Assembly: GCA_002392765.1 (NCBI GenBank)
Contig: DGHT01000014.1
Coordinates: 38,951 to 102,950, forward strand
Source of the DNA: Verrucomicrobia bacterium UBA3841
Lineage (GTDB): Bacteria; Verrucomicrobiota; Kiritimatiellia; RFP12; UBA1067
Length of the DNA: 64,000 nt
Reading direction: 5' to 3'
Part shown: positions 1 to 64,000 of the stretch, one piece after another
Layout: each line of letters starts with the position of its first letter
How positions within the stretch are numbered: the first letter of the stretch is position 1
Program-made: the position numbers and the translations under genes
Notes under the pieces: model-generated
Database searches by the model: none
Told to the model about the DNA's origin: nothing
The model's input: only the letters and a program-made list of their open reading frames with translations

Positions 1-1426
1 GCGCGCCGACGTCGCACTCGACGTTGAATTCGCGTTTGAGACGGTCGACGATGACTTCGAGGTAGAGTTCGCCCATGCCGGCGATGATCGTCTCGCTCGT
101 CTCCTGGTCGTAGCTGACGACGAACGTCGGGTCTTCCATCGCGAGCGCGTGCAGCGCGACGCCGAGCTTTTCGTTGTCGCCGCGGCTCTTCGGCTTGACG
201 GCGACGGAAATGACGGGCGCCGGGAAGTCGATGGACTCGAGCGTGATCGGGTTGGCGGGGTCGCAGAGCGTGTCGCCCGTTCTCGTCTGAGTCAGGCCGA
301 CGCACGCGACGATGTCTCCGGCGCGCGCTTCTTCAAGAGGCTCCTGCTTGTTGGCGTGCATGCGGAACAGACGGCTGATGCGCTGTTCCTGGTTGATCGT
401 GGAGTCGAGAAGCTCGGCTCCGAGCTTCAGCGTTCCCGAATAGACGCGCACGAACGTGATCTTGCCCATGTTCTTGTCGGACATGATCTTGAACGCCAGG
501 CCGCAGAACGGCTCGTCGTCGCTGGGCTCGCGCTTCTGGGACGGATCGTCGGCGGAAACCGCCGCGCCCGTGTCGAGAGGCGAGGGAAGGTAGTCGCAGA
601 TCGCGTCGAGAAGCGGCTGGACGCCCTTGTCCTTGAACGCGCTGCCGCAGAACGCGGGAGTGATCGTCCGCGCAAGGCACCCCTTGCGGATGGCGGCCTT
701 GATTTCGTCGACCGTGAGTTCCTCGCCCGCGAAGAACTTCTCCATCAGGGCGTCGTCCTGCTCCGCGGCGGACTCGACCATCTTCTGACGGTATTCTTGG
801 GCCTTTTCGAGATATTCCTCGGGGATGTCCTTTTCGATGACGTTCTTGCCGAGGCTCTTCATGTCGAAGTAGAGCGCTTTCATGCGCACGAGGTCGATGA
901 CGCCCTCGAAGGATTCAGCCGCGCCGATCGGTATGACCATCGGTACGGGATTCGCCTTGAGCTGCGTGCGCATCTGCTCCATGACGTTGTAGAAGTTCGC
1001 GCCGACGCGGTCCATCTTGTTGACGAACGCAATCTTCGGGACCTTGTACTTCTCGCTCTGACGCCAGACCTGCTCGGACTGGGGCTGGACGCCGCCGACG
1101 GCGCAATAGAGAGCGACGGCTCCGTCGAGAACGCGCAGGGAGCGCTCGACCTCGGCCGTGAAGTCAACGTGTCCGGGGGTGTCGATCAGCGCGAGGCGGT
1201 ACTGCCCCCACATGACCGTCGTAGCCGCAGACTGGATCGTGATGCCGCGCTCCTGCTCCTGGACCATGAAGTCCATCGTCGCAGCGCCGTCATGCACCTC
1301 GCCAATCTTGTAGTTTTTGCCCGAATAATACAAAATACGCTCGGAAGTGGTCGTCTTGCCACCATCGATGTGGGCCATGATGCCGAAATTACGCACTCTT
1401 TCGAGCGGTATGTCACGCTTTGCCAT
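1..1426 (-). CDS. fusA: Elongation factor G (translational GTPase); C-terminal part lies beyond the window start
   Basis: Absent from the ORF track because it runs off the edge. Hand translation of the minus strand from ATG (1426..1424) gives [107 protein letters not shown], with the GTPase motifs in EF-G arrangement. GGAG lies 5 nt upstream of the ATG. ORF 149..1438(+) is its antisense shadow. Confidence 0.93.
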
Positions 1427-1464
1427 TGTGTCTCCTAGTTTAGGTATTTGAACATATAAATAAT

Positions 1465-1494
1465 ATTATATCGAAAAACACCCCATTTGGGCAA
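1465..1494 (-). promoter_or_regulatory. Candidate sigma70-type promoter for fusA
   Basis: Minus strand reads TTGCCC - 18 nt - TATAAT (-35 at 1494..1489, -10 at 1470..1465), about 35 nt upstream of the fusA ATG in an AT-rich spacer. Confidence 0.4.
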
Positions 1495-1632
1495 GTGTTT
1501 TTTTTGGGGATCGGTAAATTTGGCGCGCACCGCTTCGAACGCCCAAATAAAATCTTTATCCCGGTGAGCTGAATTTGCAATTTCTATTTTCAATTTTGCA
1601 AGAAATTCCACTACACCAAAACTCTCCAGTTG

Positions 1633-1641
1633 TGGTATAAT
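1633..1641 (+). promoter_or_regulatory. Candidate extended -10 element (TGgTATAAT) facing the 1802 gene
   Basis: Plus strand has TGGTATAAT at 1633..1641. The -35 region (TACACC) is weak. It would give a leader of roughly 155 nt. Confidence 0.3.
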
Positions 1642-1801
1642 TTTTATGAGCCACTTGCAAAACCTACTTGTTTGTCTCACGCAAAGTACGCTAAGTTCGC
1701 AAAGCAACCCTAAAAACACGGCTTCGCGCACTTCTCGAACTTCGCGTAAGATATATTCGGGAGTTATGCAATTGCCTCTTATGTTTTACAAAGGTTTATA
1801 T

Positions 1802-4189
1802 ATGTCTACATATACTTCTACAATTAAAGTTGCAGTTTTGACGGCAATGTTCGCGACAGTCCGGCTCTCAGCCGGAGCGGCGCTGAAGGTGACGACTGTT
1901 TCCCAAGTGACGAGACCTTATAGCTCCACGTATGGCGCGGAGCAGATAAGCGGCATCACTTATGCCGGAGGCGACCTATACTACGCCGTCGACGACAACG
2001 ATAAGAAATTATATCCGATCACGCTGAAGATCAACCGCGAAACTGGTTCGCTTGCGTCGGGGACAAACGGAATGGACATCGGGACAGGCGTTGTTATGTC
2101 CGGCGGCAATGACATGGAGGGATGCGCATTCGATCCGGCGTCCGGCAAGGTGTGGATTTCACAGGAGACGAGCGCGCTCATCCGCGAGTTCGATCCATCG
2201 AGTGGCGATCTTCTCCGCTCGGCTCCGGTTCCCGCCGTGCAAAAGCAGTATGCCGGGAACTACAGCCTTGAGGCGCTGACCATCTCCGGCGACGGAATGA
2301 CGATGTGGACTTGCAACGAAGAGGCGTTGAAGGTCGATGGAAATCTTGCTACGAACTCGGTCGGTTCCGTGGTGCGACTGACGCGGTTCACGCGCGAGTC
2401 GGTCTATGACAACTGGACGCCGAACGGTGAATGGGCGTATGAGACGCAGCCTATCGGATCTGTAAAAGATGAACACACACGAAGCGGAGCCTCTGGACTC
2501 TGTGCGCTGCCAGACGGCACTCTGCTTGTTCTTGAAAGGCGCTGCTACAACCCGGAGGGATGGTTCCCTGATTTTCAGGTTCGCATCTACCAGGTTGACT
2601 TCACAGGTGCAGACGACGTCTCGTCCATTGCGTCGCTTAAGACCGCCACATACAAGAAGGTGTCCAAGACGCAGCTGTGGGAATACCATCACGGCAGCGA
2701 TATGCCGAACTACGAGGGCATGTGCCTCGGGCCGAGCCTGAATGACGGTTCCTGCATGATCGTGCTTGTAAGCGACGGCGGTTCATACGCGGAGGAGGGA
2801 GTCTTCACGCTTAAGCTCTCTGGACTCAACATCCGCACCGTCAATTTCACGAAGCCCGGGGTTGGATCGTCGTCGATCGTCGGCGGACCCTATCGCTACA
2901 TGGACGGCACGAAAATCAGCCTGTCTGTAGCGGGCGCGGAATACGCGTCGGCGTACACGAACAACGCGGCGAGCTGCACAAACGTCGCGTGGAACCTGAC
3001 CGGAACGGCAAGCGGCCTTATGGATTGGGGTTCCGGCTCGTCGGCGTCGTTTACAGTCAACGAAGACTGCACCTTTTCGTGGGGCTTCAAGTCCAACGTC
3101 GCAGCGACACCGATTGATAACGCCGACAGTTTTGAAATCTATCCTGCCGGCGCGCTCGCATCCGACGGCGGGGTCGGAGCCTGGACCGGGGAGGCGGAAG
3201 TCGTCGCGGCGGATTACACGCCGCCGAATCCGCCCGGATTCCCGATGCCCAAGGACGCGCACACGAAAGTTCTCGATATCGAGGATTCGGCCTCGCGCGT
3301 ATTCTCCTGCACGACGAACGGAAACGATGTGCTCGATATGATGATCGCCGTCAACAGGCGCTCAGACGACGAGCCGCCGCTGGAACTGGATGGCAAAGAG
3401 AAAGTAGTCATCGTATGCGACACGGACGGCAGGCTGAAGCTTCTCTGCCGCGATGCGGACGGCAAGGAGGTCTGGGTCGCGCTTTCGGACACCGCATACC
3501 GGAACGGCGACTGGGTGAGGCTTTCGATTTCGCTCGACTCCACCGCGAAGCCCGGCGAGACATACGCGCTCGTGCGCATCAACGGCGAAGCATGTGTGAC
3601 GGACTTCGGCGTGCGCTCCCCGCTCGACGCGGCGAACCGCGGCGCATGGCACAGGACGCTTTCGGCGAACGGCGGCGGACGGATATGCGCGCTAGATCTG
3701 CGCGGCGCGCTCAAGGTGGACGATGTCATAAAGACGACCCAGGATTTCGAGACGGAGCTTTCGGCCGAGACAACGCAAATCGACGGCGTGAGCGTGGCCT
3801 GGCTGAAGTCCAAGGGGCTCGGTCTCAATCCCGAAGCGCCCGCGCCCGGCGCAAATCTGAGGAAGCTCGGCTATATTCTCGGCGACATATACGACGCCGG
3901 ACTCGACCCGGCGAAGGACGAGCCTTTCGACATCACGGGAATCAGAATCCTTGACGACGGGAGAATTGAAATTTCGTTCAACGGCGTACGCGAGGATCTC
4001 GGCAGGGATGCCCGCGCCGCTCTCTATCCCGTATACTGGATGGGAACGATCGGCGCGACGGAGTCGCCGGTAGAGGGGTCGACGGAGATTGCCGTGGACG
4101 GCGGCGTGAAGCGCACCGTCTGGACGAGCAAAGACCCGCTCACCGAAACGCAGGGCTTCTACCGAGTGAGGGTGAACAGCGGAAGATAG
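1802..4189 (+). CDS. Secreted protein with an N-terminal phytase-like esterase domain and a long unassigned C-terminal region
   Basis: ORF 1646..4189. I place the start at ATG 1802 (MSTYTSTIKVAVLTAMFATVRLSAGAA, a signal-like N-terminus); ATGs at 1766 and 1781 cannot be excluded. Segments GISGITYAGGDLYYAVDDNDKKLY, MEGCAFDP, NYSLEALTISGDG and SGASGLCALPDGTLLVLERRC resemble the 'esterase-like activity of phytase' family by eye. The C-terminal ~400 aa are unrecognised. Confidence 0.55.
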   Translation: MSTYTSTIKVAVLTAMFATVRLSAGAALKVTTVSQVTRPYSSTYGAEQISGITYAGGDLYYAVDDNDKKLYPITLKINRETGSLASGTNGMDIGTGVVMSGGNDMEGCAFDPASGKVWISQETSALIREFDPSSGDLLRSAPVPAVQKQYAGNYSLEALTISGDGMTMWTCNEEALKVDGNLATNSVGSVVRLTRFTRESVYDNWTPNGEWAYETQPIGSVKDEHTRSGASGLCALPDGTLLVLERRCYNPEGWFPDFQVRIYQVDFTGADDVSSIASLKTATYKKVSKTQLWEYHHGSDMPNYEGMCLGPSLNDGSCMIVLVSDGGSYAEEGVFTLKLSGLNIRTVNFTKPGVGSSSIVGGPYRYMDGTKISLSVAGAEYASAYTNNAASCTNVAWNLTGTASGLMDWGSGSSASFTVNEDCTFSWGFKSNVAATPIDNADSFEIYPAGALASDGGVGAWTGEAEVVAADYTPPNPPGFPMPKDAHTKVLDIEDSASRVFSCTTNGNDVLDMMIAVNRRSDDEPPLELDGKEKVVIVCDTDGRLKLLCRDADGKEVWVALSDTAYRNGDWVRLSISLDSTAKPGETYALVRINGEACVTDFGVRSPLDAANRGAWHRTLSANGGGRICALDLRGALKVDDVIKTTQDFETELSAETTQIDGVSVAWLKSKGLGLNPEAPAPGANLRKLGYILGDIYDAGLDPAKDEPFDITGIRILDDGRIEISFNGVREDLGRDARAALYPVYWMGTIGATESPVEGSTEIAVDGGVKRTVWTSKDPLTETQGFYRVRVNSGR

Positions 4190-4202
4190 CCGCTGTCCGC
4201 AG

Positions 4203-4757
4203 TTACGCGCGAGCACCGGCGGACAGCGAAAATTCGCAGCCGCACCATGACTGGCGGTACAGGCCGAGCACCGCGGAGCGTTCGAGAGAGCGCAGGAAAC
4301 CGTTCTTCTTCTTGAAGTCGATTTCGAGAAAATCGACGCCGTGTTCGCGCGCCGCTGCGCGGCCGGCCTCGAAAACCATGCTCGAAATCTTGTGCGGGGA
4401 TATGGTAAGAGACGTCGTGAAGGCCGCGTAGCCGTGAGATGCCGCGTACGCCGCGGCGCGTCTCATGCTGAAAAGAAAACAGCGCGCGCACCTCATACCC
4501 TTCTCCGGATCGCATTCGTGTCCGGCGGCGGCGTCCCGGAGCCAGGAATCGTGATCGTACGGATCGACCGCTATGTCCGCACCGTCCGCCGCAGCAAGTC
4601 TGCGCGCCTGTTCGAGGCGGAGGTTGAACTCCTCCGCGGTGTTGATGTTCGAATTGGAGAAGTAGAGCGAAACGCCGCAGTCCGGCCGCTCCTCCCTGAA
4701 TCGAGGCAGCGCCCCGCTCGCGCAGGGTCCGCAGCATACGTGCAGAAGCGCGTTCAA
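4203..4757 (-). CDS. queH: Epoxyqueuosine reductase QueH (DUF208 family)
   Basis: 184 aa. It has the N-terminal LLHVCCGPCASG cysteine cluster plus RCARCF and C-terminal CGCEFS motifs typical of QueH. Its start overlaps the panB stop by 4 nt. Confidence 0.8.
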   Translation of the reverse strand: MNALLHVCCGPCASGALPRFREERPDCGVSLYFSNSNINTAEEFNLRLEQARRLAAADGADIAVDPYDHDSWLRDAAAGHECDPEKGMRCARCFLFSMRRAAAYAASHGYAAFTTSLTISPHKISSMVFEAGRAAAREHGVDFLEIDFKKKNGFLRSLERSAVLGLYRQSWCGCEFSLSAGARA

Positions 4758-5527
4758 GACGGAAACGCTCCGTTCGCCACGTCATCCACGTAGCGGGCGA
4801 ACGCCTTGCGCGCCTCGTCCGCGAAGTCGGCGTATTTCCTGGCGAACGGCGGAGGATTGGCGTTCAGTCCGAGAAGATCGTGCATCACGAGCCACTGCGC
4901 GTCGCACCCGCCTCCGGCGCCGACTCCGATCGTTACGATTCCGAGGCACGAGGTTATTTCCGCTGCAAGATCGGACGGGATGCATTCGAGAGTGACGGCG
5001 AACGCGCCGGCCGCCTCGACCGCCCGCGCGTCGCGCATTATCTTCTCGGCCGCCTCGCGGGTCTTGCCCTGCCGCTTGAACCCGCCGTACTCGTTGACGC
5101 TCTGCGGCATCATTCCGACATGGGCGAGGACGGGGATGCCGCACTCGACAAAACGGCGGATCAGCGGAGCGAAAGATTCGCCGCCTTCAAGTTTGACGGC
5201 GTCCGCCCCGGCCTTTAGACACTTGACGGCGTTCGCGACGGCCTCGTCCGCGCCGCACTGGTATGAACCGAACGGCATGTCGGCCACGACAAGCGCATCC
5301 TTGGCCGCCCGCGCCACAGCCGCCGTCGCCATGAGAGTATGCTCCATCGTCACGGGAATGGTGGTTTCGAAACCGAGGGTCGTCATCCCCATCGAATCGC
5401 CGACAAGCAGTATCGGCACCCCGGCTTCGTCCGCCAGCCGGGCGAAGCACGCGTCGTACGCCGTGGCGCAACCGAGCTTGCGCACTCCCTTGGCCGCCCT
5501 GATCGCGGCGACATTCCACTTTTTCAC
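4754..5527 (-). CDS. panB: 3-methyl-2-oxobutanoate hydroxymethyltransferase
   Basis: 257 aa. ATAYDACFARLADEAGVPILLVGDSMGMTTLGFETTIPVTMEHTL..VVADMPFGSYQ..VKLEGG matches PanB along the full length by eye. Confidence 0.9.
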   Translation of the reverse strand: MKKWNVAAIRAAKGVRKLGCATAYDACFARLADEAGVPILLVGDSMGMTTLGFETTIPVTMEHTLMATAAVARAAKDALVVADMPFGSYQCGADEAVANAVKCLKAGADAVKLEGGESFAPLIRRFVECGIPVLAHVGMMPQSVNEYGGFKRQGKTREAAEKIMRDARAVEAAGAFAVTLECIPSDLAAEITSCLGIVTIGVGAGGGCDAQWLVMHDLLGLNANPPPFARKYADFADEARKAFARYVDDVANGAFPS

Positions 5528-5543
5528 AGAATCCTCCTGCCTG

Positions 5544-6701
5544 TCAATGCACGTTGCCCCGGCTCGGGTGCGATTTCGCCTTCGGCTTTTCCAGTTTGAG
5601 GAAAGTCGCGAACTTCATCGCCTCGGCCGGTATCTCGTCGCCGGTCGTGTCCGGCATGTCATTCAAATCCAAACCGTGGGGCGCATGCGTATGGTGGAAA
5701 CGCGTCTGCGGCGACACCAGTTCGCGCAGCGCCCGCTTGAACGCTTCTACATCGCCCGACGCGCACGACGTCCTGACCGGGGTGACACCCGTCTCCCTTT
5801 CGAAGCGCGCAAGATTCTCCGCGCTCTCCTCCGCGTCCATCTTGTTGGCGACGACCACGTACGGACGCGACGAAAGTTCCGCGGAATATTCGTCTATTTC
5901 CTTCTTGAGGATTTCGTAATCCTTCCAGGGTTCGCGTCCGTCCGTCCCCGCCATGTCTATCACGTAAACGAGGACTTTGGATCTTTCGAGATGCCTGAGG
6001 AAATCCAGTCCGAGTCCGACGCCCTTCGCCGCCCCTTCGATTATCCCGGGCACGTCCGCGACTGTGATTTTCGCCCAGTCGTCGTACACTACCGTCCCCA
6101 CGATAGGGTTCAGCGTCGTGAACGGATAGCTGGCGATTTTCGGCGTGGCCGACGATATGGCGGAAAGCAGCGAACTCTTCCCGGCGTTGGGAAATCCGAG
6201 CAGACCGGCGTCGGCTATCGTTTTCAGTTCGAGCCTGAGCCGCCTTTCCTCCGCCGCGCCGCCGGGAGTGTGTTCCGTGGGGGCCTGGTTGACCGACGAC
6301 TTGAAATGCACGTTTCCGAATCCGCCGGCACCCCCTTTGGCGACGATCGCGCGCTGGCCGGGCTCGACGATGTCCGCTATGAAAAGGCCCGAATCTTCGT
6401 CGTAGACTTCGGTGCCGGGCGGCACGGGAACGACCAGATCCTTCCCGCGGCGCCCGGACATCTTCTGTCCCTGGCCGGGCGCTCCGTCTTCCGCGAAGCA
6501 TTTCGGATCGTAGAAAAGGGAAAGGAGGGAATTGACGTGCTCGGAGGCGACGAATACGACATCGCCCCCGCGCCCGCCGTCGCCGCCGTCGGGTCCGCCG
6601 AACTCGACAAGGGCCTCGCGGCGGAACGACATCGCCCCGTCGCCGCCCTTGCCGGAACGGACGAGCACCGTGACCTGGTCTATGAACGTTTTCGACTTCA
6701 C
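5544..6701 (-). CDS. obg: GTPase Obg/CgtA
   Basis: 385 aa. Obg fold FIDQVTVLVRSGKGGDGAMSFRRE..GGPDGGDGGRGGDV, then G-domain GFPNAGKSSLL, DVPGIIEGA and NKMD. There is a C-terminal extension of about 45 aa. Confidence 0.93.
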   Translation of the reverse strand: MKSKTFIDQVTVLVRSGKGGDGAMSFRREALVEFGGPDGGDGGRGGDVVFVASEHVNSLLSLFYDPKCFAEDGAPGQGQKMSGRRGKDLVVPVPPGTEVYDEDSGLFIADIVEPGQRAIVAKGGAGGFGNVHFKSSVNQAPTEHTPGGAAEERRLRLELKTIADAGLLGFPNAGKSSLLSAISSATPKIASYPFTTLNPIVGTVVYDDWAKITVADVPGIIEGAAKGVGLGLDFLRHLERSKVLVYVIDMAGTDGREPWKDYEILKKEIDEYSAELSSRPYVVVANKMDAEESAENLARFERETGVTPVRTSCASGDVEAFKRALRELVSPQTRFHHTHAPHGLDLNDMPDTTGDEIPAEAMKFATFLKLEKPKAKSHPSRGNVH

Positions 6702-6716
6702 GGATGCGTATGCGCC

Positions 6717-7865
6717 TTACATGAGGCTCGTGTAGAGCTTCTGGATATCCTTGACCGTGCAGTCGCGCGGATTGCCCGGGCGGCATGCGTCCGCATAGGC
6801 GGATTCCGAGAGGAACTTGACGTCCTCTTTCTTCAGCACACCCTTTAGATCCGGCGGAATGCCGACATCGGCGGCGAGCTTTTCGACCGCCGCGATAGCG
6901 GCTTTCCTGGCGTCGGCGAGCGACATCGCCTCGACGCCCTTGACGCCCATCGCGGCGGCTATCTGGCGGTATTTGCCGCCCGACTTCGAAGCGTTGAACT
7001 TCATCGCCGTCGGAAGCAGTATCGCGCACGCCTTTCCGTGAGGCATGTCGTAGAGGGCCGAAAGGCCGTGCGCCATCGCGTGGTCGATTCCGAGGCCGAC
7101 GTTGGAAAAGCCCATGCCGGCGATATACTGGCCGAGCGCCATGCCCTCGCGCCCCTTGGGATCGTTGGCTACGGCCGCCCTCAGCGATTGTGAAATCAGA
7201 CGGATCGCTTCAAGGTGCATCATGTCCGTCATGGCGCACGCGCCCTTGGTGATGAACCCTTCGATGGCGTGGGTGAGAGCGTCCATTCCGGTGAACGCGG
7301 TAAGACCCTTGGGCATGGAAGACATCATGTCCGGATCGACGAAAGCGACGCACGGGATGTCGTGCGGGTCGATGCAGACGAATTTGCGGTGCTTTTCCTC
7401 GTCGGTGATGACGTAGTTGATCGTCACCTCGGCGGCGGTGCCGGCAGTCGTCGGGACGGCCAGGATCGGCTTGGACGGCTTCTTCGTAGGCGCCACGCCC
7501 TCGAGGCTGCGCACGTCGGCGAAGGAGGGGTTCGCGGCGATTATGCCCACCGCCTTCGCGGTGTCGATGGACGATCCGCCGCCAATGGCGACGATGCAGT
7601 CGGCCTTCGCCTTCTTGAACGCCTTCACACCGCTCTTGACGTTTTCTATCGTGGGATTCGGCTTGATTCCGGTGTAGAGCGCGTACGGAACGCCCGCTTT
7701 CTCCAAAAGGCCCGTGACCTTCGCCGAGACGCCGAATTTGACGAGATCCGGATCGGAGAACACGATGGGTTTCTTGAGGCCGCGCGCCTTGAGTTCCGCG
7801 GTTATGGACGCGATGGCGCCTTTGCCGTGGTATGAAGTTTCATTCAGGATAATTCTTGTTGCCAT
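6717..7865 (-). CDS. Iron-containing (group III) alcohol dehydrogenase, lactaldehyde/propanediol reductase-like
   Basis: 382 aa with GGGSSIDTAKAV, PTTAGTAAEVT and the metal-binding histidines (HAMAHGLSALYDMPHG). Confidence 0.85.
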   Translation of the reverse strand: MATRIILNETSYHGKGAIASITAELKARGLKKPIVFSDPDLVKFGVSAKVTGLLEKAGVPYALYTGIKPNPTIENVKSGVKAFKKAKADCIVAIGGGSSIDTAKAVGIIAANPSFADVRSLEGVAPTKKPSKPILAVPTTAGTAAEVTINYVITDEEKHRKFVCIDPHDIPCVAFVDPDMMSSMPKGLTAFTGMDALTHAIEGFITKGACAMTDMMHLEAIRLISQSLRAAVANDPKGREGMALGQYIAGMGFSNVGLGIDHAMAHGLSALYDMPHGKACAILLPTAMKFNASKSGGKYRQIAAAMGVKGVEAMSLADARKAAIAAVEKLAADVGIPPDLKGVLKKEDVKFLSESAYADACRPGNPRDCTVKDIQKLYTSLM

Positions 7866-7898
7866 GCCACAATCTCCTTGGATTTTGGATTTTCCGGT

Positions 7899-7927
7899 AT
7901 TATATCAAAAAAATGGAATCCGTGCAA
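7899..7927 (-). promoter_or_regulatory. Candidate sigma70 promoter for the ADH gene
   Basis: Minus strand reads TTGCAC (7927..7922) - 17 nt - TATAAT (7904..7899), preceded by TGA (extended -10, TGATATAAT). It lies about 35 nt upstream of the ATG at 7865. Confidence 0.55.
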
Positions 7928-7952
7928 TTTCCGCCGCCGCGCGACCCGGCAT

Positions 7953-9179
7953 TCAAGGCTCCAGCATTATCCGGCGGAAGCGTTCTATCTCTTCGCGGGT
8001 TATGCCGCAGTCCAGGAGATAGAGTTCTATGCGCTCGTTCCATGACGAATCCGCGGTGCCGTATTTGCCGAACCCGATGTTGAAATGCCACTCGCTGTTC
8101 CATACGTGGCCTCCATTTTCGCTTTCGTCTCCGCCGGGAAGTCTGGGATAGAACGTCGACTCCCAGTCCGTCTCCAGTCCCTGCCTGGAAACGCCGAGAA
8201 CCCCGTTCAGAACATACGCAAGCGCGCCTGTGCGGTCGGCGCCGCCTATGCAGTGAAAGAGTATCGGATAGTTCTTCGCATCGCAGAACACGCGGAAATT
8301 CTCCGCCATGATCTTCTTGCCGCTGTCGCTGAAGATTTTTTCGTAGGCTTCCGAGGAACGGTGTATGAAAGAAACCTTCGCACCGAGAGGCGAGACGCCG
8401 CACATCCCGGCCGTTTCGCAGTCCGTGCGCAGGTCGAGATCCGTGCGGATTCCGAGCGTTTCCGTCAAATACTCTACGTCCGAAACGGTCAACCGGTTCC
8501 TTCCCTTCGCCACGCCGTCGATGCTGTTCTCGTTGAGCCCGCTCGAGCGGTATATCATGCCCTGGCGCACACGCCTGCCGCCGAGACCCTTCCGTCCGCC
8601 GAGATCGCGGAAGTTTCCGACTTTACTTTCCAAGGAAATCCAGCGCGGAGCGAGATCCTCGGTAACGAACGTTCCGGTCGCGCTGGCGGCGGACGGACGC
8701 TTGTCGCTGCAGCCGCAGTTCCGTGCGTGCGCAAAGCGCCCGCATGTTATATTGCCTGTCACACGCCAGTAGTAGCGCGTCCCGATTTCCAGGTTAAGCA
8801 GGGTCTCTTCGCGGGAGACCGTTCCAGCGCCGCCGCCTTTCTCCTCCGTGCGCCCGGACTGCTTGTCTGCTTTGGCGCTGTTGAAGAGGAACTCGCGCGC
8901 GTCCGAGAGGTCCGGATTCTTCGACACGAGCAGCTCCCACGGTCCGCCTTCGCCGTCCGTCACGCGCCATTTGAACTCCACCGGAACCGGCTTGCGCCAG
9001 ACGCCGGACCCGTGACGCTCCTTTCTCCCGCCGCGGTATTCTTTCAGGACGGCCTCGCGCGCGGACATCGATTCGTTTGCCATGACGGCGCGCTGGCATT
9101 CCGGCAGGAGTTTTACCGTTTCATCCATCGCCGGGGAGACCAGCTCGATGGAAGCGAGAGTTAATGCGCAGAGTATCAT
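7953..9179 (-). CDS. Protein tyrosine/serine phosphatase (CX5R P-loop) with an N-terminal non-catalytic domain
   Basis: ORF 7953..9215 starts at a GTG. I prefer ATG 9179 (MILCALTLASIELV) because the predicted -10 at 9221..9226 would start transcription at about 9214. Active site HCIGGADRTGA; preceding DLRTD and GIRTDLDLR are typical of the Y_phosphatase3-like family by eye. Confidence 0.7.
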   Translation of the reverse strand: MILCALTLASIELVSPAMDETVKLLPECQRAVMANESMSAREAVLKEYRGGRKERHGSGVWRKPVPVEFKWRVTDGEGGPWELLVSKNPDLSDAREFLFNSAKADKQSGRTEEKGGGAGTVSREETLLNLEIGTRYYWRVTGNITCGRFAHARNCGCSDKRPSAASATGTFVTEDLAPRWISLESKVGNFRDLGGRKGLGGRRVRQGMIYRSSGLNENSIDGVAKGRNRLTVSDVEYLTETLGIRTDLDLRTDCETAGMCGVSPLGAKVSFIHRSSEAYEKIFSDSGKKIMAENFRVFCDAKNYPILFHCIGGADRTGALAYVLNGVLGVSRQGLETDWESTFYPRLPGGDESENGGHVWNSEWHFNIGFGKYGTADSSWNERIELYLLDCGITREEIERFRRIMLEP

Positions 9180-9220
9180 ACCGTTTCCTTCGTTGTTTGG
9201 TATCTTTGAATCCACCTGCC

Positions 9221-9249
9221 ATTATATCAAAATTTCGGTATTTCTTCAA
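9221..9249 (-). promoter_or_regulatory. Candidate sigma70 promoter for the phosphatase gene
   Basis: Minus strand reads TTGAAG (9249..9244) - 17 nt - TATAAT (9226..9221) with TGA immediately upstream (TGATATAAT). Confidence 0.5.
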
Positions 9250-9400
9250 AGATGCCGCCCCCCGCTCCGGAAATTGCAAAACCGGGGGAGGGCCGCAAAC
9301 CCCTGCCGGGGCTTCGTGCGGCGGCCCGCCTGCGGCCCGGAGGACGCCCCGGCCCGTCCGCCAGGGCATCCGTTTCGCGGACGGTCGCCGCCGTCTTGCG

Positions 9401-10669
9401 TCACGAGCCCGGCTGCAACGCTCTGAACCTGAGCAGCGCCTCGAGGAAATAGTAGTCGCCGTAGTCGAGCGGAGTGTCGATCTCGCTGCCGGCGGGCTTG
9501 TGTCCGACTCCGTGCTTCAGGAGCCAGTCGCCGTTCTCGCCCGGCTTCGCGAAGTACTCGTCGGAGCAAAGCGAAAGGAGCTGCTTCACCGCGAACGCGC
9601 GGTACTTCGCGCCCTTGTCGCCTGGAACGAATGTCGAGAGCTCGAGGAGCCCGGACGCCATGATCGACGCGGCGGAGGAGTCGCGCTCCTCGCCCGGCGC
9701 GCCGAAATCCCAGTACGGGACACCGTCGGCGGGCATGTTCGGATGGTTCATCGCGAAGTCGGAGACCTTCTGCGCGAACTCGAGGAATGCGGGTTCCTTC
9801 GTCTCGCGGTACATCATCGTGTAGCCGTAGATGGCCCAGCTCTGCCCGCGGCTCCACGCCGTCTCGCACGAGAGGCCCTGTCCGCGGCGGATCTCCTGGA
9901 CCGCGCCGAGGAAGCCCGGGCGCTGGTCGTAGTTCAGCACGTGGTACGTGCCGCCGTCCGCGCGGAAGTGGTGCTCCATCGTCTTCACGGAGTGGGAGCG
10001 CGCGATGTCGTCGAAGCGCTTCGCGTTCCCCCGTTCCCCGTTCCCCGTTCCCCGTTCCCCGTTCTTCGCCGCCCACTCGAGGAGCTCGAGGTTCATCATG
10101 TTGTCTGGGATGACGAGGAAGTTGTCTTTCTCGTCTATCGCACCCCAGCTTCTGATTACTCCGAGATCGGGGCTGAACCTCTTCGAGAGGGATTCCGCCG
10201 TCTCGAGGAGCAGCGCGTCGTACTTGCCGGTATTAAGCAGTCTTCTCGCGTTGCCGAACGAGCAGTACATGATGAAGCCGACATCATGGTTGTCGGAGAC
10301 CTTCGAGTTCGGGGCGATGAACTCCGTCCAGACCGTCGCACGGTCCTTGAAGAAGCCGTCGCCCGTCGCCTCGTAGAGGTACCAGAGAGAGCCCGGGAAG
10401 TGTCCGGACGTCCACCAGTAGATGGAACGCATGTCGAGCTTTCCGGTCTTGGCGTTCCACCCGTGGGGGACGCGGCGCTCGCCGTGCGGCTTGTCCCCGT
10501 GCGGAACAGCCTCCATGACGTCGCCCTTGTCCATGAGCGGAGTCGCCGCCGCGTCGATCGCGCGGTAGTGCGCCGCGCTCTTCGCGAAGACTTCCGGCAG
10601 CAGAGCCTGCAGTTTCGCCTCCTGTGGATTGGCCAAAGCGGCCGCTATGAGCACTGATGCCAGAAGCAT
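9401..10669 (-). CDS. Glycoside hydrolase family 88-like unsaturated glucuronyl hydrolase
   Basis: 422 aa with signal-like N-terminus MLLASVLIAAALA. Segments RSIYWWTSGHFPGSLWYLYEATGD, DNHDVGFIMYCSFGNA, IPDNMMNLELL and WSRGQSWAIYGYT match GH88 by eye. It is the last gene of the DUF4861-kduI-kduD block. Confidence 0.8.
   Translation of the reverse strand: MLLASVLIAAALANPQEAKLQALLPEVFAKSAAHYRAIDAAATPLMDKGDVMEAVPHGDKPHGERRVPHGWNAKTGKLDMRSIYWWTSGHFPGSLWYLYEATGDGFFKDRATVWTEFIAPNSKVSDNHDVGFIMYCSFGNARRLLNTGKYDALLLETAESLSKRFSPDLGVIRSWGAIDEKDNFLVIPDNMMNLELLEWAAKNGERGTGNGERGNAKRFDDIARSHSVKTMEHHFRADGGTYHVLNYDQRPGFLGAVQEIRRGQGLSCETAWSRGQSWAIYGYTMMYRETKEPAFLEFAQKVSDFAMNHPNMPADGVPYWDFGAPGEERDSSAASIMASGLLELSTFVPGDKGAKYRAFAVKQLLSLCSDEYFAKPGENGDWLLKHGVGHKPAGSEIDTPLDYGDYYFLEALLRFRALQPGS
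10023..10063. repeat. Heptanucleotide tandem repeat (AACGGGG on the coding strand), 5 units, inside the GH88 CDS
   Basis: Plus strand reads gcgtt-cccccgtt-(ccccgtt)x4. One unit carries an extra C, so the total is 36 nt and stays in frame. It is translated as NGERGTGNGERG. Confidence 0.9.
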
Positions 10670-10694
10670 GTCTTCGTTCCTTTCTTTTTCTGAT

Positions 10695-11459
10695 TTAGCG
10701 GGCCAGCCATCCGCCGTCGCAGGCGTAGGTGTAGCCGGTCATGTAGTCGGACGCGGGCGCGGCGAGGAATACGCAAATGCCCTTGAGGTCGTCCGGGGTG
10801 CCCCAGCGTCCCGCGGGGATGCGGTCGAGGATCGCCTTGTTGCGCTTCTTGTCGGCGCGGATCGGCGCGGTGTTCGCCGTCGCGATGTAGCCCGGGGCGA
10901 TCGCGTTCACGCAGATCCCGTCCTTCGAGAGCTCGTTCGCCATGAGCATCGTGAGCGACTTGATGCCGCCCTTCGAGGCAGCGTAGCCCGGAACGAGGAT
11001 GCCGCCCTGGAACGAGAGCATCGACGCGATGTTGATGATCTTGCCGCCCTTGCCCTGCTTGATCATCTGGCGGACTACCGCCTGCGACAGGAAGAACGGC
11101 GTCGAGAGGTTGATCGAGATTACGTCGTTCCAGTTCTTCGCACTGTGCTCGGCGAAAGGCTCGCGGCGGATGATGCCCGCGTTGTTGACGAGAATGTCGA
11201 CCTTCTTGAACGCCTTGACGACCTTGGCGACGATCTTCGGGGCCTCTTTCTCGCCCTTCGAGAGATCGGCCTTGATGCCGATGGCCTTGCGGCCGAGCTT
11301 TTCGATCGCGGCGATCGTCTCCTCCATCGGAATGACGTCGACGATCGCGACATCCGCGCCGGCCTCGGCGAGTCCGATCGCGTAGGCTTGTCCGATTCCG
11401 CGGCCCGCTCCCGTTACGATTGCGACCTTGCCGTCTAGTTTGAATTGATCGAGTATCAT
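10695..11459 (-). CDS. kduD: 2-dehydro-3-deoxy-D-gluconate 5-dehydrogenase (SDR)
   Basis: 254 aa. FKLDGKVAIVTGAGRGIGQA, NNAGI and YAASKGG resemble KduD end to end by eye, and the gene sits beside kduI. Confidence 0.8.
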   Translation of the reverse strand: MILDQFKLDGKVAIVTGAGRGIGQAYAIGLAEAGADVAIVDVIPMEETIAAIEKLGRKAIGIKADLSKGEKEAPKIVAKVVKAFKKVDILVNNAGIIRREPFAEHSAKNWNDVISINLSTPFFLSQAVVRQMIKQGKGGKIINIASMLSFQGGILVPGYAASKGGIKSLTMLMANELSKDGICVNAIAPGYIATANTAPIRADKKRNKAILDRIPAGRWGTPDDLKGICVFLAAPASDYMTGYTYACDGGWLAR

Positions 11460-11514
11460 TTGTTTTTCTCCTTTTTGTGTTTCCTTGTTTTTTTATTTGG
11501 ATGAATCACGTCCC

Positions 11515-12429
11515 TCACCTCATCTCAAGCACGGGCACCTTGTCCATGTCGCCGTAGTTGAGGTTCTCTCCGCCCATGCCCCAGATGAACATGTAGTTCG
11601 AGGTTCCCGCGGCGGAATGGACAGACCACTCGGGCGCGGTGATCGCCTGCTCGTTGTGGAGCCACACGAGGCGCTGCTCCTGCGGGCGGCCCATCTGGTG
11701 GCAGATCGCCTGGCCTTCGGGGACGTTGAAGTAGAAGTACGCCTCCATGCGGCGGTTGTGCGTGTGCTGCGGCATCGTGTTCCAGACGCTTCCGGGCTTG
11801 AGCTCCGTGAGGCCCATCTGGAGCTGGTTCACGCCGCCGCCGGGAACCTTCGTCAGCACCGGGTTCACGATGAGCTGGTTGATGACGCGGTCGTTGGACT
11901 CCTCCATCTTGCCGGCCTTGATGTAGTTGCCGATCGTGTAGCCCGGCTTCTTGCAGTTCTGGTCGCTCGTGATGCGCTGCGTGACGAACTCCTTGTAGGC
12001 GGGAGCGGAATTGATGTAGAACTTCGCGGGATTCGCCTTGTCCTTGGAGACGAACTTGACCTCCTTCTTCCCGCAGCCGACGTAGAGCGCCTCCTTGAAC
12101 TCGAGGTCGTACTTCTCGCCGTCCACCGTCACCGTGCCAGGCCCGCCGACGTTGATTACGCCGAGTTCGCGGCGCTCGAGGAAATAGTCCGCCTTCAGCT
12201 CCGCGAACGGCTCGAGCGTCAGTTCCTTTTCTACGGGCATCGCGCCGCCGTAGACGAGGCGGTCGTACATCGTGTAGGTGACGTTGATCTCGTCGGGCGA
12301 CATCACCTTCTCCATCACGAAGCGCGACCTTATCTTCGCGGTGTCGTAGGTCTTGAAGTCGTCGGGGTGTACTGCGGTCTGAACGGTGAAGTTTACCGTC
12401 GTCGCAAGCATTATCGCGAGTATGTTCAT
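11515..12429 (-). CDS. kduI: 5-dehydro-4-deoxy-D-glucuronate isomerase
   Basis: 304 aa. [26 protein letters not shown] and [19 protein letters not shown] match KduI. The start may be the internal ATG 18 nt downstream. There is a 4-nt ATGA overlap with the upstream gene. Confidence 0.8.
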
Positions 12430-13328
12430 TTGTCTTTTCCTTTCGTTTGTGTTCTAAACTTGGAATCTATCATGGCCTTGAACATACGGGCCACAGACTG
12501 TTCGCTCGCGACCTGCTCGCCGCGTACGTAATCGTGCCACGACTTCGCGTCGCGAAACCTACCGGCCTCGGTCCAGTCAGCGCCGGCGCGAACGAGAAGC
12601 GCGGTACCGTGATGTTTCAATGGCTCTGTCATTATCATCTTCGCGCCTTCGGGGCCGTCGGCAAGCGCGATGCCGCCCATGCCCGGCATCGCGAATATCG
12701 CGTTCATCATAGAGCCATCCTCGCCCTCGCGGTTGTGCGGTTTCTCGAAGAGCGACACGATGAGTTTCTTCTCGTCGATGAAAAGATCGCCCGTGTGCTC
12801 GCGTGCCGCGCTGAGGTCAAGCCCGACGCCGATCTCGAGCCCCTCAACCGGGACATCCTCCGAAAGCGTCACGGCCTCAGTGAAAAACGAACTTCCTTTT
12901 TCCAGTACGATTCCAAGCGTCATCGTGCCGCCGATCGGGAGCTTGTAGTCGAGCTCGAACGAGCAGCGCTCCTCGCAATTGGCAAGAATGCGATAGTCCA
13001 CCCAGTTGCCGTAGTCGGGAAGCCACTTGCCGTCCTTCCTGAACGCCACTCCGCCTACGCCGCGCCCCGGGCCTACGGCATAGTCGTCCATGCCGAAACC
13101 GTTGACGTTCTTGTGCCAGTTGCCGTACCTCTTCGGCTCTCGCAGGAGATGCACGACGAAGTTGTTCGTTGTCGCCTTGTTGAAGACGTCGATGCCGCTC
13201 CACTTGTGGACATCACCCGGCCCGTAGGCGCGAAAGCCCGTGCGGTCGTTTTCCCAGAAGAAGTCGTTCGCCCGCTCCGGCGCCTCCCCGCAGAGGCACG
13301 TAGTCGCTATCAATATTGCCGCAATCAC
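12426..13328 (-). CDS. DUF4861-like protein commonly linked to kduI/kduD
   Basis: ORF 12426..13469, but the first 47 codons read through a repeat array. AGGAGGAGG followed by GTG at 13328 gives [14 protein letters not shown], a signal/lipobox-like N-terminus. [22 protein letters not shown] and [13 protein letters not shown] resemble DUF4861 by eye. Confidence 0.65.
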
Positions 13329-14593
13329 AACCCTCCTCCTTGCTCTTGCTGTTGTACGCTTGCTGTTGCCCCTTGCTGTCGTACGCTTGCTGTTCTCGCC
13401 TTGCCCAGATCGGCCCTCGAGAAGCCGGCCGCAAGGTCGCCTATCGACTTGGCTGCAAGGTTGAGCCATTCAAACCGAGCCTTGCCGTAACTCGCGCGAG
13501 CTGCGCCAGTCTCGCGCGGCGCGAATGGCGACAGCTGAAGAAGCCGCCCCTCGGCGCACAAATCGAAATCTCCGCCCCACGGCTTGTAGTAGCGGCCCAT
13601 GCCCTCGGCGAGCAGCTGCACCACCCTCCCGCCGCGAGCAATGGCCTCGGCCTTGACAGCTTTCTCTCCCGGGGAAATCCAGGGGCTAACGAGCACAGCC
13701 CCGCGCTCGGCCTTTGCGCCAAGCTTCGCGACAAGTTCGGCGAGCTTGTCGTCTGGCGTCGCCGTTGATATTCTAACGCTCACGAGAAGCGGTGCGTCCA
13801 ACAAAAACGGGTTGCCGACGGCAGTCCAGGCAAGGGGGCGACAAGCGGCAGCAAGCGTACTACAACAAGTGTCGCCCCTTGCTGTCGTACGCTTGCTGTC
13901 GTACGCTTGCTGTTGCCCCTTGCTGTTGCCCCTTGCTGTCGTACGCTTGCTGTCGTACGCTTGCTGTTCTTCAAACGCCCTCAACACCCGGTTGCCCTTC
14001 CTTGGCTTTGCGATTTCCTCGCCGGTTTCGACGTCCCAAAGCTCGCCGCCGTTTCGCGCAAAGGAACGGAAATCCCAGCTGTCGGCACCATCAACGCCAG
14101 CCAGCGTTGCGGATGCGCGCTCAAGACGCCAGTGCCTAAAGCCCATGACCTTCTTGAAAAGCCCTGGGTTATTCTCCTTTATCCAGCGACGCTTGGCGTT
14201 TGACAAGACATAGTTTATCTGCCTATGAAGCTGCCCCTTCGCAAGGCAAACCGAGTCTCGCCAAAGCTCGCACCACACCCTGCGGCCTATGCGCCTCTCA
14301 ACCTCGCCTGCAAAGAAGGCAATGACCTCGTCGAGAACAGCCGCCCCTTCATCGGTTATGTAGACAATGCCGTGGAAGTGGTCGGGCATTATCGCATTGT
14401 AAGTAGCCCTAACGCCAGGAAACTTCGCCTCGATCGCCTGCCATGAATCGTAAACCGCCCGGCCTTCCCCGGTGCGTTCAACACCCCACTCTCTCAGAGT
14501 GCCAAAGACATTGGCCCTCGGCTCGGTGACAAGCGTTATCATATAGTTGCATCGCGAGTCATAGCACCAGCCCAAGAGCCCCTTGTGGCGCAT
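13325..14593 (-). CDS. HUH (Y1, RAYT/IS200-like) transposase domain continuous in frame with a DprA/SLOG-like C-terminal module; internal and terminal repeat arrays are read through
   Basis: Start placed at ATG 14593 (MRHKGLLGWCYDSRCNYMITLVTEPRANVFG). HUH motif in AIMPDHFHGIVYI. Candidate catalytic Tyr in LWRDSVCLAKGQLHRQINYVLSNAKR (compare FWEH..YIHINPVK of RAYTs). After array B, AVLVSPWISPGEKAVKAEAIARGGRVVQLLAEGMGRYYKPWGGDFDLCAEGRLLQLSPF follows the DprA pattern VVSGxAxGID..A..GG..IAVL..G....YP....L......G.LLSEF. There is no in-frame stop from 14593 to 13325, and the stop overlaps the DUF4861 GTG (GTGA). Confidence 0.5.
   Translation of the reverse strand: MRHKGLLGWCYDSRCNYMITLVTEPRANVFGTLREWGVERTGEGRAVYDSWQAIEAKFPGVRATYNAIMPDHFHGIVYITDEGAAVLDEVIAFFAGEVERRIGRRVWCELWRDSVCLAKGQLHRQINYVLSNAKRRWIKENNPGLFKKVMGFRHWRLERASATLAGVDGADSWDFRSFARNGGELWDVETGEEIAKPRKGNRVLRAFEEQQAYDSKRTTARGNSKGQQQAYDSKRTTARGDTCCSTLAAACRPLAWTAVGNPFLLDAPLLVSVRISTATPDDKLAELVAKLGAKAERGAVLVSPWISPGEKAVKAEAIARGGRVVQLLAEGMGRYYKPWGGDFDLCAEGRLLQLSPFAPRETGAARASYGKARFEWLNLAAKSIGDLAAGFSRADLGKARTASVRQQGATASVQQQEQGGGL
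13338..13405. repeat. Iteron array A: about 5 direct copies of CTTGCTGT at 13-14 bp spacing
   Basis: ccttgctcttgctgttgtacgcttgctgttgccccttgctgtcgtacgcttgctgttctcgccttgcc. It lies between the end of the DprA-like segment and the DUF4861 start. Confidence 0.85.
13831..13968. repeat. Iteron array B: one inverted plus about 7 direct CTTGCTGT units, inside the transposase ORF
   Basis: caagggggcgacaagcggcagcaagcgtactacaacaagtgtcgccccttgctgtcgtacgcttgctgtcgtacgcttgctgttgccccttgctgttgccccttgctgtcgtacgcttgctgtcgtacgcttgctgtt. The CAAGGGGGCGACA / TGTCGCCCCTTG arms and gcagcaagcgtac / gtacgcttgctgtc arms can form hairpins. The array is open in all three frames of the minus strand. Confidence 0.85.
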
Positions 14594-14598
14594 GGGAG

Positions 14599-14767
14599 TG
14601 ACAGCAAGCGTACTACAACAAGTGTCGCCGCCAGCCCCTTGCCGTCGGTTCTTGCTGTCGCTCCCTTGCTGTCGTACGCTTGCTGTCATTCCTTGCTGTC
14701 GCCCCCTTGCTGTTGTACGCTTGCTGTCATTCCTTGCTGTCGCTCCCTTGCTGTCGTACGCTTGCCG
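14599..14767. repeat. Iteron array C: one inverted plus about 9 direct CTTGCTGT units, filling the whole spacer between the EIIC stop and the transposase start
   Basis: gacagcaagcgtac (14600..14613) is the exact reverse complement of gtacgcttgctgtc (14674..14687). The direct units are spaced 13-14 bp apart. The segment gcagcaagcgtactacaacaagtgtcgcc is shared with array B. Confidence 0.85.
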
Positions 14768-16138
14768 TCATTTCGCCCTTCTGATCCTCAGCCAATTCAC
14801 GGCGCACATGCCGATGGCGAGCAACCCCGCGCCGACCGCGCCGATCCACTTGAACGAAACCGTAAGATGGTAAACCGCCCAGCACCACAGCGCGCTCGCA
14901 AAATCGAGCGCCGCACCGCCCTCGAAGCCCTCAGGAACGGCAATGCCGTCGCAGTTCGCCGCGGCAATCGCCTTGGTGAACGCGGGAGTGAGGTTCGTGA
15001 CAAAGAAAAGCCCGGCTACGAGCGCGACGAGACCGATGACAAACGTCTTCGGCACATTGCCCTTCGTAATCGGCAGGACGCACGGGAAAAGGTAGAACAT
15101 CCCGGCGAGCGAGGCGAGCGGCAGGAATTTGTTTCCGGGAAGGAAAACGGAGAGGAAGAGTATCACGGGAATAAGCAGAATCGAGACGACGAGCGTCGTC
15201 GGATGGCCGATCACGAGCGCGGGGCTCATTCCGATGGAAAGTCCCTTGAGTCCCGAGAAGCGCTTTTCGATAAAGCTCCTCGTCTGTTCGCAGATTGGCT
15301 TGAGCCCCTCGATGAAGAGCGCCGTAATGCGGGGTATGAGCTCCATCACCGCGCCGACCGTCACGCCAAGCTTCAGTATCTGCGGTATCGAATCGACCAC
15401 GGCCTTCCACGAATCGCACCTGAGCGCGCCGATTCCGCAGCCGATCACAAGGCCGAGGAAAAGCGGCTCGCCGAGAAGCCCGAACTTCCTCTTCATCCCC
15501 TCCGCGTCGATGTCGAGCTTCGAGATGCCGGGAATCCTGTCGAGGACCCGGCAAATGACGACCGCAAACGGAGTGAAGCTCTGGCAGAACGGCTGCGGAA
15601 TGGAGATGCCGTCCATGTCCTTGTAGTACGACTGGAAGCCCTTCGTCGTGAAGTCGGCCATGCAAAGCGTGATGACGTAGAGGACGATCGCCGCATAGAA
15701 CGCCCACGCGAGCGAGCCGGTAGCAAAGAACACCATCGCGCCGAGAAAGGCGAAGTGCCAGTAGTTCCAGAGATCGATGTTCACCGTGCGCGTCACGCCC
15801 GCGACCAGCATGACGACGTTCACGCCGAGGCAGACGGGGATTATGAACGCGCCGACCGCGCAGGAGTACGCGACCGCCGCAGCCGCCGGCCAGCCAAGGT
15901 CGAAGAACGGGAGGTTCAGGTGGTAGAGGTCGGTCATGCCCTTCAGGGCGGGCCCCAGACTCGACGTCAAAAGAGCCGTCACGACGCCCAGCCCGACGAA
16001 ACCGATGCCCACGAGAAGGCCCGCCTTCAGCGCCTTCGAGAACTTGATGCCGATAAGCATGCCCAAGATGGTGAATATGACGGGCATCATGACCGATGCG
16101 CCGAGTCGTCTGATTATATATGTAAAAACCTCTGTCAT
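14768..16138 (-). CDS. PTS EIIC component of the galactitol (EIIC-GAT) family; no EIIA/EIIB nearby
   Basis: 456 aa polytopic membrane protein. The N-terminus MTEVFTYIIRRLGASVMMPVIFTILGMLIGIKFSKALKAGLLVGIGFVGL is GatC-like by eye. Confidence 0.75.
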   Translation of the reverse strand: MTEVFTYIIRRLGASVMMPVIFTILGMLIGIKFSKALKAGLLVGIGFVGLGVVTALLTSSLGPALKGMTDLYHLNLPFFDLGWPAAAAVAYSCAVGAFIIPVCLGVNVVMLVAGVTRTVNIDLWNYWHFAFLGAMVFFATGSLAWAFYAAIVLYVITLCMADFTTKGFQSYYKDMDGISIPQPFCQSFTPFAVVICRVLDRIPGISKLDIDAEGMKRKFGLLGEPLFLGLVIGCGIGALRCDSWKAVVDSIPQILKLGVTVGAVMELIPRITALFIEGLKPICEQTRSFIEKRFSGLKGLSIGMSPALVIGHPTTLVVSILLIPVILFLSVFLPGNKFLPLASLAGMFYLFPCVLPITKGNVPKTFVIGLVALVAGLFFVTNLTPAFTKAIAAANCDGIAVPEGFEGGAALDFASALWCWAVYHLTVSFKWIGAVGAGLLAIGMCAVNWLRIRRAK

Positions 16139-16176
16139 GGTTCCTTTATTTTACAATATTTTTATCGCCGTGTCTA

Positions 16177-16205
16177 TTGTCAAAATGGAAACTTGATGTT
16201 ATAAT
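16177..16205 (+). promoter_or_regulatory. Candidate sigma70 promoter for the XylR-like regulator, predicting a leaderless or near-leaderless mRNA
   Basis: TTGTCA (16177..16182) - 17 nt - TATAAT (16200..16205), with the ATG at 16215. The reverse complement of the -35 (TTGACA, 16183..16178) could serve the divergent EIIC gene. Confidence 0.5.
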
Positions 16206-16214
16206 TATGGCAAT

Positions 16215-17372
16215 ATGGCTATTCGCATAGGACTTCAAATCGAAAAATCGAGAGAGCACGGGCGAGCGCTTCTCGCCGGTATAGCCGATTATGCTCTCGA
16301 AAACCCCGACTGGCGCTTCGATCTAATCGACCCGAACGAACTTGTTGACAAAAGCACCATCGCGCGGTACGACGGGCTTGTAGTGCGCGTCATGGACGAC
16401 CAGACGGCCGCCGCGCTGTCGGACTCCGGCAAGCCCGTGATTGACACGTACGGACGCTCCGACAAGTCGCCCTTCGACACCATCAGGCTCGATGACGGGG
16501 CGATAGCATCAATGGCCGCCGCCTACTTCATGGACCACAGGTTCGGGCAGTGCGCTTTCTGCGGCTTTGCCGGCCCGCGATTCTCGGCCGCGCGCGGCGC
16601 CGCTTTCGCCGCCGCGGTTCGCGAATCCGGAAGGCCCTGCTTTGAATACCCGGGCGCCGGGTCCGCAAAGCTCGACGACACATTCTTCCGCAACGAACGC
16701 ACGGACCCGACCCCGGAGGCGCGCCAGCTGGAGAAGTGGATAGTATCGCTTCCAAAGCCGATAGCCGTATTCTGCTGCAACGACATACGCGCATTCCAGC
16801 TGATAAGGGCGTGCGAAGCCGTCCATGCGTCCGTGCCGGAAGAAGTCGCCGTGCTGGGGGTGGACAATGACGTCCTTCTCGGGACATTCACCCGCCCGCC
16901 GCTTTCGAGCATCGAAACGAACCCGTTTTCCCTCGGTAGAAAAGCCGCCGAAATGCTCGCCGAACGCATGAGGCGCGGAAAGAGCGCCGCGCCGGAAGTC
17001 GTTCTGCATCCGCCGCGCCGCGTCGTCGAGAGGGTGTCTACCGAGATATATCCTTTCCGCACACCCTGGCTTTCGGACGCAATGGTGTATATCGCCAGAA
17101 ACGTCTCGCGGGGCATAACGGCGAAGGACGTCTTCGCGAGGCTGGGCTATTCGCACACCGCCGTTAACAACGCCTTCCGGACGGAACTCGGAACGAGCGT
17201 GCATGCCGAAATTCTGAGACAGCGTCTCGCGCTGGCGTGCAGGCTTCTCAAAGAGACGGACCGTCCCGCCGCGAGGATAGCGACGGACTCCGGCTTCCTC
17301 AACCCGCAGTATTTCTCGCGCGCATTCTCCTCCGCCTTCGGCATGCCCCCCGACGCCTGGAGAAAGAATTAG
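16215..17372 (+). CDS. XylR-type transcriptional regulator (periplasmic-binding-protein-like sensor plus AraC-family HTH)
   Basis: 385 aa. The N-terminal sugar-binding-like fold (IGLQIEKSREHGRALLAGIADYA..FCCNDIRAFQLIRAC..VLGVDND) is followed by a C-terminal AraC HTH (GFLNPQYFSRAFSSAFGMPPDAWRK). Confidence 0.75.
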   Translation: MAIRIGLQIEKSREHGRALLAGIADYALENPDWRFDLIDPNELVDKSTIARYDGLVVRVMDDQTAAALSDSGKPVIDTYGRSDKSPFDTIRLDDGAIASMAAAYFMDHRFGQCAFCGFAGPRFSAARGAAFAAAVRESGRPCFEYPGAGSAKLDDTFFRNERTDPTPEARQLEKWIVSLPKPIAVFCCNDIRAFQLIRACEAVHASVPEEVAVLGVDNDVLLGTFTRPPLSSIETNPFSLGRKAAEMLAERMRRGKSAAPEVVLHPPRRVVERVSTEIYPFRTPWLSDAMVYIARNVSRGITAKDVFARLGYSHTAVNNAFRTELGTSVHAEILRQRLALACRLLKETDRPAARIATDSGFLNPQYFSRAFSSAFGMPPDAWRKN

Positions 17373-18235
17373 ACCGGAGCGTCTCTCGTCCCGCGCCAGT
17401 GGGAAAGGCGCTGCACGAATCTGCGCAGGGGCGCCATCGGAATATCGCCCCAGGCGTCCGGACGTCTGACCAGATACAGCCAGTCGCGGAGCGTCTCGCG
17501 GAAAGCCCCCGCGATTTCGCGCGCGAGCGACGGTCTGTCGCCGAATATCGCCCGGTCCGCCGCCCCTTCGCCGCGGAAGCGGCGCGCCAGTTCCGCGATC
17601 GTGTAGTTGTGCGAGTGCTCGACGCGCGAATCGGGGCAATAGACGATCCTGACCGGATTCTCCGCGCGTCTGGAATTCCGCCACGTCCACTCGACGTCTT
17701 CCGAGTACTGGATATTCTCGTCGAAGGGAACGTCCAGCAGATTCTTCCTCCATGTGGCGGAACTGGCCAGCGAGAAGAAGAATCGCCATGTCGCCTGCAC
17801 CTTTCCGTCGCCGAACGCCCGCTCGGAGTCTTTCCTGACGAGCGCCTGCGCGTCGGGACGCGGCAGCTGGTTGGCAAACGCGAACACCGGCGCGTCGCGT
17901 CCGGATTCGACAAGCGGCCTGACAAGTCCGGCGAGCCATTCCCGGTCGAGCGGCACCGCATCAGAATTGTTGAATACGACGATATCCCCTTTCGCGGCGC
18001 GGACAAGAGCGTTGAGCGTCCTGCCGGGCTTGTACTTTCCGGCCGGGCGTTCGAAAAAGCGAACCGGGAAACGCGCGGCGATCTCCCGCGTGCGGTCGGT
18101 CGACGCGTCGTCGCAGACAACCACCTCGAACGGCGCGAGGGACTGCGAGAAAACGCTTTCAAGCGTGCGGCCTATCAACGCCTCGTCGTTGCGCGCCCTG
18201 ACGAGAACGCTCACGGAGGGAGCGTCACTTTCCAC
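17369..18235 (-). CDS. Family 2 glycosyltransferase
   Basis: ORF 17369..18436. I place the start at GTG 18235 (GGAGG 6 nt upstream, 11-nt overlap with the upstream stop), giving (M)ESDAPSVSVLVRARNDEALIGRTLESVFSQSL..VVVCDDASTDRT..NSDAVP. Confidence 0.7.
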   Translation of the reverse strand: MESDAPSVSVLVRARNDEALIGRTLESVFSQSLAPFEVVVCDDASTDRTREIAARFPVRFFERPAGKYKPGRTLNALVRAAKGDIVVFNNSDAVPLDREWLAGLVRPLVESGRDAPVFAFANQLPRPDAQALVRKDSERAFGDGKVQATWRFFFSLASSATWRKNLLDVPFDENIQYSEDVEWTWRNSRRAENPVRIVYCPDSRVEHSHNYTIAELARRFRGEGAADRAIFGDRPSLAREIAGAFRETLRDWLYLVRRPDAWGDIPMAPLRRFVQRLSHWRGTRDAPV

Positions 18236-19376
18236 TGCACGCCTCCAGTCCAGATACGAATTCAGCGCGTGCCTTTTCGAGGCGCGCGCGCAGTCCGGCG
18301 TACGCTTTCCCGCAGACCGCATCCCAGTCGCCGCGATCGGCAAGCGCCGCAAGGACATGCCGCGCGACACGCGCCCAGTCGCAGGAATAGACGTCTCCTT
18401 CCACCGTCCTTCCGAAATTGGAGAGCCAGTTCGCAAGTTTCGACCCGCGTGCTATGCCCATCACCGGAACGCCGACGTTCGCCGCCAGAATGAGAAGATG
18501 CAGGCGGCTCGACAGCACCACGTCGCACTTCGCCGCCGCCTCCGCGACGGCCTCCGGCGTCGTTCCCTCTATGCACGCAACGCCGAGTTTCTCCAGCAGC
18601 GCCCTGTCGGTCTTCGGATTCATAGGTATGCCCAAGACCTCCGCGCCGGACGCGCGCACCGTGTCGATCATGCCCTTCACTCCGTCGAGATCCGCCACCT
18701 GGCGCTGCGTGGAGATGCACAGACCCAGAGTGCGGGGACGGGGGAGAGAGGAATTGCGGGATTGCGGAATTGTGGAATCATGGGAGTGCGGGCGGGGGAG
18801 CAGTATGGCCGTGTCCGCGGCCACGCCCGCGCCCGGGAAACCCATCGAGGCGAGCATCGCGGCGCTTTGGGGGTCGCGCAACCACACGCCTTTGCAGCGC
18901 GGGAGAATCGTCGAAATCCTGCGGACGAGTCTGGCGCGCAAATGCCGCTCGTACGCGCCAGCGAGCCCGATACACCGCAGGAGAGCGCGGCGCTTTCCGC
19001 GCACCTTGAAGAATACCGGATTGAGTTCGTCGTCCATTCCCACTCCCCATACGAAGGAAGGGATTCCCGCGTTCTGGGCAGTCTCCAGAAGATCGAGCGC
19101 CGCTTGCGGATAGTCGGAAAGGCCGGTCGCGCCGCACCAGACGTACGCATCGTGCCTGCGGACCGCCTCCGCGAAGCCGTCAACCGGACAGCCCGCGAAA
19201 CCGAAGGGTTTTACAACGTCCACGCCAAGCAGCTCCGCAGTCCCGGGGTCGGCCGTGGCGACGGTCAATTCCACGCCTGGGATCGACTCTTTCAGCATCG
19301 AAACGACGCAGGCGATGATCGCCTCGTCGCCGATATTGTCGCATCCTAAAGGTATGCCGCCTAGAAGTATTTTCAT
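18225..19376 (-). CDS. Polysaccharide pyruvyl transferase family protein
   Basis: 383 aa. The MKILLGGIPLGCDNIGDEAIIACVVSML N-terminus and C-terminal SSRLHLLILAANVGVPVMGIA are typical of the family by eye. Confidence 0.7.
   Translation of the reverse strand: MKILLGGIPLGCDNIGDEAIIACVVSMLKESIPGVELTVATADPGTAELLGVDVVKPFGFAGCPVDGFAEAVRRHDAYVWCGATGLSDYPQAALDLLETAQNAGIPSFVWGVGMDDELNPVFFKVRGKRRALLRCIGLAGAYERHLRARLVRRISTILPRCKGVWLRDPQSAAMLASMGFPGAGVAADTAILLPRPHSHDSTIPQSRNSSLPRPRTLGLCISTQRQVADLDGVKGMIDTVRASGAEVLGIPMNPKTDRALLEKLGVACIEGTTPEAVAEAAAKCDVVLSSRLHLLILAANVGVPVMGIARGSKLANWLSNFGRTVEGDVYSCDWARVARHVLAALADRGDWDAVCGKAYAGLRARLEKARAEFVSGLEACSGK
18750..18797. repeat. Octanucleotide tandem array (GGRATTRY-like), 6 units = 48 bp, in frame inside the pyruvyl transferase CDS
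   Basis: ggaattgc gggattgc ggaattgt ggaatcat gggagtgc gggcgggg. The same repeat family occurs at 56595..56642. Confidence 0.8.
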
Positions 19377-19411
19377 TCTTTACCGTGTCTCTGATTTATC
19401 CACCTCCATAA

Positions 19412-19420
19412 ATTATATCA
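19412..19420 (-). promoter_or_regulatory. Candidate extended -10 (TGATATAAT) for the pyruvyl transferase/GT2 operon
   Basis: Minus strand has TGATATAAT about 36 nt upstream of ATG 19376. No convincing -35. Confidence 0.4.
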
Positions 19421-19474
19421 AAAACGGGCAGCAAACGCGAGAGCATTCCGGCGACGTTTTTTTGCCTGCGCCAG

Positions 19475-19503
19475 TTGCCATTCGACGAACAATATGAGAT
19501 AAT
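19475..19503 (+). promoter_or_regulatory. Candidate sigma70 promoter for the lipoprotein gene
   Basis: TTGCCA (19475..19480) - 17 nt - GATAAT (19498..19503). AAAGGAAAGGAA RBS lies before ATG 19531. Confidence 0.45.
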
Positions 19504-19530
19504 ATATGCAACAAAGGAAAGGAACTTTAA

Positions 19531-20223
19531 ATGCATACGAAATTTCTGACCGTAATGGCCGCCGCCGTCATTGCCCAGGGATGCTTCACGATATCCCAGA
19601 GCGAATATCCCGCCGTTGAACTTGCACAGGCGAAAGGAGACGATGTGCGCATCTCTCTTTCCGGATTCGAGACGACCGACATATCATACACTCCCGTGTA
19701 CGGATATTCCACAGTTTGGGGCAGCTCGCCCGGATACTGGCATCGAGGTCATTACCACGGCGGCGAGATTTATCCGCAGACGGTTTCGACAACGACATAC
19801 GTCCCGGAACGGAGAATTTCCACAGACTTCGCGGAAAGGGCGCAGGACGCTTTCGAGTCCGCCGGATTCATCGTTTCAGCAACCAACCCGGCCTACACCA
19901 TCGATCTGAAATTCACCGGTGTGGTTAAAACCGATGCCGACAGCACGCGCGAGGCGGCGTGCATGCTCCTGTCGCTGCTAACGGCCGACTGGACGAGAGA
20001 GACGTGGAACGCCAGGCTCAAGATCACGGACAGCGCCTCCGGCAAGGTCCTGTTCTCGCGCACGTACTCGCAGACGTATTCGGCCGCCGTATGGGGTCCG
20101 ATACCGCTTTTCAGTCCGCTGAGCGCGAGCGAAGTCTCCGACAGCTACATAAAAGGATGGTGCCTGTCCGCTCTGACGGACCGCGCCGTCTCGGACGCCA
20201 CGGCGTATCTCTCCCAACGCTAG
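19531..20223 (+). CDS. Hypothetical lipoprotein
   Basis: 230 aa. MHTKFLTVMAAAVIAQGC has a lipobox-like IAQGC. No family recognised. Confidence 0.55.
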   Translation: MHTKFLTVMAAAVIAQGCFTISQSEYPAVELAQAKGDDVRISLSGFETTDISYTPVYGYSTVWGSSPGYWHRGHYHGGEIYPQTVSTTTYVPERRISTDFAERAQDAFESAGFIVSATNPAYTIDLKFTGVVKTDADSTREAACMLLSLLTADWTRETWNARLKITDSASGKVLFSRTYSQTYSAAVWGPIPLFSPLSASEVSDSYIKGWCLSALTDRAVSDATAYLSQR

Positions 20224-20227
20224 CGCA

Positions 20228-20237
20228 CCCCCCCCCC
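20228..20237. repeat. Poly-C homopolymer (10 nt)
   Basis: C10 run 5 nt after the lipoprotein stop, in the convergent gap with tRNA-Gln. Confidence 0.9.
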
Positions 20238-20295
20238 ATGCGGGCTGAAAAATGCATTTGACCCTCTGTTATAGGTTTTATAGGGGGATTTTAGC

Positions 20296-20369
20296 TGGTT
20301 GCCTCGCAGGGACTCGAACCCCAACAAGCAGAATCAGAATCTGCGGTGCTACCATTACACCACGAGGCA
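20296..20369 (-). tRNA. tRNA-Gln (anticodon CUG), CCA encoded
   Basis: Hand fold of TGCCTCG-TG-GTGT-AATGGTA-GCAC-C-GCAGA-TTCTGAT-TCTGC-TTGT-TGGGG-TTCGAGT-CCCTG-CGAGGCA-A-CCA. It has a 7-bp acceptor stem, and the anticodon loop U-U-CUG-A-U resembles E. coli tRNA-Gln. Confidence 0.85.
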
Positions 20370-20392
20370 ATCAATGCTCGTACCTTTCGTAA

Positions 20393-20469
20393 TGGCGGGG
20401 TCGACGGGGCTCGAACCCGCAACCCCCGGATCGACAGTCCAGTGCGCTAACCAATTGCGCCACAACCCC
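20393..20469 (-). tRNA. tRNA-Asp (anticodon GUC), CCA encoded
   Basis: GGGGTTGTGGCGCAATTGGTTAGCGCACTGGACTGTCGATCCGGGGGTTGCGGGTTCGAGCCCCGTCGACCCCGCCA. The anticodon loop is CU-GUC-GA, and the T-arm GCGGGTTCGAGCCCCGT is typical of bacterial tRNA-Asp. Confidence 0.88.
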
Positions 20470-20489
20470 GTTTTCCGAAAAGTGAAGAT

Positions 20490-20519
20490 ATTATATCATA
20501 TTTTCCGGTTGAATTGCAA
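20490..20519 (-). promoter_or_regulatory. Sigma70-type promoter for the tRNA-Asp/tRNA-Gln operon
   Basis: Minus strand reads TTGCAA (20519..20514) - 18 nt - TATAAT (20495..20490), preceded by TGA (TGATATAAT). The predicted start is about 14 nt before the tRNA-Asp 5' end. Confidence 0.6.
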
Positions 20520-20585
20520 GAGGATTTTTCAACTTTTTTTGTTGGGCTGATTTGAGATTGCCCGCCGCCGCAGTCGGGGCCACAA

Positions 20586-20620
20586 TGCAAAAGGCCCCGG
20601 AGGGGACTCCGGGGCCTTTC
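20586..20620 (-). terminator. Rho-independent terminator after groEL (palindromic, possibly bidirectional)
   Basis: GGCCCCGGAG-GGGA-CTCCGGGGCC (20593..20616) is flanked by an A-run on one side and TTTCTTT on the other. It lies 25 nt downstream of the groEL stop. Confidence 0.7.
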
Positions 20621-20640
20621 TTTAGCATGTCAGGCGTCTA

Positions 20641-22293
<1,653 letters not shown>

Positions 22294-22321
22294 TTAGATT
22301 GCTTTTGTTTCGGGGCTGGTT

Positions 22322-22368
22322 TTCGATTGCGGCCGACCGCCGTCGAAAGCGGTCGATTGCAGTCGAAA
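22322..22368 (+). promoter_or_regulatory. Five 10-bp-phased heptads (TTCGATT, GCCGACC, GTCGAAA, GTCGATT, GTCGAAA) in the groES-groEL spacer
   Basis: Heptads start at 22322, 22332, 22342, 22352 and 22362 on the plus strand. The 15-mer GTCGAAAGCGGTCGA (22342..22356) recurs inverted at 22734..22748. Confidence 0.4.
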
Positions 22369-22385
22369 GTCCAGCCGCAAATCTT

Positions 22386-22673
22386 TTACTTCTCGATAAC
22401 GCCCAGGAGATCTTCCTCTCTCACGAGCTGGAGTTTCTTTCCATCGAGCTTGACTTCCGTTCCGCCGTACTTCGGCAGCAGCACCGTGTCGCCGGCCTTG
22501 ACGTCGAACTTGATCTCCTTGCCGTCCTTGTCGAGCTTCTTGCCGACCGCGATGACCTTGCCCTGCATGGGCTTTTCCTTAGCGGAATCGGGGATTATGA
22601 TTCCGCCGACGGTCTGTTCCTTCTCTTCGATGGGTTCGACCAGAACGCGGTCGCCCAGAGGTCTGATTTTCAT
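22386..22673 (-). CDS. groS: Co-chaperonin GroES
   Basis: 95 aa. [44 protein letters not shown] is canonical. Confidence 0.97.
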
Positions 22674-22701
22674 TGTTTTACCTTTCTGTTGTTTTCTTCA
22701 T

Positions 22702-22748
22702 TTCCGATTGCTGTCGACAGCCGTCAATCGCTTTCGACCGCTTTCGAC
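22702..22748 (-). promoter_or_regulatory. Five 10-bp-phased heptads (GTCGAAA, GTCGAAA, ATTGACG, GTCGACA, ATCGGAA) in the dnaK-groES spacer
   Basis: Minus strand reads GTCGAAA-GCG-GTCGAAA-GCG-ATTGACG-GCT-GTCGACA-GCA-ATCGGAA. It contains the palindrome GCTGTCGACAGC flanked by CGATT/AATCG. Confidence 0.4.
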
Positions 22749-22753
22749 AAATT

Positions 22754-24697
22754 TTACTTCATCGTGTAGTCGGCGTCGACGACATCGTCTCCGCCCTTTC
22801 CGGAGTTTCCGGAACCGCCGCCGCTGCCGGAATTTCCGGAAGTTTCGGCATTTCCGGGGTTGGCGCCGGCGCCCGCCGCGCCCTGGCCCGCCTGCTGCGA
22901 GGAGGCGTACATCTCCTGCGCGACAGGCTCCATCGCCTTCATGAGCGCGTCTTCCTTCGCCTTGATGTCGGCAAGGGGTGCCGGAGGCTGCTTGGCGAGC
23001 TCGTCCTTGAGAGCCTTGAGAGCCGCCTCGACGGGAGCCTTCTTGTCGGCGGATATCTTGTCGCCGGAATCGCGGAGGGTCTTTTCGACCTGGAAGGCGA
23101 GACCGTCGGCCTTGTTGCGGGCCTCGACTTCCTCATGGCGCTTTTCATCCTCGGCGGCGTGCGCCTCGGCGTCCTTGCGCATCTTCTCGATCTCCTCCTT
23201 CGACAGGCCGCCCGCCGCGGTGATGGTGATCTTCTGCTCCTTCTGGGTGCCGAGATCCTTCGCCGAAACGTTCAGTATGCCGTTGGCGTCGATGTCGAAC
23301 GTCACCTCGATCTGAGGAACGCCGCGCGGCGCGGGCGGGATGCCGTCGAGATTGAAATTGCCGAGAGACTTGTTGTCCCTGGCCATCTTGCGGTCGCCCT
23401 GGAAGATCGCGATCGTCACGGCCGGCTGGTTGTCGGCCGCGGTGGAGAACACCTGCGACTTCTTCGCCGGAATCGTGGTGTTGCGCTCGATGAGCGGGGT
23501 CATTACGCCGCCGAGCGTCTCGATGCCGAGCGTGAGAGGCGTGACGTCGAGAAGCAGAACGTCCTTGACCTCGCCCTTGAGGATGCCGCCCTGGATCGCG
23601 GCGCCCATCGCGACGACTTCGTCGGGGTTGACGCCCTTGTGGGGCTCCTTCCCGAAGAGGCTCTTCGCCTTCTCCTGGATGAGCGGCATTCTCGTCTGGC
23701 CGCCGACGAGCACCACCTCGTCCACGGACGAAAGATCCGCGTCGGACATGCACTTGCGGCACGGCTCGGAAGTCCTGTTGACGAGATCCATGGTGAGGGT
23801 TTCGAGTTTGGACTTCGTGAGCGTGGCCTGCAAATGCTTGGGACCGGTCGCGTCGGCGGTGATGTACGGCAGGTTGATGTCGAACGTAGTGGTGGAGGAC
23901 AGAGCGCACTTCGCCTTTTCCGCCTCCTCTTTCAGACGCTGCAGCGCCATCATGTCGTTCGACAGGTCGATGCCCTGCTGCGCCTTGAAATCGTCGATCA
24001 GCCATTTCATAATCGCCTGGTCGAGGTCGTCGCCGCCCAGGTGCGTGTCGCCGTTCGTGGCCTTCACCTCGAAAACGCCGTCTCCGATGTCGAGAACCGA
24101 AATATCGAACGTTCCGCCGCCGAAATCGTACACGGCGATTTTCTCGTTCTTCTTCTTGTCGAGACCATACGCGAGCGAAGCGGCTGTCGGCTCGTTGACG
24201 ATACGCTTGACGTCAAGCCCGGCTATCTTGCCGGCGTCCTTCGTCGCCTGCCTCTGCTGGTCGTTGAAGTAAGCCGGGACGGTGATGACCGCTTCGGTGA
24301 TTTTCTCGCCCAGAAAGGCCTCCGCGTCTTCCTTCAGTTTGCGCAGCACCATCGCGGAAATCTCCTGCGCGGTGTAGACCTTGCCGGCCACTTCAACGGC
24401 CGCATCGCCGTTCGCGGCCCTGACGACGTTGTACGGGACCATCTTGATCTCGTCCGTCATCTCCTCGTAGCGGCGGCCGATGAATCTCTTGATGGAGTAT
24501 ATCGTCGACTTCGGATTCGTCACGGCCTGACGCTTGGCCGCCTGTCCCACCAGAACTTCGCCCGATTTCGTAAATGCAACGATCGAGGGCGTCGTCCTGG
24601 CGCCTTCTTTATTAGGAATCACAGTAGCTTCGCCACCTTCCATGACAGCCATGCAGCTGTTGGTCGTTCCCAAATCTATACCTAGTACTTTTGCCAT
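22754..24697 (-). CDS. dnaK: Molecular chaperone DnaK (Hsp70)
   Basis: 647 aa. [31 protein letters not shown] and [10 protein letters not shown] are present. The C-terminal tail is Gly/Ser/Asn-rich. Confidence 0.97.
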
Positions 24698-24743
24698 ATC
24701 TTATGTTCCTTGTCTACCGTTTTTGGAACGGTACAAAGACATA

Positions 24744-24759
24744 AGCAAAAAGCGTGCCA
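24744..24759 (-). promoter_or_regulatory. Consensus sigma54 (-24/-12) promoter candidate upstream of dnaK
   Basis: Minus strand reads TTGGCACGCTTTTTGCTTAT, i.e. TGGCACG-N4-TTGCT with exact GG-N10-GC spacing. The GC lies 47 nt before the dnaK ATG. It is followed by the stem-loop TACCGTT-CCAAA-AACGGTA (24733..24715) and an AAGGAA RBS. Confidence 0.45.
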
Positions 24760-24798
24760 AAGAGGGGAAAGAGGCGAATGTCACAGAAAAAGGGACAT

Positions 24799-26550
24799 TC
24801 AAACGCCCAAAGCGGGACAAATCTGCCAGCGGCGGGACAATTTGTCGCTATCAACGCCTTTCAAAGTGATTTTCCTGAAGCGGCTTTCGTCTCTGTACGG
24901 CATATCAGGGTTGCCCACCCAGTACAAAGCCTTGTCCGCCCGGCCGCCGTCGTCGTCGTCATGCGCGCTTATGTTGAATCCGAATATGACCGCCTTCTCC
25001 AACGGGGGCGGTTCGGCGAATCCGAGGCATTTCCAGGTAAAGAACAAATCGTATTCGATAAGATATCCGTTGTCCAGCGAAGTGCGCTTTACGGATCCCC
25101 TCCAATCCGTACCGAACGACTTTGGACATGAAGAACGGTCGCTCTGCGCGGCTCCGTTCGCCACAAGCACGTACTCGCCGCCGAAAATACGGCCCGAACC
25201 GGCCCAGAAGTCGGGATTCGAATCGTTGTCGCCGTCGAAGAAGATTTCTATATTGTCGTCGTCCCAGCTGCGGCACGTCAAATCGCCGGGCAGACAATCG
25301 TCCGTAACAAGGGCGTCGTCGCGCACGGTCGCCTTCACGCCGATGCCGTCCCTGAACCTTGCCACGCGGAAAACGAACGAGCAATCGAGGGGATTGGCGG
25401 ACGTGCCGTACTCCCTGTCCCATACGCCGTTCGCGGGCTGGACGCTTTCGAGCCCGCATCCCGATATTTCCGTGTCTCCGTCAAGCTCCGTGCATACGCA
25501 TCCCGAAAGCAGCGCCGAGGCGGCGAGCAGAAACGATGCGGCGGCGCGGCGCGGTTTGAAAATGGAGTAACGCCCTTTCGAAAGACAGGCGGCGGCGATC
25601 GCAAACGCCAGCGCCGGGAACAGGAACAGCTGGTAGCGTTCGGCAAGGCGCAATTCCTCCCTGTTGCGCTCTTCCGCGGCGACCTGCCTCAGGAAGCTGC
25701 GGTATATCGCGCCCAATGTCGTATCGGCCGTGCCTGCCGTCGCCAGCGGTATGTACTTGCCGCCCGATTCGCGGGCGATCGTCTCAAGAACGGAATCGTC
25801 GAGTTTCGTCGTCACCGTCCTGCCCTTGTACTGCTGGTATCCGCCTTTGCCGTCCGGAACCGGGCTCTCCGCGCGCGGATTTCCTATGCCGACGGTAAAC
25901 ACCGGCACCCCGCGCTTCTTCGCCTTTCTCGCGCCTTCCTCCGCTCCGCCGCGCAGGTCGCCTCCGTCGGAGACTATGATTATCGCGCTGTGGTCGGCCT
26001 TCTCGCCGTCCCTGCCGTCCATCTGTCCGATGACGTTGAGCGATTCTTCTATCGCGCTTTTGAAATCGGTTTCGCCGCGCGGCGCCGAATCGACGGTCGT
26101 CTTTTCGAGCGTCGCCCTCAGGAACGACCTGTCCGTCGTGAGCGGACACAGCGCGACGCCCGTTCTTCTGAAGGCGACGAGCGAACACCTGTCGCCTTCC
26201 AGCGAGTCGATTAGATCGGCGATGTCTGCCTTCGCGCGCTCCAGACGGTTGGGCCGCACGTCCTCCGCGAGCATCGATCTCGACACGTCCAGCGCGACGA
26301 CCACGTTTCTGTTCGAGACCGGCTCCCTTACCGTCGTCTTGCCCCACTGCGGCCGCGCGCACGCGACGAACAGGAGGGCGAGGGAAACCGACAGCAGAAG
26401 CAACTGAATGTGAGCCCGGCCGTTTTCCGGCGGCGCGGACGTCATGCGCAGCATCGCCTTCTCGCGCTTGGCCAGCGCGTACGCCGCCATGAACGCGGCG
26501 AAAGGAACCGCCGCGGCGAAAAAAAGAAATGCGGGATGCGCAAAATTCAT
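24799..26550 (-). CDS. BatA/BatB-like von Willebrand factor A membrane protein fused to a C-terminal CBM9/DOMON-like domain
   Basis: 583 aa. N-terminal TM helices are followed by VWA (NVVVALDVSRSMLAEDVRPNRLERAK..IIVSDGGD), a further TM segment, and then DDNIEIFFDGDNDSN..GFNISAHDDDDGG..ALYWVG, which is typical of CBM9-like domains by eye. Confidence 0.7.
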   Translation of the reverse strand: MNFAHPAFLFFAAAVPFAAFMAAYALAKREKAMLRMTSAPPENGRAHIQLLLLSVSLALLFVACARPQWGKTTVREPVSNRNVVVALDVSRSMLAEDVRPNRLERAKADIADLIDSLEGDRCSLVAFRRTGVALCPLTTDRSFLRATLEKTTVDSAPRGETDFKSAIEESLNVIGQMDGRDGEKADHSAIIIVSDGGDLRGGAEEGARKAKKRGVPVFTVGIGNPRAESPVPDGKGGYQQYKGRTVTTKLDDSVLETIARESGGKYIPLATAGTADTTLGAIYRSFLRQVAAEERNREELRLAERYQLFLFPALAFAIAAACLSKGRYSIFKPRRAAASFLLAASALLSGCVCTELDGDTEISGCGLESVQPANGVWDREYGTSANPLDCSFVFRVARFRDGIGVKATVRDDALVTDDCLPGDLTCRSWDDDNIEIFFDGDNDSNPDFWAGSGRIFGGEYVLVANGAAQSDRSSCPKSFGTDWRGSVKRTSLDNGYLIEYDLFFTWKCLGFAEPPPLEKAVIFGFNISAHDDDDGGRADKALYWVGNPDMPYRDESRFRKITLKGVDSDKLSRRWQICPALGV

Positions 26551-26563
26551 TGAGATTCACTCC

Positions 26564-26602
26564 AAAAAAGCAGGGTGCGAATTTGCGCCGCACCCTGTTT
26601 TT
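26564..26602 (-). terminator. Rho-independent terminator after the RRM gene (bidirectional architecture)
   Basis: A6-CAGGGTGCG (26571..26579) - 9-nt loop - CGCACCCTG (26589..26597) - T5. It lies about 25 nt after the stop at 26623. Confidence 0.75.
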
Positions 26603-26622
26603 CAGCAATACCCGGAATTGTA

Positions 26623-26952
26623 TTACCAGCGGGTCTCGCGCCTGGGACCGCGGTCTCCGCCGCGGAATCCGCCGCGTCCGCCGCCGAATCCTCCGCGACG
26701 CTCTTCGCGCGGCTTCGGCTGGGACTCGTTCACGCGCACGGTGCGCCCGTCGAGTTCGTGCCCGTTGAGAGCATCAATCGCCGCCTGCGCCTGCGCCGCG
26801 TCCGGCATCGTCACGAAGCCGAATCCCTTGCTGCGGCCGGTCATGCGATCGGTCACGACACGAACGGCGGTAACTTCGCCATACTGCGCGAACGCCGCCT
26901 TTAGTCCATCGTCGGTGGTCGCGTACGCGAGGTTACCAACATATATTTCCAT
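26623..26952 (-). CDS. RRM-type RNA-binding protein with an RGG tail
   Basis: 109 aa. RNP2 IYVGNL and RNP1 KGFGFVTM are present. The C-terminus is RRGGFGGGRGGFRGGDRG. Confidence 0.88.
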   Translation of the reverse strand: MEIYVGNLAYATTDDGLKAAFAQYGEVTAVRVVTDRMTGRSKGFGFVTMPDAAQAQAAIDALNGHELDGRTVRVNESQPKPREERRGGFGGGRGGFRGGDRGPRRETRW

Positions 26953-27073
26953 CTTGTTTTTCCTTGAGTTTTTCTTTGCGCCGTCCCGAAAGCACCCGCC
27001 CTCTTCAGACCTTGCGCATAGATTCTAACAATTATAGGGAGAATAGTCAACTGAAATTTTGAAAAAATATGCG

Positions 27074-28234
27074 TTAAAAGCGCGGGGTCTGCGAAATGAA
27101 TGTTCTCATCGCGGCGTATATGGCGCTTGCATCGAACTCCTTTTCGGCCATTTCCCTCGCGCCGCGGCGCATTGCGGAAAGGTTCGCGCGAAGCGCCGAC
27201 AGCGACATCGCGAGGCTCGCAGGATCGCCCGGCCTGTAATGGACGCCGGCGCCGTAGCGCGCGAGCAGCGCGTCGCACTCCCCTCCGAGGGAGCTTGCCA
27301 CGGCAAGGCCGGCGCGCGCATAGTCGGCCAGCTTGTACGGAATGCCGACGCAGCTTTCGGGCGACATGGGCACCAGTCCGGCGTCCGCGGACGCGAGGAA
27401 CCGCCCCAGCTCCGCATCTCCCAGATAGCCGCGGAACGAAACGCGCCCGTCCGCGCGCATCGACGAGGCAAGACGCTCCAGTTCCGCGCGTCTTTCCCCC
27501 TCTCCGGCTATCGCAAGCTCAAGCCCCGGGTCCATCGCCACCGCCTCGATCGCCGTGACGAGATCGTACGTCACTCCAAGACTCCCGGCGTACGCTATCT
27601 TGAGGCGGCCGCCTCCGGCCGCCCCGTCGCGGCGGAGAGGAGCCGACATGTCTATGCCGTGGTAGAATCTTTTCGCGGGACCTTTGAAACCGTACGACCG
27701 GACGACTTCGAGAAACCGGTCGCTCACCGCGGTGACCGCATCCGCCGAACGGTAGTTCGACTTTGCGAGCTGGCGCAGGGGGAAAAGAAGGAACCCCGGA
27801 ACCACGCGTTCGAAAGTCTCGGGCCAGACGTCCTGCACGTCCAGGACGAACTTCGCCCCGCACCGGCGCGCGAAAGCACCAGCCTGCCGGGCCGCCGAAA
27901 GCGGCGGCGAACTCGCCACAACGATGTCGGGCGCGTCCTTCTCCGCCTCGGCCGCCTTGCGCCAGTTGCGCGCCCACGCGACATGCGCGAGCGCGCGCTT
28001 CAGCGACACGTTTCTGGAGTATTCCGGCGACTCGACGACGGCGAGTCGGAACGGCGGCGCGGGAAAGCCGGACAGGAAAATCCGCTTGCGTTTGGCGATG
28101 TGGCTGAAATCGCACGTCCAGTACGTCACGTCGTCGCCCAGCCGGGCGAACGTCTCGCACATCGTCCAGTAGCGAAGCGGACGGTATCCCTCGCAGGGAA
28201 GGTTGTCGAAGGGGTTTACGACCCAGACTCTCAC
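27074..28234 (-). CDS. Family 4 (GT-B) glycosyltransferase
   Basis: 386 aa. The N-terminus MRVWVVNPFDNLP.. and a C-terminal GIPYKLADYARAGLAV.. region resemble the E-x7-E part of GT4 enzymes by eye. Confidence 0.7.
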   Translation of the reverse strand: MRVWVVNPFDNLPCEGYRPLRYWTMCETFARLGDDVTYWTCDFSHIAKRKRIFLSGFPAPPFRLAVVESPEYSRNVSLKRALAHVAWARNWRKAAEAEKDAPDIVVASSPPLSAARQAGAFARRCGAKFVLDVQDVWPETFERVVPGFLLFPLRQLAKSNYRSADAVTAVSDRFLEVVRSYGFKGPAKRFYHGIDMSAPLRRDGAAGGGRLKIAYAGSLGVTYDLVTAIEAVAMDPGLELAIAGEGERRAELERLASSMRADGRVSFRGYLGDAELGRFLASADAGLVPMSPESCVGIPYKLADYARAGLAVASSLGGECDALLARYGAGVHYRPGDPASLAMSLSALRANLSAMRRGAREMAEKEFDASAIYAAMRTFISQTPRF

Positions 28235-28238
28235 GCCG

Positions 28239-29546
28239 TCAGAAGCGGTATGTGACGCCCATGCACACGCAGTGGCTGTAGGCGTTGTGCACGTGCATCT
28301 TGTGAACGGAATCGTCGTACTGGGAGTATTCGCCCTTGATGCGCTGGCTCGTGGATTCCTGGATTATCAGACCGTAGGTCAAGGCGAGTTCCCAGTCGCC
28401 GGCGTCGCTCGTCCAGACGACGCCCGTCGTCACGATATGGCGGTCGCCCACGGGAAGCATCGTGTGGTCGTAGCCGACGCGGTTGCGGCAGGGGTCCCAG
28501 TCGTACGTGTACCCCGCCATGACCTCCCAGTTGTCCGTCAGGTCGTATCCGACGCCGAAGCCCGTCCTGTACGTGTTGCGCCAGTCCATCTTGAGTTCGT
28601 TCTCCTCGACCTTGCGCGATATCGGGTTGAAAACGTCGAATCTCAATGCGCTCATCTTGGACCACTCTATCCAGCTGACCGATCCGCCGAGGTGGAACCT
28701 GTCTATCCACAGCGCGTTGTCCCAGTTGAAGCCGGCGGTGATCTGGGCGGGCAACTGTATCGTTTCGTCGAGCTTGTTGCGGTGCGTGTCGAAGTCGGAA
28801 CCCGTCCAGCGGGCGGAGCCTTTTAGTTTCGTCTTGACGCGCGAGCGGTACATGACGCCGAGGGAGAAATCGTCCGTCACGCGGTATCTCGTGCCGGCGG
28901 CGAGTCCCACGCCGACGTCATCCTCGTTGTCGGCCCGTATCCGCAGCTTGTTCCTGCCGCGCGCGGGGGCATGCAGGAATCCGTGCGACTGCGCCATGTA
29001 CATCCGGTCGACAAAACCGAAATCGCGCACCATGCGCGTCTCGAAATTCACGAATGTGAAACGCGGGCCTATGCCGAACGACCAGTTGTCCGTGATGTCG
29101 TACGACAGGACGGGCTGGATCGTGTAGCCTTCCAGGAGCGTTTCCGTGGAATCGTGCTTGAGTTCCCAATGGTTGTTGTACGCGCTGGCGAGACCGAAAT
29201 CGCCGAACGCGCCGAAACCGAAGTGGAAGCCCCATGGCAGTTCCTGCGTGACGAACACGTTGGGGTAAGCGAGCCACCCGGAGTTCATGCGCGTGTCGTG
29301 CTTCATGTCGACGCGCGCGTCGGCGCGGGGGTTCAGCATGGTCACGCCGACCGTCACGACGGTTCCCGTCAGCGATTGCATGGCTCCGGGGTTGTAGTAG
29401 ACCGCCGAGGCGTTTCGCGGGTTCGCGAACACGTGTCCGCCGAACGCCGTCGAGGCCGCGTCCATTTCGTAAAGACCGAACCCGGCGCCTGCCGCGGACA
29501 GCGCCGCGGCGGACAGCGCCGCGGCGATTGCGATGCGTCTGGCCAT
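28239..29546 (-). CDS. Outer-membrane transport protein of the OMPP1/FadL/TodX family
   Basis: 435 aa. Signal peptide MARRIAIAAALSAAALSAAGA, then GFGLYEMDAASTAFGGHVFANPRNASAVYYNPGAM (family N-terminal motif), and a C-terminal aromatic residue (..VTYRF). Confidence 0.8.
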   Translation of the reverse strand: MARRIAIAAALSAAALSAAGAGFGLYEMDAASTAFGGHVFANPRNASAVYYNPGAMQSLTGTVVTVGVTMLNPRADARVDMKHDTRMNSGWLAYPNVFVTQELPWGFHFGFGAFGDFGLASAYNNHWELKHDSTETLLEGYTIQPVLSYDITDNWSFGIGPRFTFVNFETRMVRDFGFVDRMYMAQSHGFLHAPARGRNKLRIRADNEDDVGVGLAAGTRYRVTDDFSLGVMYRSRVKTKLKGSARWTGSDFDTHRNKLDETIQLPAQITAGFNWDNALWIDRFHLGGSVSWIEWSKMSALRFDVFNPISRKVEENELKMDWRNTYRTGFGVGYDLTDNWEVMAGYTYDWDPCRNRVGYDHTMLPVGDRHIVTTGVVWTSDAGDWELALTYGLIIQESTSQRIKGEYSQYDDSVHKMHVHNAYSHCVCMGVTYRF

Positions 29547-29574
29547 GCTTGCTCCTTTCTGACTGTGTTTCCGT

Positions 29575-30819
29575 TCAGGACGCGGCTATCGCCTTTGCCA
29601 GGGCGTTTCCGAATCCGGAACATTTCACTTCCGTCGCGCCTTCCATCTGGCGCGCGAAATCGTACGTGACGGTCTTCGCGGCGATGACCTCGTCCATGGC
29701 CTTTATGATCAGGTCCGCCGCTTCCGTCCAGCCCATGTATCTGAACATCATCTCGCCGGAAAGGATCAGCGAACCGGGATTCACCTTGTCGAGCCCCGCG
29801 TACTTGGGCGCGGTGCCGTGGGTCGCCTCGAACACCGCGACGCCTGTCGCGTAGTTTATGTTCGCCCCGGGCGCGATTCCTATGCCGCCCACCGTCGCGG
29901 CGAGCGCGTCCGACACGTAGTCGCCGTTCAGATTCAGCGTGGCGATCACGTCGTATTCCGCCGGGCGCGTCAGTATCTGCTGGAGGAACGCGTCGCAGAT
30001 GCAGTCCTTCACGACGATCGTACGCCCCGTGCGCGGGTTTTTGAATTCGCACCAGGGCCCGTCGCCGATCAATGTCGCGCCGTACTCGCGCCTCGCCAGC
30101 GCATATCCCCAGTCGCGGAACGCGCCTTCGGTGAACTTCTGGATGTTCCCCTTGTGAACGAGCGTCACCGACTTGCGGTCGTTGGCGACGGCGTAGTCGA
30201 GCGCGGCCCTGACGAGGCGCTCCGTCCCCTCCAGGCTCACGGGTTTGATGCCTATCGACGCCGTTGCGGGGAATCTGATTTTCTTTACGCCCATTTCCCC
30301 CAGGAGGAACGCCTTGACCTTCTCGACCTCCGGCGTTCCGTTCATCCACTCGATGCCGGCGTAGATGTCTTCCGTGTTCTCGCGGAAGATCACCATGTCC
30401 GTGAGTTCCGGACGCTTCACCGGGGAAGGCACGCCTTTGAACCACCTGACAGGTCTGAGGCAGACGTAGAGATCGAGCTCCTGCCGCATCGCGACGTTGA
30501 TCGACCTGATGCCGCCGCCCACCGGCGTTGTCAGGGGCCCTTTTATGGACACTGTGTATTCCCTGCACGCGTCGAGCGTCTCGCGCGGCAGCCACTCGCC
30601 GGTCGCCTTGTACGCCTTTTCCCCGGCAAGGACTTCCTTCCAGAGGACTTTTCTCTTTCCGCCGTAGGCCTTCTCGACCGCCGCGTTCCACACCCGCATC
30701 GCGGCCGCCGTTATGTCGGGCCCTGTTCCGTCGCCTTCGATGTACGGAATGACCGGCGTATCCGGAACGCACAGCTTTCCGTCCGCCATGGAAATCGCGT
30801 TGGCTTTTGAATCTGACAT
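29575..30819 (-). CDS. icd: NADP-dependent isocitrate dehydrogenase
   Basis: 414 aa. [31 protein letters not shown] and [10 protein letters not shown] are present. Confidence 0.95.
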
Positions 30820-30853
30820 GATTTCGCGCCCTTTCCCTTGCCGGTTCCGCAGA

Positions 30854-32032
30854 TCACGCGCGGCTTTTCGCGAAAGCCTCTATCGCGAAATCGATATCGG
30901 CCTCCGAATGCGCGGCGGACATCTGCGTGCGGATCCTCGCCTTGCCCATCGGGACGACGGGATAGAAGAAGGCCGTGGCATAGACGCCGTTCTTGTAGAG
31001 GTTCTCGCTCATCTTGACCGCGACGACCGCGTCTCCAAGCATGACGGGGACGATGGGGTGGTGTCCGGGCACAAGATCGAATCCGAGCGCGGACATTCCC
31101 TCGCGGAAGCGCTTTGCGTTCGCGTTGAGGCGAGCGCGCAGCTCCGGGCGCGTCCTGACCAGTTCGATCGCCTTGATCGACGCGGCGGCGACGGGCGGCG
31201 GAACGGCGTTCGAAAACAGATACGGCCTGGCCTTCTGGCGAAGGATGTCGACTATCTCCTGCCTCGCGGCCACATATCCGCCGGAAGCGCCGCCGAGAGC
31301 CTTGCCGAACGTGCCCGTTATGATGTCCACGCGACCGCAGACCCCGCAATCCTCGACGGATCCCGCGCCGGTCTCGCCGAGTACGCCCACCGCGTGCGAA
31401 TCGTCGACCATCACGAGCGCGGAATACTTGTCGGCGAGATCGCATATCTCCTTCAGAGGGGCGATGATGCCGTCCATCGAAAACACGCCGTCCGTCACAA
31501 TCAGCTTGAACCGCGCGCCCGCCTCGTCCGCGGCCTGGAGCTGCTTTTCGAGGTCCGCCATGTCCCCGTTCGCGTAGCGGAAGCGCTTCGCCTTGCAGAG
31601 CCTGACGCCGTCGATGATCGAAGCGTGGTTGAGTGCGTCGGAGATGATCGCGTCCTCGGGTCCGAGAAGCGCCTCGAACACGCCTCCGTTCGCGTCGAAG
31701 CACGAGCCGAAAAGAATGCAGTCGTCCGTCTTGGTGAATTCGGCGACCGTGCGCTCGAGCTCCTTGTGAAGGCTGTCCGTGCCGCAGATGAACCTGACCG
31801 ATCCCATGCCGTAGCCGTACTTCGCCGTCGCCTCGCGGCTCGCTTCGATGATTTCGGGATGGTTCGCGAGCCCCAGATAGTTGTTCGCGCACATGTTCAG
31901 AAGTTTCGTCCCGTTGTCAAGCACGACGTTCGCGCCCTGCGGGGTAGCGATCGTCTTTTCAATCTTGTAGAGACTCTTCGCCTTGAGATCCGCGATCGTC
32001 TCCTGCAGATACGCCTGGAATTTTCCGTACAT
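30854..32032 (-). CDS. kbl: Glycine C-acetyltransferase (2-amino-3-ketobutyrate CoA ligase)
   Basis: 392 aa. [11 protein letters not shown] and DDSHAVG are present along with the TFGKALGG pyridoxal-Lys region. It is adjacent to tdh. Confidence 0.92.
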
Positions 32033-32078
32033 TTTATTTTCTCCTTTGACGCCGCCGGATGATCCGGCGGATTGTCAT

Positions 32079-32107
32079 AGTATAGCAAATTTGGTTCGAT
32101 AGCGCAA
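32079..32107 (-). promoter_or_regulatory. Candidate sigma70 promoter for kbl
   Basis: Minus strand reads TTGCGC (32107..32102) - 17 nt - TATACT (32084..32079), preceded by TGC (extended -10). The leader contains the hairpin CCGCCGGA-TCA-TCCGGCGG (32071..32053). Confidence 0.45.
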
Positions 32108-32237
32108 CCCCGACTTTGGCGCGCCAGAGATTCCGCATCCGGGAGAGGGACGCACGCCCGCGGACGGCAGCTTCTCTTCCTCGATGTCGGGGTTCACCGC
32201 CGAAAGACGGCGCATCTCCCCGGCAACCGCCGGGGGG

Positions 32238-33263
32238 CTACTCCCAGTCGAGGATCACCTTGCCGGACTTGCCGGAGATCATGGCCTCGAAACCCTTCTC
32301 GAAATCGTCGCACGTGAACCTGTGGGTTATGACGGGGCTTATGTCGAGACCGCCCTGTATCATGGCTCCCATCTTGTACCACGTTTCGAACATTTCACGT
32401 CCGTAGATGCCCTTTATCTTGAGACCTTTCCAGACGATGTGGTTCCAGTTCACCTTCGTGTCGGGGTTGTGGATTCCGAGAAGCGCGATGCGCCCGCCGG
32501 TGTTCATCGATTCGATCATCTGGTTGAGGCACGGCGCGGCGCCGGACATTTCGAGGCCGACGTCGAAGCCTTCCACCATGCCGAGCTGCCGCATGACGTC
32601 CTCGAGCTTTTCGTTTTTGGCGTTCACCGTGCGCGTCGCGCCGAGGCGCTTGGCGAGATTGAGGCGGTAGTCGTTCACGTCGACGACCACCACGTTGCGC
32701 GCGCCGACGTACTTGGATATGCCCGCCGCCATGATCCCTATCGGACCCGCCCCCGTGATAAGGACGTCTTCGCCTACCATGTTGAACGAAAGCGCGGTAT
32801 GGGTGGCGTTGCCGAACGGGTCGAATATCGAGTATAGTTCGTCGTCGATCGAAGGATCGCAGTGCCACACGTTCGTTTCCGGTATGACCAGATATTCCGC
32901 GAACGCGCCGTCGCGGTTCACGCCCACGCCCTTCGTCTCGCGGCAGAGGTGGCGCTGTCCGGCGCGGCAGTTGCGGCAGTGTCCGCACACGATGTGGCCT
33001 TCGCCGCTCACGCGCTCGCCGACCTTGACGCTCTTGACGTTCGAGCCGACGTCCACGACTTCCCCTACATACTCGTGTCCGATCGTCAGCGGCGGTTTGA
33101 TCTCCTCCTGCGCCCAGGCGTTCCACTCGTAGATATGGACGTCCGTGCCGCAGATTGCGGTTTTCTTTATTTTGATCAAGACGTCGTTTATGCCCATCTC
33201 GGGCATCGGTTTCTCGACCATCTCCACCCCGCGGGCGGGGGCCGTTTTGGCTATTGCTTTCAT
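32238..33263 (-). CDS. tdh: L-threonine 3-dehydrogenase
   Basis: ORF 32238..33662 is over-extended. ATG 33263 (GGAAAGGAGAA upstream) gives 341 aa: [63 protein letters not shown]. Confidence 0.95.
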
Positions 33264-33310
33264 GTTCGATTCTCCTTTCCTGAAATTGCCGGGGAGTCCG
33301 CGGCGCCCCG

Positions 33311-36300
33311 TCACGCCTTTCTTCCGAGATCTGCCAGCCTCATCGATATGATGCGGCTCACGCCCTTCTCCTGCTGGCTCACCCCGTATACGAGATCGGA
33401 TCCGGCGATGGTGTGCTGGTTGTGCGTTATGATGAGGAACTGCGACTTGACGAGGAACTCCTTCAGCTGTTCCACGAAACGCCCGATGTTGGCGTCGTCG
33501 AGAGCAGCGTCGAGTTCGTCCAGCATGCAGAACGGGGCGGGCTTGATCATGAAGATCGAGAAGAGCAGCGCGACCGCCGTCATCGTCCTCTCGCCGCCCG
33601 AAAGCAGCGTGACGGACTGCGGCCTCTTGCCGGGCGGACGGGCGATGATGTCGATGCCGCATTCGAGAGGATCGGCGTCGTTCTCGAGAAGGACCAGCCT
33701 CGCCTCTCCGCCGCCGAAAAGCTTGGTGAACATCGTCTGGAAATTCGCGTTCGCCTGCTCGAACGTCTTGCGGAACATGTCGGACGACGTCGTGTTGAGA
33801 TTCGTTATAAGCTCGAGTATCTGCGCCTTCGCGGCGATGAGGTCAGCCTCCTGCTCCTTCTCCTTCGCGTAGCGCTCCTCGAGTTCGCGGCATTCTTCGA
33901 TGGCCACCATGTTCACCGGACCGAGCGCCGCGATTTCGGACTGCAGGCTCGCAACCTTCCTCTCCAGTTCGTCCAGAGGCGGCACGACCCCGCCCTTCCA
34001 TTCCGGGTCCGGTTCGCGCAGAACGGCGTCCATGAAAAGCCCGTACTCGTCCTGCAGGTGGTCGTAGAGGTTCTGGCGCTTCATGCCGAGTTCCGCGGAC
34101 TGCACTTCGAGCTTGCTGCGGAAATCGCGCGCGTTGTCAAGGCCCGTGCGTTTCTCGGACACCGCCCTGTCGCAGACGGACAGTTTCGACATCAGTTCCA
34201 TCCGCTTCTCTTTTTCGCTCTCCATCTTCGCCGAGGATTCGACGGCCCTTTCGCGCAGGACGTCCAGATTCGCCGTCAGTCCGGCGCTTTCCTCCCTTAG
34301 GCGGTTTATCGACTCCTCGTATCCTTTAATGCCGCTCTCGCGCCCCTCGATCGCCTTGTCGAGCTCCTCGCGGCGCCTGGCGGAACTTTCAAGCTGCTGC
34401 CCCACGAAGGAAAGCTCCTGCTCCATCTGGCTCTTGGCGATTCTCCGTTCGGTAAGCGCCTGCGAAGCGGTCATGTTCCCGGTTTCGAGAGAGCGGTATT
34501 CGTCCTGCAGCGTCGCGACGGACTCTATGAGCTCGTCGCGCCTGGCGACGACCTCGTCCAGCTCTTTGGCGAGCGCGTCGCGCTTTTCCATGCCCTCCCT
34601 GTCCGTCTCGACGGCGGCGGCCAGGGCGGCGCGCGCATCCTCGAGCCGCTTCGCGAGGGCGTCCGCGTCGCGCTTGACGAGCGTCTCCTCGCCGTCCGCC
34701 TGCGCAGCCGCGCGTCTGGCGGCGGAAAGACGCTCCTCCCCGGACGACAGGGCCTGCGTCGCAGCGGACATCCTTTCAGCCGAATTCTCGATCGTGTCCC
34801 TGGCGGCGGATATGCGGCGGCGCAAATCTTCAAGTTCCGTTTCAGCCTCCGTTATCGGCGACTTTTTCCCGGACGTCGGCTCTATGGATGTCGACGGGAA
34901 CCACGTTCCGTTCCCGCCCGACTTGAGCGCCATGTCGCCGAGAAGCCTCTCGGCCGCCTCGCGGCTCTCCTCCGGAACGGCGAGACGGTCGACGAGCCTG
35001 TCGCCTTCGGAAACCTCTCCCGCGCCCGTTTCCAGCGCGGCGATCCTGACCGCGCCGGAATCGTCCTCGAACACGGACTCCAGCACGGATTTAGCGGCCG
35101 CCTCGTCTTTCAGCATTTCAAGCTGCGCCTCTTTCGCCGCAGCTGCGGACTGCATCTCGCCGAGATGCTCGCGGGCGTCCTGTATTTCGGCGCGGAGCTT
35201 TTCAAGGGCGTCCTTCGCAGCCGCGTGCGCCTCGTCCGCCGCGCGCTCCTCTTCGCGCGCCGCGGCGGCCCTCGCGGATATCGCCTCCAGGTTGCGCCGC
35301 GCCTCGCCGACGGACGCCGAAAGACGCTCCTCGTCGGATTTCAGGCGCTCGCGCAGCACTATCGATTCGCGCGCCGACGCCTCTATGCGCGCGATTTCGT
35401 CGCGCACGGCCGCCGCGCGCCTGTCGCACGCCACAGATTCGTCGCGCGCGGACTGGATTGAAACGCGTATCGCGTCGATGCGCTCCTGGGACGCCGCGAA
35501 CGCGTTTTCCGCCTCTTCGAGCGCCTCCGTGGCGGCTGCAAGCGAATCGTTGAGGATGGACGTCTTCTGCTCAAGCGATTCCAGCTGCATCTTCGTTTCT
35601 TCCAGCTGGCGCAGGGTGTCGGCCATCTCGCGTCCGTCGCGCTCTGCGAAACTCCTGTACTCCTCTATACGCTGCGCGTTTACGGCTATGACTTCGTTTG
35701 CGCGCCTGAGCGCGCCTTCCGCGGCGGCCTGTTCGCTTGCCAGCCCCTGCAACCGCTCCTCGAGCGCGTGGAGGGCGGAATGGAGCTCCTGCTGGCTGCT
35801 TTCCGCTTCCGCGACGGCGGCGGACGCCTCGGATATCGCCTGCTCCACCTCCTTGCGGTTTGCCTCGTTCTGCTCGACGAGCAGGTCGAAATCGTGGATC
35901 TTCTGTTTCGAAAGATATATGTCGAGCCCCCTCAAGGCGTCGCGCAGCTCCTTGTGGCGCTGGGCCTTGCCGACCTGACGCTGGAGAGAACCGATCTGCC
36001 GCTTCATCTCGCGCAGGATATCCTCCTCGCGCAGCAGATTCTGGCTCGTCTGCTCTATCTTGCGCATGGCCTCCTTGCGGTCGGCCTTGAACTTGGTTAT
36101 GCCGGCGGCCTCCTCGAACACCGCGCGCCTGTCCTCGGGCTTGGAGGAGAGAATCGCGTCTATCTGGCCCTGCGCCATCACGGAATACGACGACGTGCCA
36201 ATGCCGGTGCCCATGAAAAGATGCTGGACGTCCTTCAGACGGCTCGGCTGCTTGTTTATCAGGTACTCGCCGGAGCCGTCGCGGTAGACGCGCCTTGTCA

Positions 36301-36598
36301 CGGTGACTTCATGGTAGTCGGTGCCGAGCTCCTTCTCGCAGTCGGCGAAGGTTATGGAAACCTCCGCGAGACCGAGCGGCTTTCTAGTGTCGGTTCCGTT
36401 GAACACGACGTCCACGAGCTTGGAGCACCTGAGGGCCGTCGGGCGCTGTTCGCCGAGAACCCAGCGGATGGCGTCGGACACGTTGGACTTGCCGCAGCCG
36501 TTTGGCCCGACTATGGCGATCAGACCGGGATCGAACGTCAGACGGGTCTTGTCCGCGAAGCTTTTGAAGCCGACTATGTCCAGCTGCTTGAGATACAT
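33311..36598 (-). CDS. smc: Chromosome segregation protein SMC
   Basis: 1095 aa. N-terminal Walker A ([13 protein letters not shown]), long coiled coils, a hinge, C-terminal [16 protein letters not shown] and LDELDAALD. Confidence 0.9.
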
Positions 36599-36604
36599 GA
36601 TTCG

Positions 36605-37879
36605 TCAGATTCCCGTGAAATCGAGCGTCGCGAAATAATCGTCGAGCGTCTCGGCGCGCCGTATTTCCCTTACGGAACCGTCTTCCTCGAGGAGGAGTTC
36701 GGCGCTGCGCAGTTTTCCGTTGTACTGGAAGCCCATGGAGTGTCCGTGCGCCCCGGCGTCGCAGATCACGACGTAGTCGCCGCGCTCCAGGACGGGCAGC
36801 AGCCGCTGGACCGCGAACTTGTCGTTGTTCTCGCAGAGCGAACCCGTGACATCGTACACGCTCGTCGTGGCGGAATTCTCCTTCCCGGGCACGACAATCT
36901 CGTGGTAGGCTCCATACATCCCGGGGCGCATCAGATTGGACATGCAGGCGTCGAGACCCGCGTAGAGCCTGTAGGTGTTCTTTATGTGGCGCACGCGGGA
37001 GACGAGATATCCGTACGGCCCGGTGATGCACCGTCCGCATTCCATGTAAAGCTTGAGGCCTTTCATCCCGGCCTTCTCCACATCCTCGGCGTACGCCCTG
37101 CGGATGCCGTCGGAAAGGTACTGGAAATCCATCGCCTTCTGTCCGGGCTTGTACGGGATTCCGATTCCGCCGCCTATGTTGACGAATTCGAAATCGACGC
37201 CGGTAGCGTCGTGTATGGACGCGGCAAGCGAGAAAAGCATCCTGGCGGTGTCGATTATGTACTCCGGATCGAGTTCGTTCGACGCGACCATCGTGTGGAG
37301 GCCGAAACGGGTGACGCCCGCTTCCTTCATTTTGGCGTAGCATTCGACAGCCTGCTCGCGGGTAAAGCCGTATTTAGCCTCTTCAGGCTTGCCGATTATG
37401 GCATTGCCGCCTTTGAGCGGCCCCGGATTGTAGCGGCAGCAGAAAATGCGCCTGTCCGTTTCTTCGCGGACCTTCGCGGCGAATGACGGTATCGCTTCGT
37501 AGAGGAAATCCCAGTGGGTCGTGTCGTCGAGGTTTATGACCGCTCCCAAATCCCACGCGCGGCGGAACTCCTCGGCCGGGGTGTCGTTCGACGTGAACAT
37601 GATGAGATCGCCGGTGTTGCCCACCCTTTCGGCCAGTTCAAGTTCCGCCATGGACGAACAGTCGCTGCCGAACCCGAACTCCTTGAGAAGCTTCATCAGA
37701 TGCGGATTGGGCGTCGCTTTCACGGCAAAATACTCCCTGAACCCCTTGTTCCACGAGAAAGCCTTCTTAAGGCGCTTCGCATTTTCGCGAATCGCCCTGG
37801 CGTCGTAGATGTGGAACGGGGTCGGCCATTTGGCGGCGATCTCGTCGAGTTTGGCTTTGTCGAACGGCAGCGGTCTCAT
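36605..37879 (-). CDS. Type III PLP-dependent decarboxylase, diaminopimelate decarboxylase-like
   Basis: 424 aa. TPFHIYDARAI and YFAVKATPNPHLMKLL (PLP Lys region) are present, as is the GGGIGIPY motif. Confidence 0.7.
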   Translation of the reverse strand: MRPLPFDKAKLDEIAAKWPTPFHIYDARAIRENAKRLKKAFSWNKGFREYFAVKATPNPHLMKLLKEFGFGSDCSSMAELELAERVGNTGDLIMFTSNDTPAEEFRRAWDLGAVINLDDTTHWDFLYEAIPSFAAKVREETDRRIFCCRYNPGPLKGGNAIIGKPEEAKYGFTREQAVECYAKMKEAGVTRFGLHTMVASNELDPEYIIDTARMLFSLAASIHDATGVDFEFVNIGGGIGIPYKPGQKAMDFQYLSDGIRRAYAEDVEKAGMKGLKLYMECGRCITGPYGYLVSRVRHIKNTYRLYAGLDACMSNLMRPGMYGAYHEIVVPGKENSATTSVYDVTGSLCENNDKFAVQRLLPVLERGDYVVICDAGAHGHSMGFQYNGKLRSAELLLEEDGSVREIRRAETLDDYFATLDFTGI

Positions 37880-37986
37880 CTATTTCTCCATCGTCTCACT
37901 TGTAATCATAGGGAATATAATATCAAAAATGCCGAAAAAATGAAATGGGGAAAAATTGGAAGCCGCTTCTCTTATATCCCGCCAGA

Positions 37987-40900
37987 TTAATAGGAGAACA
38001 GATTCACCGGATACGACTGCTTGTACTTGTACGTCTTCATCTTGCCGGTCTTGGGATCCTCGTAGACGCCTGCCTCGTCCCAGAGGTAGAATCCATCCAT
38101 TCTCGGTTCCTCGCCCTGAACGAAAATGCCCTCGAACGAGACTTTCTTCTTCGTCTTGGCGTCGAACACGAACGTATAGCCGCCCTTGAAGATGCCTGTC
38201 GCCTGCGTGAAGGAGAGCGTCAGCCCGCTTGACTTGTCGATGACCGGCTTGCCCTTCGCGTCGATTGCGATTTCGACTTCGCCGCCGTTCTGCGGCTCGA
38301 CGCCGTTCAGGGTCGGCAGATCGGCGGAGAACTTGAGCGCATCATAGTAGTCGTTCAGCGACTTCGTCTTGTTGTAATACGCGCCGATAAGATCGACCTC
38401 GCGAGCAAACCCTTCGCCATACTCTCCCGTCGCCTGCGGATTGCGGCTCGTCCACTGCGCCGGCCCGCTTGGTAGGGTCACGCGTCCCGCGTGACCATCA
38501 AACCCGGCCGCCGCCGCGAACGAGCCACCCTTGTATGCAGACGGCGCCGCGTACAGCATCGCGAACCACCCCATATCCTCGTCGTACAACAGCGGCGACG
38601 TCGCACTCACACCAGTACCGTCCGCGAGCTTTCCGCTCGCCTTGACATTGCCGTCCTTCCCGACCGTCAGCGAGAGGTATCCGCCATCTTCCACCGCCAC
38701 CGTATACACGCCCTCGAACCCGGCGAGCACCGTCTTCGCCTCGGCCGCCATCGACTTGTCTTTCCACATATTCCGCCACATCTTCACATCTCCCTCGCCG
38801 AACGTCCCTTCAGCCACCGCATTCGGTAGGGCGCGATCACCGAGCGCGCCGCCCGTCCCGCCGCCGTCGCACGCCGCCACCTCCAACACCACCGGCATCG
38901 TAAACTTCCCCGCCTTCGCGACCGCCTCTACGATGAAACATTCTTCGCCGCCGTTATGGTAGGGCGCGATGACCCCAGCGCGCCGCACCGCTGCGTAACT
39001 CGCCGCGCTGAACGTCCAATTCGTCCCCCCTATCGTGATCTTACCGCTCACCTTCCCATTCGCCGCGACCGTCATCGTCGCCGAACCGAATGACTCCACC
39101 TCTTCCAACTTTACATTTTCCATTTTACACTTTACACTTCCCGTAAACGTTCCCGTCGCCCACGTCGGCAACACTTCCGTCGTCAGCGTAATCGTAGCGA
39201 TCTCCTTCTCTTTGCCCCTTGTCGCCGTGAACGTCACCGTAAACGTCCCCGCCTTTGTCGGAACGCCTGTTATCTTGCCCGTCTTCGCGTCGTACTTGAG
39301 TCCGGACGGTAGGCCGGCGACCTTCAGCGTCCAACCCTCGCCGATTATCGCTTTCGCGACATCCGGTAGGGTCACGCGTCCCGCGTGACCGCCGTCGCCA
39401 TCGATCACCGCCGCGCCGCCTTCAGGCGTCACCCCGGCCCAAAACACGTACTTTCCATCCGTCACCAATCCCGCCGCTTCGAACATAGGCGTGGTGAAAT
39501 TCGGCACGACGATCTCGAACTCGGCCGTGACCGGCTTCTTCACCGTCGCGTTCGTCGCGCTCACCGTCACCTTGTACACGCCAGGCTTCGTCGCCATGCC
39601 GGAAATCCTCATTGTCTTGGCGTCGAACTTCAGGCCGGAAGGAAGGCCCTTTACCGCGGCCGTGACATACGACCACGAATCATCCGTCACATAGACATCG
39701 GACAGCGTCTCATTCGGGGCGAATTCCGTCTGCGTGATGCCGAGCGTGTGAAAACCGTCGTCGTCTGCCATAATGAACACCGCCGTCACCATATTCGCCG
39801 CGAATCCTTCCGGCACGACGAACGCGAAGGACGGGTTGCGCCGCTCGTTCTTCGCGAGGTTCAGCGAATCGACAAGCGGGCCTTCCCAGTGCGCGAACAC
39901 GCTGCCCTTGTCGGATGTCGCCTTCCACGTCACCTTCTGCCCCACCTTCCATGTCTTCGGCACCGTCACCTTGCCAGTTCCGGGACGCTTCGTCTTAATC
40001 ACCTGCTCCGTGCCGTCGCCGTTGAACACGCCAACGCCCTCTTCCACGTCAAGCTTCACGCCTGTCGCGGCGTCTTCCGCAACCTCGATTCCCGCGCTCT
40101 CGCCTCCGCCGGAAATCTGCCCCTTCTCGCCCTCCGACGTATCGACAATCGCCAGCCGCGTCGCATCGCCCTCGCCATCACCCTTCACAATCCGTATTGC
40201 AGGCCCCGGTAGGGCGGTCACCCCGTGACCGCCGTCCCCCACCATATTGTGCCCATTCAAGTCAATCGTCACCGCACCCACGTTATCCGGAATCTCCACC
40301 GTCCCGCTCACGTCGTTCGTGAGGGTGACGACCATAGTGCCGTTCTCATCAAACGAGACCTGCGCAATGCCATCAAACAAACCTCCATAACACCACCAAT
40401 GAGCATAATACGTGACGTCCTTTTCGCCCATCAGCGTTTTATCTGAGATTTGTGAACCTCCCTCGCTCTCCGTGAACCAGCCAAGGAACTTGAACTGATT
40501 TCTCTGAACTTCCGGCAGCAACCCGATTGCCCGCCCCTCTTCAATGGCGCGATAACTCCAATCGCCATCCGCGAAGTTAGGATCGAAGCACACTTCATGC
40601 ACCGGCCGCGGGGATTCATAGTATGTTATCTTCAACGATTCAGGGCACTTCGCAAATACAGAATCTGGGATTTTGCCCTTAAGGGCATCAGGCAACTGAA
40701 CGCTCTTCAAGCCTCGGCAATCGTAGAACGCCTCCTCGCCGATGTATTTTACCGATGTCGAGACAAAGACATTCGTCAAGTCATCGCAAAGCGCAAACGC
40801 CCGCGAGCCGATGGCCGTGACACCATCGCCGATCACAAGACTTGTCACTCCCACAAGACCTGGGTCCGTGTTTGCGCACCCAGCGTATTCACCGTGTCCA

Positions 40901-43900
40901 TGACCAGCAAATGCCCTGTCGGCAATTCCCCTGATGCCTTGTTCGCCAGATATCACGTAAGTGCCATCAAACGAATCGTCCCCGGTAAGTTGCGAAGAGA
41001 CACCGACATCCTGCAAAATCCAACCGTCCACGATTTCAATTCCTGGAATGGATTCTTTATCTATGAAGCTACATCCCTGAAAGACGCTTTGCCCAACCGT
41101 GCGCACACTGTCGGGGATTGACACGCCCGATAAGTTTTGGCAACCGGAAAAAGCAGCCCCCTCGATTTCTTCCACACCCTCGGGGATGACAACCCATTCC
41201 AATTGTGAACAACCATAGAAAAGACTTCCTCCCACATACTTGACGCATGACGGAAGCGTCAAGTAGCGCAGCCAACTGCAGCCCTCAAATGCCCGACATG
41301 CTATGCCCCTGATGCGAGCATCTTGAAGAGCCAGGTTCAGATATTCCGTAGGATCGTCGTATTCGTATTGCATCCTGCGGGGGCTGTCGAGCCCAACTAC
41401 CCATCCATCAACAAGCAGAAGCCCAGGAATCGAATCGGCGTCAAACACATCATTCTCGTTGTCGACATCCGGAGGCGGCTCGCAAGCGCCTCTGCTGCTG
41501 CTCTTCCCATAGCTTCCAAACGCATCCGCATGAATACGCGTCACGCTGTCAGGAATAGATATCGACGACAGCTTGCACCCTTCAAAGGCTCGAGCTCCAA
41601 TAGACTCCAGTCCATTCGGCAGAACCAAACTCGTCAACGAGCAGTCTCTAAAAGCACACCCCCCTATCTTCGTTAGTGACTGCGGCAACTTGACACTAGA
41701 CAAAGCGGTGCAATAACTGAATGCATAATCTCCAATTTCCGCGACTCCCTCTGGGATGACTATGGATGTCAACTGACTGAATCCGCCAAACGCATCCCCT
41801 CCGATTCGCATGGTATCTGCAGGTATCGTTATCGTCATCTGTGATTTAAGCGCGGTGGGAACGCAGAGAAGCTCCTTGCCGTTCTTTGTTAGCAGCATCC
41901 CGTTTGCGTCGAAGAACGACTTACTATCCTTTTCAACGCTAAACGATTTGAGTTTCGTACAGTATTCAAAATCCTCCGGATCAACATACGTGACGCTCGC
42001 GGGAATCGTCACGCTCGTCAGTCCGCGAGGCACTTCATAAATCTCCGTTCCATCAGCCGACAACAGCAGTCCGTTCGTCGATGAATACACCTTGTTCCCG
42101 GCAGCAACCTTTATGGATGTAAGTTTGTATGGCCCGCTTGATTCGTCGACATCGTCGTCTTCGTCGTCGGAATACAACTCGCCGTCATAATCTTTCAGGC
42201 TTTTAGGAAATGTGACGGACGTCAGCTTCGAACAACCGACGAAAGCTGAATAAGAAAGCCACTGTACACCTTCGGGAACATTTACGCTCGTCAGCGACTG
42301 CGGCACGGCTTTGAGATACAAGTCCCCGTCGTCCATGCCAAGCAAAAGTCCGTTGACAGACTTGTAGTATTGATTTCCGGGCGCAACCGTAATCGTTTTG
42401 AGCGCGGGGCATCCATGGAACTTATCGTACCAGTCGTCATCGTCGTCTATTTCTTCCCATCCGCCGAACACGCTTCCTTCATCGCCAATCTCCTCGACGC
42501 TACTTGGGAATGTCACACTCGTCAGCTTTGCGCATCCCGCGAAGAAGCCGTTCCGCACACTTGACACCCCTTCTGGTATCTTGACAGATGTCGCCGTCCT
42601 CGACGCCGCCACGAGCTCTGTGTTGTCCGCAGACACAAGCAACCCGCCAGCGTATTTGTAGTTCCTGTTCCCGCTCGCAAGGCTGATGGATGAAATCCTG
42701 TAGCATTCGTCAAATGCGCTGACATCTATGCGCGTCACGCTTGCCGGGATGGATATACTTGTCAGATTCGAACATTCCTCAAATGAATAGGCACCTATGC
42801 TTTTCACTCCTTCGCCGATTGTAATGCCCGTCAATGCTTCGCAATAGCTAAACGCGCCGTTCGCAATCCCGCGATAACCGCTCAACGTAAAGTTTTTGGG
42901 CAAGTCGTCCTCGTCACAACCAAGCACCCAACCATCGATGGATTTCACGCCATTGCGCCAGGTGAAATTGAGGTTTGGGCAATTATTGAACGTTTCACGC
43001 CCAATTTCCGTGACAGCGTCTGGAATTGACACCCAAATTCTTCCACGAGGCACCGCAACAATCTCCTTGCCGTCTTTTGTCAGAAGCAGCCCGCCGGAGA
43101 ATTTGTAGTTTGCATTCCCTGGCGCAACTGTGATTTCCGACAGGGCAGGACAACTGTATCGGAAGACGCTTTCGCCGATTCTTGTAACACTCGCAGGGAT
43201 GGATAAGCTCGTTAACCCGTCGCATTTGTAGAAACCAAAGTCAATAGTCTCCACCCCATCGGCTATCGCCAGTGACGTTATGGTTTTACAAGAATCTCCA
43301 AACACGCTAGACATATTGGAAAGTACACATTCCGGCACGGTAACGCGCCGGATGTTCCCGCAAGCTCCGAAAGCATAACTGCTAACACTTGTCACCGATG
43401 CCGGGATTACGACTTCTCTCAACCCATTGCATCCGTAGAATGCATTGTAGCCTATCGACTCCAATCCACTGGCAAGTTCAAGGTTCGAAAGCGAACTACA
43501 TCCGTAAAACGCATTGGAACCAATAGACTTCACGCTGAACGGAATCGAGACAGACGAGAGCGAGACGCAGCTATAGAAAGCGTAAGAGTCGATTGATTTA
43601 ACCGTGACGGGAAGATCAAGTGTTCTCAGGCTTGTGCATCCGTAAAATGCATTGTATGGAATCGCAGTGATACTGACTGGAATCGACACAGATTCAAGAC
43701 CAGTGCAGTTCTGGAATGCGCCATCACCGAGAGTTTTCACGCTGACGGGCATCGCAACATTCCGAAGTCCGCTACAGCCGTAAAACGCATAAGACCCGAT
43801 GCTCGTTACAGAACTCGGAATAGATACGCCAGTCAAACTGCTACAGCCGTAAAACGCTGAATTACGGACTTTCGTAACTGGACTACCGCCAAGTGTAGAT

Positions 43901-44061
43901 GGAATTGTCACAGTGCCCGTGGCTGGCTCGACGCCAGCGACTTCTGCACCGCTGCCATAGTTCCAATACGTCCACGTGTAGCCGCCGACCGTTTCCGTCT
44001 CGGCCCATGCGCCGAACGACACGGCAACTGCCGCAAACATCATCATCAGTTTCTTTGTCAT
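37987..44061 (-). CDS. Giant (2024 aa) secreted BspA-type leucine-rich-repeat surface protein
   Basis: Signal peptide MTKKLMMMFAAVAVSFGAWA and a GGYTWTY motif, then dozens of ~23-25 aa LRR_5-type units (IPxSVTxIGxxAFxxCxxLxSV). These are followed by a Listeria-Bacteroides repeat (FLGWFTESEGGSQI), putative-Ig units (GLPSGLKFDAKTMRISGMATKPGVYKVTV) and a C-terminal module resembling that of 59273..63373. Confidence 0.85.
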   Translation of the reverse strand: MTKKLMMMFAAVAVSFGAWAETETVGGYTWTYWNYGSGAEVAGVEPATGTVTIPSTLGGSPVTKVRNSAFYGCSSLTGVSIPSSVTSIGSYAFYGCSGLRNVAMPVSVKTLGDGAFQNCTGLESVSIPVSITAIPYNAFYGCTSLRTLDLPVTVKSIDSYAFYSCVSLSSVSIPFSVKSIGSNAFYGCSSLSNLELASGLESIGYNAFYGCNGLREVVIPASVTSVSSYAFGACGNIRRVTVPECVLSNMSSVFGDSCKTITSLAIADGVETIDFGFYKCDGLTSLSIPASVTRIGESVFRYSCPALSEITVAPGNANYKFSGGLLLTKDGKEIVAVPRGRIWVSIPDAVTEIGRETFNNCPNLNFTWRNGVKSIDGWVLGCDEDDLPKNFTLSGYRGIANGAFSYCEALTGITIGEGVKSIGAYSFEECSNLTSISIPASVTRIDVSAFDECYRISSISLASGNRNYKYAGGLLVSADNTELVAASRTATSVKIPEGVSSVRNGFFAGCAKLTSVTFPSSVEEIGDEGSVFGGWEEIDDDDDWYDKFHGCPALKTITVAPGNQYYKSVNGLLLGMDDGDLYLKAVPQSLTSVNVPEGVQWLSYSAFVGCSKLTSVTFPKSLKDYDGELYSDDEDDDVDESSGPYKLTSIKVAAGNKVYSSTNGLLLSADGTEIYEVPRGLTSVTIPASVTYVDPEDFEYCTKLKSFSVEKDSKSFFDANGMLLTKNGKELLCVPTALKSQMTITIPADTMRIGGDAFGGFSQLTSIVIPEGVAEIGDYAFSYCTALSSVKLPQSLTKIGGCAFRDCSLTSLVLPNGLESIGARAFEGCKLSSISIPDSVTRIHADAFGSYGKSSSRGACEPPPDVDNENDVFDADSIPGLLLVDGWVVGLDSPRRMQYEYDDPTEYLNLALQDARIRGIACRAFEGCSWLRYLTLPSCVKYVGGSLFYGCSQLEWVVIPEGVEEIEGAAFSGCQNLSGVSIPDSVRTVGQSVFQGCSFIDKESIPGIEIVDGWILQDVGVSSQLTGDDSFDGTYVISGEQGIRGIADRAFAGHGHGEYAGCANTDPGLVGVTSLVIGDGVTAIGSRAFALCDDLTNVFVSTSVKYIGEEAFYDCRGLKSVQLPDALKGKIPDSVFAKCPESLKITYYESPRPVHEVCFDPNFADGDWSYRAIEEGRAIGLLPEVQRNQFKFLGWFTESEGGSQISDKTLMGEKDVTYYAHWWCYGGLFDGIAQVSFDENGTMVVTLTNDVSGTVEIPDNVGAVTIDLNGHNMVGDGGHGVTALPGPAIRIVKGDGEGDATRLAIVDTSEGEKGQISGGGESAGIEVAEDAATGVKLDVEEGVGVFNGDGTEQVIKTKRPGTGKVTVPKTWKVGQKVTWKATSDKGSVFAHWEGPLVDSLNLAKNERRNPSFAFVVPEGFAANMVTAVFIMADDDGFHTLGITQTEFAPNETLSDVYVTDDSWSYVTAAVKGLPSGLKFDAKTMRISGMATKPGVYKVTVSATNATVKKPVTAEFEIVVPNFTTPMFEAAGLVTDGKYVFWAGVTPEGGAAVIDGDGGHAGRVTLPDVAKAIIGEGWTLKVAGLPSGLKYDAKTGKITGVPTKAGTFTVTFTATRGKEKEIATITLTTEVLPTWATGTFTGSVKCKMENVKLEEVESFGSATMTVAANGKVSGKITIGGTNWTFSAASYAAVRRAGVIAPYHNGGEECFIVEAVAKAGKFTMPVVLEVAACDGGGTGGALGDRALPNAVAEGTFGEGDVKMWRNMWKDKSMAAEAKTVLAGFEGVYTVAVEDGGYLSLTVGKDGNVKASGKLADGTGVSATSPLLYDEDMGWFAMLYAAPSAYKGGSFAAAAGFDGHAGRVTLPSGPAQWTSRNPQATGEYGEGFAREVDLIGAYYNKTKSLNDYYDALKFSADLPTLNGVEPQNGGEVEIAIDAKGKPVIDKSSGLTLSFTQATGIFKGGYTFVFDAKTKKKVSFEGIFVQGEEPRMDGFYLWDEAGVYEDPKTGKMKTYKYKQSYPVNLFSY
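38471..38496 (+). repeat. GTAGGG-headed REP-like hairpin inside the LRR CDS (copy 1)
   Basis: GGTAGGG-TCACGCG-TCC-CGCGTGA-CC. The perfect palindrome GGTCACGCG/CGCGTGACC is read on the coding strand as GHAGRVTLP. Confidence 0.75.
38825..38850 (+). repeat. GTAGGG-headed REP-like hairpin inside the LRR CDS (copy 2)
   Basis: GGTAGGGCGCGATCACCGAGCGCGCC (arms GGCGCG/CGCGCC). It shares its first 17 nt, apart from one position, with the intergenic copy at 44093..44119. Translated as ..GDRALP.. Confidence 0.65.
39365..39390 (+). repeat. GTAGGG-headed REP-like hairpin inside the LRR CDS (copy 3)
   Basis: Identical 26-mer to copy 1 (GGTAGGGTCACGCGTCCCGCGTGACC), again translated as GHAGRVTLP. Confidence 0.75.
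40208..40230 (+). repeat. GTAGGG-headed REP-like hairpin inside the LRR CDS (copy 4, shorter stem)
   Basis: GGTAGGGC-GGTCAC-CCC-GTGACC, translated as GHGVTALP. Confidence 0.55.
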
Positions 44062-44092
44062 TTCAGCGTTCCCTTCAAATCGTTTTCCTTAC

Positions 44093-44119
44093 GGCGCGAT
44101 GGGGTCATCGCGCCCTACC
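44093..44119 (-). repeat. GTAGGG-headed REP-like hairpin between the AlbA_2 stop and the LRR start
   Basis: Minus strand reads GGTAGGG-CGCGATG-ACCC-CATCGCG-CC. It lies 9 nt after the AlbA_2 stop and about 32 nt before the LRR ATG. Confidence 0.7.
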
Positions 44120-44127
44120 GTTCCGCC

Positions 44128-45705
44128 TCATTTCACGACCTCCCAATGGCCGGTCTGCTTGTTGCCCTCACGACGGATAACTCCCTTTTGCACAAGTGTA
44201 CCAATCGCCGTGTTGATGGTATCTTTATTGAGGCCAAGTTTGGCCACCATCCCTCGATAGGTAAGAAACGCATCTTGCCTCAAAGCTTCATAAACTTGAC
44301 GACATGATGACGGCAAATCAGACCATGCAATTGGTCGGGTCTTGGCCGGATCTTGGTCGGGTCTTGGTCGGGTCTTGGTCGGGTCTTGGTCGGGTCTTGG
44401 GCCGATTTGGGACACTTTTGGGGCACCTTGGGCCGATTCTTGGGCACTCTTGGGCCGATTGGCCGTGCTTTGGCCTGAATCCGTGTAAACAGTAACCTTG
44501 ACCCGGTCAGGATCGTATTCCTCCGAGATGACAGGTTCAGGAAGGCCGTGTTTCTTCCAGTGCCCATATAGATCGGCAAGGCCCATGCCGGAGCGTTCGC
44601 CAATGTCGACGAGGGCGAAGATGTTGAAGATGTGCGAATTGCGTGCATCGCTGGTCCCGCCCTCAACGGCAACCGCCTTGTTGACGCGGAATACGCCAGG
44701 ATTGGAGAAGCTGATCGTCTCCGCCTGTTTCTCGATAACGATGCCGCGGCGACCATGATAGTCTGCATGGATAAGCGCGTTCGCCAGCAACTCACGCAGA
44801 GATTTGTGTATCTCGTTCTCCTCCACGCGCAGGCCCTCGGAATCTATCTCAAACGGCACCTTTACATGCGAGGTGATGCGATCATAGACCATCAGGTAGA
44901 AGTCGTAGATGTTGCCGCTCCACGTCGCGTCATGCGCGGCGACGCGATCCGTCCAGCGCGTATCGGTGGAAAGTCTTTCGCGATAGTCGAGAAAGAAATC
45001 TGGAAGGATATCCATGATCTGTCCGAACTCGGCAAAGCATACAAGTCCGGCGAGATTGGGATGCACCTTGCCGTCCTCGCCGCGTCTTGCAGCGCGAATG
45101 CGCACAAGGAATTCCTCATCAGGCAAATCGTTCCAGATGTGCCCAGGTTTCTTGGACTTGAACCGATTGCGATAGCTACGGATGGTTTTGGAGCACAAAT
45201 CGTCTACCGTCAACTCGTCAAGCAGACATGCATCGGCCGTCTCAACGCAGGCATCCCGCAACATGGCCTTCACAGACTCGCGCGGGCAGTGATAATCTCC
45301 CTCGCCATTGCGCCGAAAACTGCCGCTGAACATGTCCTTTCCGATGTAAACAGGGCGATCCTGGCGATCCGCCCGCGGCACATCTATCACGACCACATCG
45401 CGACCTCGGCATTTCACAGAATAGACGTGCCGATCGAAGAGGATATTGACGCTGACCTTCTCGCGATTGTTGACGCAATCCCAAAAACGCTTGATCAACG
45501 CTGTAGCATTGGACACGCCGACAATCGAAAACTTGCCGCCAACCTCCTTCACGCCAAGAACAATCACGCCGCCGTCAGTGTTGGCGAACGCGCTATACGA
45601 CTCCCAGAGGGAATCGGGCAGCCCGCCGGATGCATCCTTGCATTCGGTATGGACCACCTCGCCCTGCTTTACAAGCCGCTCAATCTGTTTCGTTGTAAGT
45701 TTCAT
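44128..45705 (-). CDS. Schlafen/AlbA_2-domain protein with HATPase_c_4-like core and C-terminal winged-helix (COG2865-type putative regulator/defence-associated protein)
   Basis: 525 aa. N-terminal ..[36 protein letters not shown] (AlbA_2), central [31 protein letters not shown], a repeat-encoded linker [23 protein letters not shown], and a C-terminal wHTH (..[23 protein letters not shown]). Confidence 0.8.
   Translation of the reverse strand: [525 protein letters not shown]
44331..44462. repeat. 11-bp tandem repeat (CAAGACCCGAC on the coding strand, about 7 units) plus degenerate CTTGGGCCGATT repeats, in the AlbA_2 interdomain linker
   Basis: ttggtcgggt cttggccggat (cttggtcgggt)x4 cttgggccgat.., then cttgggccgatt recurs at about 44427 and 44449. 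Three units (33 nt) encode [11 protein letters not shown]. Confidence 0.85.
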
Positions 45706-45719
45706 CGCCTCTGCTGAAC

Positions 45720-45728
45720 ATTATACCA
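45720..45728 (-). promoter_or_regulatory. Candidate extended -10 (TGGTATAAT) for the AlbA_2 gene
   Basis: Minus strand has TGGTATAAT 15 nt upstream of ATG 45705. The element also contains the stop codon of the truncated LRR fragment. The -35 is poor. Confidence 0.35.
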
Positions 45729-45891
45729 AAATCTCCGCCGTGTCGCCACTGATTTGGCACGTCCACGTGTAGCCGCCAATCGTTTCCGTCGCGACCAGCA
45801 CGCCAAACGCGGCGGCAAGCGCCGCCAACAACGCCAGATTGCGGACGGCTCGGCGAGCCGTCCCTACTAGTATCGTCAGTTTCTTGGTCAT
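45721..45891 (-). pseudogene. 5' fragment (56 codons) of a second BspA-type LRR gene, truncated at the AlbA_2 junction
   Basis: MTKKLTILVGTARRAVRNLALLAALAAAFGVLVATETIGGYTWTCQISGDTAEILV* parallels the N-terminus of the 2024-aa protein (MTKKL..ETETVGGYTWTY). The 5' leaders are also homologous (AAGGAAA..TTGAARGGAAC..ATG). Confidence 0.7.
45843..45867 (-). repeat. GTAGGG-headed REP-like hairpin inside the signal-peptide region of the LRR fragment
   Basis: Minus strand reads GTAG-GGACGGCTCG-C-CGAGCCGTCC (10-nt arms). It is translated as ..VGTARRAVR.. and coincides with a 13-aa length excess over the full-length paralog's signal peptide. Confidence 0.65.
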
Positions 45892-45926
45892 TCGCATGTT
45901 CCTTTCAAGTTGATTGTTTCCTTTGC

Positions 45927-46359
45927 GGCGGCTCGGCAGGACGCCTCGCCCTACCAATGACACTATCTACACGTTCTACATGTTCTACACGGCTAAAACG
46001 ATCCCTCCCGGCGCGGCTGGAATCCGCGCCCTACCAATGCGGTCGCGCGGGAGCACACGCTTGCGCGCGCACCCGCTTGCGCGCGCACCCGCTTGCGCGC
46101 CCTTCGGGTTGCTTTCAGCAAGGTTCCCTCCGAAGCGGAGCTTCTCCGGTGCATCTTCGGGTTCGGCTTACGCCGAATGTTCCCTCCGAAGCGGAGCTTC
46201 TCCGGTGCATTTCGCGACCCTACCGTTTTGACGCGGCGGGACGCCGCATCTCCTTGGCGGTCACGCGGGACGCGCGACCCTATCGTTTTGACGCGGCGGG
46301 ACGCCTCATCTCCTTGGCGGTCGCGCGGGACGCGCGACCCTACCGTTTTGACGCGGCGG
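45927..46359. repeat. Intergenic repeat mosaic: REP-like hairpins and four different tandem repeats
   Basis: REP-like elements at 45927..45955 and 46010..46035, both ending CGCCCTACCAATG on the plus strand. 9-bp YGTTCTACA x3 at 45963..45989. 16-bp CACCCGCTTGCGCGCG x3 at 46054..46101. 32-bp GTTCCCTCCGAAGCGGAGCTTCTCCGGTGCAT x2 at 46123..46210. Exact 60-bp period x2.4 at 46213..46359, each unit carrying a GTAGGG hairpin (46259..46284 and 46319..46344). Confidence 0.85.
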
Positions 46360-47011
46360 TTCTGCGTTCCACCCCTTCGCGCGGTTCGCACTCCGGCGGT
46401 ATCCTCAGCGGCTCCAGGGGGGAGTCGTCCGCCGGAAGAGCCTGCCACGCGGCGGAATAGACGCTCATGCCGCGCTCGCGGAATTTAGTCTCGAACTCCG
46501 TCCACACTTCTCTCGGCCTCGGCATGGGGTCGACGCGCAGGAAGCGCGGATCGGACGAAAAGCATTCCTCCACCGTCCCGAAATACTCCGCGTGGTCTGT
46601 CGCGAACTCGATCCTGCCGCCGATCTCCAGCCGCTTCCAGAGCGCATTGAGAAACAGCGGCCCGAAGAGTCTGTGCGAATGATGTCTCTTCTTGGGCCAC
46701 GGATCCGGAAAGAACACGTACACCCGCCTCGCTCCGTGCTCCGGCAGCAGATAGTGGAATACGTAAAGCGCTTCGAGCCTCACGATCTTCACGTTGTCGA
46801 GCCCCGCGCGCCTTACTTTGTTCGCGAAAAGCCTTACGCGGCCGAGCATTCTTTCTATGCCCAGAAAAGCGCAGTCGCGGTTCGCCGCCGCGCGGGCGGT
46901 CAGAAACGACCCTTTGCCGGAACCGACTTCGACTTCGAGAGGGGAAGGGAGGTCGAACGGCTTGCAGATGTCGGCCACCCGTATCACAGGGTCTATATCT
47001 TGAAGAAGCAT
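46340..47011 (-). CDS. trmB: tRNA (guanine-N7)-methyltransferase
   Basis: ORF 46340..47224 is over-extended. ATG 47011 gives MLLQDIDPVIR..EVGSGKGSFL..FFPDPWPKKRHHSHRLF. The stop TAG lies inside the last CCCTACC of the 60-bp repeat. Confidence 0.85.
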   Translation of the reverse strand: MLLQDIDPVIRVADICKPFDLPSPLEVEVGSGKGSFLTARAAANRDCAFLGIERMLGRVRLFANKVRRAGLDNVKIVRLEALYVFHYLLPEHGARRVYVFFPDPWPKKRHHSHRLFGPLFLNALWKRLEIGGRIEFATDHAEYFGTVEECFSSDPRFLRVDPMPRPREVWTEFETKFRERGMSVYSAAWQALPADDSPLEPLRIPPECEPREGVERRTAASKR

Positions 47012-47469
47012 AGGTATATCGTCCAGTTGATGCAAAGCGAATAAAGATTCGCCGCGAAATCGTCGATCACTATTCCAAGTCCGCCGTCGATCGACTGGAG
47101 CTGGCGCGCCGGCGGCGGCTTGACTATATCCACAAGGCGCACCACCGCGAAGAAAACGAGAACCGCCTTCCAGGAAAGCGCCGCAAGCGGCAGACCGGCG
47201 ACGGCGAGAGGGAAAAGCATCCACTCGTCGGCGGTTATTCTTCCGTCGTCCTTGATGCCGAGAGTTTTCTCGGCCGACGAGCAGACGGGCACCGCCAGCG
47301 CGGCGAGCGCGAGCGCCGCCGCGATCTGGACGGAAAGCGGGAAGCGCGACAGGACGAGCGCGAGCGCGACCCCGGGCAGGCTTCCGAATGTCCCGGGAGC
47401 GAACGGGACGAACAGTCCGATACCGAATCCAGTAGCGGTGAAAAGCAGGAATTTTCTGAAAAAGCCCAT
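46993..47469 (-). CDS. pgpA: Phosphatidylglycerophosphatase A
   Basis: Start at ATG 47469 (MGFFRKFLLFTATGFGIGL..APGTFGSLPG..VDIVKPPP), 158 aa. ATGA overlap with tsaB and 19-nt overlap with trmB. Confidence 0.8.
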   Translation of the reverse strand: MGFFRKFLLFTATGFGIGLFVPFAPGTFGSLPGVALALVLSRFPLSVQIAAALALAALAVPVCSSAEKTLGIKDDGRITADEWMLFPLAVAGLPLAALSWKAVLVFFAVVRLVDIVKPPPARQLQSIDGGLGIVIDDFAANLYSLCINWTIYLCFFKI

Positions 47470-48074
47470 CACGCCTCCCTTACCGCAGGGTTGAGGTATA
47501 TCGGAGCGGGGTTGCTTTCCAGGAGCGAGGGATTGGCCGCTGCGGCCATAGCCAGCCCCCCGGCAGACGGCAGCCTCTCGCCGAGGCAGCGTTCGCCGAA
47601 AATCGAAGAAAGTTCGCCGCCGATCCTCTGCGCGTCGGGCGTCACTACCGCGTATCCGTCCGGAATCGCGGACGCGAGCGCGTCGGCGGCAACCTGGAAA
47701 ACGGGACGCTCGAGCCTGAAACCGTCGAAAAGAGCAATCCACCTTTTACCGCGGCGGGCGTCCCCCGCTACCGCGAGCCTGACGCCCGGCGAAGCGAGAG
47801 CGCACGGGGACGGAATTCCGCAGACTCTGCATCCGGTTCCGGCCGCGTAGCCCAGCGCGAAAGCGAGAGCGGACCGGATGCCGGCGAACGATCCGGGCCC
47901 GGTTCCGACGACGATCGTCCCGATTTGGTTTTCGCCGATGAACCGCTGCAAGGACGCCGCCCACCCTCCGCTCCTCGGATCCATGTCGCCGAATTCGGCT
48001 GTCTTCACGCCGGACGCGTCCGACAGCGCGACGCTCTGGCGTTTCGACGAACGGTCTATGTATAGTACGCTCAT
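47469..48074 (-). CDS. tsaB: tRNA threonylcarbamoyladenosine biosynthesis protein TsaB
   Basis: Start at ATG 48074 (MSVLYIDRSS..), 201 aa. The GTGPGSFAGIRSALAFALG motif is present. Confidence 0.8.
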   Translation of the reverse strand: MSVLYIDRSSKRQSVALSDASGVKTAEFGDMDPRSGGWAASLQRFIGENQIGTIVVGTGPGSFAGIRSALAFALGYAAGTGCRVCGIPSPCALASPGVRLAVAGDARRGKRWIALFDGFRLERPVFQVAADALASAIPDGYAVVTPDAQRIGGELSSIFGERCLGERLPSAGGLAMAAAANPSLLESNPAPIYLNPAVREA

Positions 48075-49573
48075 TTGTTTTCCGTCCTGAGATATTTTTC
48101 GTGTCCGTACGGGAAATCGCCGGGGATGTAGTTCAGCACGCCCGGACGCACGAGTGAATAGTTCTTGGTGTAATGCATGAATATCCAGGGACGGTCCGAA
48201 CGCACGATCCGCTGGCATTCGGCCCAGTGCGCATTGCGCTCCGCGGGATCCGCGCATTCCATCGCCAGGTCGTACTCCCTGTCGTAGGCGGGATTGGAAT
48301 ATGAGGAATGGTTCGGGCCGGGGCTTGAATTCGACGAATGGAAGAGCTGGAGGAAATTCTCCGGATCGGGATAGTCGCCGACCCATCCGAGCATGTGCAT
48401 CTGGGTGTGGCCCTTGTTCACTGCGGAAAGGAAGGCGTCCCAGGTCTTGAAGTCAAGCTTGATCTCAACGCCGGCTGCGGCGAAAAAACTCGCGAGAAGT
48501 TCGCCGGCCTCGCGGCTGTCCTGGGTGGGACGTCCGATCGAGAGCGTCAGCTTGAGGCGCCTTCCCGTGGCAGGATCGATGCCGCCGGGATAGCCCGCCT
48601 CCGCCATAAGGCTGCGCGAACGTTCGATGTCGAAAGCGTATTCGCCGGGGGCTTCGAGGCGGCCTTCGACCCCGGGAGGGACGGGACCGTCCGCCGGTTC
48701 TATGCTTCCGTTGTAGAACGCCTTCCACGTCGCCGAATCGAAAGCGCACGAAAGCGCCCTTCTGAGCGCGGGATTGCCGCCGACGACAGGGTCGTTCATG
48801 TTGAAGCCGATGTACCGGACTTCCATCGCCGGCCGTCCGCCGCACAACCTCACGCCCGCCGCGGACAGGCGTCCGTCGAGATTCCCGGAAGAGTCTATCA
48901 CGGCGCCCCAGTTGTCGCGCGCGATTTCACCGAGATAGTCCAGTTCGCCTTTCAAAAACATGAGCCACTGCGTAGACGTGTCGTCGACCGTGAGGAAACG
49001 GATTTTCGAGTACGGTTCGCCGGGGACTCCGCATGGTTTGCTCCAGCCGCGCCACTCGCGGTTTATCGCAAACACCATTTCGTGGTTCCTCCACCAGGAT
49101 TCGAGAGTGTACGGCCCGGTGCCGGATCCGTCCTCGCGCATCACGGAACAGTACGGCATGGCGATCAGCCACGGGAATACATGCTGGCGTTTCTTGAGGA
49201 CTATGCGCACGATGGAGTCTCCCTCCCCGGCGACTGACGACACGTTCTTCATCGTCCAGCTCCCGGACGAAGGATTGGCGGGGTCGGTCAGGCGCTTTAC
49301 GGCGCGCACTACATCCGCCGCGCGCACCGGCGCGTCCGGGACCATGCGGAAAACGTACTCGAGACCGTCTGCGGAAACATCCGGCAGTTCGCACACGCCG
49401 GGGATCAATCTGTACGGGCGCGCGGCATAGTCGATTTCAAGGGGCGTTTCGTAGACGAGCGCGACGGCTTTCGAATCGTACACGCTCTGTGCCTCGACCG
49501 GGTCCATCGAATCGACGCGCTCCATCGCCCTGGTGAAGACCGATGCCGCAATGACAGCAGCCGCGAATGTCAT
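48071..49573 (-). CDS. ABC transporter substrate-binding protein, family 5 (peptide/nickel type)
   Basis: 500 aa. ..YETPLEIDY..PYRLIPGV..LEYVFRM.. and ..GWVGDYPDPENFL.. are typical of SBP_bac_5 by eye. No cognate permease or ATPase is adjacent. Confidence 0.75.
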   Translation of the reverse strand: MTFAAAVIAASVFTRAMERVDSMDPVEAQSVYDSKAVALVYETPLEIDYAARPYRLIPGVCELPDVSADGLEYVFRMVPDAPVRAADVVRAVKRLTDPANPSSGSWTMKNVSSVAGEGDSIVRIVLKKRQHVFPWLIAMPYCSVMREDGSGTGPYTLESWWRNHEMVFAINREWRGWSKPCGVPGEPYSKIRFLTVDDTSTQWLMFLKGELDYLGEIARDNWGAVIDSSGNLDGRLSAAGVRLCGGRPAMEVRYIGFNMNDPVVGGNPALRRALSCAFDSATWKAFYNGSIEPADGPVPPGVEGRLEAPGEYAFDIERSRSLMAEAGYPGGIDPATGRRLKLTLSIGRPTQDSREAGELLASFFAAAGVEIKLDFKTWDAFLSAVNKGHTQMHMLGWVGDYPDPENFLQLFHSSNSSPGPNHSSYSNPAYDREYDLAMECADPAERNAHWAECQRIVRSDRPWIFMHYTKNYSLVRPGVLNYIPGDFPYGHEKYLRTENK

Positions 49574-49902
49574 GTCCGTATCTCCAGAATCAGTTTAAGT
49601 TTCTTCGGCGCGCCCTCGAGCGACATGAGCTTCTTTCGCACGGCGGGCAGGCGCGGGTTGAGCGCGAAAAGATGCGGCGCGCTTTTGACGTACAGAACCA
49701 GCTTCCCGTCTTCGTACCTGCCGGGACGGGCCGAAAATCCGGGAAAAAGCGCGCTCCATCTATCGGCGATCGAATCGAAGAATTCGCTGCGGGCGGCGGA
49801 AATCTCCCTCGCGGCCGCCTCCACCGCCGTTCTGAACGTCGCGTGGCGTCCTCTTTTGTCCGGCTCCAGGGGAAGCCAATCGATGCCGTCTTCCAGTACC
49901 AT
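49570..49902 (-). CDS. DUF721 (DciA-like) small protein
   Basis: Start at ATG 49902, 110 aa. DRWSALFPGFSARPGRYEDGKLVLYVKSAPHLFALNPRLPAVRKKLMSL..KLKLILEI follows the DUF721 pattern. ATGA overlap with the downstream gene. Confidence 0.6.
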   Translation of the reverse strand: MVLEDGIDWLPLEPDKRGRHATFRTAVEAAAREISAARSEFFDSIADRWSALFPGFSARPGRYEDGKLVLYVKSAPHLFALNPRLPAVRKKLMSLEGAPKKLKLILEIRT

Positions 49903-49907
49903 GCCGT

Positions 49908-51902
49908 CTATTTCTGGTGCTGCATGTCGCAGAGTTTGCGGTAGACGCCGTTTCGCGCGTAAAGTTCGTCGTGCGTGCCGCGCTCGACGATCTCGCCATC
50001 CTGCATCACGAGAATCAGATCCGCGTTGCGGATGGTCGAAAGCCGGTGCGCGATGGCGAACGTGGTGCGGTCTTTCATCAGCCTGTTTATGGCGTCCTGG
50101 ACAAGACGTTCCGTCACCGTATCCAGGGCGCTCGTGGCCTCGTCCAGAATCAGAATCGGCGGATTGCGCAGAATAGCCCGCGCGATCGCGATGCGCTGGC
50201 GCTCGCCTCCGGAAAGCGAAAAACCCTTTTCGCCCGCGAGCCGCGAATACCCCTCTGGCTGCGACATTATGAAATCGTGCGCGTTCGCCATTTTGGCAGC
50301 GGCGATGACGTCCTCCAGGGTGGCGTCGGGACTGCCGTACCTGATGTTCGCCTCGATCGTGTCGTTGAAAAGGAGCGTTTCCTGCTGCACCGAACCGATC
50401 AGTCTGCGCAGATCGGAAACTTTCAGGTCCCTGAGATCGATTCCGTCCATCTCGATCGAACCCGAAGCCGGATCGAAGAACCTGGCGAGGAGCGAACTCA
50501 TCGTCGACTTGCCGCTCCCGGTGCCGCCGACGACCGCCACGATACTGCCGCGCGGGATTTCGAACGTCGCCCCGTGCACGGCATCCCTGTCCGCGGTTTC
50601 GTACCTGAACGAGACGTTCTTGAACGATATCGACGTGTCGAACGTTTTCTTCGAAACGGCGGACGGCTTTTCGGGCAGTTCCATGTCGACGTCCATTATC
50701 GACCATATTCTCCCGAGCGCCGCGCGCCCTTGTTCGATCTGCACCTGCAGCTTTGAGAGCTGCTTGAGGGGTCTGTATATCAGCAGCAGCGGGGCGAGCA
50801 TGGGGATGATCATCGAAAGCTTCACGCCGGTGAAGAAGCACCATACGACAAAAGCGCAGATGAGGATTATGCCGACCGTTTCGACCGCAGGCCCCACTAG
50901 AAGCCCCCACCTCAGCGCCCTCAAGGTCGCTTTCAGGGTCTGGTCGTTGGCATGCTCGTACTTTTCGCACTCGTAGCTTCCCGTGTCGTACGCCTTTACG
51001 ACTTTGATGCAAGTCAGTATCTCGTGGATCCTGCTGCCGACGACGGAAAAGCGCTCGAGCGCCTTTTTACTCCATTTGCGGATTCTCTTGGAAAGGAACA
51101 CGACAGGTATCATGAACATCGGGAAACCGATGACTATCATGCCGAGCGTGGGGAGCATGTCGTTCTTCACGGCCGAATAGATTATGAACCCCACCGAAAC
51201 AAGTATCTCGAACGGCGCCTGTGCGAGTTCCTGCAGAACGTGCTGTATGACGAGCTGCACCTGGTGCGGATCGGACGTGCAGCGGCTCATCAGCTGGCCT
51301 ATGTCGATACGGCCGTGGAACTCAAGCCCCTGGCGCTGGACGTGCTCGAGGATGTCGCATCTTATGTCCCTCACCGTGCGCATGCCCGCCCAGGCGAGAC
51401 AGTAATGGTTGAGAAAGACGAGCACGCACCTCAAAAGGGCGAAAAGCGGCACGATCACGATTATCGCGAAAAGAAGCGGCAGCCCGAGAGCGTCGTCTTC
51501 GTCCTGCATCTCGATTCCGAATTTCGCGGCGATGTTCCTGATCTTTCCGTACTGTTTCGACAGCCCCTTCGCCTTCTTCGCGCCGGCGTCCTCGGCTGGA
51601 ACTTCCTGGGCCGGAGCCTGCTCAACGGCGTGCGCCGCGTCCGGGTTCGCGGGGGATGCGGGGGCTGCGGCTTCGGGCTCCGCGGCTGAAGCGGGTTTGC
51701 CCGCCGTCTCCACGCGGGAAAGAGTCGGTTGTATGACGCTGAAAAACGGAAGGAGCGTGCCGGCCGTCAGCACGCCGCAGACGATTCCGGCGATTATGCG
51801 GGATTTGTACTTCCTCGCATAGCCCCATACGCGGCCGTAAGCCTCCTTCGCACCGTATTCGCGGTCGAAGAACTCCTTGCGGTAAGTTGTTTTCTTTGAC
51901 AT
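49908..51902 (-). CDS. ABC transporter, fused permease/ATPase of the MsbA/lipid-exporter type
   Basis: 664 aa. Six-TM ABC_membrane region, Walker A GGTGSGKST, signature LSGGERQR and Walker B ILILDEATSALD. An Ala/Pro/Glu-rich insert of about 70 aa follows TM1. Confidence 0.85.
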   Translation of the reverse strand: MSKKTTYRKEFFDREYGAKEAYGRVWGYARKYKSRIIAGIVCGVLTAGTLLPFFSVIQPTLSRVETAGKPASAAEPEAAAPASPANPDAAHAVEQAPAQEVPAEDAGAKKAKGLSKQYGKIRNIAAKFGIEMQDEDDALGLPLLFAIIVIVPLFALLRCVLVFLNHYCLAWAGMRTVRDIRCDILEHVQRQGLEFHGRIDIGQLMSRCTSDPHQVQLVIQHVLQELAQAPFEILVSVGFIIYSAVKNDMLPTLGMIVIGFPMFMIPVVFLSKRIRKWSKKALERFSVVGSRIHEILTCIKVVKAYDTGSYECEKYEHANDQTLKATLRALRWGLLVGPAVETVGIILICAFVVWCFFTGVKLSMIIPMLAPLLLIYRPLKQLSKLQVQIEQGRAALGRIWSIMDVDMELPEKPSAVSKKTFDTSISFKNVSFRYETADRDAVHGATFEIPRGSIVAVVGGTGSGKSTMSSLLARFFDPASGSIEMDGIDLRDLKVSDLRRLIGSVQQETLLFNDTIEANIRYGSPDATLEDVIAAAKMANAHDFIMSQPEGYSRLAGEKGFSLSGGERQRIAIARAILRNPPILILDEATSALDTVTERLVQDAINRLMKDRTTFAIAHRLSTIRNADLILVMQDGEIVERGTHDELYARNGVYRKLCDMQHQK

Positions 51903-51905
51903 GTG

Positions 51906-52373
51906 TCAATCCAGGAGGACGGCTGCATGCACGGCTATGCCGAGTCCCGCGCCGACGTCATCCATCCTTTCGTTCGTTTTACCCTTCACGCTCACCCGGC
52001 CGACGTCGATTCCCATCGCGTCAGCGAGCGATTTCCTGATATCTTCCCTGTACGGGGCGAGCCTCGGCCTCTCGCAGACCACCGTGGCGTCGACGTTGCC
52101 GATCGAATATCCCGCCGCGGCCACTTCCGCCGCCGCCGCCCGCAGAAGACGCATCGAATCCGCGCCTTTCCACTGCGGGGAAGAGTCGGGGAAATGACCG
52201 CCTATGTCCCCGAGCGCCGCCGCGCCGAACAGGGCGTCGATAACCGCGTGCGCAAGAACGTCGCCGTCGGAATGGGCCTTGAGTCCCGGACAGTCCGGAA
52301 TCTCCACGCCGCCTAGCACCAGCCGCCGGCCGTCTTCGAATACATGGCTGTCGTAACCGGTCCCTATTCTCAT
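51906..52373 (-). CDS. ispF: 2-C-methyl-D-erythritol 2,4-cyclodiphosphate synthase
   Basis: Start taken at ATG 52373 (MRIGTGYDSHVF..HSDGDVLAHAVIDALFGAAALGDIG), 155 aa. ATGA overlap with dapA. Confidence 0.9.
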   Translation of the reverse strand: MRIGTGYDSHVFEDGRRLVLGGVEIPDCPGLKAHSDGDVLAHAVIDALFGAAALGDIGGHFPDSSPQWKGADSMRLLRAAAAEVAAAGYSIGNVDATVVCERPRLAPYREDIRKSLADAMGIDVGRVSVKGKTNERMDDVGAGLGIAVHAAVLLD

Positions 52374-53248
52374 TTCAGCAGGCCGGCCGCGCGCAAAGTG
52401 CCGCGCATTCTCTCGAGACACGTTTCAGTCGTTTCGCAAAGAGGCAGTCTGAACACCCTTTCGATGCGTCCCATGAGCGCCAGCGCCTCCTTCACCATCA
52501 CGGGATTCACGTCTATGAACAAATCCCTGAAAAGCGGATAGTACCTGTCGTGCAACTCGAGCGCCTTCGCGAAATCGCCGGCGAGAGCCAGACGGACCAT
52601 GTCGCCCATTTCTTTCGGGATGATATTGGAGGCCACGGATATGACGCCTCTGGCCCCCACCGAAATCATCGCCAGCGCCAGGGAGTCGTCGCCGGAGAGG
52701 ACGGTCAGCGAAGGCGCCGCGTGCCTCACCGCGCTGACGCGCTCGACGGATCCCGCCGCCTCTTTTATCGCGACGATGTTCGGGTGCGCGGAAAGCCTCG
52801 CCGCGACATCCACCGGGATGTCCCTTCCCGCGCGCCCGGGCACGTTGTAGAGAATCACCGGAAGGCCGAGGTCCGCGACCGTCATGAAATGGCGGTAGAG
52901 GCCCTCGGCGTTCGGCTTGTTGTAGTAGGGTGTGACCTGCAGCGTTGCGCACGCTCCGCCCGAGGCGATGGCGGCCTTGGTCAGCTCCACCGCCTCTGAC
53001 GTGGAATTGGCGCCCGTCCCCGCGATGACGGGGACGCGTCCGGCGGAATACTCGACCGTTTTCGCGATCACCTCGATATGCTCGGAGTGCGAAAGTGTCG
53101 GCGATTCGCCGCTGGTCCCGACCGCGCAGATGCCTTCCACGCCCGCCTGCGCCTGCGCTTCGACAATCGACTTGAGCCGCCCGTAATCTACCGATCCGTC
53201 CTTCGAGAACGGTGTTACCATGGCGGTTATGGTTCCTTGCAGTTTCAT
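52370..53248 (-). CDS. dapA: 4-hydroxy-tetrahydrodipicolinate synthase
   Basis: 292 aa. GTITAMVTPF, VGTSGESPTLSH and YNVPGRAG are present, as is the IVAIKEA Lys region. Confidence 0.92.
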   Translation of the reverse strand: MKLQGTITAMVTPFSKDGSVDYGRLKSIVEAQAQAGVEGICAVGTSGESPTLSHSEHIEVIAKTVEYSAGRVPVIAGTGANSTSEAVELTKAAIASGGACATLQVTPYYNKPNAEGLYRHFMTVADLGLPVILYNVPGRAGRDIPVDVAARLSAHPNIVAIKEAAGSVERVSAVRHAAPSLTVLSGDDSLALAMISVGARGVISVASNIIPKEMGDMVRLALAGDFAKALELHDRYYPLFRDLFIDVNPVMVKEALALMGRIERVFRLPLCETTETCLERMRGTLRAAGLLK

Positions 53249-53288
53249 GCGGTGCAGCTCCAGTCGTTTTTCAGTTTGTCATGCGGCG

Positions 53289-54380
53289 TCAGCCGTTTTT
53301 CTTTTCGAAGTCCTTCATGAACGCCACGAGAGCGTCGACGCCCTCCATCGGGAACGCGTTGTAGATCGTGGCTCTTATGCCGCCGACGCTGCGGTGGCCT
53401 TTGAGCGAACTCATGCCGAGAGCCTTCGCGTCCGCGACGAACTTCTTCTCGAGATCTTCCGTCGGAAGACGGAACGTCACGTTCATGTCGCTGCGGAATT
53501 CGGGAAGCGCCGTGCCCTTGTAGAACGAGGACGCGTCGATCGCCGCGTATATCTTGGCGGCCTTCTCGCGGTTGAGTTTGAAGAGGTTCTCCTTGCCCAT
53601 GCGCTTGACCCACTTCATGACCTCGCCGAAAACGTATATCGCGAACGTGGGCGGCGTGTTGTAGAGGGAGTTGTTGTCGACGTGCGTGCGGTACTGTAGA
53701 AGCGTGGGGATAGACTCCGCCCCCTTCGCGGCAAGCTCCTTCTTGATGGCGACCACGCCCATTCCCGAAGGCCCGAGGTTCTTCTGCGCGCCAGCGTAGA
53801 AAAGATCGAACTTCGTGTAGTCGCGCTCGCAGCTGAGGATGTCGGAAGACATGTCGGCGAAAAGCGGGACGCCTGCCTCGGGGATTTTCTTGAGCTGCGC
53901 CCCGGAAATCGTCTCGTTCGTGCAGATGTGCGCGTACTCGGCGTCCGCGGAGAACTTCCACTCTCCGTCGCGCGGCATTCTCGTGGGGATGTCCTTCGCG
54001 CATTCGGCGACGACGTTCACTTTCGCGCCGCGTAGCGCCGCGACCTTCTGAGCCTCTTTGAGCGCTTTGCCGGACCACGTGCCCATGTTGGCGTAGTCGG
54101 CGCTCTTGCCGGCGGCAAGGAAGTTCATCGGAATCATGGCGAACTGCATCGACCCGCCCCCCTGGATGAAGCACACCTCGTAATCGTCGCCTATGCCGGT
54201 CAGTTCCTTGAACACGGCGATCGCCTCGTTGTGGATCTGGTCGTAATCCTTGCCCCTGTGCGACATCTCCATGACGGACATCCCCGTCCCCTTGTAGTCG
54301 ACAAGGTCGGCCTGCACCTGCTGCAGGACCTCGAGAGGCAGGCAGGCGGGGCCCGCCGAGAAGTTGTATGCGCGTGACAT
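53289..54380 (-). CDS. serC: Phosphoserine aminotransferase
   Basis: ORF 53289..54461. The start is taken at MSRAYNFSAGPACLP (54380), 363 aa. ..GAQKNLGPSG.. is present. Confidence 0.92.
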   Translation of the reverse strand: MSRAYNFSAGPACLPLEVLQQVQADLVDYKGTGMSVMEMSHRGKDYDQIHNEAIAVFKELTGIGDDYEVCFIQGGGSMQFAMIPMNFLAAGKSADYANMGTWSGKALKEAQKVAALRGAKVNVVAECAKDIPTRMPRDGEWKFSADAEYAHICTNETISGAQLKKIPEAGVPLFADMSSDILSCERDYTKFDLFYAGAQKNLGPSGMGVVAIKKELAAKGAESIPTLLQYRTHVDNNSLYNTPPTFAIYVFGEVMKWVKRMGKENLFKLNREKAAKIYAAIDASSFYKGTALPEFRSDMNVTFRLPTEDLEKKFVADAKALGMSSLKGHRSVGGIRATIYNAFPMEGVDALVAFMKDFEKKNG

Positions 54381-54467
54381 TTCTGTTCCTTTCGTTTGTT
54401 TAGAGTTTATCGTTGTTGTTTGTTGCGCCGCCCCCAAGAGTTTATCAAGCGGGGACGACAATCCAAT

Positions 54468-54496
54468 ATTATACTCTTTTCAAACGAATCATGCAA
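54468..54496 (-). promoter_or_regulatory. Candidate sigma70 promoter for serC
   Basis: Minus strand reads TTGCAT (54496..54491) - 17 nt - TATAAT (54473..54468), about 80 nt upstream of the ATG. Confidence 0.5.
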
Positions 54497-54603
54497 CCAG
54501 ATAACGCATTTTTGCCTCTTTCCTCCCCCATCAAAAAATGTCGCCCGGGGATTTCGCCCAGACGGGGCAAAATCCTCAGGCGGCATTTCGAACCGTCCGG
54601 TTC

Positions 54604-54894
54604 TCAGGACTGGAATGACGGCATTGGCGGTGGCGGAAGATTGAACGCCTTGCCGATGAGATTGCCGAGCGAATCGTCGCGCAGCAATGCCTCGTCCGGA
54701 ATCCCGGCCGCCTCTATCTCCTCCGCCGATACCGACGCGCGCGTTATGGTCATATTGCCAAAATCGCGCGAAACGGCGGATTTTCCCGAAGATACCGATT
54801 TTTCCGATACGGAGCCTTGAACCCCGCCGGTACCGTTTGCGAACTTCGAAACGTCGAAATTTCCATTGTTGCCGAAATTGATTTCCATTTTCAT
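54604..54894 (-). CDS. Small (94-96 aa) low-complexity protein of unknown function, downstream of the ECF sigma gene
   Basis: MKMEINFGNNGNFDVSKFANGTGGVQGSVSEKSVSSGKSAVSRDFGNMTITRASVSAEEIEAAGIPDEALLRDDSLGNLIGKAFNLPPPPMPSFQS. AAGGAGA lies directly before the first ATG, so the third-codon ATG (54888) has the better spacing. No TM segment or signal peptide, and no family recognised. Confidence 0.5.
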   Translation of the reverse strand: MKMEINFGNNGNFDVSKFANGTGGVQGSVSEKSVSSGKSAVSRDFGNMTITRASVSAEEIEAAGIPDEALLRDDSLGNLIGKAFNLPPPPMPSFQS

Positions 54895-54932
54895 TCTCCT
54901 TGTTGATCTCTGCCGTTATTACACGCATCCGT

Positions 54933-55445
54933 CTACAAGGTTACACCCATTTCAGATAAAATTTCACGCAGTTTTTCTTTGGCGCGGAAAATCCGCACCT
55001 TCACAAGGCCTTCCCCGACACCCGTCTCGGCGGCGATTTCGCGGACGGAGCGTTCGCCGACCTGGAAAAGCGTGTAAGTCTCGCGCAGCGCGGGAGGAAG
55101 GCGGGAAAAGGCGGCGACAAGCTTCTTGCGCAGGTTTCGCGTCTCCCGGACCGACTCCGAGGGCAGCTCGGCGGGACTGACGCCTCCGGCGTCCTCGTCC
55201 GTTATCTCTTCTTTGAAAGCCAAACGCCTGTCGTCACGCGCAATATTTTTGCGCAGATTGCGTGCCGTCGTGAACGCGAGACCGCTGACGGCGGCGTCGT
55301 TGTCCAGAAGATCGTCGCGCATTTTCCATATCCGCAAAAAGGTCTCCTGCACCAGATCGCACGCCTGCGCGTATGGAGAGCCCGTTGCGACAAGCCAGTT
55401 CGTGAGCCTTGGCGCTATGACCTTGTAATGTTCTTCGATATTCAT
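54933..55445 (-). CDS. ECF-type RNA polymerase sigma-70 family factor
   Basis: Start at ATG 55445 (ATGA overlap with the sctU stop), 170 aa. Region 2 DLVQETFLRIWK and region 4 ..TYTLFQVGERSVREIAAETGVGEGLVKVRIFRAKEKLR are present. Confidence 0.85.
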   Translation of the reverse strand: MNIEEHYKVIAPRLTNWLVATGSPYAQACDLVQETFLRIWKMRDDLLDNDAAVSGLAFTTARNLRKNIARDDRRLAFKEEITDEDAGGVSPAELPSESVRETRNLRKKLVAAFSRLPPALRETYTLFQVGERSVREIAAETGVGEGLVKVRIFRAKEKLREILSEMGVTL

Positions 55446-56542
55446 AGTTCTCCCAAAGTGATCGAATCCAGTTCTTCTTCCTCCTTGCGGGCGTCCTGTA
55501 TCCTTTTCGCCCACTTCAGCACTTCCGCCACGGGCTCCAGAAAGCCCTCGGGCACAAATTCCTCGACGCGCCCCTGCGCGTACAGCGCGCGGGCGAGCGG
55601 CACGTCCTCCATGATCGGAATCCCCTCGGCCAAAGCCGTCTCGCGGATGATTTTCGCCACTCTGTCGACACCCATCACGCAAATGCGCGGAATCGGGGCC
55701 TCTTCGGCGTCGTACCTTATGCCGACCGAAATATGTGTAGGGTTCGTCACGACGACATTCGCCCGCTTCGTCGCTTTCGCAGGTTCCGGTCCATTGAGGA
55801 CCTCGTCGCGGAACTGGCGCTGAGCCTGCTTGATTTCCGCGGAGCCTTCCATCTCCTTGTATTCGCGCTTCACCTCGTCCTTGGTCATCATCATCTGCTT
55901 GGTGAAGTTCTTGCCCTGGAACAGCCTGTCCACTATGGCGATTATGATATAGCCGAACGCGGTATACACGGCCAGCCTCTTGAGCATGAGTTTCAGACAG
56001 GGGAATATGTCGTCGATCGTCCCGTAGCACATCGTGAGCAGCTCGGGCACGCTCGCCCATATTATTTTGTAGATGAGGTAGCTGAGAAAAGAAACCTTGA
56101 CGACGTTCTTGAAGAACTCGAAAAGATTCTTCATGGAAAATATCTTCTTGGCGCCTTCCACCGGACTGAGTTTCTCCAGTTTCGGGATTATCGGCTCGAA
56201 CGTGAAAAGAAATCCTATCTGCGCGGCGTTGGCGACAATTCCGATGACGGCCGCGACAAGCACGACGATGAAAGAATGCTTGCAAATGACGAATGCCGTC
56301 ACTCCGATCGCTGGATAAGTCGCATCGAACGGATCGCCGCCCAGACGGTCGCCGATGAAGTCCATCAACATGGAGGAATCGTCTACGAGCGCCACTCCCG
56401 TCCAGCCGAGAAGCGCAAAAAGCACCACCAATATCGCCGTGGAAACGATATCCTTCGAGTTGCACACTTGCCCCTTCTGCCGCGCGTCGCGCAACTTTTT
56501 CGGGGTCGGCATCTCCGTCTTCTCGCCAGAGCTTTCACCCAT
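55442..56542 (-). CDS. sctU: Type III secretion export-apparatus switch protein, SctU (YscU/EscU/FlhB family), injectisome-like
   Basis: 366 aa. GEKTEMPTPKKLRDARQKGQVCNSKDIVS, PVEGAKKIFSMKNLFEFFKNVVKV, KDEVKREYKEMEGSAEIKQAQRQF, the autocleavage site VVVTNPTHISVGI and GIPIMEDVPLARALY are present. By eye it is closer to YscU than to flagellar FlhB. No other T3SS gene is in the window. Confidence 0.85.
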   Translation of the reverse strand: MGESSGEKTEMPTPKKLRDARQKGQVCNSKDIVSTAILVVLFALLGWTGVALVDDSSMLMDFIGDRLGGDPFDATYPAIGVTAFVICKHSFIVVLVAAVIGIVANAAQIGFLFTFEPIIPKLEKLSPVEGAKKIFSMKNLFEFFKNVVKVSFLSYLIYKIIWASVPELLTMCYGTIDDIFPCLKLMLKRLAVYTAFGYIIIAIVDRLFQGKNFTKQMMMTKDEVKREYKEMEGSAEIKQAQRQFRDEVLNGPEPAKATKRANVVVTNPTHISVGIRYDAEEAPIPRICVMGVDRVAKIIRETALAEGIPIMEDVPLARALYAQGRVEEFVPEGFLEPVAEVLKWAKRIQDARKEEEELDSITLGEL

Positions 56543-56577
56543 GGCGCTTGTTGCAATTTATGTAGCGCATTTCCAAT

Positions 56578-56586
56578 ATTATAGCA
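56578..56586 (-). promoter_or_regulatory. Candidate extended -10 (TGCTATAAT) for sctU
   Basis: Minus strand has TGCTATAAT about 36 nt upstream of ATG 56542. The -35 position falls inside the 8-mer repeat array. Confidence 0.4.
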
Positions 56587-56594
56587 TAATATCC

Positions 56595-56642
56595 GGAATT
56601 ATGGAATTACGGAATTGCGGAAATGCGGGATTATGGAATTCT
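56595..56642. repeat. Octanucleotide tandem array (GGRATTRY-like), 6 units = 48 bp, immediately upstream of the sctU -10
   Basis: ggaattat ggaattac ggaattgc ggaaatgc gggattat ggaattct. Same family and unit count as 18750..18797. Confidence 0.85.
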
Positions 56643-56713
56643 TGCGAAGAGACTTTCCGGGGCATTGACTCGACCAGGGTCTCGCATTTCTCCGGATTTG
56701 CCGCCGCAGAAAC

Positions 56714-58159
56714 TCAGGCCAGGACGTTGATGTAGTCGAGTTTCATGTCCTCGGTGCCGGTCATGAAACAGCCCTTCTCCTTCGCGAAGAGGATGTGTTC
56801 GAGCACGTCTGGCGTGATGCGCTCCCCCGGCGCGACGATCGGGATGCCGGGCGGATAGCTCATCACGAATTCGCCGGCGACGAGCCCCGTCGACTCGCGC
56901 ATCGGCACTCTGCGCTTCTTCGCGTAGAACGCCTCCTGCGGCGGCTTTACGATCTCGGGGTTGATGTATTCGTGGTCGAATAGGCCGATCGGACTCTTCT
57001 CGCGCTGGCGCTTTATCTCCTCCAGCGCGGAAATGAGCCGCTCGATGTCCATCATCCGGTCGCCGCACGATATGATCGCCAGAAGGTTGCCGATGTCGCC
57101 GAACTCGATCTGGATGCCGTAGTCGTCGCGCAGGTAGTCGTAGACCTCGATTCCGGCAAGTCCGATATCGCGAGTATGCACCGAAAGTTTCGTGCTGTCG
57201 AACGCGAAGACGGTGTCGCCGTTAACCAGCTCCGGGCCGAATGCGTAGTACCCGCCGAGGCGGTTGATTTCGTCGCGCGCGTAGTCCGCGAAGTATATCG
57301 TCTTTTCGAACATCTCCCTGCCGCGGAAGTAGAGGCTCTTGCGCGCAAGGTCGAGAGACGACAGCAGCAGGTAGCTCGCGGACGTGGACTGCGTGAGCGT
57401 TATAATCTGGCGGACGTAGTCGGCGTTGACCGTATCGCGCGCGAGAAGGATCGAGCTTTGCGTCAGCGACCCGCCCGTCTTGTGGAGCGACACCGCCGCC
57501 ATGTCCGCGCCGGCGGCCATGCCTGAGAGCGGCAGCTTGTCCGAAAAGTAGAAATGCGTGCCGTGCGCCTCGTCCGCCAGGACTTTCATCCCGTTGGCGT
57601 GGGCCATCTCCGTTATCGCTTTCAGGTTGGAGCAGATGCCGTAGTAGGTCGGATTGTTTACGAGGATCGCCTTGGCGTCCGGGTTGGCCTCGATCGTCCT
57701 GCGCACGTCCTCCACGGCCATTCCAAGCGGGATTCCCAGCTGCCTGTTGATGCCGGGATTGATGTAGACCGGCGTCGCCCCGCACACAACCAGCGCGTTG
57801 ATGGCGCTGCGGTGTACGTTGCGCGGAAGTATGATCTTGTCGCCGGTCTGGCACGTGGACATGATCATCGCCTGCACGGCCGACGTCGTGCCGTTCACCA
57901 TGAAAAACGCGTTGTCGGCGCCGAACGCCTCCGCCGCCAGTTCCTGAGCCTCGCGGATCACCGACACCGGATGCCCCAGATTGTCCAGCGCCTTCATGGA
58001 ATTGACGTCGAGCGCCATGCAGCGCGCGCCGAAAAACTCCGTGAGAGCCGGATCCATGCGTCCGCCCTTGTGTCCCGGGACGTCGAAATGCGCGAGCCTG
58101 TTTATGCGCTGGCGGTCAAGCGCCTCGTGAAGCGGCGTTCGCTCTTGCGAAATCTTCAT
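56714..58159 (-). CDS. speA: Arginine (Orn/Lys/Arg) decarboxylase, Bacillus SpeA type
   Basis: 481 aa. ..HFDVPGHKGG.., NGTTSAVQAMIM, DEAHG and SLHKTGGSLTQSS (PLP Lys) are present. It is collinear with B. subtilis SpeA by eye. Confidence 0.82.
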   Translation of the reverse strand: MKISQERTPLHEALDRQRINRLAHFDVPGHKGGRMDPALTEFFGARCMALDVNSMKALDNLGHPVSVIREAQELAAEAFGADNAFFMVNGTTSAVQAMIMSTCQTGDKIILPRNVHRSAINALVVCGATPVYINPGINRQLGIPLGMAVEDVRRTIEANPDAKAILVNNPTYYGICSNLKAITEMAHANGMKVLADEAHGTHFYFSDKLPLSGMAAGADMAAVSLHKTGGSLTQSSILLARDTVNADYVRQIITLTQSTSASYLLLSSLDLARKSLYFRGREMFEKTIYFADYARDEINRLGGYYAFGPELVNGDTVFAFDSTKLSVHTRDIGLAGIEVYDYLRDDYGIQIEFGDIGNLLAIISCGDRMMDIERLISALEEIKRQREKSPIGLFDHEYINPEIVKPPQEAFYAKKRRVPMRESTGLVAGEFVMSYPPGIPIVAPGERITPDVLEHILFAKEKGCFMTGTEDMKLDYINVLA

Positions 58160-59252
58160 AGCCGTACTCCTGTATTGTTTCCAGCGTTCCGTCCATCCTC
58201 CTTATGCAGACGGACGGCAGACGCATGCCGTTGAAATGGTTTGTCTTGACTATCGTGTATATGGCCATGTCCCCGAATTCGAGGACGTCGCCCGCATTCA
58301 GGGGCCTGTCGAACGAATACGGACCGATGACGTCGCCGGCGAGACACGTCGCCCCGCCGATTCTGTACGCAAACGGCCCGCCGTCCCCTTTGCGCGCACC
58401 GTTGAGCGGCGGGACGTAGGGCATCTCAAGCGTATCGGGCATGTGGCACGCGGGACTCGCGTCGATTATGGCGTTCGACACTCCGTCCGGCGACGGCGGC
58501 TGCACTTCAAGGACGGTCGTCTCGAGCGTCCCCGCGTCAAGCGCTACGGCTTCGCCAGGTTCGAGATACATCCCGAGGTGCGGATGCCGCGCGCGGAAAC
58601 CGGACAGGAGCCCGACAAGACCGTCTACGTCGTAGCCCGGACGCGTAATGTGGTGCCCTCCGCCGAAATTCACCCACTTCACCGCGGGGAGCAAATCCGA
58701 AAATTTCTCTTCGAATCCGGCCAGGACGGTTTTCAATTCGTCGAGCCCCTGCTCGCAGAGACAGTGGAAATGGAGCCCTTCCAGGCCGGCGGGGCATGCG
58801 CCTTCAAGCTGCGCGCGCACCGTCCCCAGACGCGACCCCGGCCTGCACGGGTCGTACGCGGGCGTTGTGGCGACGGGCGTTTCCGGGTTCACCCTCAGGC
58901 CGGCCGAAACGCCGCGCGCGCGCGCTTTCGCGGCATAGAGCGAAAACTGGCGCGGCGAATTGAACACGATATGGTCGACAAGCGAAAGTATCTCGTCGAT
59001 CTCTCCCGGCGCGTACGCCGCGGCGTAGACGTGCGTTTCGCCGCCGAAGAAATCGTGTCCGTGCTTCGCCTCGAAAAGCGAACTTGCCGTGGTGCCGTCG
59101 AGATGGCGCGCAAGGAGCGGATACGTCGCGGCGAGGGAATACGCCTTCTGGGCCAGAAGTATCTTCACCCCCGTCCTGCGACGCACGGAATCGAGGATCT
59201 GCGCGTTCGACTCGAGTTTCGCCTCGTCTATGACGAATCTTGGCGTTTGCAT
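58116..59252 (-). CDS. nspC: Carboxynorspermidine/carboxyspermidine decarboxylase
   Basis: ORF 58116..60476 is over-extended into the upstream gene. ATG 59252 gives 378 aa: MQTPRFVIDEAKLESNAQIL..ILLAQKAYS..GLHFHCLCEQ..NFGGGHH. 44-nt overlap with speA. Confidence 0.82.
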   Translation of the reverse strand: MQTPRFVIDEAKLESNAQILDSVRRRTGVKILLAQKAYSLAATYPLLARHLDGTTASSLFEAKHGHDFFGGETHVYAAAYAPGEIDEILSLVDHIVFNSPRQFSLYAAKARARGVSAGLRVNPETPVATTPAYDPCRPGSRLGTVRAQLEGACPAGLEGLHFHCLCEQGLDELKTVLAGFEEKFSDLLPAVKWVNFGGGHHITRPGYDVDGLVGLLSGFRARHPHLGMYLEPGEAVALDAGTLETTVLEVQPPSPDGVSNAIIDASPACHMPDTLEMPYVPPLNGARKGDGGPFAYRIGGATCLAGDVIGPYSFDRPLNAGDVLEFGDMAIYTIVKTNHFNGMRLPSVCIRRMDGTLETIQEYGYEDFARANAASRGA

Positions 59253-59272
59253 CGATCGTCCGGCGAGTTTTG

Positions 59273-62200
59273 TCAATCTTCCGGCCCGGCAACGCAGAAC
59301 GGGAAGGAAAATGTCCATTTCCGGCTTACGTTGCGCTTCACCGCTTCGACATAGCCCGACAGCGGAATCTGCTTGAACGCGAACCCAACCGTCGCCAGGG
59401 ACTCGTCCAGGCCCAGATCCGGGTCGTGCGCGAGTATCAGCACTCCGTTGTGCTTGAATCCGGTCACCTCCCTGGCCGCGCCGCTCGCGTTTTCGCTCCA
59501 CGCCGAAAACGACCCGCTGACAAGCCCAGTCGCCCTCGCGAGCTTCACCTGCACGTTCGCGGGATTCACTGACGCCGTCCAGTCGTACGATGTTCCGTCC
59601 TTGACGAGCGAGCGCCTCTGCACCGAGAAGGCGTTCGCCGCGACGGACACCGCCTCGCCGTCCGCCTGCGCCGCTCCGCCGACGGTAAAATCGTATCCTG
59701 AAGGCAGCAGCTCCTTCGGGAATTCGGCGACATCCCCGGCCGAAACGCGCAATGCGCTGTCGAGATAATACCTTTCGAGATTGATCAGCGTATCGAACCA
59801 GCCGCCCGCCGGCATCAATTCCAGGGCAAACCCTTCGCTGCAATCGTAGCGCACTGCGGGATTGTCGTTGTTCCATGTCAGCGTGGACGGAGCCGCCGCG
59901 ACAACCGGCCCGTCGGCCTCGCTCTTGTAGAGGCGGATGGTCCCGCCGAAGAGATTCGGGGATTTGGCGAAATAGACCGGCACGTACATCGAATAGCCGT
60001 TGGCGGAGAACCCGTCGGGCTCGATGCGGCAGGCCGCGACGGAAAGAGACGGCTTCGTCGTTCCGTCGGCGAGCATCCCGGCGACTTTCGCAGTCCCCTT
60101 GTTGTCGACGGCCAGGGTTATGTACCCGTAGCCGGACGGTATCCCCTCGTCGGCTTCGATGAAGGGGGATGGAATCAGCGATATGGTGTAGTACCCGGTG
60201 AAATTCGTCACGGCCGCAAGGTAGTCCTGCACTTTCGCGTTGTTGCGGAACACGGTTCCCGAATAATTGACGTTCCTCTGTACGCCTTTGTTGTTCGCGT
60301 CGGGCACGTTCATGACGAGTTCGACCTGCCCCACGCCGTTCGTCCAATCGCCTTCCGCGGCGGTCGAACCGGAGTTCACCGTGACGGACAGCGTGTTCGT
60401 GTAAGTGACGCCGTTCACCTTCCGCGCAAGCGCGAACGTCTTCGTCTTTTCTCCCTCGTCCCCGTCTTCGTCCCACCCCTTGGCGGAGAAGGAGTACGTC
60501 TTGCCGGCGAGAGCCACCTTCGCGGAAAGCGCGGCCGGGTTCGCGGTCGATGCGGTGAACGTCACCGACGCCAGCTGCGGGAATCCGTTCGTAAGCGCCC
60601 CTTTCTCCGCCTCGATGACGCCGTAGTACGTGCCCGTTTCCAGGGGGACGGTCGCCGTTTTGACCGTCGCCGCCTTGGGCGCTTTCGCCGCGTACGCGGA
60701 TTCGACCGTCGCTCCCGGCCTGGAGGATTCTGTCATCGTGACCGTGCAGACCTCTCCGCCTGCGATTGATGCCGGGTACTCGCCAGCCTCCAGTTCGCTT
60801 TCGTCAAGCGGCTCCAAAATAACATCGAACGTCCTGTCGCCCTTGTAGTACGCCACGAGTTCGGGTATCAGTTTCACGGATATCGTCTTGGCCTTGCTGT
60901 CGCCGTCGACCCATTCGAGAATGCCTGACTGCTCGACGTAGTCATCGCCCGCAGCCGCCGTCCCGTCCGACGTGCGGTAGCGTACGCGCACTCTTCCCTC
61001 CTTGGCCGTGCGCTTGACCTGTACCGCTGCTGCGGAAGCTGTCTCCCTGACGGACACTGCGGTCTTCGCGAACTTTATCGCGCCGACGTTCTTGAAGAAG
61101 CCAGAAACTACGTACCCGCCGCCGGCCGGATTCTCCGCGTCGGCGTGCCTGACGGCAAGGTAGTATTTTGACGCGGACTTCGGCAGGTTTACGAGAGATG
61201 CGGAAGTGCGGTCGGCTACAATCACGCCGCGCTCCGCGTTCGTTATCGAAAATACGGCATCGGCCCCGCCGCTCGCGATCGAGAAATCGTAGTAGTATCC
61301 GTCGGCGCCGGTTATCGCGAAATTGTCCTCGCGGTCGGTTTCCCAGAGCGTTCGCATAAACGATGTCTCGACATTCTTGAGCGCCCAGGAAGCCGCCCCT
61401 TTCGGCGTGTCGTCGCCGGGATCGGACGTGTCGCTGTAGTAGACGTCAAGGACGGTCTCCTCCGCGCCGGCCTCGACCTTGACGCTCTCCTGCGCCGGGG
61501 TTTTCAACCCGGATACCGCGGAGAACTTGACGGTGTACGTGTTCCCCGGCAGGACCACGGCGCTGCCGGACGGATATTTGACCGTTTCCGACCCTATCGA
61601 AAACGCCGCCGTTTCCGCCCCGAGCAGATTCACCCTGAGTACGCCGAGCTCCGCGCCGCCGGACGACTGCGCCATCGTCTTCACAACGTATCCCGGATAG
61701 TCGAGCCCGGCCATTTCGTTGACGCGAACCCTGACATAGTACACCGCGTTGGCCGCCGCCGTGAACTCCAAGACGGTCCCGCCGTATCCCGGGGATATCT
61801 CCGCCTCGTCCACCTCCGTTTCCTTCGTGCCGGAAAGGGTGAACACTTCGACATGCAGAGGAAGCGGGGAAACCTCTTCCGGATCGGCGAACTCGAATCC
61901 GAGAGCGTACACGACATCCTTGCGCGCGGCGATCGAAAAGGTGTCGAACCAGTCGGTTTTCGAAAGTCTGTGCACCCCGCTGGCCGCGCCGTCGGAGAAC
62001 ACGTATCCGTAGGAATCGGCGACATTCACTTCAAGCGGCGTCGCCCCGGCCGCGGCGTCGTCGGCCGCGTCCCATTCGTCGGGATCGCCGTCGGCGGCGG
62101 CAATGCTCTCGAATTTCAGCGTGCACGCGGAGTACGAGGGTTCGTCGAAAAGAAAATCTTCGAGGCTTTCGCAGACGCCGACGTAGTACGTGCCGGCCGC

Positions 62201-63373
62201 AGAGGCTTCGAACGCGCAGCGCACGTCGTCGGAAACTCCGTCGAGCGTTTCGTTCTCGACAAGGACGTTCCCCTTCGCATCGTAGACGCGCATCAGCAGA
62301 CTTGCGGCGGCCCCGGAAGTCTCCGCCGCGTACCGCCCGCCCTTGACGGCGGTGAAGGAATACAGCGATTCTTCCACGACGGCGTCGTACGCTCCGGTGG
62401 AAATGTCGCAGAGGCGTCCCGCGACGCATTCGACTTCGTCGCCTGGCAGGAGCGCAGCCTTCACATCGTGCTGCGCCGGTGTCAGCGAGCTGTATTTTTT
62501 GTGCGAGAAGGCGAACTGGGCGTTTTCCGTTTCGTTCGACGAGATGCCCTCGCCGGAAATGGTTATGATGAAATAGCCGGTCGTGTCCGGAACGACGAAC
62601 ATACCCTCGTTGTACGGATCCTCCGCGAAAGCCGGATCGTCGTACGCCTCGTAGGAGGGAGTGTCGTCTTCTTCATCGCCGCCGTCTCCGGATTCGTCGT
62701 CGATGGAGGAGTCGTCTTCTTCCGGAGCGATGTCGATCGAAAAGGCTACGTCCTTCTCCTCCGAGCCGCCCGACGTGGAAAAGGAATACATCACGCCTTC
62801 GGACAGGCGGGCGCGGAAGAAATATTCGCCGCCGGTCTGCAGCGCTGATTTCACCGTGTTCGTGGCCGCCGCGGGCGTTATGAGCCTGGGATTGTCCGCA
62901 ATGCCTTCCGGAAGCACGACGGAACTCGAGAAATTCACAGTGAAAGTCGCAGGCGTCTCCGCCGTGAATTCGAAGTAGTAGACCCAGCTTTTCGGATCGC
63001 TTTCGGCGGCGTCTTCGTCGTCGATGTACCAGCTGTCGGCGTACATGACCTGGTAGATGTCGTCGCCCGCCACATCCACTTCCTCGAACTCCGCCTGCGG
63101 CTCCTTGGCGTCCTCGCTGTCTTTCTCCTTGGGATAGACGCTTACGGAAAGCTCCATGTTAGTCGTGACGCCCTGCGTGTATACGGTGTACGCCCTCTGG
63201 CGCGAAAGCGTAGATTTGAGGTAGCCGATGTAAGTCCCCTCCTCCTCGCTGTATTTGAGCGTGACGGACTGCGAACTCTTGATGGTAGAGGCGTTTTTCT
63301 CGGTGGTCGACAGCGTACCGGCGAAAGACGCCGCGCACGCGAGAAGCGCAATTGACAAAATGGTTTTCTTCAT
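59273..63373 (-). CDS. Giant secreted protein (about 1366 aa) with repeated PPC-like beta-sandwich modules, a Calx-beta domain and a C-terminal module shared with neighbours
   Basis: ORF 59273..63391 begins at a GTG. I prefer ATG 63373 (AAAGGAAC RBS), giving MKKTILSIALLACAASFAGT, a signal peptide. Calx-beta-like VSVRETASAAAVQVKRTAKEGRVRVRYRTSDGTAAAGDDYVEQSGILEWVDGDSKAKTISVKLI. There are acidic tracts, and the C-terminal ~190 aa are paralogous to 63388..64000. Confidence 0.75.
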   Translation of the reverse strand: MKKTILSIALLACAASFAGTLSTTEKNASTIKSSQSVTLKYSEEEGTYIGYLKSTLSRQRAYTVYTQGVTTNMELSVSVYPKEKDSEDAKEPQAEFEEVDVAGDDIYQVMYADSWYIDDEDAAESDPKSWVYYFEFTAETPATFTVNFSSSVVLPEGIADNPRLITPAAATNTVKSALQTGGEYFFRARLSEGVMYSFSTSGGSEEKDVAFSIDIAPEEDDSSIDDESGDGGDEEDDTPSYEAYDDPAFAEDPYNEGMFVVPDTTGYFIITISGEGISSNETENAQFAFSHKKYSSLTPAQHDVKAALLPGDEVECVAGRLCDISTGAYDAVVEESLYSFTAVKGGRYAAETSGAAASLLMRVYDAKGNVLVENETLDGVSDDVRCAFEASAAGTYYVGVCESLEDFLFDEPSYSACTLKFESIAAADGDPDEWDAADDAAAGATPLEVNVADSYGYVFSDGAASGVHRLSKTDWFDTFSIAARKDVVYALGFEFADPEEVSPLPLHVEVFTLSGTKETEVDEAEISPGYGGTVLEFTAAANAVYYVRVRVNEMAGLDYPGYVVKTMAQSSGGAELGVLRVNLLGAETAAFSIGSETVKYPSGSAVVLPGNTYTVKFSAVSGLKTPAQESVKVEAGAEETVLDVYYSDTSDPGDDTPKGAASWALKNVETSFMRTLWETDREDNFAITGADGYYYDFSIASGGADAVFSITNAERGVIVADRTSASLVNLPKSASKYYLAVRHADAENPAGGGYVVSGFFKNVGAIKFAKTAVSVRETASAAAVQVKRTAKEGRVRVRYRTSDGTAAAGDDYVEQSGILEWVDGDSKAKTISVKLIPELVAYYKGDRTFDVILEPLDESELEAGEYPASIAGGEVCTVTMTESSRPGATVESAYAAKAPKAATVKTATVPLETGTYYGVIEAEKGALTNGFPQLASVTFTASTANPAALSAKVALAGKTYSFSAKGWDEDGDEGEKTKTFALARKVNGVTYTNTLSVTVNSGSTAAEGDWTNGVGQVELVMNVPDANNKGVQRNVNYSGTVFRNNAKVQDYLAAVTNFTGYYTISLIPSPFIEADEGIPSGYGYITLAVDNKGTAKVAGMLADGTTKPSLSVAACRIEPDGFSANGYSMYVPVYFAKSPNLFGGTIRLYKSEADGPVVAAAPSTLTWNNDNPAVRYDCSEGFALELMPAGGWFDTLINLERYYLDSALRVSAGDVAEFPKELLPSGYDFTVGGAAQADGEAVSVAANAFSVQRRSLVKDGTSYDWTASVNPANVQVKLARATGLVSGSFSAWSENASGAAREVTGFKHNGVLILAHDPDLGLDESLATVGFAFKQIPLSGYVEAVKRNVSRKWTFSFPFCVAGPED

Positions 63374-63387
63374 AGATACGGTTCCTT

Positions 63388-64000
63388 TCACTGCTCTTCG
63401 CCCCAGTCGTCGGCCCAGTAGTCCTTTTCACCCTGGTCTACGGCGTTTATGTTGAACGGGACGGAGAATATCCAGTTGCGCGCGACATCCTTCTTTTTGG
63501 CTTCGTCGTAGGAAGTCAGCCTTACCGTCCGGCAGGCGAATCCGAGCGTGGCAGTATCGTCGGTGATCGGCGCATACGGGTCGCAGGCGGTTATCAGCAC
63601 TCCGTAATGCTTGAAGCCCGTCAGCTCCTTCATCGTCAATCCGTCGTCGCTCAGGCTCCAAAGCGAGAAGGATCCTGTCGCAAGTCCGGTCGCGCGCGCC
63701 AGTTTCACCTGCACGTTCGCCGGGTTGACGGAAGTTTCGAGATCGTACGCCTTGCCGCTCTTGACAAGCACGCGCTTGGGCGTCGAGAACGCGTTAGCGG
63801 AGACCGACACCCCCGTGCCGTCCGTCTCCGCGCCCTCGGCGATGGAGTAGCCGGACGCCAAAACCTCTTTGGGGAATTCCGCGGCCTTCGTGGTGGAGAC
63901 CTCCAGCGCGCTTTCCAGGTAGTATCTTTGGAGATTCTTGACCGTGTCGAACCATCCGCCCACCGGAACGGGCCAGATGTCATATCCATCCTCGCCGTCG
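63388..64000 (-). CDS. C-terminal part of a paralogous giant secreted protein; 5' end beyond the window
   Basis: The frame stays open to the window end (..DGEDGYDIWPVPVGGWFDTVKNLQRYYLESALEV..NPANVQVKLARATGLATGSFSLW..TGFKHYGVLI..). It aligns by eye with the last ~190 aa of 59273..63373. Confidence 0.75.
   Translation of the reverse strand, partial: DGEDGYDIWPVPVGGWFDTVKNLQRYYLESALEVSTTKAAEFPKEVLASGYSIAEGAETDGTGVSVSANAFSTPKRVLVKSGKAYDLETSVNPANVQVKLARATGLATGSFSLWSLSDDGLTMKELTGFKHYGVLITACDPYAPITDDTATLGFACRTVRLTSYDEAKKKDVARNWIFSVPFNINAVDQGEKDYWADDWGEEQ

Follow-up and report, generated by a model that had tools for sequence, protein, structure and literature searches.

A candidate REPtron-like unit in a Kiritimatiellae sugar operon: a RAYT-like Y1 HUH nuclease fused to a DprA-like domain and accompanied by its own tandem repeats

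Among the described systems closest to the locus presented here are the REPtrons built around RAYTs (TnpA_REP) of subclass 2.4 of Quentin et al. (2018), which corresponds to group 4 of Bertels (PMC6006769). These RAYTs carry in-frame REPs within their own genes (PMC6006769), and REPs have also been found inserted in unrelated genes (PMC6006769; PMC3733652). Such intragenic REP clusters can encode tens of residues, and intragenic palindromic repeats have also been reported in Opitutus terrae, a PVC bacterium (Di Nocera et al., 2013, PMC3733652).

The locus shares several features with the subclass 2.4 REPtrons: a Y1 HUH core with the N of the Y---N(P) tyrosine motif (PMC6006769), a gene bounded by its own palindromic repeats, in-frame repeats both in the nuclease gene and in unrelated genes, variable and repeat-rich insert regions, a low gene copy number and a long vertical residence. 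In contrast, its protein carries on the C-terminal side a DprA-like domain (about 140 aa) that is listed for none of the subclasses in Table 1 of PMC6006769, and its HUH motif reads DHFH instead of NH[IFV]H. In this subfamily, the in-frame insert is found in the linker between the two domains rather than between the HUH and Tyr motifs, and the repeat is made of 13/14-nt tandem units with a hairpin at one end only. Our preferred reading, to which we give a probability of about 0.65, is a REPtron-like unit in which a class-2-like (RAYT/TnpA_REP-like) Y1 HUH nuclease is fused to a DprA-like domain and is accompanied by its own cognate repeat.

This unit, 1.45 kb long, is inserted in a sugar operon in a Kiritimatiellae genome of the rumen type; its features are given in Table 1 with the coordinates of the window, meaning the whole 64-kb stretch of DNA analysed. 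According to Pfam, the neighbouring genes encode EIIC-GAT, DUF4861, KduI and a short-chain dehydrogenase, in agreement with the operon order proposed in the first-pass annotation of this DNA. The following ORF, proposed there to encode GH88, had no Pfam match at E<=1e-5, and the gene at the equivalent position in a related locus (L192) has a faint GH88 match and nothing else. Reading the DNA directly confirmed that the ORF stop (TGA, 13327-13325) shares bases with the GTG of the DUF4861 gene (13328-13326). No promoter or terminator was found by scanning the gene strand. More than 287 full-length homologues of the ORF, of 370-500 aa, were retrieved, most of them with the same MRHKG start.

Table 1. 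Coordinates of the unit and its parts in the 64-kb window.
Feature	Position	Strand	Remarks
ORF	13325..14593	minus	422 aa + stop, from MRHKG; Y1 HUH domain, repeat-encoded linker, DprA-like domain
Alternative in-frame ATG	14689	minus	upstream, inside array C; product would be 454 aa
N-terminal Y1 HUH nuclease domain	13979..14593	minus	residues 1-205; fold and profile matches
HUH motif MPDHFHG	14369-14389	minus	residues 69-75
Tyr128 in YVLSN	14210-14212	minus	predicted catalytic; Y128 inside QINYVLSNAKRR
Subfamily-specific extension of N-domain			residues about 140-205
Linker	13829..13978	minus	residues 206-255; coded by array B and inverted arm; alignment A1 columns 280-395
C-terminal DprA-like Rossmann (SLOG-type) domain	13409..13828	minus	residues 256-395; predicted fold
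Array A	13339..13394	minus	4 full units + 1 truncated; codes the ORF's C-terminal tail; no hairpin
Array B	13878..13967	minus	7 units, 90 nt = 30 codons, inside ORF
Inverted units by array B	13848..13869	minus	two; 3' arm of internal hairpin; encode CCSTLAA
Array C	14638..14768	minus	10 units, 13/14 nt; upstream of gene, directly past EIIC stop codon
Inverted units by array C	14601..14622	minus	two; 3' arm (gene sense) of upstream hairpin
Insertion extent versus empty EIIC/DUF4861 sites	about 13329..14767	minus	left edge good to about 2 nt

Fold and profile matches place the N-terminal domain among the Y1 HUH nucleases of the RAYT/IS200-TnpA kind, as had been guessed from an HUH motif followed by a tyrosine motif at RAYT-like spacing. 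Indeed, 56 residues separate the two motifs, the polar N132 lies four positions past Y128, and H72, H74, Y128 and N132 do not vary among 24 close and 24 distant homologues (alignments A1 and A2). The model of the whole protein was poor (mean pLDDT 50, with 62-87 over residues 20-100) and was used for this domain only; its best 19 Foldseek matches in the PDB were all chains of IS200/IS605-type transposases (IS608, ISDra2, IS200 and homologues; probability 1.0, E 2e-4 to 2e-3). A PDB profile search recovered the ISDra2 TnpA at E 2.8e-5 with the diverse profile A3 and only noise with the close-homologue profile A1. The NCBIfam model REP_Tyr_transpos matched the window protein at E 1e-4 and relatives at 30-36% identity at E 1e-7 to 9e-15, and the 80-bit cut-off of NF047646 was reached neither by the window protein (22 bits) nor by these relatives (54.8 bits at most). 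The window protein matched nothing in Pfam, including PF01797 (Y1_Tnp); this last model matched 20 of 36 family members at E<=10, and two relatives, P0137 and P0141, exceeded its gathering score (25.7 and 25.0 bits versus 23). The wider family has Y.xDNPRR as tyrosine motif and the subfamily of the window YVLSNAKRR, so the N of the class-2 motif Y---NP is retained and the P replaced.

These structure and sequence matches could also point to an autonomous IS200/IS605-type insertion sequence, in which an active peel-and-paste transposase would move all 1.45 kb, with the arrays and hairpins as left and right ends. The window protein and the TnpA of IS608 and ISDra2 do share the hairpin-recognising ssDNA nuclease fold. 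Nevertheless, the tyrosine motif of the window protein is Y---N (class 2, RAYT-like) instead of the Y---Q of IS200 TnpA (PMC6006769, Table 1), relatives score far better with REP_Tyr_transpos than with transpos_IS200, and the protein is roughly three times as long, has an additional domain and is not accompanied by tnpB.

The C-terminal domain was modelled apart because of the poor whole-protein model, and the resulting structure (pLDDT 87, pTM 0.80) had as its best 14 PDB matches 13 DprA chains (from 4ljr/4ljk/4ljl, 3uqz, 5mll and 3maj) and ShosA of the Shosta defence system (8zva), with a probability of 1.0, query-normalised TM-scores of 0.49-0.62 over the Rossmann-like core and 16-23% identity. 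Sequence-profile matches to DprA were weak (E about 0.4) and fell at the matching position, with three DprA chains among ten matches (profile A3). The order of motifs parallels that of DprA: GN..LL, then a beta strand with S.R after it, and SP.ISPGEK where DprA has SG.A.GID. In contrast to DprA/Smf, the window protein lacks the SAM-like N-terminal and winged-helix C-terminal domains, and PF02481 matched neither this protein nor the 36 family members at E<=10; no other Pfam or NCBIfam model matched the domain in the window protein. The locus also differs from Shosta in lacking a ShosT-like partner, and PADLOC gave no match. Predicted structure and sub-threshold sequence matches thus support a DprA-like fold of the SLOG group (LOG/Smf-DprA), as had been suspected for this module.

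The first-pass annotation had followed a single frame from one module into the other, as we find in the 422-aa ORF, and had considered them joined by the repeat. The latter view did not hold. Array B has no stop in any of its six frames and a stand-alone C-domain sequence of 137 aa exists (P0133), as might be expected if a RAYT gene and a DprA-like gene only seemed fused because the intervening array has no stops. However, relatives at 30-36% identity carry both domains in one protein of 300-450 aa, including all distant ones with DNA examined, where CTTGCTGT arrays are absent (8/8). In addition, P0022 and P0040 have kept their frame despite an almost complete deletion of the linker, and all 120 close homologues among the matches listed cover 90-100% of the query. 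Two separate genes are therefore very improbable. The presence of both domains in relatives without the linker array shows that their fusion is ancestral and widespread rather than an artefact of read-through, and that the linker array is a secondary in-frame insertion. In a library clustered at 50% identity, the family has 6702 representatives at E<=1e-3, of which 852 reach E<=1e-10, and most of the best 150 are 285-480 aa long and matched in both domains. The dN/dS values, 0.06-0.18 for the N-domain and 0.07-0.12 for the C-domain, show purifying selection on both (about 0.1). In the linker, whose length differs between homologues, dN/dS is higher (0.19-0.84) but dS is low, and this segment is therefore conserved as DNA and not as protein.

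The repeat CTTGCTGT is present in 21 exact copies in the window, versus 1.06 expected and with none of 100 shuffles reaching 21. All copies except one lie within 13345-14754 and no arrays are found elsewhere in the window; the arrays are tied to the gene and not ubiquitous. Other short tandem repeats are present in the window, one of them inside a coding sequence. In gene sense, the cognate unit reads ACAGCAAG plus a spacer of 5-6 nt, which gives units of 13 or 14 nt, and the three arrays have the same orientation. The estimates of about 5 and 7 direct units stood for arrays A and B, whereas the third array, counted as 9, has 10: eight exact units and two CTTGCCGT variants, with a super-period of 41 nt. 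Past array A, AAGGAGGAGGG occupies 13331-13341, followed by the GTG of DUF4861. All three arrays had been described as open in every frame, which is correct for the plus strand and, on the gene strand, for arrays A and B; array C has TGA in two of the three frames there, within GGAATGACAGC units.

On the plus strand, arrays B and C are each preceded by inverted units, two per array and not one as had been thought, and the hairpin arms are therefore 22 nt long and imperfect, instead of 12-14 nt. Folded as single-stranded DNA, the hairpins of arrays B and C reach -31.5 kcal/mol (z -5.9) and -34.3 kcal/mol (z -8.0), while array A yields no hairpin (z +0.6); the Rfam search returned only chance-level hairpin matches. 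The arm of the upstream hairpin stops 7 nt short of the ATG. The GT[AG]G of canonical REPs is absent from either foot, and a GTAG is found inside the 3' arm in most loci, not in all. The cognate repeat is not a classical REP; its 13/14-nt units form tandem arrays ending in two inverted units, the last units making a 22-bp imperfect hairpin.

The arrays had been labelled as iterons. The double-strand origins of rolling-circle replicons combine direct repeats with an adjacent hairpin close to an HUH gene, and the arrangement around the HUH gene of the window looks similar, as in a plasmid or phage remnant with a Rep protein and an origin of iterons and nick-site hairpin. Such a remnant is highly improbable, as the protein matches Y1 transposases and not Rep proteins in fold and profile, phage collections gave no match to the protein, plasmid collections gave no full-length match and a single weak one to the N-domain only, the unit sits in a chromosomal operon with a clean empty site, and arrays also occur inside unrelated genes. 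REP equivalents, with a hairpin and an amplified arm, describe these arrays better than replication iterons.

The arrays sit at matching positions in all 14 homologous loci first fetched, and further loci have 4-13 direct units upstream, 0-9 inside and 0-5 downstream of the gene. The downstream array is missing in several homologues and is therefore not an obligatory end. The arm just upstream of the ATG is kept in 12 of 13 subfamily loci, the other (L110) having the opposite orientation there. The arms covary, as lineages with ACAACAAG direct units have CTTGTTGT inverted arms, although homogenisation of the repeat family, and not selection for pairing, could explain this. In unrelated phyla, a pattern scan of GTDB picked up numerous tandem arrays of 13/14 nt that share the 8-mer core and have other spacers; an HMM search found no family member within the 8-kb block around them, and they were treated as unrelated or chance occurrences. 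Two Bacteroidales loci (L023 and L032) were likewise rejected as carriers of the repeat of the window, as theirs is a different 13-nt repeat.

The variation in unit number between close relatives, together with a period of 13/14 nt that is not a multiple of three, variants in which the repeat shifts the frame and the ORF stops (frameshifted or shortened P0123, P0126 and P0127) and the other short tandem repeats of the window, would also be expected of a slippage-prone contingency locus, in which replication slippage alone shapes the arrays and an enzyme with an unrelated host function (ssDNA repair or transformation) tolerates them. We regard this as unlikely. The arrays always have an inverted arm and a strong hairpin, which slippage does not make; the unit family accompanies the gene into unrelated contexts and is missing from empty sites; identical units occur at dispersed sites within other genes; and distant family members have repeats or palindromes of a different kind within and beside their genes, mirroring the pairing of RAYTs and REPs.

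The gene with its arrays was found in three genomic contexts, namely between EIIC and DUF4861 and in two others. The comparison of syntenic loci suggested in the first-pass annotation gave clean empty sites in three close relatives (L113, with an EIIC 91% identical, L119 and L124), in which EIIC and DUF4861 overlap by ATGA and no repeat units are present. As the units are missing where the two genes abut, gene and arrays together form one insertion unit, the right edge of which is uncertain within about 13303-13345. An insertion with empty sites and several contexts is again what an IS200/IS605-type element would leave. In contrast to such elements, however, the hairpins lie upstream of and inside the gene, with none downstream and no subterminal pair, the right array is the one missing in several homologues, and there is a single gene copy in the 64-kb window with no sign of near-identical copies. 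Moreover, the gene remains at the same locus across a divergence of dS>1 with dN/dS of about 0.1, which argues for long vertical residence and not for IS turnover, and the phage and plasmid searches described above also count against it. An autonomous insertion sequence therefore seems improbable, albeit with some weight left to it.

Other genes of the lineage hold in-frame copies of the array units, often as 27-nt (13+14) pairs. KduI has a net insertion of 27 nt of array units, in frame; a CAZyme-like ORF of 1437 aa has in-frame units whose copy numbers differ among three MAGs; and an MFS-type transporter and other genes also contain them in frame. The insertion of repeats in frame in RAYT and unrelated genes is already described and is not new. 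Rickettsia palindromic elements and intragenic REPs (Di Nocera et al., 2013, PMC3733652) similarly place short palindromic repeats in frame in functional genes, in contrast to which the inserts reported here are 13/14-nt tandem arrays, commonly 27-nt pairs, tied to a two-domain nuclease gene.

Several observations speak against the REPtron-like reading, some of them being further differences from REPtrons. The window protein stays far below the NCBIfam cut-off and has no Pfam match, the repeat lacks the GT[AG]G foot, the downstream array is not constant, and the DprA assignment comes from a predicted structure and sub-threshold matches. The genomic copy number of the repeat is also apparently low, with one or two blocks of at least three exact units in each related MAG at the stringency of the scan, although these MAGs are incomplete and arrays tend to break assemblies.

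If the REPtron-like reading is correct, the HUH/Tyr domain would bind the single-stranded hairpin, for example on the lagging-strand template, and would nick and rejoin DNA beside it, which could move the units or raise their number, much as has been proposed for RAYTs with REPs; that the fusion protein cleaves the units is inferred. With extra direct units, the inverted arm could pair in several registers and, together with slippage, the arrays might grow or shrink. The DprA-like domain may hold ssDNA, dimerise the enzyme or recruit RecA. The arm of the upstream hairpin, ending so close to the ATG of the gene, probably also restricts translation from there. The element could persist in the operon because its arrays have few stop codons and because the downstream gene would gain from it a new ribosome-binding site and a new start. 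A bolder and rather doubtful extension is that this would be a large and so far unrecognised RAYT-like class hard-wired to a DprA-like RecA loader, whose units would be copied by nick-primed, RecA-assisted strand invasion and not by peel-and-paste, and which, as a by-product or a selected function, would add peptide modules of 27 nt, with the frame kept, to the linkers and loops of host proteins, among them CAZymes, transporters and the nuclease itself.

We found no description of the domain fusion in the literature searched, nor any link between a RAYT and a DprA-like fold in the 2018 classification of TnpAY1 (PMC6006769), in agreement with the first impression from this DNA; the fusion defines a large unnamed protein family, whereas the behaviour of the repeats has precedent. 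Members of this family are mostly annotated as hypothetical protein or transposase, the C-domain lying outside all Pfam and NCBIfam models and the full-length proteins under the curated transposase cut-offs. The locus is a clean natural example, with its empty site, of a repeat-bearing element in an unbroken operon, and the repeats of this element turn into coding sequence in other genes. The action of RAYTs on REPs in the cell, and its purpose, are still unsettled, and as the best-known relatives of the added domain bind ssDNA and load RecA, this family suggests a testable idea for the step that would follow the nick.

The core CTTGCTGT of a 13- or 14-nt repeat unit was counted 21 times in the 64 kb of the window, where 1.06 copies are expected. 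Of these copies, 20 lie within 13345-14754, in three arrays of units (A, B and C), all in one orientation, at the gene of interest. Neither other arrays of units nor a second gene of the family (proteins joining a Y1 HUH, RAYT/TnpA-like N-domain to a DprA-like C-domain) were found in these 64 kb. The unit counts of the first-pass annotation (about 5, 7 and 9) hold for array B and are revised for arrays A and C (see table). It had also described one inverted unit with arms of 12-14 nt at arrays B and C, but each of these arrays has two inverted units facing its last two direct units, and therefore forms a 22-bp imperfect hairpin. Folded as ssDNA, the hairpins reach -34.3 kcal/mol (z -8.0) in array C and -31.5 kcal/mol (z -5.9) in array B; array A showed no hairpin in the same folding. 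The arrays, all of whose frames had been reported as open, are so in A and B, whereas array C contains TGA in two gene-strand frames.

The fusion gene is surrounded by genes for EIIC-GAT, DUF4861, KduI and a short-chain dehydrogenase, and its stop shares bases with the GTG that starts DUF4861, as previously noticed. An upstream in-frame ATG at 14689 would give the protein 32 extra residues. On the gene strand of array C (14689-14770), the EIIC stop overlaps, as ATGA, the ATG of a 13-codon mini-ORF (MTASVRQQGSDSKE), whose stop overlaps the next ATG; two steps of this kind lead into the 454-aa frame, and the 41-nt super-period of the array is the length of 14 codons less the 1 nt that overlaps. 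A similar relay of overlapping mini-ORFs, with a period of 32 nt, is present in the related locus L001 (5866-6003), and another locus, L005, has an upstream in-frame ATG 45 codons ahead of MRHKG. The mini-ORFs may serve as a relay that couples translation into the gene; alternatively, the protein may in fact start within the array.

Coordinates and loci of the fusion gene, its repeats and related features (L, DNA loci of relatives; P, homologous proteins)
Feature	Position or locus	Strand	Description
Fusion-gene ORF	13325-14593	minus	422 aa, begins MRHKG
Array A	13339-13394		ORF 3' end; 4 full units + 1 truncated
Array B	13878-13967		within ORF; 7 units
Array C	14638-14768		upstream of ORF; 8 exact units + 2 variants
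Inverted units x2	14601-14622		end of array C (gene sense)
Inverted units x2	13848-13869		end of array B (gene sense)
Context 1	window, P0002, P0040, P0048, P0063		EIIC-GAT / DUF4861-KduI
Context 2	P0043		GlcNAc 2-epimerase / GFO_IDH
Context 3	P0088		glycoside-hydrolase or unannotated gene / FGE-sulfatase gene, both on opposite strand
KduI with two units	L001 7470-7491; L077 2812-2833; L097 6356-6377		
In-frame arrays + hairpin arm	L015 4372-5047; L019 7538-7680; L081 2917-3605; L101 5434-6178; L041 182-247; L082 4121-6768		long ORFs
Own-repeat family members	L102 4329-5054; L104 3863-5009; L193 5351-5423; L195 5366-5412		
GTDB core-sharing loci	L020, L026, L029, L051, L062, L068, L083, L084, L094, L095, L098		

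Units were found at the same positions in 14/14 of the homologous loci first fetched. Over further loci, there are 4-13 direct units upstream of the gene, 0-9 within it and 0-5 downstream of it, and the two inverted units do not vary. The sequence CTTGTTGTAGTACGCTTGCTGTCACTCCC, which makes up the 22-30 nt right before the ATG, is kept in 12 of the 13 subfamily loci compared (L110 has the opposite orientation there), and direct units ACAACAAG go with inverted arms CTTGTTGT by lineage. The fusion gene was found in three genomic contexts. Scanning metagenomes for the EIIC protein retrieved occupied sites (EIIC 86-95% identical) and, in the EIIC-DUF4861 relatives that the first-pass annotation had proposed for comparison, empty sites: in L113 (EIIC 91% identical), L119 and L124, EIIC ends in an overlap of its stop with the ATG of DUF4861 (…GGGCGAAATGACGACAATG…) and units are absent. 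In more distant loci KduI directly follows EIIC. The insert in the window begins at most 2 nt past the EIIC stop and ends with a new AAGGAGGAGGG plus GTG, now the start of DUF4861. Because of these empty sites and insert edges, the sequence comparison indicates that gene and arrays are a single insertion unit of ~1.45 kb.

Concerning the N-terminal half, the window protein had no match in Pfam and only a weak one to the REP-associated tyrosine transposases in NCBIfam (22 bits, E 1e-4). In relatives at 30-36% identity, REP_Tyr_transpos was matched with E values from 1e-7 to 9e-15, with transpos_IS200 far weaker, and Pfam Y1_Tnp was found in 20 of 36 family members. The alignment of these relatives shows invariant MPDHxH (M69, P70, H72, H74; D71 nearly so), D113, Y128, N132 and R135, Y128 and N132 forming a Y---N motif. 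The whole-protein model was poor overall and its N-domain part was used for structure matching, where it matched the IS608, ISDra2 and IS200 TnpA with probability 1.0; a diverse family profile also retrieved ISDra2 TnpA (E 2.8e-5). These matches bear out the HUH/RAYT-like nature first proposed for this half.

The DprA likeness proposed for the other half stands at the level of the predicted fold only. The C-terminal 166 residues, modelled from a diverse alignment (pLDDT 87, pTM 0.80), gave as their best 14 PDB matches the DprA-like ShosA and 13 chains of DprA, the latter of three species, with probability 1.0 and E values down to 2.5e-5. With the diverse profile, three chains of H. pylori DprA were reached at E ~0.4, in agreeing position and among only ten matches in all. 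In the relatives at 30-36% identity, G260-N261, E310, P338 and N378 are invariant.

Close homologues number more than 287 (64-91% identity, 370-500 aa, covering 90-100% of the query). One of them is named as a Kiritimatiellae MAG protein, and they vary chiefly in how long the repeat-encoded linker and tails are. Among 1.84 billion cluster representatives, 6702 proteins passed E<=1e-3 and 852 passed E<=1e-10, and most of the best 150 representatives have 285-480 aa with both halves matched. None of the 8 distant relatives examined at the DNA level has the CTTGCTGT array, yet in every distant relative one protein comprises both domains, and in P0022 and P0040 the linker is almost deleted with the frame kept. 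The single two-domain frame seen originally is confirmed, and the fusion is ancestral. Against eight homologous loci, the N-domain had a dN/dS of 0.06-0.18 and the C-domain one of 0.07-0.12. Since the linker has a dN/dS of 0.19-0.84 with low dS (e.g., 0.31 vs 1.3-1.4 in L192), it is conserved as a DNA repeat and not as a peptide. P0123, P0126 and P0127 are truncated where the repeat shifts the frame, which could reflect real frameshifts or assembly errors. Altered architectures among the variants P0122, P0123, P0126, P0127, P0130, P0133 and P0217 include truncating frameshifts within the repeat linker, N-C joins by internal deletion, a solitary C-domain and a single form of 620 aa whose N-terminus is an NTP-transferase domain.

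Related MAGs from rumen and gut have the units in frame within other genes. In KduI, two units (…IKEIGTTASGQQQVF…) add 27 nt (13+14) net to what the KduI of the window has, and a CAZyme-like ORF of 1437-1448 aa carries 3, about 4 or 6 copies, in three MAGs, of the 9-residue repeat TASVQQQGG followed by a hairpin arm. Units also occur within a sugar-transporter loop and further long ORFs. Distant family members contain palindromes or short tandem repeats of their own, within and beside their genes; at 30-40% identity these are different palindromes or 15-18-nt tandem repeats in the coding sequence, which for the most part occupy the C-terminal tail or the stretch from the HUH to the Tyr motif, and in L104 one lies also just upstream of the gene.

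The window contains tandem repeats of other kinds. A 7-nt repeat (10024-10064, 5.7 copies, 97% matches) encodes GERGTGNGERG inside a GH88-like ORF, another in-frame repeat in a carbohydrate-enzyme gene, and dense intergenic repeats at 44331-44460 and 46053-46360 comprise 11-nt TTGGTCGGGTC x6.4, related 10-11-nt units, a 16-nt unit x3, a ~32-nt repeat x2 and a 60-nt unit x2.5. Long 13/14-nt arrays with the CTTGCTGT core and other spacers were also found in GTDB loci, often at contig ends, in unrelated phyla (Akkermansiaceae, Spirochaetota, Myxococcales, Paenibacillus, Methyloversatilis and others), with no family gene within 8 kb. This shared core may be due to chance.

The protein has the core Y1 features, and its membership is qualified: its scores stay below the curated cut-offs. 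In contrast to REPs, its cognate repeats lack the GT[AG]G foot and consist of 13/14-nt units in tandem, one end of which forms a hairpin. They also seem to be few per genome, where RAYT membership would call for many copies. The Tyr motif and end structure separate it from IS200/IS605. The repeat behaviour has clear precedents, as subclass 2.4 RAYT genes carry in-frame REPs of their own (PMC6006769) and in-frame REPs are documented in unrelated genes (PMC6006769; PMC3733652); for a DprA-like domain on a Y1 nuclease, no description was found in the literature searched or in the 2018 TnpAY1 classification. The best reading of the insertion unit is a REPtron-like element in which a class-2-like Y1 nuclease and a DprA-like domain are combined with cognate repeats. 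In such an element, the enzyme would act on the hairpin, the arrays could grow by register-shifting or slippage, the C-domain may have a role tied to RecA or ssDNA, and the hairpin might damp translation.

Follow-up and report, generated by a model that had tools for sequence, protein, structure and literature searches.

In-frame copies of a gut and rumen Kiritimatiellae REP family in the gene of a giant surface protein

Palindromic DNA repeats inside bacterial genes have been described before. GTAG REPs within genes have been catalogued, in greatest abundance in the verrucomicrobium Opitutus terrae (GTAG-17 to GTAG-20; Di Nocera et al. 2013, PMC3733652). Rickettsia palindromic elements (Ogata et al. 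2000, in PMC3733652) form a second reference system, and a third is given by the REP/REPIN-RAYT systems of Escherichia coli and Pseudomonas, with the transposase TnpArep (PDB 4ER8; Nunvar 2010, PMC2817692; Corneloup 2021, PMC8266576). A preliminary description of the locus analyzed here had regarded in-frame REPs as unusual. This was overstated, since intragenic GTAG REPs had already been reported (PMC3733652).

The stretch of DNA that was analyzed (the window) is 64 kb long. As a REP we counted a unit of 20-40 nt in which a conserved GTAG-type head stands beside an imperfect G+C-rich palindrome. Copies of this form are present in the window, and five of them (E1 to E5) lie inside a single gene:

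37987-44061, minus strand: host gene, 2024 codons, encoding a giant surface protein of 2024 aa
38471-38496, plus strand: E1, REP copy GGTAGGGTCACGCGTCCCGCGTGACC, perfect 9-bp stem and 3-nt loop, read GHAGRVTLP (aa 1856-1864)
38825-38850, plus strand: E2, decayed or imperfect REP copy GGTAGGGCGCGATCACCGAGCGCGCC, read GALGDRALP (aa 1738-1746)
38958-38984, plus strand: E3, decayed REP copy GGTAGGGCGCGATGACCCCAGCGCGCC, read RRAGVIAPY (aa 1693-1701)
39365-39390, plus strand: E4, REP copy identical to E1 at 26/26 positions (GGTAGGGTCACGCGTCCCGCGTGACC), read GHAGRVTLP (aa 1558-1566)
40208-40233, plus strand: E5, REP copy GGTAGGGCGGTCACCCCGTGACCGCC, perfect 9-bp stem, read GGHGVTALP (aa 1277-1285)

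The stems of E1, E4 and E5 are perfect over 9 bp, and those of E2 and E3 are decayed. All five heads are on the plus strand. The host gene is on the minus strand, so the heads fall on its non-coding strand. The preliminary description had listed four elements, at 38471, 38825, 39365 and 40208; these coordinates were right, but the count was short, because the copy at 38958-38984 had been missed. Its observation of two identical 26-mers (38471 and 39365) with a perfect 9-bp stem and a 3-nt loop was borne out, and its single orientation, with the head on the non-coding strand, is true of all five copies. The elements are confined to the high-GC C-terminal part of the gene, as it had also stated: they span aa 1277-1864 of 2024, where the GC content is 60-62%. 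The proposed reading as (T/A)LP applies to four elements, but not to E3, which is read in a different frame from E1, E2, E4 and E5.

The host protein possesses a signal peptide, eight BspA-type LRR_5 stretches, Flg_new and two He_PIG domains. Its C-terminus is a conserved beta-rich module, common to many Kiritimatiellae surface proteins. The family of this module is large and modular, and the module sits behind LRR, metalloprotease and other N-terminal domains. RUG12478 was the closest among the matches listed, with 89% nucleotide identity over the LRR part. Despite the five elements, the ORF is unbroken over 2024 codons. The possibilities of a pseudogene and of an untranslated C-terminal part were rejected: the reading frame is intact, more than 100 homologues conserve the module, and modelling of the last ~300 residues was confident.

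The frequency of the motif was compared with chance. GGTAGGG was observed 10 times in the window against 2.7 expected, and none of 100 shuffles reached 10. As a headed hairpin we took GTAGGG and a stem of 8 bp or more beginning at the GG of the head. Nine were observed against 0.04 expected, and the maximum in 300 first-order Markov simulations was 1. A chance origin of the headed hairpins is excluded.

Further copies were found beside the host gene:

44093-44119, minus strand: intergenic REP copy, perfect 9-bp stem and 4-nt loop, 32 nt upstream of the host ATG, head on the sense strand
45843-45867, minus strand: REP copy GTAGGGACGGCTCGCCGAGCCGTCC, carried by a 39-nt insert that keeps the frame, in the signal peptide of a short paralogous gene fragment
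about 45892 to 45720, minus strand: ORF of this short paralogous gene fragment, whose signal peptide holds the REP-containing 39-nt insert
45930-45955, minus strand: intergenic REP, subfamily GGTAGGGCGAGGCGTCCTGCCGAGCC, of the type located beside RAYT genes in related genomes
46010-46035, minus strand: intergenic REP copy GGTAGGGCGCGGATTCCAGCCGCGCC, 9-bp stem with 1 mismatch
46213-46359, minus strand: tandem array of 2.5 units of 60 nt downstream of trmB, each unit with an E1/E4-subfamily REP and a second hairpin
46319-46344 (GGTAGGGTCGCGCGTCCCGCGCGACC), 46259-46284 (head GATAGGG) and 46218-46224 (truncated head), minus strand: REP copies in the array, E1/E4 subfamily

The five intragenic and six neighbouring copies consist of GGTAGGG (once GATAGGG, once AGTAGGG), a 9-bp stem and a loop of 3-4 nt. 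E3 shares 96% identity with intergenic 44092-44119 and has one stem mismatch relative to the copy there, and E1/E4 are 93% identical to intergenic 46256-46285 and 46316-46345. All 9-12 copies of the window fall within 8 kb, between 38.4 and 46.4 kb, and they are packed far more densely in the host gene than elsewhere in the window.

The family extends beyond this genome. At least 146 copies of the 26-mer family were found in at least 118 8-kb blocks from gut and rumen Kiritimatiellae-type MAGs; one genome per species was scanned, and both counts are lower bounds. A related genome carries roughly 8-11 or more copies of one subfamily. Taken with the 9 headed hairpins against 0.04 expected, these copies dispose of a doubt in the preliminary description, that the motif might be no commoner than composition predicts. 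Inverted dimers and clusters, as in REP families, also occur: tail-to-tail dimers 2 nt apart in related genomes (L006, L010, L049, L078, L079, L099 and L113), and in the window an intergenic cluster with the 60-nt tandem array at 45.9-46.4 kb. In metagenome contigs, depth spikes of 5-20x were seen at copies.

Among the 146 listed copies, 79 are in ORFs of at least 250 codons and 22 are clearly intergenic. A strict coding test, which asks that a copy be deep inside an ORF whose codon-position GC pattern marks it as coding, was passed by 41. These strictly genic copies (at least 41, at least 28%) are in both orientations and use all five stop-free frames; of the six frames of the element, just one is interrupted by stop codons. 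Their hosts elsewhere include a DEAD/MrfA helicase, a UvrD-like helicase, a GH20 enzyme, a TPR protein and a glucuronyl esterase. Thus, the coding share that the preliminary description had asked about is large among the listed copies of related genomes, but it is not confined to the surface-protein gene. These copies are also not predominantly extragenic. This does not exclude a REP family, because the Opitutus terrae REPs depart from that rule likewise (PMC3733652).

Homologues were compared by local BLASTP windows and then by a 31-sequence alignment. A conserved protein motif G-x-x-G-x-x-T/A-L-P of the C-terminal module, with incidental DNA palindromy, would agree with four of the five copies, which end in (T/A)LP, and with the similar peptides that recur at the same loops in many homologues. 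The codons argue otherwise. In other metagenomes, GHAGRVTLP was always encoded by the identical 26-mer without synonymous change, amid diverged flanks. At the orthologous site of E1 in L039 and L001, the 26-mer is identical at 26/26 positions and the flanks are 83-86% identical, that is, they differ by 14-17%. In L001 and L002, which come from other metagenomes and share about 50-66% protein identity, five copies are the identical 26-mer, and 8/8 headed hairpins of both loci fall in homologous genes. Orthologues that encode GHAGRVTLP with different codons, a case raised in the preliminary description, were not what was found; other genomes carry exactly the same 26 nt. Moreover, the same DNA is intergenic, in another frame of the host gene (E3) and in five frames of unrelated proteins, and most homologues are without the segments, which lie in coil, mostly of low confidence. 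We consider a protein motif extremely improbable: it is refuted by the identical codons together with the intergenic and other-frame copies, and the earlier reading of the segments as REP-type DNA elements in frame held.

The same comparison revealed presence and absence at single sites. E4 was carried by 1 of 30 homologues (P0006), whereas 27 were gapped across it and two had unrelated residues. E5 was absent from P0012, P0015, P0077, P0078, P0088 and P0096. As described for the Rickettsia elements, an element is thus in frame in an intact ORF and absent from homologues at its site. Every element falls in an indel-rich loop in the homologue alignments. At these loops, homologues have other REP-type peptides (GLGETALP, GFVETALP, AGRPPYR and ARDARPY), sometimes in another frame; this applies to the loop of E2, and the E1 site of L108 has a PPY-frame variant. 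P0006 has GTRDACPYQ in another loop and another frame. In the orthologue L055, a compensatory pair in E5 (CAC...GTG to CTC...GAG) leaves the 9-bp stem paired throughout and alters two residues.

An AlphaFold2 model (mean pLDDT 75.9) places all five elements in coil. E5, E4, E3 and E2 overlap coil segments of pLDDT<50 (45-56, 318-334, 467-476 and 504-514, respectively), and E1 is in a loop between strands. The elements are thus predicted to occupy surface loops, not the protein core. The alignment, which the preliminary description had proposed, identifies the segments as insertions in indel-rich loops (E4 in 1 of 30 homologues, E5 missing from six), and together with the structure model it supports the suggestion of tolerated insertions into loops.

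The orientation of the copies is uneven. In the host gene family, they are antisense in 19 of 21 cases among homologues (19:2) and in all five here (5:0), giving 24:2, whereas the ratio among genic copies in general is 26:15. Neither this bias nor the density in the host gene is obviously predicted by random insertion with tolerance. Both would fit a reading in which the elements are selected cis-elements of the gene family, acting as recombination sites that vary the surface protein or as mRNA decay or pausing structures. Five copies lie within 1.8 kb while other window genes have none, except the one in the short paralogous fragment, and homologues bear a comparable load in their C-terminal module. 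E1 and E4 are direct, identical and in the same frame at a spacing of 894 nt, so that an exchange between them would remove exactly 298 codons. The C-terminal halves of orthologues are mosaic. The 26-mer is perfectly conserved against diverged flanks, the compensatory change keeps the stem, and the stems are stable (-15.8 to -19.7 kcal/mol). Since they are stable, an mRNA-structure role of the hairpins is possible; the RNA fold of E2 gave z = -0.8. Against selection as cis-elements, the same elements occur in housekeeping genes and intergenic DNA and are not family-specific, 2 of the 5 copies are decaying, and RAYT recognition or palindrome-templated repair would conserve the stem just as well. 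Rearrangement was sought in contigs (Logan) of four gut-metagenome runs over 38000-41000. Among runs that contain this sequence, X1 has 92% of its sampled words. The contigs end at the repeats; seeming junctions had just 21-50 nt on one side and were therefore assigned to other repeat-bearing loci, and no deletion or rearranged form was demonstrated. We regard selected cis-elements as quite unlikely.

The uniform antisense orientation would also be the outcome of inheritance and conversion, if the copies spread mainly by homologous recombination or gene conversion among paralogous C-terminal modules after one or a few insertions, and not by repeated de novo insertion. The modular family, in which the same module follows different N-terminal domains, fits such a process, and E1 and E4 are found at orthologous sites of some homologues (P0006/L001 and L039). 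However, different REP variants and frames at one loop across homologues, such as the PPY-frame variant at E1 in L108, need independent events or replacement. Spread mainly by conversion is somewhat unlikely in our judgement; it would modify, and not replace, the explanation favoured below.

In the 64-kb window, no HUH/Y1 motif pair was detected, and no RAYT gene is present there. A RAYT homologue was found in the related locus L083. It matched NF047646 with E = 4e-18 and 65.7 bits, which is below the curated NCBIfam cut-off of 80, and matched TnpArep (PDB 4ER8) with E = 1.4e-5, the HUH and YIxxNPV motifs being in register. Of its 67 homologues, some bear the name RayT. The trimmed 147-aa protein gave a weak Pfam Y1_Tnp match (E = 0.11), and Pfam on the full 425-aa stop-to-stop ORF around it gave no match. 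The RAYT loci are flanked by inverted arrays of the sister subfamily GGT[GA]GGGCGAGGCGTCCCGCCGAGCC, and this subfamily and GGT[AG]GGGCGAACCCTCCGGGTGAGCC flank RAYT genes in L083, L121, L123 and L124. The former is present in the window at 45930-45955, and has the head and the central GCGTCCCGC in common with E1/E4. The E1/E4 26-mer itself was not among the flanks of the RAYT loci examined. Beside four further RAYT genes, the strict headed-hairpin search detected nothing; an inverted-repeat search found there a subfamily with non-Watson-Crick stem positions. The RAYT link suggested by the preliminary description thus stands for the clade, whose homologues are flanked by sister REPs, but not for the source genome itself.

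The distribution of the copies suggests present or recent activity of a REP/RAYT-type repeat system in uncultured gut and rumen Kiritimatiellae. We infer mobility from distribution only, because no recent presence/absence polymorphism was seen between near-identical strains. By analogy with the known systems, a RAYT may have mobilised these particular copies.

We think it likely that the five elements, which are members of this REP family, are translated passengers tolerated in loops of the C-terminal module. The unit is about 26 nt long. It consists of a GGTAGGG head, with whose final GG a G+C-rich stem of 9 bp begins, and a loop of 3-4 nt, usually TCC. A RAYT (HUH/Y1) transposase would act on the hairpin in single-stranded DNA and, from the likeness to known systems, probably makes and maintains the copies. 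Copies would have entered the gene in lengths and frames that left the reading frame open, and would persist because surface loops of the module tolerate extra residues; some may stay intact (E1, E4 and E5) and others decay (E2 and E3). On this view, a selfish or domesticated DNA repeat is translated in passing; the elements are no purpose-built protein motif, and the gene would derive no function from them. The perfect 26-mer amid diverged flanks could also mean a function in the gene. A further conceivable role, which we hold to be very unlikely, is co-option of the REPs as variation cassettes that diversify the surface protein: capture in one orientation in module loops, palindrome-templated and hence stem-preserving mutation, replacement and REP-to-REP recombination would yield coupled residue changes and in-frame deletions or swaps, such as that of the 298 codons between E1 and E4.

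These results bear on annotation, assembly and evolution. A large share of the copies is translated within ordinary proteins, and recurrent peptides such as GHAGRVTLP, GLGETALP and ARDARPY are repeat-derived and should not be taken for domains. In assemblies, contigs break at REP copies. For evolution, the locus offers an unusually clear case of selfish DNA adding residues to protein loops, with the stem kept by compensatory change inside coding sequence.

Among known systems, the REPs of Escherichia coli and Pseudomonas are alike in the GTAG head with an imperfect palindrome, in inverted doublets and in a single small HUH/Y1 transposase gene between inverted REPs, and over the HUH and Tyr motifs the RAYT of the clade can be aligned with 4ER8. 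However, those REPs are almost wholly extragenic, whereas here at least 28% are in frame in genes by the strict test, and they number hundreds per genome, against a modest-looking figure of at least about 10 per genome per subfamily. Rickettsia palindromic elements, as summarised in PMC3733652, are likewise short palindromic repeats in frame in still-functional genes and are thought to occupy surface-exposed, tolerant positions. RPE-1, at about 100-150 bp, is far longer, types RPE-4 and RPE-6 carry a CGTC tag instead of a GTAG tag, and the elements reside in reduced intracellular genomes with no known associated RAYT.

The GTAG REPs of Opitutus terrae have much in common with the present family: a GTAG(GG) head directly beside a G+C-rich stem of 6-9 bp that closes a short loop, tail-to-tail or head-to-head dimers 1-2 bp apart, some heads mutated to GTGG, many copies wholly inside the ORFs of known proteins, helicase and repair genes among them, a host in the PVC superphylum and association with REP-flanked RAYT genes. 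In contrast, the stems here are TCACGCG-TCC-CGCGTGA and relatives, a distinction drawn from the published description, and the host is an uncultured gut or rumen member of the Kiritimatiellae. Five copies here are in the surface-module loops of one gene with a strong orientation bias. It is only this concentration and uniform orientation in one surface-protein module that goes beyond prior descriptions.

The gene at 37987-44061 (minus strand), which encodes a giant BspA-type LRR surface protein, is one intact ORF of 2024 codons and carries all five intragenic REPs (GTAG-headed repetitive palindromes). Pfam analysis of the product detected eight BspA-type LRR_5 stretches, one Listeria-Bacteroides repeat and two He_PIG domains. 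The final ~800 residues form a module common to at least 375 proteins in a large protein database. The module was found behind many different N-terminal domains, and some of the proteins bearing it are named by their sources as Kiritimatiellae.

REP copies within the LRR surface-protein gene
E1, 38471-38496, head on non-coding strand: GGTAGGGTCACGCGTCCCGCGTGACC, 26-mer identical to E4
E2, 38825-38850, head on non-coding strand: imperfect relative
E3, 38958-38984, head on non-coding strand: fifth copy, newly recognized
E4, 39365-39390, head on non-coding strand: GGTAGGGTCACGCGTCCCGCGTGACC, 26-mer identical to E1
E5, 40208-40233, head on non-coding strand: GGTAGGGCGGTCACCCCGTGACCGCC

The preliminary description had placed four elements (E1, E2, E4 and E5) in this gene, two of them as identical 26-mers and all in a single orientation. 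The four lie exactly where they were placed, the 26-mers at 38471-38496 and 39365-39390 are the same, and E3, which it lacked, raises the count to five, with the head on the non-coding strand in 5/5 copies. The architecture is a 9-bp stem opened by the last GG of the head, with a loop of 3-4 nt. In the sense-strand RNA, perfect stems were predicted for E1, E4 and E5 (-15.8 to -19.7 kcal/mol, z -2.1 to -3.7), and degraded hairpins for E2 and E3 (z about -0.8 to -1.0).

Two other readings had been raised, namely that the motif is no more frequent than composition predicts and that it is a conserved protein motif encoded with different codons in orthologs. As for composition, the window has 10 GGTAGGG sites where 2.7 are expected, and 0/100 shuffles reached that count. 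Heads followed by an in-register stem of at least 8 bp number 9, compared with an expectation of 0.04, and none of 300 simulations gave more than 1. Of perfect hairpins with a stem of 8 bp or more, the whole window has just 12, and six of them are REP elements of the E1-E5 type. The excess of headed hairpins favours a REP family.

As for a protein motif, E1-E5 prove to be a repeat at the DNA level on four counts: non-coding siblings, the reading frame of E3, the identical 26-mer in homologous genes and the copies in Kiritimatiellae-type MAGs. The siblings in the window are listed here.

REP copies in non-coding DNA of the window
44093-44119: perfect copy, 32 nt upstream of the ATG of the LRR gene, 96% identical to E3
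45930-45955, 46010-35, 46259-84 and 46319-44: cluster downstream of trmB

The copies at 46259-84 and 46319-44 have 93% identity to E1/E4, and both lie inside a 60-nt tandem array. The frame of E3 gives RRAGVIAPY; the other four copies are read in another frame, as ..LP. The homologous genes in L001 and L002, which come from other metagenomes, have 8 headed hairpins between them, and 5 of these are the identical 26-mer. At the E1 site, L039 and L001 keep it at 26/26 amid flanks only 83-86% identical, which favours a REP over a protein motif, and the E1-site loop of L108 is occupied by another REP, read in another frame. When one genome per species was scanned with GGTAGGGNCRCGCGTCCCGCGYGNCC, at least 146 copies were found in at least 118 8-kb blocks (the matches listed); the blocks come from gut and rumen Kiritimatiellae-type MAGs, and tail-to-tail dimers 2 nt apart are among the copies. 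Of the 146 copies listed, 79 fall within ORFs 250 codons or longer and 22 clearly between genes; the remaining 45 are ambiguous. By a strict test (GC3 > 0.68, GC1 > GC2, a distance of 40 codons or more to the ORF 5' boundary and of 15 or more to the stop), 41/146 lie well inside coding sequence, 26 antisense and 15 sense, using all five stop-free frames. Hosts of genic copies include a DEAD/MrfA helicase, a UvrD-like helicase-nuclease, a GH20 hexosaminidase, a DUF5107-TPR protein and a glucuronyl esterase. Thus, the chance counts and the four DNA-level lines answer both alternatives in favour of a REP family, and the reading of E1-E5 as REP elements in frame in the LRR gene is supported.

A short paralogous gene fragment (~45892 to 45720, minus strand) aligns with the 5' end of the LRR gene save for a 39-nt in-frame insert, which lies within the signal peptide and contains a REP. 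A REP also lies ~30-55 nt upstream of the ATG in both genes. As a truncated paralogue, the fragment (MTKKLTILVGTARRAVRN...ETIGGYTWT...) covers the signal peptide and opening residues of the LRR gene product, and the homology extends into its upstream region. It looks like what is left of the start of a surface-protein gene that was duplicated or recombined. The trmB-like ORF (46340..47224, minus strand; Methyltransf_4) takes its stop codon from the TAG of a GGTAGGG REP head (46340-46342), and its final ~17 codons share sequence with the incomplete third unit of the 60-nt array (46213-46392). The intergenic region of the cluster also has a 16-nt tandem repeat GCACCCGCTTGCGCGC (3 copies, 46053-46100), a 9-nt repeat TCTACACGT (~3 copies, 45966-45991) and a 35-nt direct repeat with a hairpin inside (46120-46154 and 46176-46210, 56 nt apart). 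Within ORF 44128..45705 (minus strand), the 11-nt unit TTGGTCGGGTC is repeated 6.4 times with 93% matches at 44331-44400. The repeat encodes PRPDQDPTKTRPRPDQDPAKTRP and lies in the linker that joins the HATPase_c_4 domain to the winged-helix domain in a Schlafen/AlbA_2-type protein. Since 11 is not a multiple of three, a change in copy number would put the reading out of frame ahead of the HTH domain; a slipped-strand on/off or truncation switch is possible.

Whether the elements are insertions, a question left by the preliminary description, was analyzed by local BLASTP windows against 120 homologues and a 31-sequence alignment. Every element falls in an indel-rich stretch flanked by conserved blocks. 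E4 is present in just 1/30 aligned homologues (P0006), E3 is common to only three, and E5 is cleanly absent from P0012, P0015, P0077, P0078, P0088 and P0096. In other homologues, the E1 and E2 loops are empty or hold other REP-type peptides (GGFVETALP, GLGETALP, AGRPPYR, ARDARPY). In an AlphaFold2 model of residues 1230-2024 (mean pLDDT 75.9; >90 across most of the final 300 residues), E5, E4, E3 and E2 are in or overlap predicted coil of pLDDT<50 (model segments 45-56, 318-334, 467-476 and 504-514), and E1 is in a loop with short strands on either side.

A second short multi-copy element, unlike the REPs, lies in frame at 39106-39138 (minus-strand coding, aa ~1650-1662, SVKCKMENVKLEE). It is AT-rich, ~32 nt long (coding strand AGTGTAAAGTGTAAAATGGAAAATGTAAAG) and set within 60% GC DNA. 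Metagenome contig depth spikes there to ~675 against a baseline of ~50, with contigs ending at its borders. L018, L074 and L029 have GTGTAAA-type repeats that resemble it, and its loop holds related peptides SVKCRVESGELEEE in some homologues and a REP in others.

The ortholog in RUG12478 (L055) has 89% nucleotide identity across the LRR part. For E5, the window reads GGCGGTCACGGGGTGACCGCCCTACC and this ortholog GGCGGTCTCGGGGAGACCGCCCTACC; the differences form a compensatory pair, which preserves the 9-bp stem while GHGVT becomes GLGET in the protein. This reflects either a constrained stem or a copy replaced by another family member, both DNA-level processes. The C-terminal half of this ortholog is rearranged or mosaic. 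GC of the LRR gene is 50-52% in the LRR-encoding N-terminal two thirds (41000-44000) and 60-62% in the C-terminal module (38000-41000), as in most of the window. This contrast, together with the ortholog sharing the LRR part but having a mosaic C-terminal half, suggests modular recombination between the two parts.

No HUH/Y1 gene was found across the 64-kb window. One scanned block (L083, RUG572) contains a 26-mer copy and a gene for a 147-aa protein resembling the REP-associated transposase RAYT. The protein matched NCBIfam NF047646 'REP-associated tyrosine transposase' (E = 4e-18; 65.7 bits, under the curated 80) and E. coli TnpArep (PDB 4ER8; E = 1.4e-5, full length, HUH and YIxxNPV aligned), and it has 67 database homologues, several with PF01797 or named RayT. 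In L083, L121, L123 and L124, the RAYT gene sits between inverted arrays of GGT[GA]GGG-headed elements of the subfamilies GGT[GA]GGGCGAGGCGTCCCGCCGAGCC and GGT[AG]GGGCGAACCCTCCGGGTGAGCC. The former has the same head and central GCGTCCCGC as E1/E4 and a window copy at 45930-45955. This bracketing indicates that REPtron-like loci (a RAYT gene between inverted REPs) exist in the clade, with flanking REPs that appear to be sister subfamilies of the E1/E4 26-mer. RAYT genes of the clade (L083:1377-2654; L121, L123, L124 ~3000-3800) mostly sit on very short contigs, since the flanking arrays interrupt the assemblies, and gene callers run the ORFs through these arrays, giving products of 160-257 aa against a ~150-aa core.

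We consider it likely that a REP family maintained by RAYT seeded copies into the LRR gene. RAYT would act on single-stranded REP hairpins, maintaining the family and seeding the copies, and the survivors would be insertions of multiple-of-three length, without stops, in loops. The intact E1, E4 and E5 would be young or maintained, and E2 and E3 decaying. Passive tolerance alone leaves the density and orientation of module copies unexplained: the gene has five copies in 1.8 kb, other window genes have none except the one in the paralogous fragment, and orientation in the module is nearly all antisense (19:2 in homologues, plus 5:0 in this gene). Both features could stem from inheritance and gene conversion among paralogous modules, from secreted loops tolerating the Gly/Pro-rich ..LP reading better than Arg-rich sense readings, or from a cis function. 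A role of the REPs as cassettes that diversify the loops of surface proteins seems improbable. Recombination between copies is a candidate process; E1 and E4 are identical direct repeats, 894 nt (298 codons) apart and in frame, and the public metagenome data are assembled contigs that break at REPs, with depth spikes of 5-20x there.

Our literature search found no published account of such in-frame REPs in Kiritimatiellae. GTAG-tagged REPs have been catalogued across prokaryotes, the PVC superphylum included (Di Nocera et al. 2013, PMC3733652). In that catalogue, REPs wholly within ORFs are known, with GTAG copies of this kind most numerous in Opitutus terrae (Verrucomicrobia), hosts include helicases and repair proteins, dimers lie 1-2 bp apart, heads are mutated to GTGG, and RAYT genes with REPs on their flanks are reported; its authors related intragenic GTAG REPs to the in-frame Rickettsia palindromic elements (PMC3733652). 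The Kiritimatiellae case agrees with these REPs point by point, and differs in its new stem sequences and new host clade.

Follow-up and report, generated by a model that had tools for sequence, protein, structure and literature searches.

To our knowledge, experimental evidence for sigma control coupled to secretion by an injectisome is known only in Bordetella. In Pseudomonas aeruginosa, the small protein ExsE (81 amino acids [aa], disordered) is bound by the class I chaperone-like protein ExsC, and its export via a Ysc-family type III secretion system (T3SS) switches on transcription. [quoted passage not shown] BtrA adjoins BtrS and depends for its secretion on BtcB, a CesT-family chaperone (PMC10732220, PMC7498569); in BtrA, the helix modelled to bind sigma comprises residues 136 to 164 (PMC10732220). 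Another ECF sigma factor, HrpL of the Hrp T3SS of plant pathogens, coordinates most T3SS genes and is itself transcribed in a sigma-54-dependent manner (PMC5263251).

The 64-kb stretch of DNA analyzed here (the window) carries three minus-strand genes, for the injectisome export-apparatus switch protein SctU, an ECF sigma factor ("sigma") and a small acidic protein that we call X (Table 1). Our best reading, held with slightly less than even confidence, is that sigma and an exported X constitute a secreted anti-sigma checkpoint at the end of the SctU operon. The ATGA overlap between the sctU stop codon and the sigma start codon given in the preliminary description is present, and X follows sigma after 38 to 44 nucleotides (nt), depending on which ATG of X is used. 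The trio is flanked by genes for an Orn/Lys/Arg decarboxylase (PF01276), matching the SpeA-type enzyme named earlier, and a class-V aminotransferase, to which the former "serC" corresponds. The flanks within the window are genes of polyamine and serine metabolism without another sct gene; no other T3SS gene lies beside the trio, and the sole matches to sctV, sctR/S and sctT sit on other contigs.

Table 1. Features of the sctU-sigma-X locus (positions within the window)
Feature	Position	Strand	Basis
sctU, injectisome export-apparatus switch protein, 366 aa	55442..56542	-	TIGR01404, PF01312
NPTH autocleavage motif of SctU, residues 267-270	55733..55744	-	sequence
T3SS-associated ECF sigma factor, 170 aa; ATG overlaps sctU TGA as ATGA	54933..55445	-	Sigma70_r2 + r4_2, TIGR02937
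X, 94 aa, acidic, predicted disordered; candidate exported anti-sigma factor	54604..54888	-	GGAG ribosome-binding site, "MEINF" start
X from alternative upstream ATG at 54894, 96 aa	54604..54894	-	ORF reading
X conserved C-terminal motif L-R-D-D-x-L-G-x-L-x3-A-F-N-L-P-P-P-P-M-P-x-F, residues 69-92	54613..54684	-	invariant alignment columns, AlphaFold2
X conserved N-terminus M-E/N/D-I-N/S-L/I/F-N; candidate type III secretion signal	54871..54888	-	family alignment
Extended -10 promoter element TGCTATAAT, ~36 nt upstream of sctU ATG	56578..56586	-	read from sequence
8-bp tandem repeat array, ~5.9 copies of CGGAATTA, over -35 region of sctU promoter	56594..56640	.	TRF

The product of the first gene is the SctU/YscU export-apparatus switch protein, with its NPTH motif present and partner gate and basal-body genes in the genome. 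It scored 372 bits against TIGR01404 (cut-off 358) and 302.6 bits against the flagellar FlhB model TIGR00328, under the cut-off of 349, while its C-terminal domain was closest among solved structures to YscU (122 bits), then EscU (87 bits); the earlier placement of this NPTH-bearing protein nearer YscU than FlhB is therefore confirmed. PF01312 matched over its full length (342 bits, positions 1 to 334 of 335), and because this was the one match in the whole genome, sctU is single copy. Orthologues in relatives share 57 to 86% identity, and no FlhB-type gene was found in the relatives' genomes. The second product is an ECF (group 4) sigma-70 factor with sigma-2 and sigma-4 domains only (PF04542 and PF08281; TIGR02937 at 66 bits, cut-off 42.9), and its nearest solved structures are the ECF factors SigE and SigL.

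Across 23 related species of rumen Kiritimatiellae, the genes usually run sctP-Q-R-S-T-U-sigma-X, and a CesT-family chaperone gene often comes next. The synteny that the preliminary description had proposed to look for thus exists: sctU is followed by sigma at 13 relatives' loci, and a contiguous sctR-S-T-U-sigma-X arrangement was found at 13 of the 23 GTDB loci recovered with X (search with a six-row X alignment), further loci showing parts of it. By this comparison the trio normally closes the sctP-U operon of the clade at its 3' end and is detached in the source genome and its sister species only. Other arrangements also occur, namely sctS-sigma-X-...-sctT-sctU (G009), an inverted sctU-X-sigma type (G052) whose stop and start codons overlap, sigma-X ahead of the translocon operon (G044), and a sigma-X pair on its own (G011); wherever the pair sits, X always adjoins sigma when the two are linked. 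Among 61 relatives examined, sigma orthologues were present in 20 of 21 SctU-positive genomes and, save for one contig-end fragment, in none of the SctU-negative ones. X was found in 18 genomes, every one of them sigma-positive, and both genes were confined to genomes showing injectisome genes. Judged by this distribution, sigma is very probably dedicated to the T3SS. In two sigma-positive genomes (G013, G016) X lies away from sigma, elsewhere in the genome; two others (G015, G025) have merely a weak X-like match elsewhere, and no X was detected in sigma-positive G023 and G027.

The start of X can be set at 54888, giving 94 aa, because this second ATG has proper GGAG spacing and yields the "MEINF" start of its homologues. 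Composition (pI 4.5, no Cys or His, 50% G/S/N/T in residues 1 to 50) and the lack of a transmembrane segment (maximum KD19 of 0.46) agree with the preliminary account of a protein of 94 to 96 aa, 38 nt downstream, with a Gly/Ser/Asn-rich N-terminal half; the shorter form is preferred. A word-indexed search recovered only 3 homologous proteins, versus 246 cluster representatives of about 80 to 100 aa each in an exhaustive profile search. The possibility that the small ORF is not conserved is thereby excluded, the family being conserved across species; dN/dS is 0.15 to 0.4, and on these comparisons X is judged to be a real gene under purifying selection. AlphaFold2 gave low confidence for residues 1 to 60 and placed a helix at residues 73 to 82 (pLDDT of 84 to 87). 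X is accordingly modelled as intrinsically disordered but for this C-terminal helix and the LPPPPMPxF that follows it. The C-terminal motif is the sole confidently folded part, its columns are invariant in alignments A1 and A3, and the conserved element amounts to only ~25 residues. At the other end, the strict N-terminal motif was present in 98 of 146 family representatives. It recurs at 5 of the 1,989 gene starts of the genome, three of which belong to translocon-operon proteins including SctE; the N-terminus of X thus seems to resemble those of predicted translocators.

Profile and structure searches, as suggested in the preliminary description, returned no match to X in Pfam, NCBIfam or PDB. 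At E ≤ 10, 25 family members produced nothing in Pfam but three scattered chance matches, with FlgM (PF04316) absent, in keeping with the earlier remark that X lacks the FlgM motif; the X profile had no match in PDB at the same threshold. A ZAS or class I anti-sigma domain, which would show an HxxxCxxC signature and four helices over ~80 to 90 aa, was not found either: the window's X is without Cys or His and has one confident 10-residue helix. A resemblance of X to sigma region 4.1 (an LxxLxxAFxxLPP pattern that arose from a misalignment) was rejected as chance (hhalign probability 0.3%, E of 0.21). AlphaFold2 was also applied to a natural read-through fusion in which a 13-aa linker joins sigma to X (L077), giving a pTM of 0.29, a pLDDT of ~52 to 56 for the X helix and no confident docking of X from an alignment of only five paired rows (the read-through and four other natural sigma-X fusions).

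Genes of two further kinds recur around X. A CesT-family chaperone gene (PF05932, 46 to 57 bits, cut-off 22) directly follows X at eight loci and follows sigma at one locus of X-sigma arrangement (L082); the sister species retains a CesT remnant after X, and in the source genome the CesT homologue is unlinked, on contig C15. A module of STAS, SBP and fused sensor-SpoIIE-HATPase_c_2 genes is present in two copies in the source genome, and in several genomes it adjoins sctU, sigma or X; it is enriched in T3SS genomes and not exclusive to them. The locus shares with Bordetella btr a Ysc-family injectisome, an ECF sigma factor beside a small T3SS-linked protein, and STAS, PP2C and anti-sigma-type kinase functions at the T3SS locus; the CesT-family chaperone is a candidate counterpart of BtcB. 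The predicted logic would be the same as well, export of an antagonist coupling secretion activity to transcription (PMC10732220, PMC7498569). The two differ in that BtrA is clearly longer than the 94-aa X, in that sigma and X usually come last in the sctP-U operon (sigma often being coupled to sctU) whereas btr is a separate locus, in the fusion of phosphatase and kinase into a single membrane protein that has a periplasmic SBP_bac_3 protein as its neighbor, in the housekeeping promoters of the T3SS operons, and in the host, an uncultured gut commensal of the PVC superphylum rather than a proteobacterial pathogen.

The other described systems resemble this one in fewer respects. Like FlgM, the partner of sigma-28, X is a small, largely disordered putative inhibitor of ~95 aa with a candidate binding element in its C-terminal half and proposed type III export, but it has no sequence relation to FlgM, its conserved element combines a short helix with a polyproline motif, its sigma belongs to the ECF group (group 4) and not to group 3, and the apparatus is an injectisome. 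The ExsA-ExsD-ExsC-ExsE cascade likewise relies on a small, disordered, chaperone-bound secreted regulator, with an output that is an AraC-type activator acting via two intermediary partners, not an ECF sigma factor; the family libraries showed no similarity between it and X. HrpL is similar in being an ECF sigma factor dedicated to a T3SS; unlike HrpL, sigma stands behind a housekeeping promoter and is constantly accompanied by one small protein, and an hrp-box-like motif did not turn up.

Under the checkpoint reading, X would bind sigma through its C-terminal element and hold it inactive. Once the injectisome is assembled or triggered, a CesT-type chaperone would bring the N-terminal region of X to the export gate, X would be secreted, and sigma would be freed to switch on its regulon, with the STAS and PP2C-kinase partner-switch modules as a possible second layer of control. 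In the source genome, rearrangements parted sctU-sigma-X from sctRS, sctT and the chaperone gene, so that sctU looks orphan. Taking the parts singly, X probably antagonises sigma, and its export by the T3SS is an even call. A more tentative proposal is that X is the first of a distinct family of anti-sigma factors exported by injectisomes, without sequence kinship to FlgM and BtrA: a disordered protein of ~90 aa that would hold the T3SS-dedicated sigma by a ~25-residue helix-polyproline element and be released via CesT. A secretion-status checkpoint of this kind had been put forward in the preliminary description, and it gains from the shared distribution with the injectisome, sigma-X adjacency, the CesT neighbor, the translocator-like N-terminus and disordered body of X, and the partner-switch modules; the ECF-type promoter that was to accompany it was not found.

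Two other explanations for X were weighed. Small soluble anti-sigma factors such as NepR are established, and X might be a cytoplasmic anti-sigma factor or other sigma modulator, released in the manner of NepR by a STAS/PP2C-kinase partner switch or by proteolysis and not exported. Such a role, which we consider unlikely, would suit the adjacency of sigma and X whatever the context, the position of X directly upstream of STAS-SBP-PP2C/kinase genes at one locus (L070) and the modules that flank sigma or sctU elsewhere, but not the CesT-family secretion chaperone gene directly after X in many species, nor an N-terminus that is strongly conserved and similar to those of predicted translocators, nor a long disordered N-terminal half of the type common in chaperone-bound T3SS substrates. 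Moreover, the partner switchers of Bordetella control secretion rather than BtrS (PMC7498569).

Alternatively, X could be a T3SS substrate without a role in sigma control that merely shares the operon tail, either as a substrate of the early or middle class or as an effector with an invariant LPPPP-type motif that mimics a eukaryotic proline-rich ligand (of EVH1, profilin or SH3 domains); EVH1 is known to have (F/L)PPPP as a ligand motif. The translocator-like N-terminus, adjacent CesT chaperone and disordered body would all fit, as would the one locus (L078) where X lies between a different CesT paralogue gene, ahead of it, and a gene for a 610-aa effector-like protein, with no sigma nearby. 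We nonetheless judge this explanation improbable, given that X accompanies sigma even where the pair lies outside the sct operon (on its own in G011, ahead of the translocon in G044) and in the inverted, overlapping G052 type, which is the pattern of a sigma/anti-sigma pair, and that X was found in no sigma-negative genome. Roles as substrate and in sigma control are not mutually exclusive.

If the checkpoint reading is true, it would provide a second system, phylogenetically remote and with a much smaller partner, in which the generality of secretion-coupled sigma control could be tested, and a minimal model, since the putative binding element of X comprises only ~25 residues. Should X also be a new family unrelated to FlgM and BtrA, such control would appear as a recurrent invention of type III systems, which these uncultured gut commensals of the PVC superphylum would have hard-wired where the export-gate operon ends with sctU. 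Kiritimatiellae are abundant, uncultured bacteria of the ruminant gut and are usually regarded as polysaccharide degraders; a complete Ysc-type injectisome with predicted translocators and candidate effector/chaperone pairs implies that they interact directly with cells of eukaryotes, whether protists of the rumen or the epithelium of the host. A published description of a Kiritimatiellae T3SS or its regulation was not found. The X family is unannotated; in combination with the T3SS-specific sigma, it could be used to detect such systems in metagenomes.

The preliminary description had called sctU an orphan, which holds only locally, as the search it proposed for the remaining sct genes recovered one complete, scattered Ysc-type injectisome in the genome. 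C66 carries a full Ysc-type cluster (sctC-W-SycN-YscX-V-D-F-I-J-K-L-N-O-[P]), C7 carries sctQRS, C38 carries sctT, and a SycD-like chaperone and the SctE translocon protein are encoded on C43; in all, sctV, R, S, T, Q, N, L, K, J, D, C, F, I, O and W were located on C66, C7 and C38. The sct reading frames outside the trio are intact, sctV, sctR and sctU are each single copy, and the genome almost certainly encodes a complete functional T3SS. By its SctV score (786 bits to Yersinia YscV, 467 to SsaV and 398 to FlhA) and its accessory genes, the injectisome is assigned to the Ysc family. The Pfam models YscO, T3SS_SCTL, Type_III_SycN, HrpJ and TyeA reached their cut-offs, as did YscK, with a best-scoring stretch that covers part of the profile; the YscX match was weak (E of 0.0013, under cut-off). 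A Chlamydia-type origin, which would be expected for a PVC organism, was rejected, the SctV C-terminal domain scoring 385 bits to YscV versus 288 bits to the PDB 6wa6 chain, which we take to be chlamydial CdsV. The notion that sctU is a relic stranded from a lost T3SS, followed by two unrelated passenger genes, draws on the metabolic flanks and the lack of another sct gene in the window and is refuted, to the point of being hardly credible, by the complete sct set with intact frames elsewhere, by sctU being intact, NPTH-bearing and the only copy, and by conservation of the trio across species under purifying selection.

As to transcription, comparison of promoter regions indicates that sigma is made together with SctU, often via translational coupling, from an extended -10 promoter of housekeeping type. 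The type is assigned because TGnTAnAAT is enriched upstream of the genome's gene starts, occurring within 200 nt of 146 of 1,989 (7.3% versus 1.65% expected). This element recurs ahead of sctU in the sister species, ahead of the sctC operon and, in relatives, ahead of translocon operons and of sigma genes that stand alone, and the housekeeping TGnTATAAT also lies ahead of one CesT-chaperone locus. An ECF-type promoter motif upstream of sct genes, proposed in the preliminary description as a check, did not emerge: upstream of sctU, of the sctC operon, of sigma genes in five further genomes, of the translocon operon in 19 genomes and of loci for candidate effectors and chaperones there was no ECF-type promoter, only TGnTATAAT, and no regulon emerged. 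Autoregulation of sigma from an ECF-type promoter, a common though not universal trait of ECF factors, found no support in seven genomes, where TGnTATAAT alone stands upstream of sigma or sctU-sigma. With housekeeping elements ahead of both the sct operons and the sigma gene, sigma is not visibly autoregulated, and the T3SS structural genes may be independent of it. On C66, the spacers between genes of the main T3SS cluster are filled with repeat arrays of 7 to 8 bp similar to the one in the sctU promoter.

The preliminary description of the window had named a sctU with an NPTH site, an ECF sigma factor ("sigma") overlapping it by ATGA and a small ORF ("X"), and profile searches and coordinates bore out all three: NPTH occupies SctU residues 267-270, and the overlap joins the sctU TGA to the sigma ATG. 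SctU was rightly placed closer to YscU than to FlhB, since it scored above the cut-off of the SctU equivalog model and below that of the flagellar FlhB model (302.6 bits), with YscU nearest to its C-terminal domain among solved structures. X is taken as 94 aa because its second ATG is properly spaced from a GGAG and because all homologues start M-E/N/D-I-N. It is acidic (pI 4.5) and has no Cys, His or hydrophobic segment, and 50% of residues 1-50 are G/S/N/T, in keeping with the reported lack of a transmembrane segment and Gly/Ser/Asn-rich N-terminal half. The flanking genes, described as speA and serC, encode an Orn/Lys/Arg decarboxylase and a class-V aminotransferase (the reported serC).

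Features of the sctU-sigma-X trio and the associated T3SS (contigs are those of the window's genome, G000, unless another genome is named; L numbers are extracted loci)
Feature	Location	Strand	Remarks
sctU	window 55442-56542	minus	366 aa; PF01312 end to end; TIGR01404 (SctU equivalog) 372 bits, cut-off 358
ECF sigma	window 54933-55445	minus	170 aa; sigma-2 and sigma-4 domains only
Small ORF (X)	window 54604-54894	minus	second ATG at 54888
Extended -10 TGCTATAAT	window 56578-56586		about 36 nt upstream of sctU ATG
T3SS genes	C66		sctC, 201-aa gene, sctW (HrpJ+TyeA), SycN-like, YscX-like, sctV, sctD, sctF, YscG/HrpB1-like TPR protein, sctI, sctJ, sctK, sctL, sctN, sctO, sctP start
T3SS genes	C7		sctP end, sctQ, sctR, sctS
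T3SS gene	C38		sctT
T3SS genes	C43		SycD-like chaperone, SseC-family translocator (SctE)
Chaperone gene	C15		CesT-family homologue
Pieces of ancestral operon	C7:2402-4170; C38:86626-87534; C15:958-1452		
Short ORF MKTLDDYKTFLAGVHRQTGLEAL...	L004 (G014) 3440-3560		directly 3' of X
Partner-switch module	L040 2323-5401 (C43:42322-45400); C9:13935-16946		two paralogous copies
117-144-aa family	L038 4117-4494 (C43:18116-18493)		
Second T3SS sigma	L037 3449-3931 (G016 C57:7448-7930)		41% identical paralogue; ~1.8 kb upstream of sctU
Candidate effector locus	C47:44627-49400		
sctD array	L028 (C66) 7414-7483		10 tandem copies of 7-bp GGGGAAC in coding region
Short tandem arrays	window 56594-56640; L028 4285-4340, 4992-5033, 7760-7799, 9921-9944, 14449-14494		

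The gene had been called an orphan sctU, which was wrong: the genome (3.05 Mb, 72 contigs with the window as C51, 86% complete) holds a complete T3SS, its remaining sct genes scattered over C66, C7 and C38, with SctE on C43. FHIPEP (sctV), FliP (sctR) and Bac_export_2 (sctU) each gave exactly one match. SctV scored 786 bits with Yersinia YscV versus 467 with SsaV and 398 with FlhA, and accessory matches to YscO, YscK, SycN and TyeA, with a weak YscX-like match, together indicate a Ysc-family injectisome; an injectisome of chlamydial type was ruled out on the same grounds.

Synteny of the trio was found to be conserved. Among 61 relatives of the same genus and order, 21 encode an injectisome-type SctU, and sigma directly follows sctU in 13 loci, often with the same stop/start overlap, X coming next in 10 of them. 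When the X motif was run as a degenerate pattern against all GTDB species, it returned 23 loci, all from gut Kiritimatiellae; X-bearing relatives are MAGs from goat, sheep and yak rumen. The predominant mapped order was sctP-sctQ-sctR-sctS-sctT-sctU-sigma-X, and in 8 of the 23 loci a CesT-family chaperone (~157 aa) is encoded right after X (PF05932 at 46-57 bits in the three members scanned, cut-off 22); in L082, of X-sigma order, the same chaperone follows sigma. The trio is thus the normal operon tail in the rumen clade, which in G000, and in part in its 86%-identical sister species (G014), has been severed and has acquired its own promoter. The sister species retains a CesT remnant after X: the short ORF there resembles an N-terminal piece of the chaperone and looks like the mark of a rearrangement breakpoint. 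In G000 the ancestral sctP-U-sigma-X-cesT operon lies in at least four pieces, with sctT and the CesT chaperone gene each alone amid unrelated genes. The gene next after sctS, as read from its translation, is presumably YhcG/PDDEXK-like.

Sigma and X vary in position and are kept as neighbors in the same orientation. They stand inside the export-gate genes in G009 (sctR-sctS-sigma-X-(166 aa)-sctT-sctU), directly ahead of the translocon operon in G044 and as a stand-alone pair in G011, where a STAS gene follows sctU; in the G052 type (sctU-X-sigma) the X stop overlaps the sigma start. Orthologues of sigma (≥51% identity) occur in 20 of the 21 SctU-positive genomes and in none of the SctU-negative relatives, bar a fragment at a contig end in a MAG of 59% completeness, and all 18 X-bearing genomes among the 61 are sigma-positive, a distribution that suits a dedicated regulator with a cognate partner. 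One relative, G016, carries a second T3SS sigma.

The small ORF is conserved: an exhaustive profile search returned 246 cluster representatives, 146 of them at E ≤ 1e-10, every one about 80-100 aa long and free of any fused domain; dN/dS between orthologues was mostly 0.15-0.4, in variable and conserved parts alike. Searches of 25 members against Pfam at E ≤ 10 gave no family beyond three scattered chance hits, upholding the reported absence of a FlgM motif, and NCBIfam and PDB searches gave no match. AlphaFold2 (25 sequences) gave low confidence for residues 1-60, consistent with disorder, and a single predicted helix at residues 73-82 (pLDDT 84-87), followed by an invariant L-P-P-P-P-M-P-x-F. 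For a disordered region, the N-terminus shows surprising conservation: its motif M-(E/N/D)-I-(N/S)-(L/I/F)-N occurs in strict form in 98 of the 146 representatives. Just 5 of the 1989 gene starts predicted in G000 fit it, three of them translocon-operon proteins including SctE. Type III substrates are usually marked by this combination: an N-terminus like that of translocators, disorder in the body of the protein and a neighboring gene for a class I chaperone. The candidate effector locus on C47 contains a 49-aa ORF starting MSIQFNPN, the N-terminal pattern of X and translocators, along with two genes for CesT-like chaperones and a 754-aa protein related to a gene of 610 aa that adjoins X in L078.

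The extended -10 TGnTAnAAT precedes 7.3% of G000 gene starts (1.65% expected) and is therefore of housekeeping type. It also lies ahead of the sctC operon, the sister-species sctU and one CesT-chaperone locus, and it was seen before stand-alone sigma genes or X-sigma pairs (five genomes) and before the translocon operon (nine genomes or more). The ECF-type promoter anticipated upstream of sct genes was not found at sctU, the sctC operon, sigma genes, translocon operons or the CesT-chaperone locus, suggesting that sigma is made constitutively along with the apparatus, which is consistent with post-translational control through a partner protein. G000 also encodes, in two copies, a module that groups a STAS protein and an SBP_bac_3 lipoprotein with a membrane protein of ~680 aa. 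The membrane protein fuses a sensor region to a PP2C phosphatase (SpoIIE) and a HATPase_c_2 kinase (RsbW-type), by its domains a putative single-chain form of the partner-switch phosphatase-kinase pair. In relatives the module directly follows sctU (G009, G011), sigma (G015, G025, G027) or X (L070), and it is enriched in, not exclusive to, T3SS genomes. A further T3SS-linked, conserved protein family (117-144 aa, no Pfam match) supplies the first gene of the G000 translocon operon and elsewhere follows sctU (G009), X (G044) or sctT (G015, G025, G027); it occurs in 19 of the 61 relatives, a set nearly that of SctU.

The proposal that the trio forms a secretion-status checkpoint is well supported by genomic context (operon tail, sigma-X pairing, T3SS co-occurrence and the CesT gene), short of proof. 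Building on what is observed of T3SS completeness, operon context, co-occurrence and X properties, we tentatively favor a model, with a little under an even chance of being correct, in which X is a CesT-delivered, secreted sigma inhibitor: its C-terminal helix-polyproline element would keep sigma inactive, CesT would take hold of the N-terminal region of X and carry the protein to the export gate, and secretion of X would free sigma. For a natural sigma-X read-through fusion (L077), AlphaFold2 predicted no confident docking (pTM 0.29), the paired alignment behind the model being very shallow. That X is an anti-sigma factor acting solely in the cytoplasm would fit its pairing with sigma; set beside the substrate-like N-terminus, it seems unlikely. 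Just as improbable, in our estimation, is that X is exported as a substrate or effector and plays no part in sigma control, a reading that accommodates the substrate signature, set beside an X found only in sigma-positive genomes. That the sctU trio is a relic is effectively refuted in a genome with a complete T3SS.

The closest known system to the one proposed is the Bordetella btr node, where the ECF sigma BtrS is encoded beside the secreted anti-sigma BtrA, secretion of BtrA requires the CesT-family chaperone BtcB, and BtrU (SpoIIE), BtrW (kinase) and BtrV (STAS) act as partner switchers (PMC10732220, PMC7498569). Each component has a counterpart in the Kiritimatiellae system; no publication on the Kiritimatiellae T3SS or on how it is regulated came to light. 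Apart from the organism, the Kiritimatiellae system differs in the size and sequence of X, which may be either a diverged BtrA or an independent invention, in having sigma and X built into the export-gate operon at its sctU end, with translational coupling, in the fusion of phosphatase and kinase and in its housekeeping promoters.

Short tandem repeats were also observed. The GGGGAAC array of sctD falls at about residues 93-116, in the stretch that separates the FHA-like domain from the membrane segment. Adding or losing a single unit would put the gene out of frame, a layout that a slipped-strand switch for phase variation of the injectisome would have. In the T3SS operons, many of the spacers between genes are occupied by arrays of 7-8 bp units that vary from one spacer to the next, and such an array also covers the -35 region at the sctU promoter.
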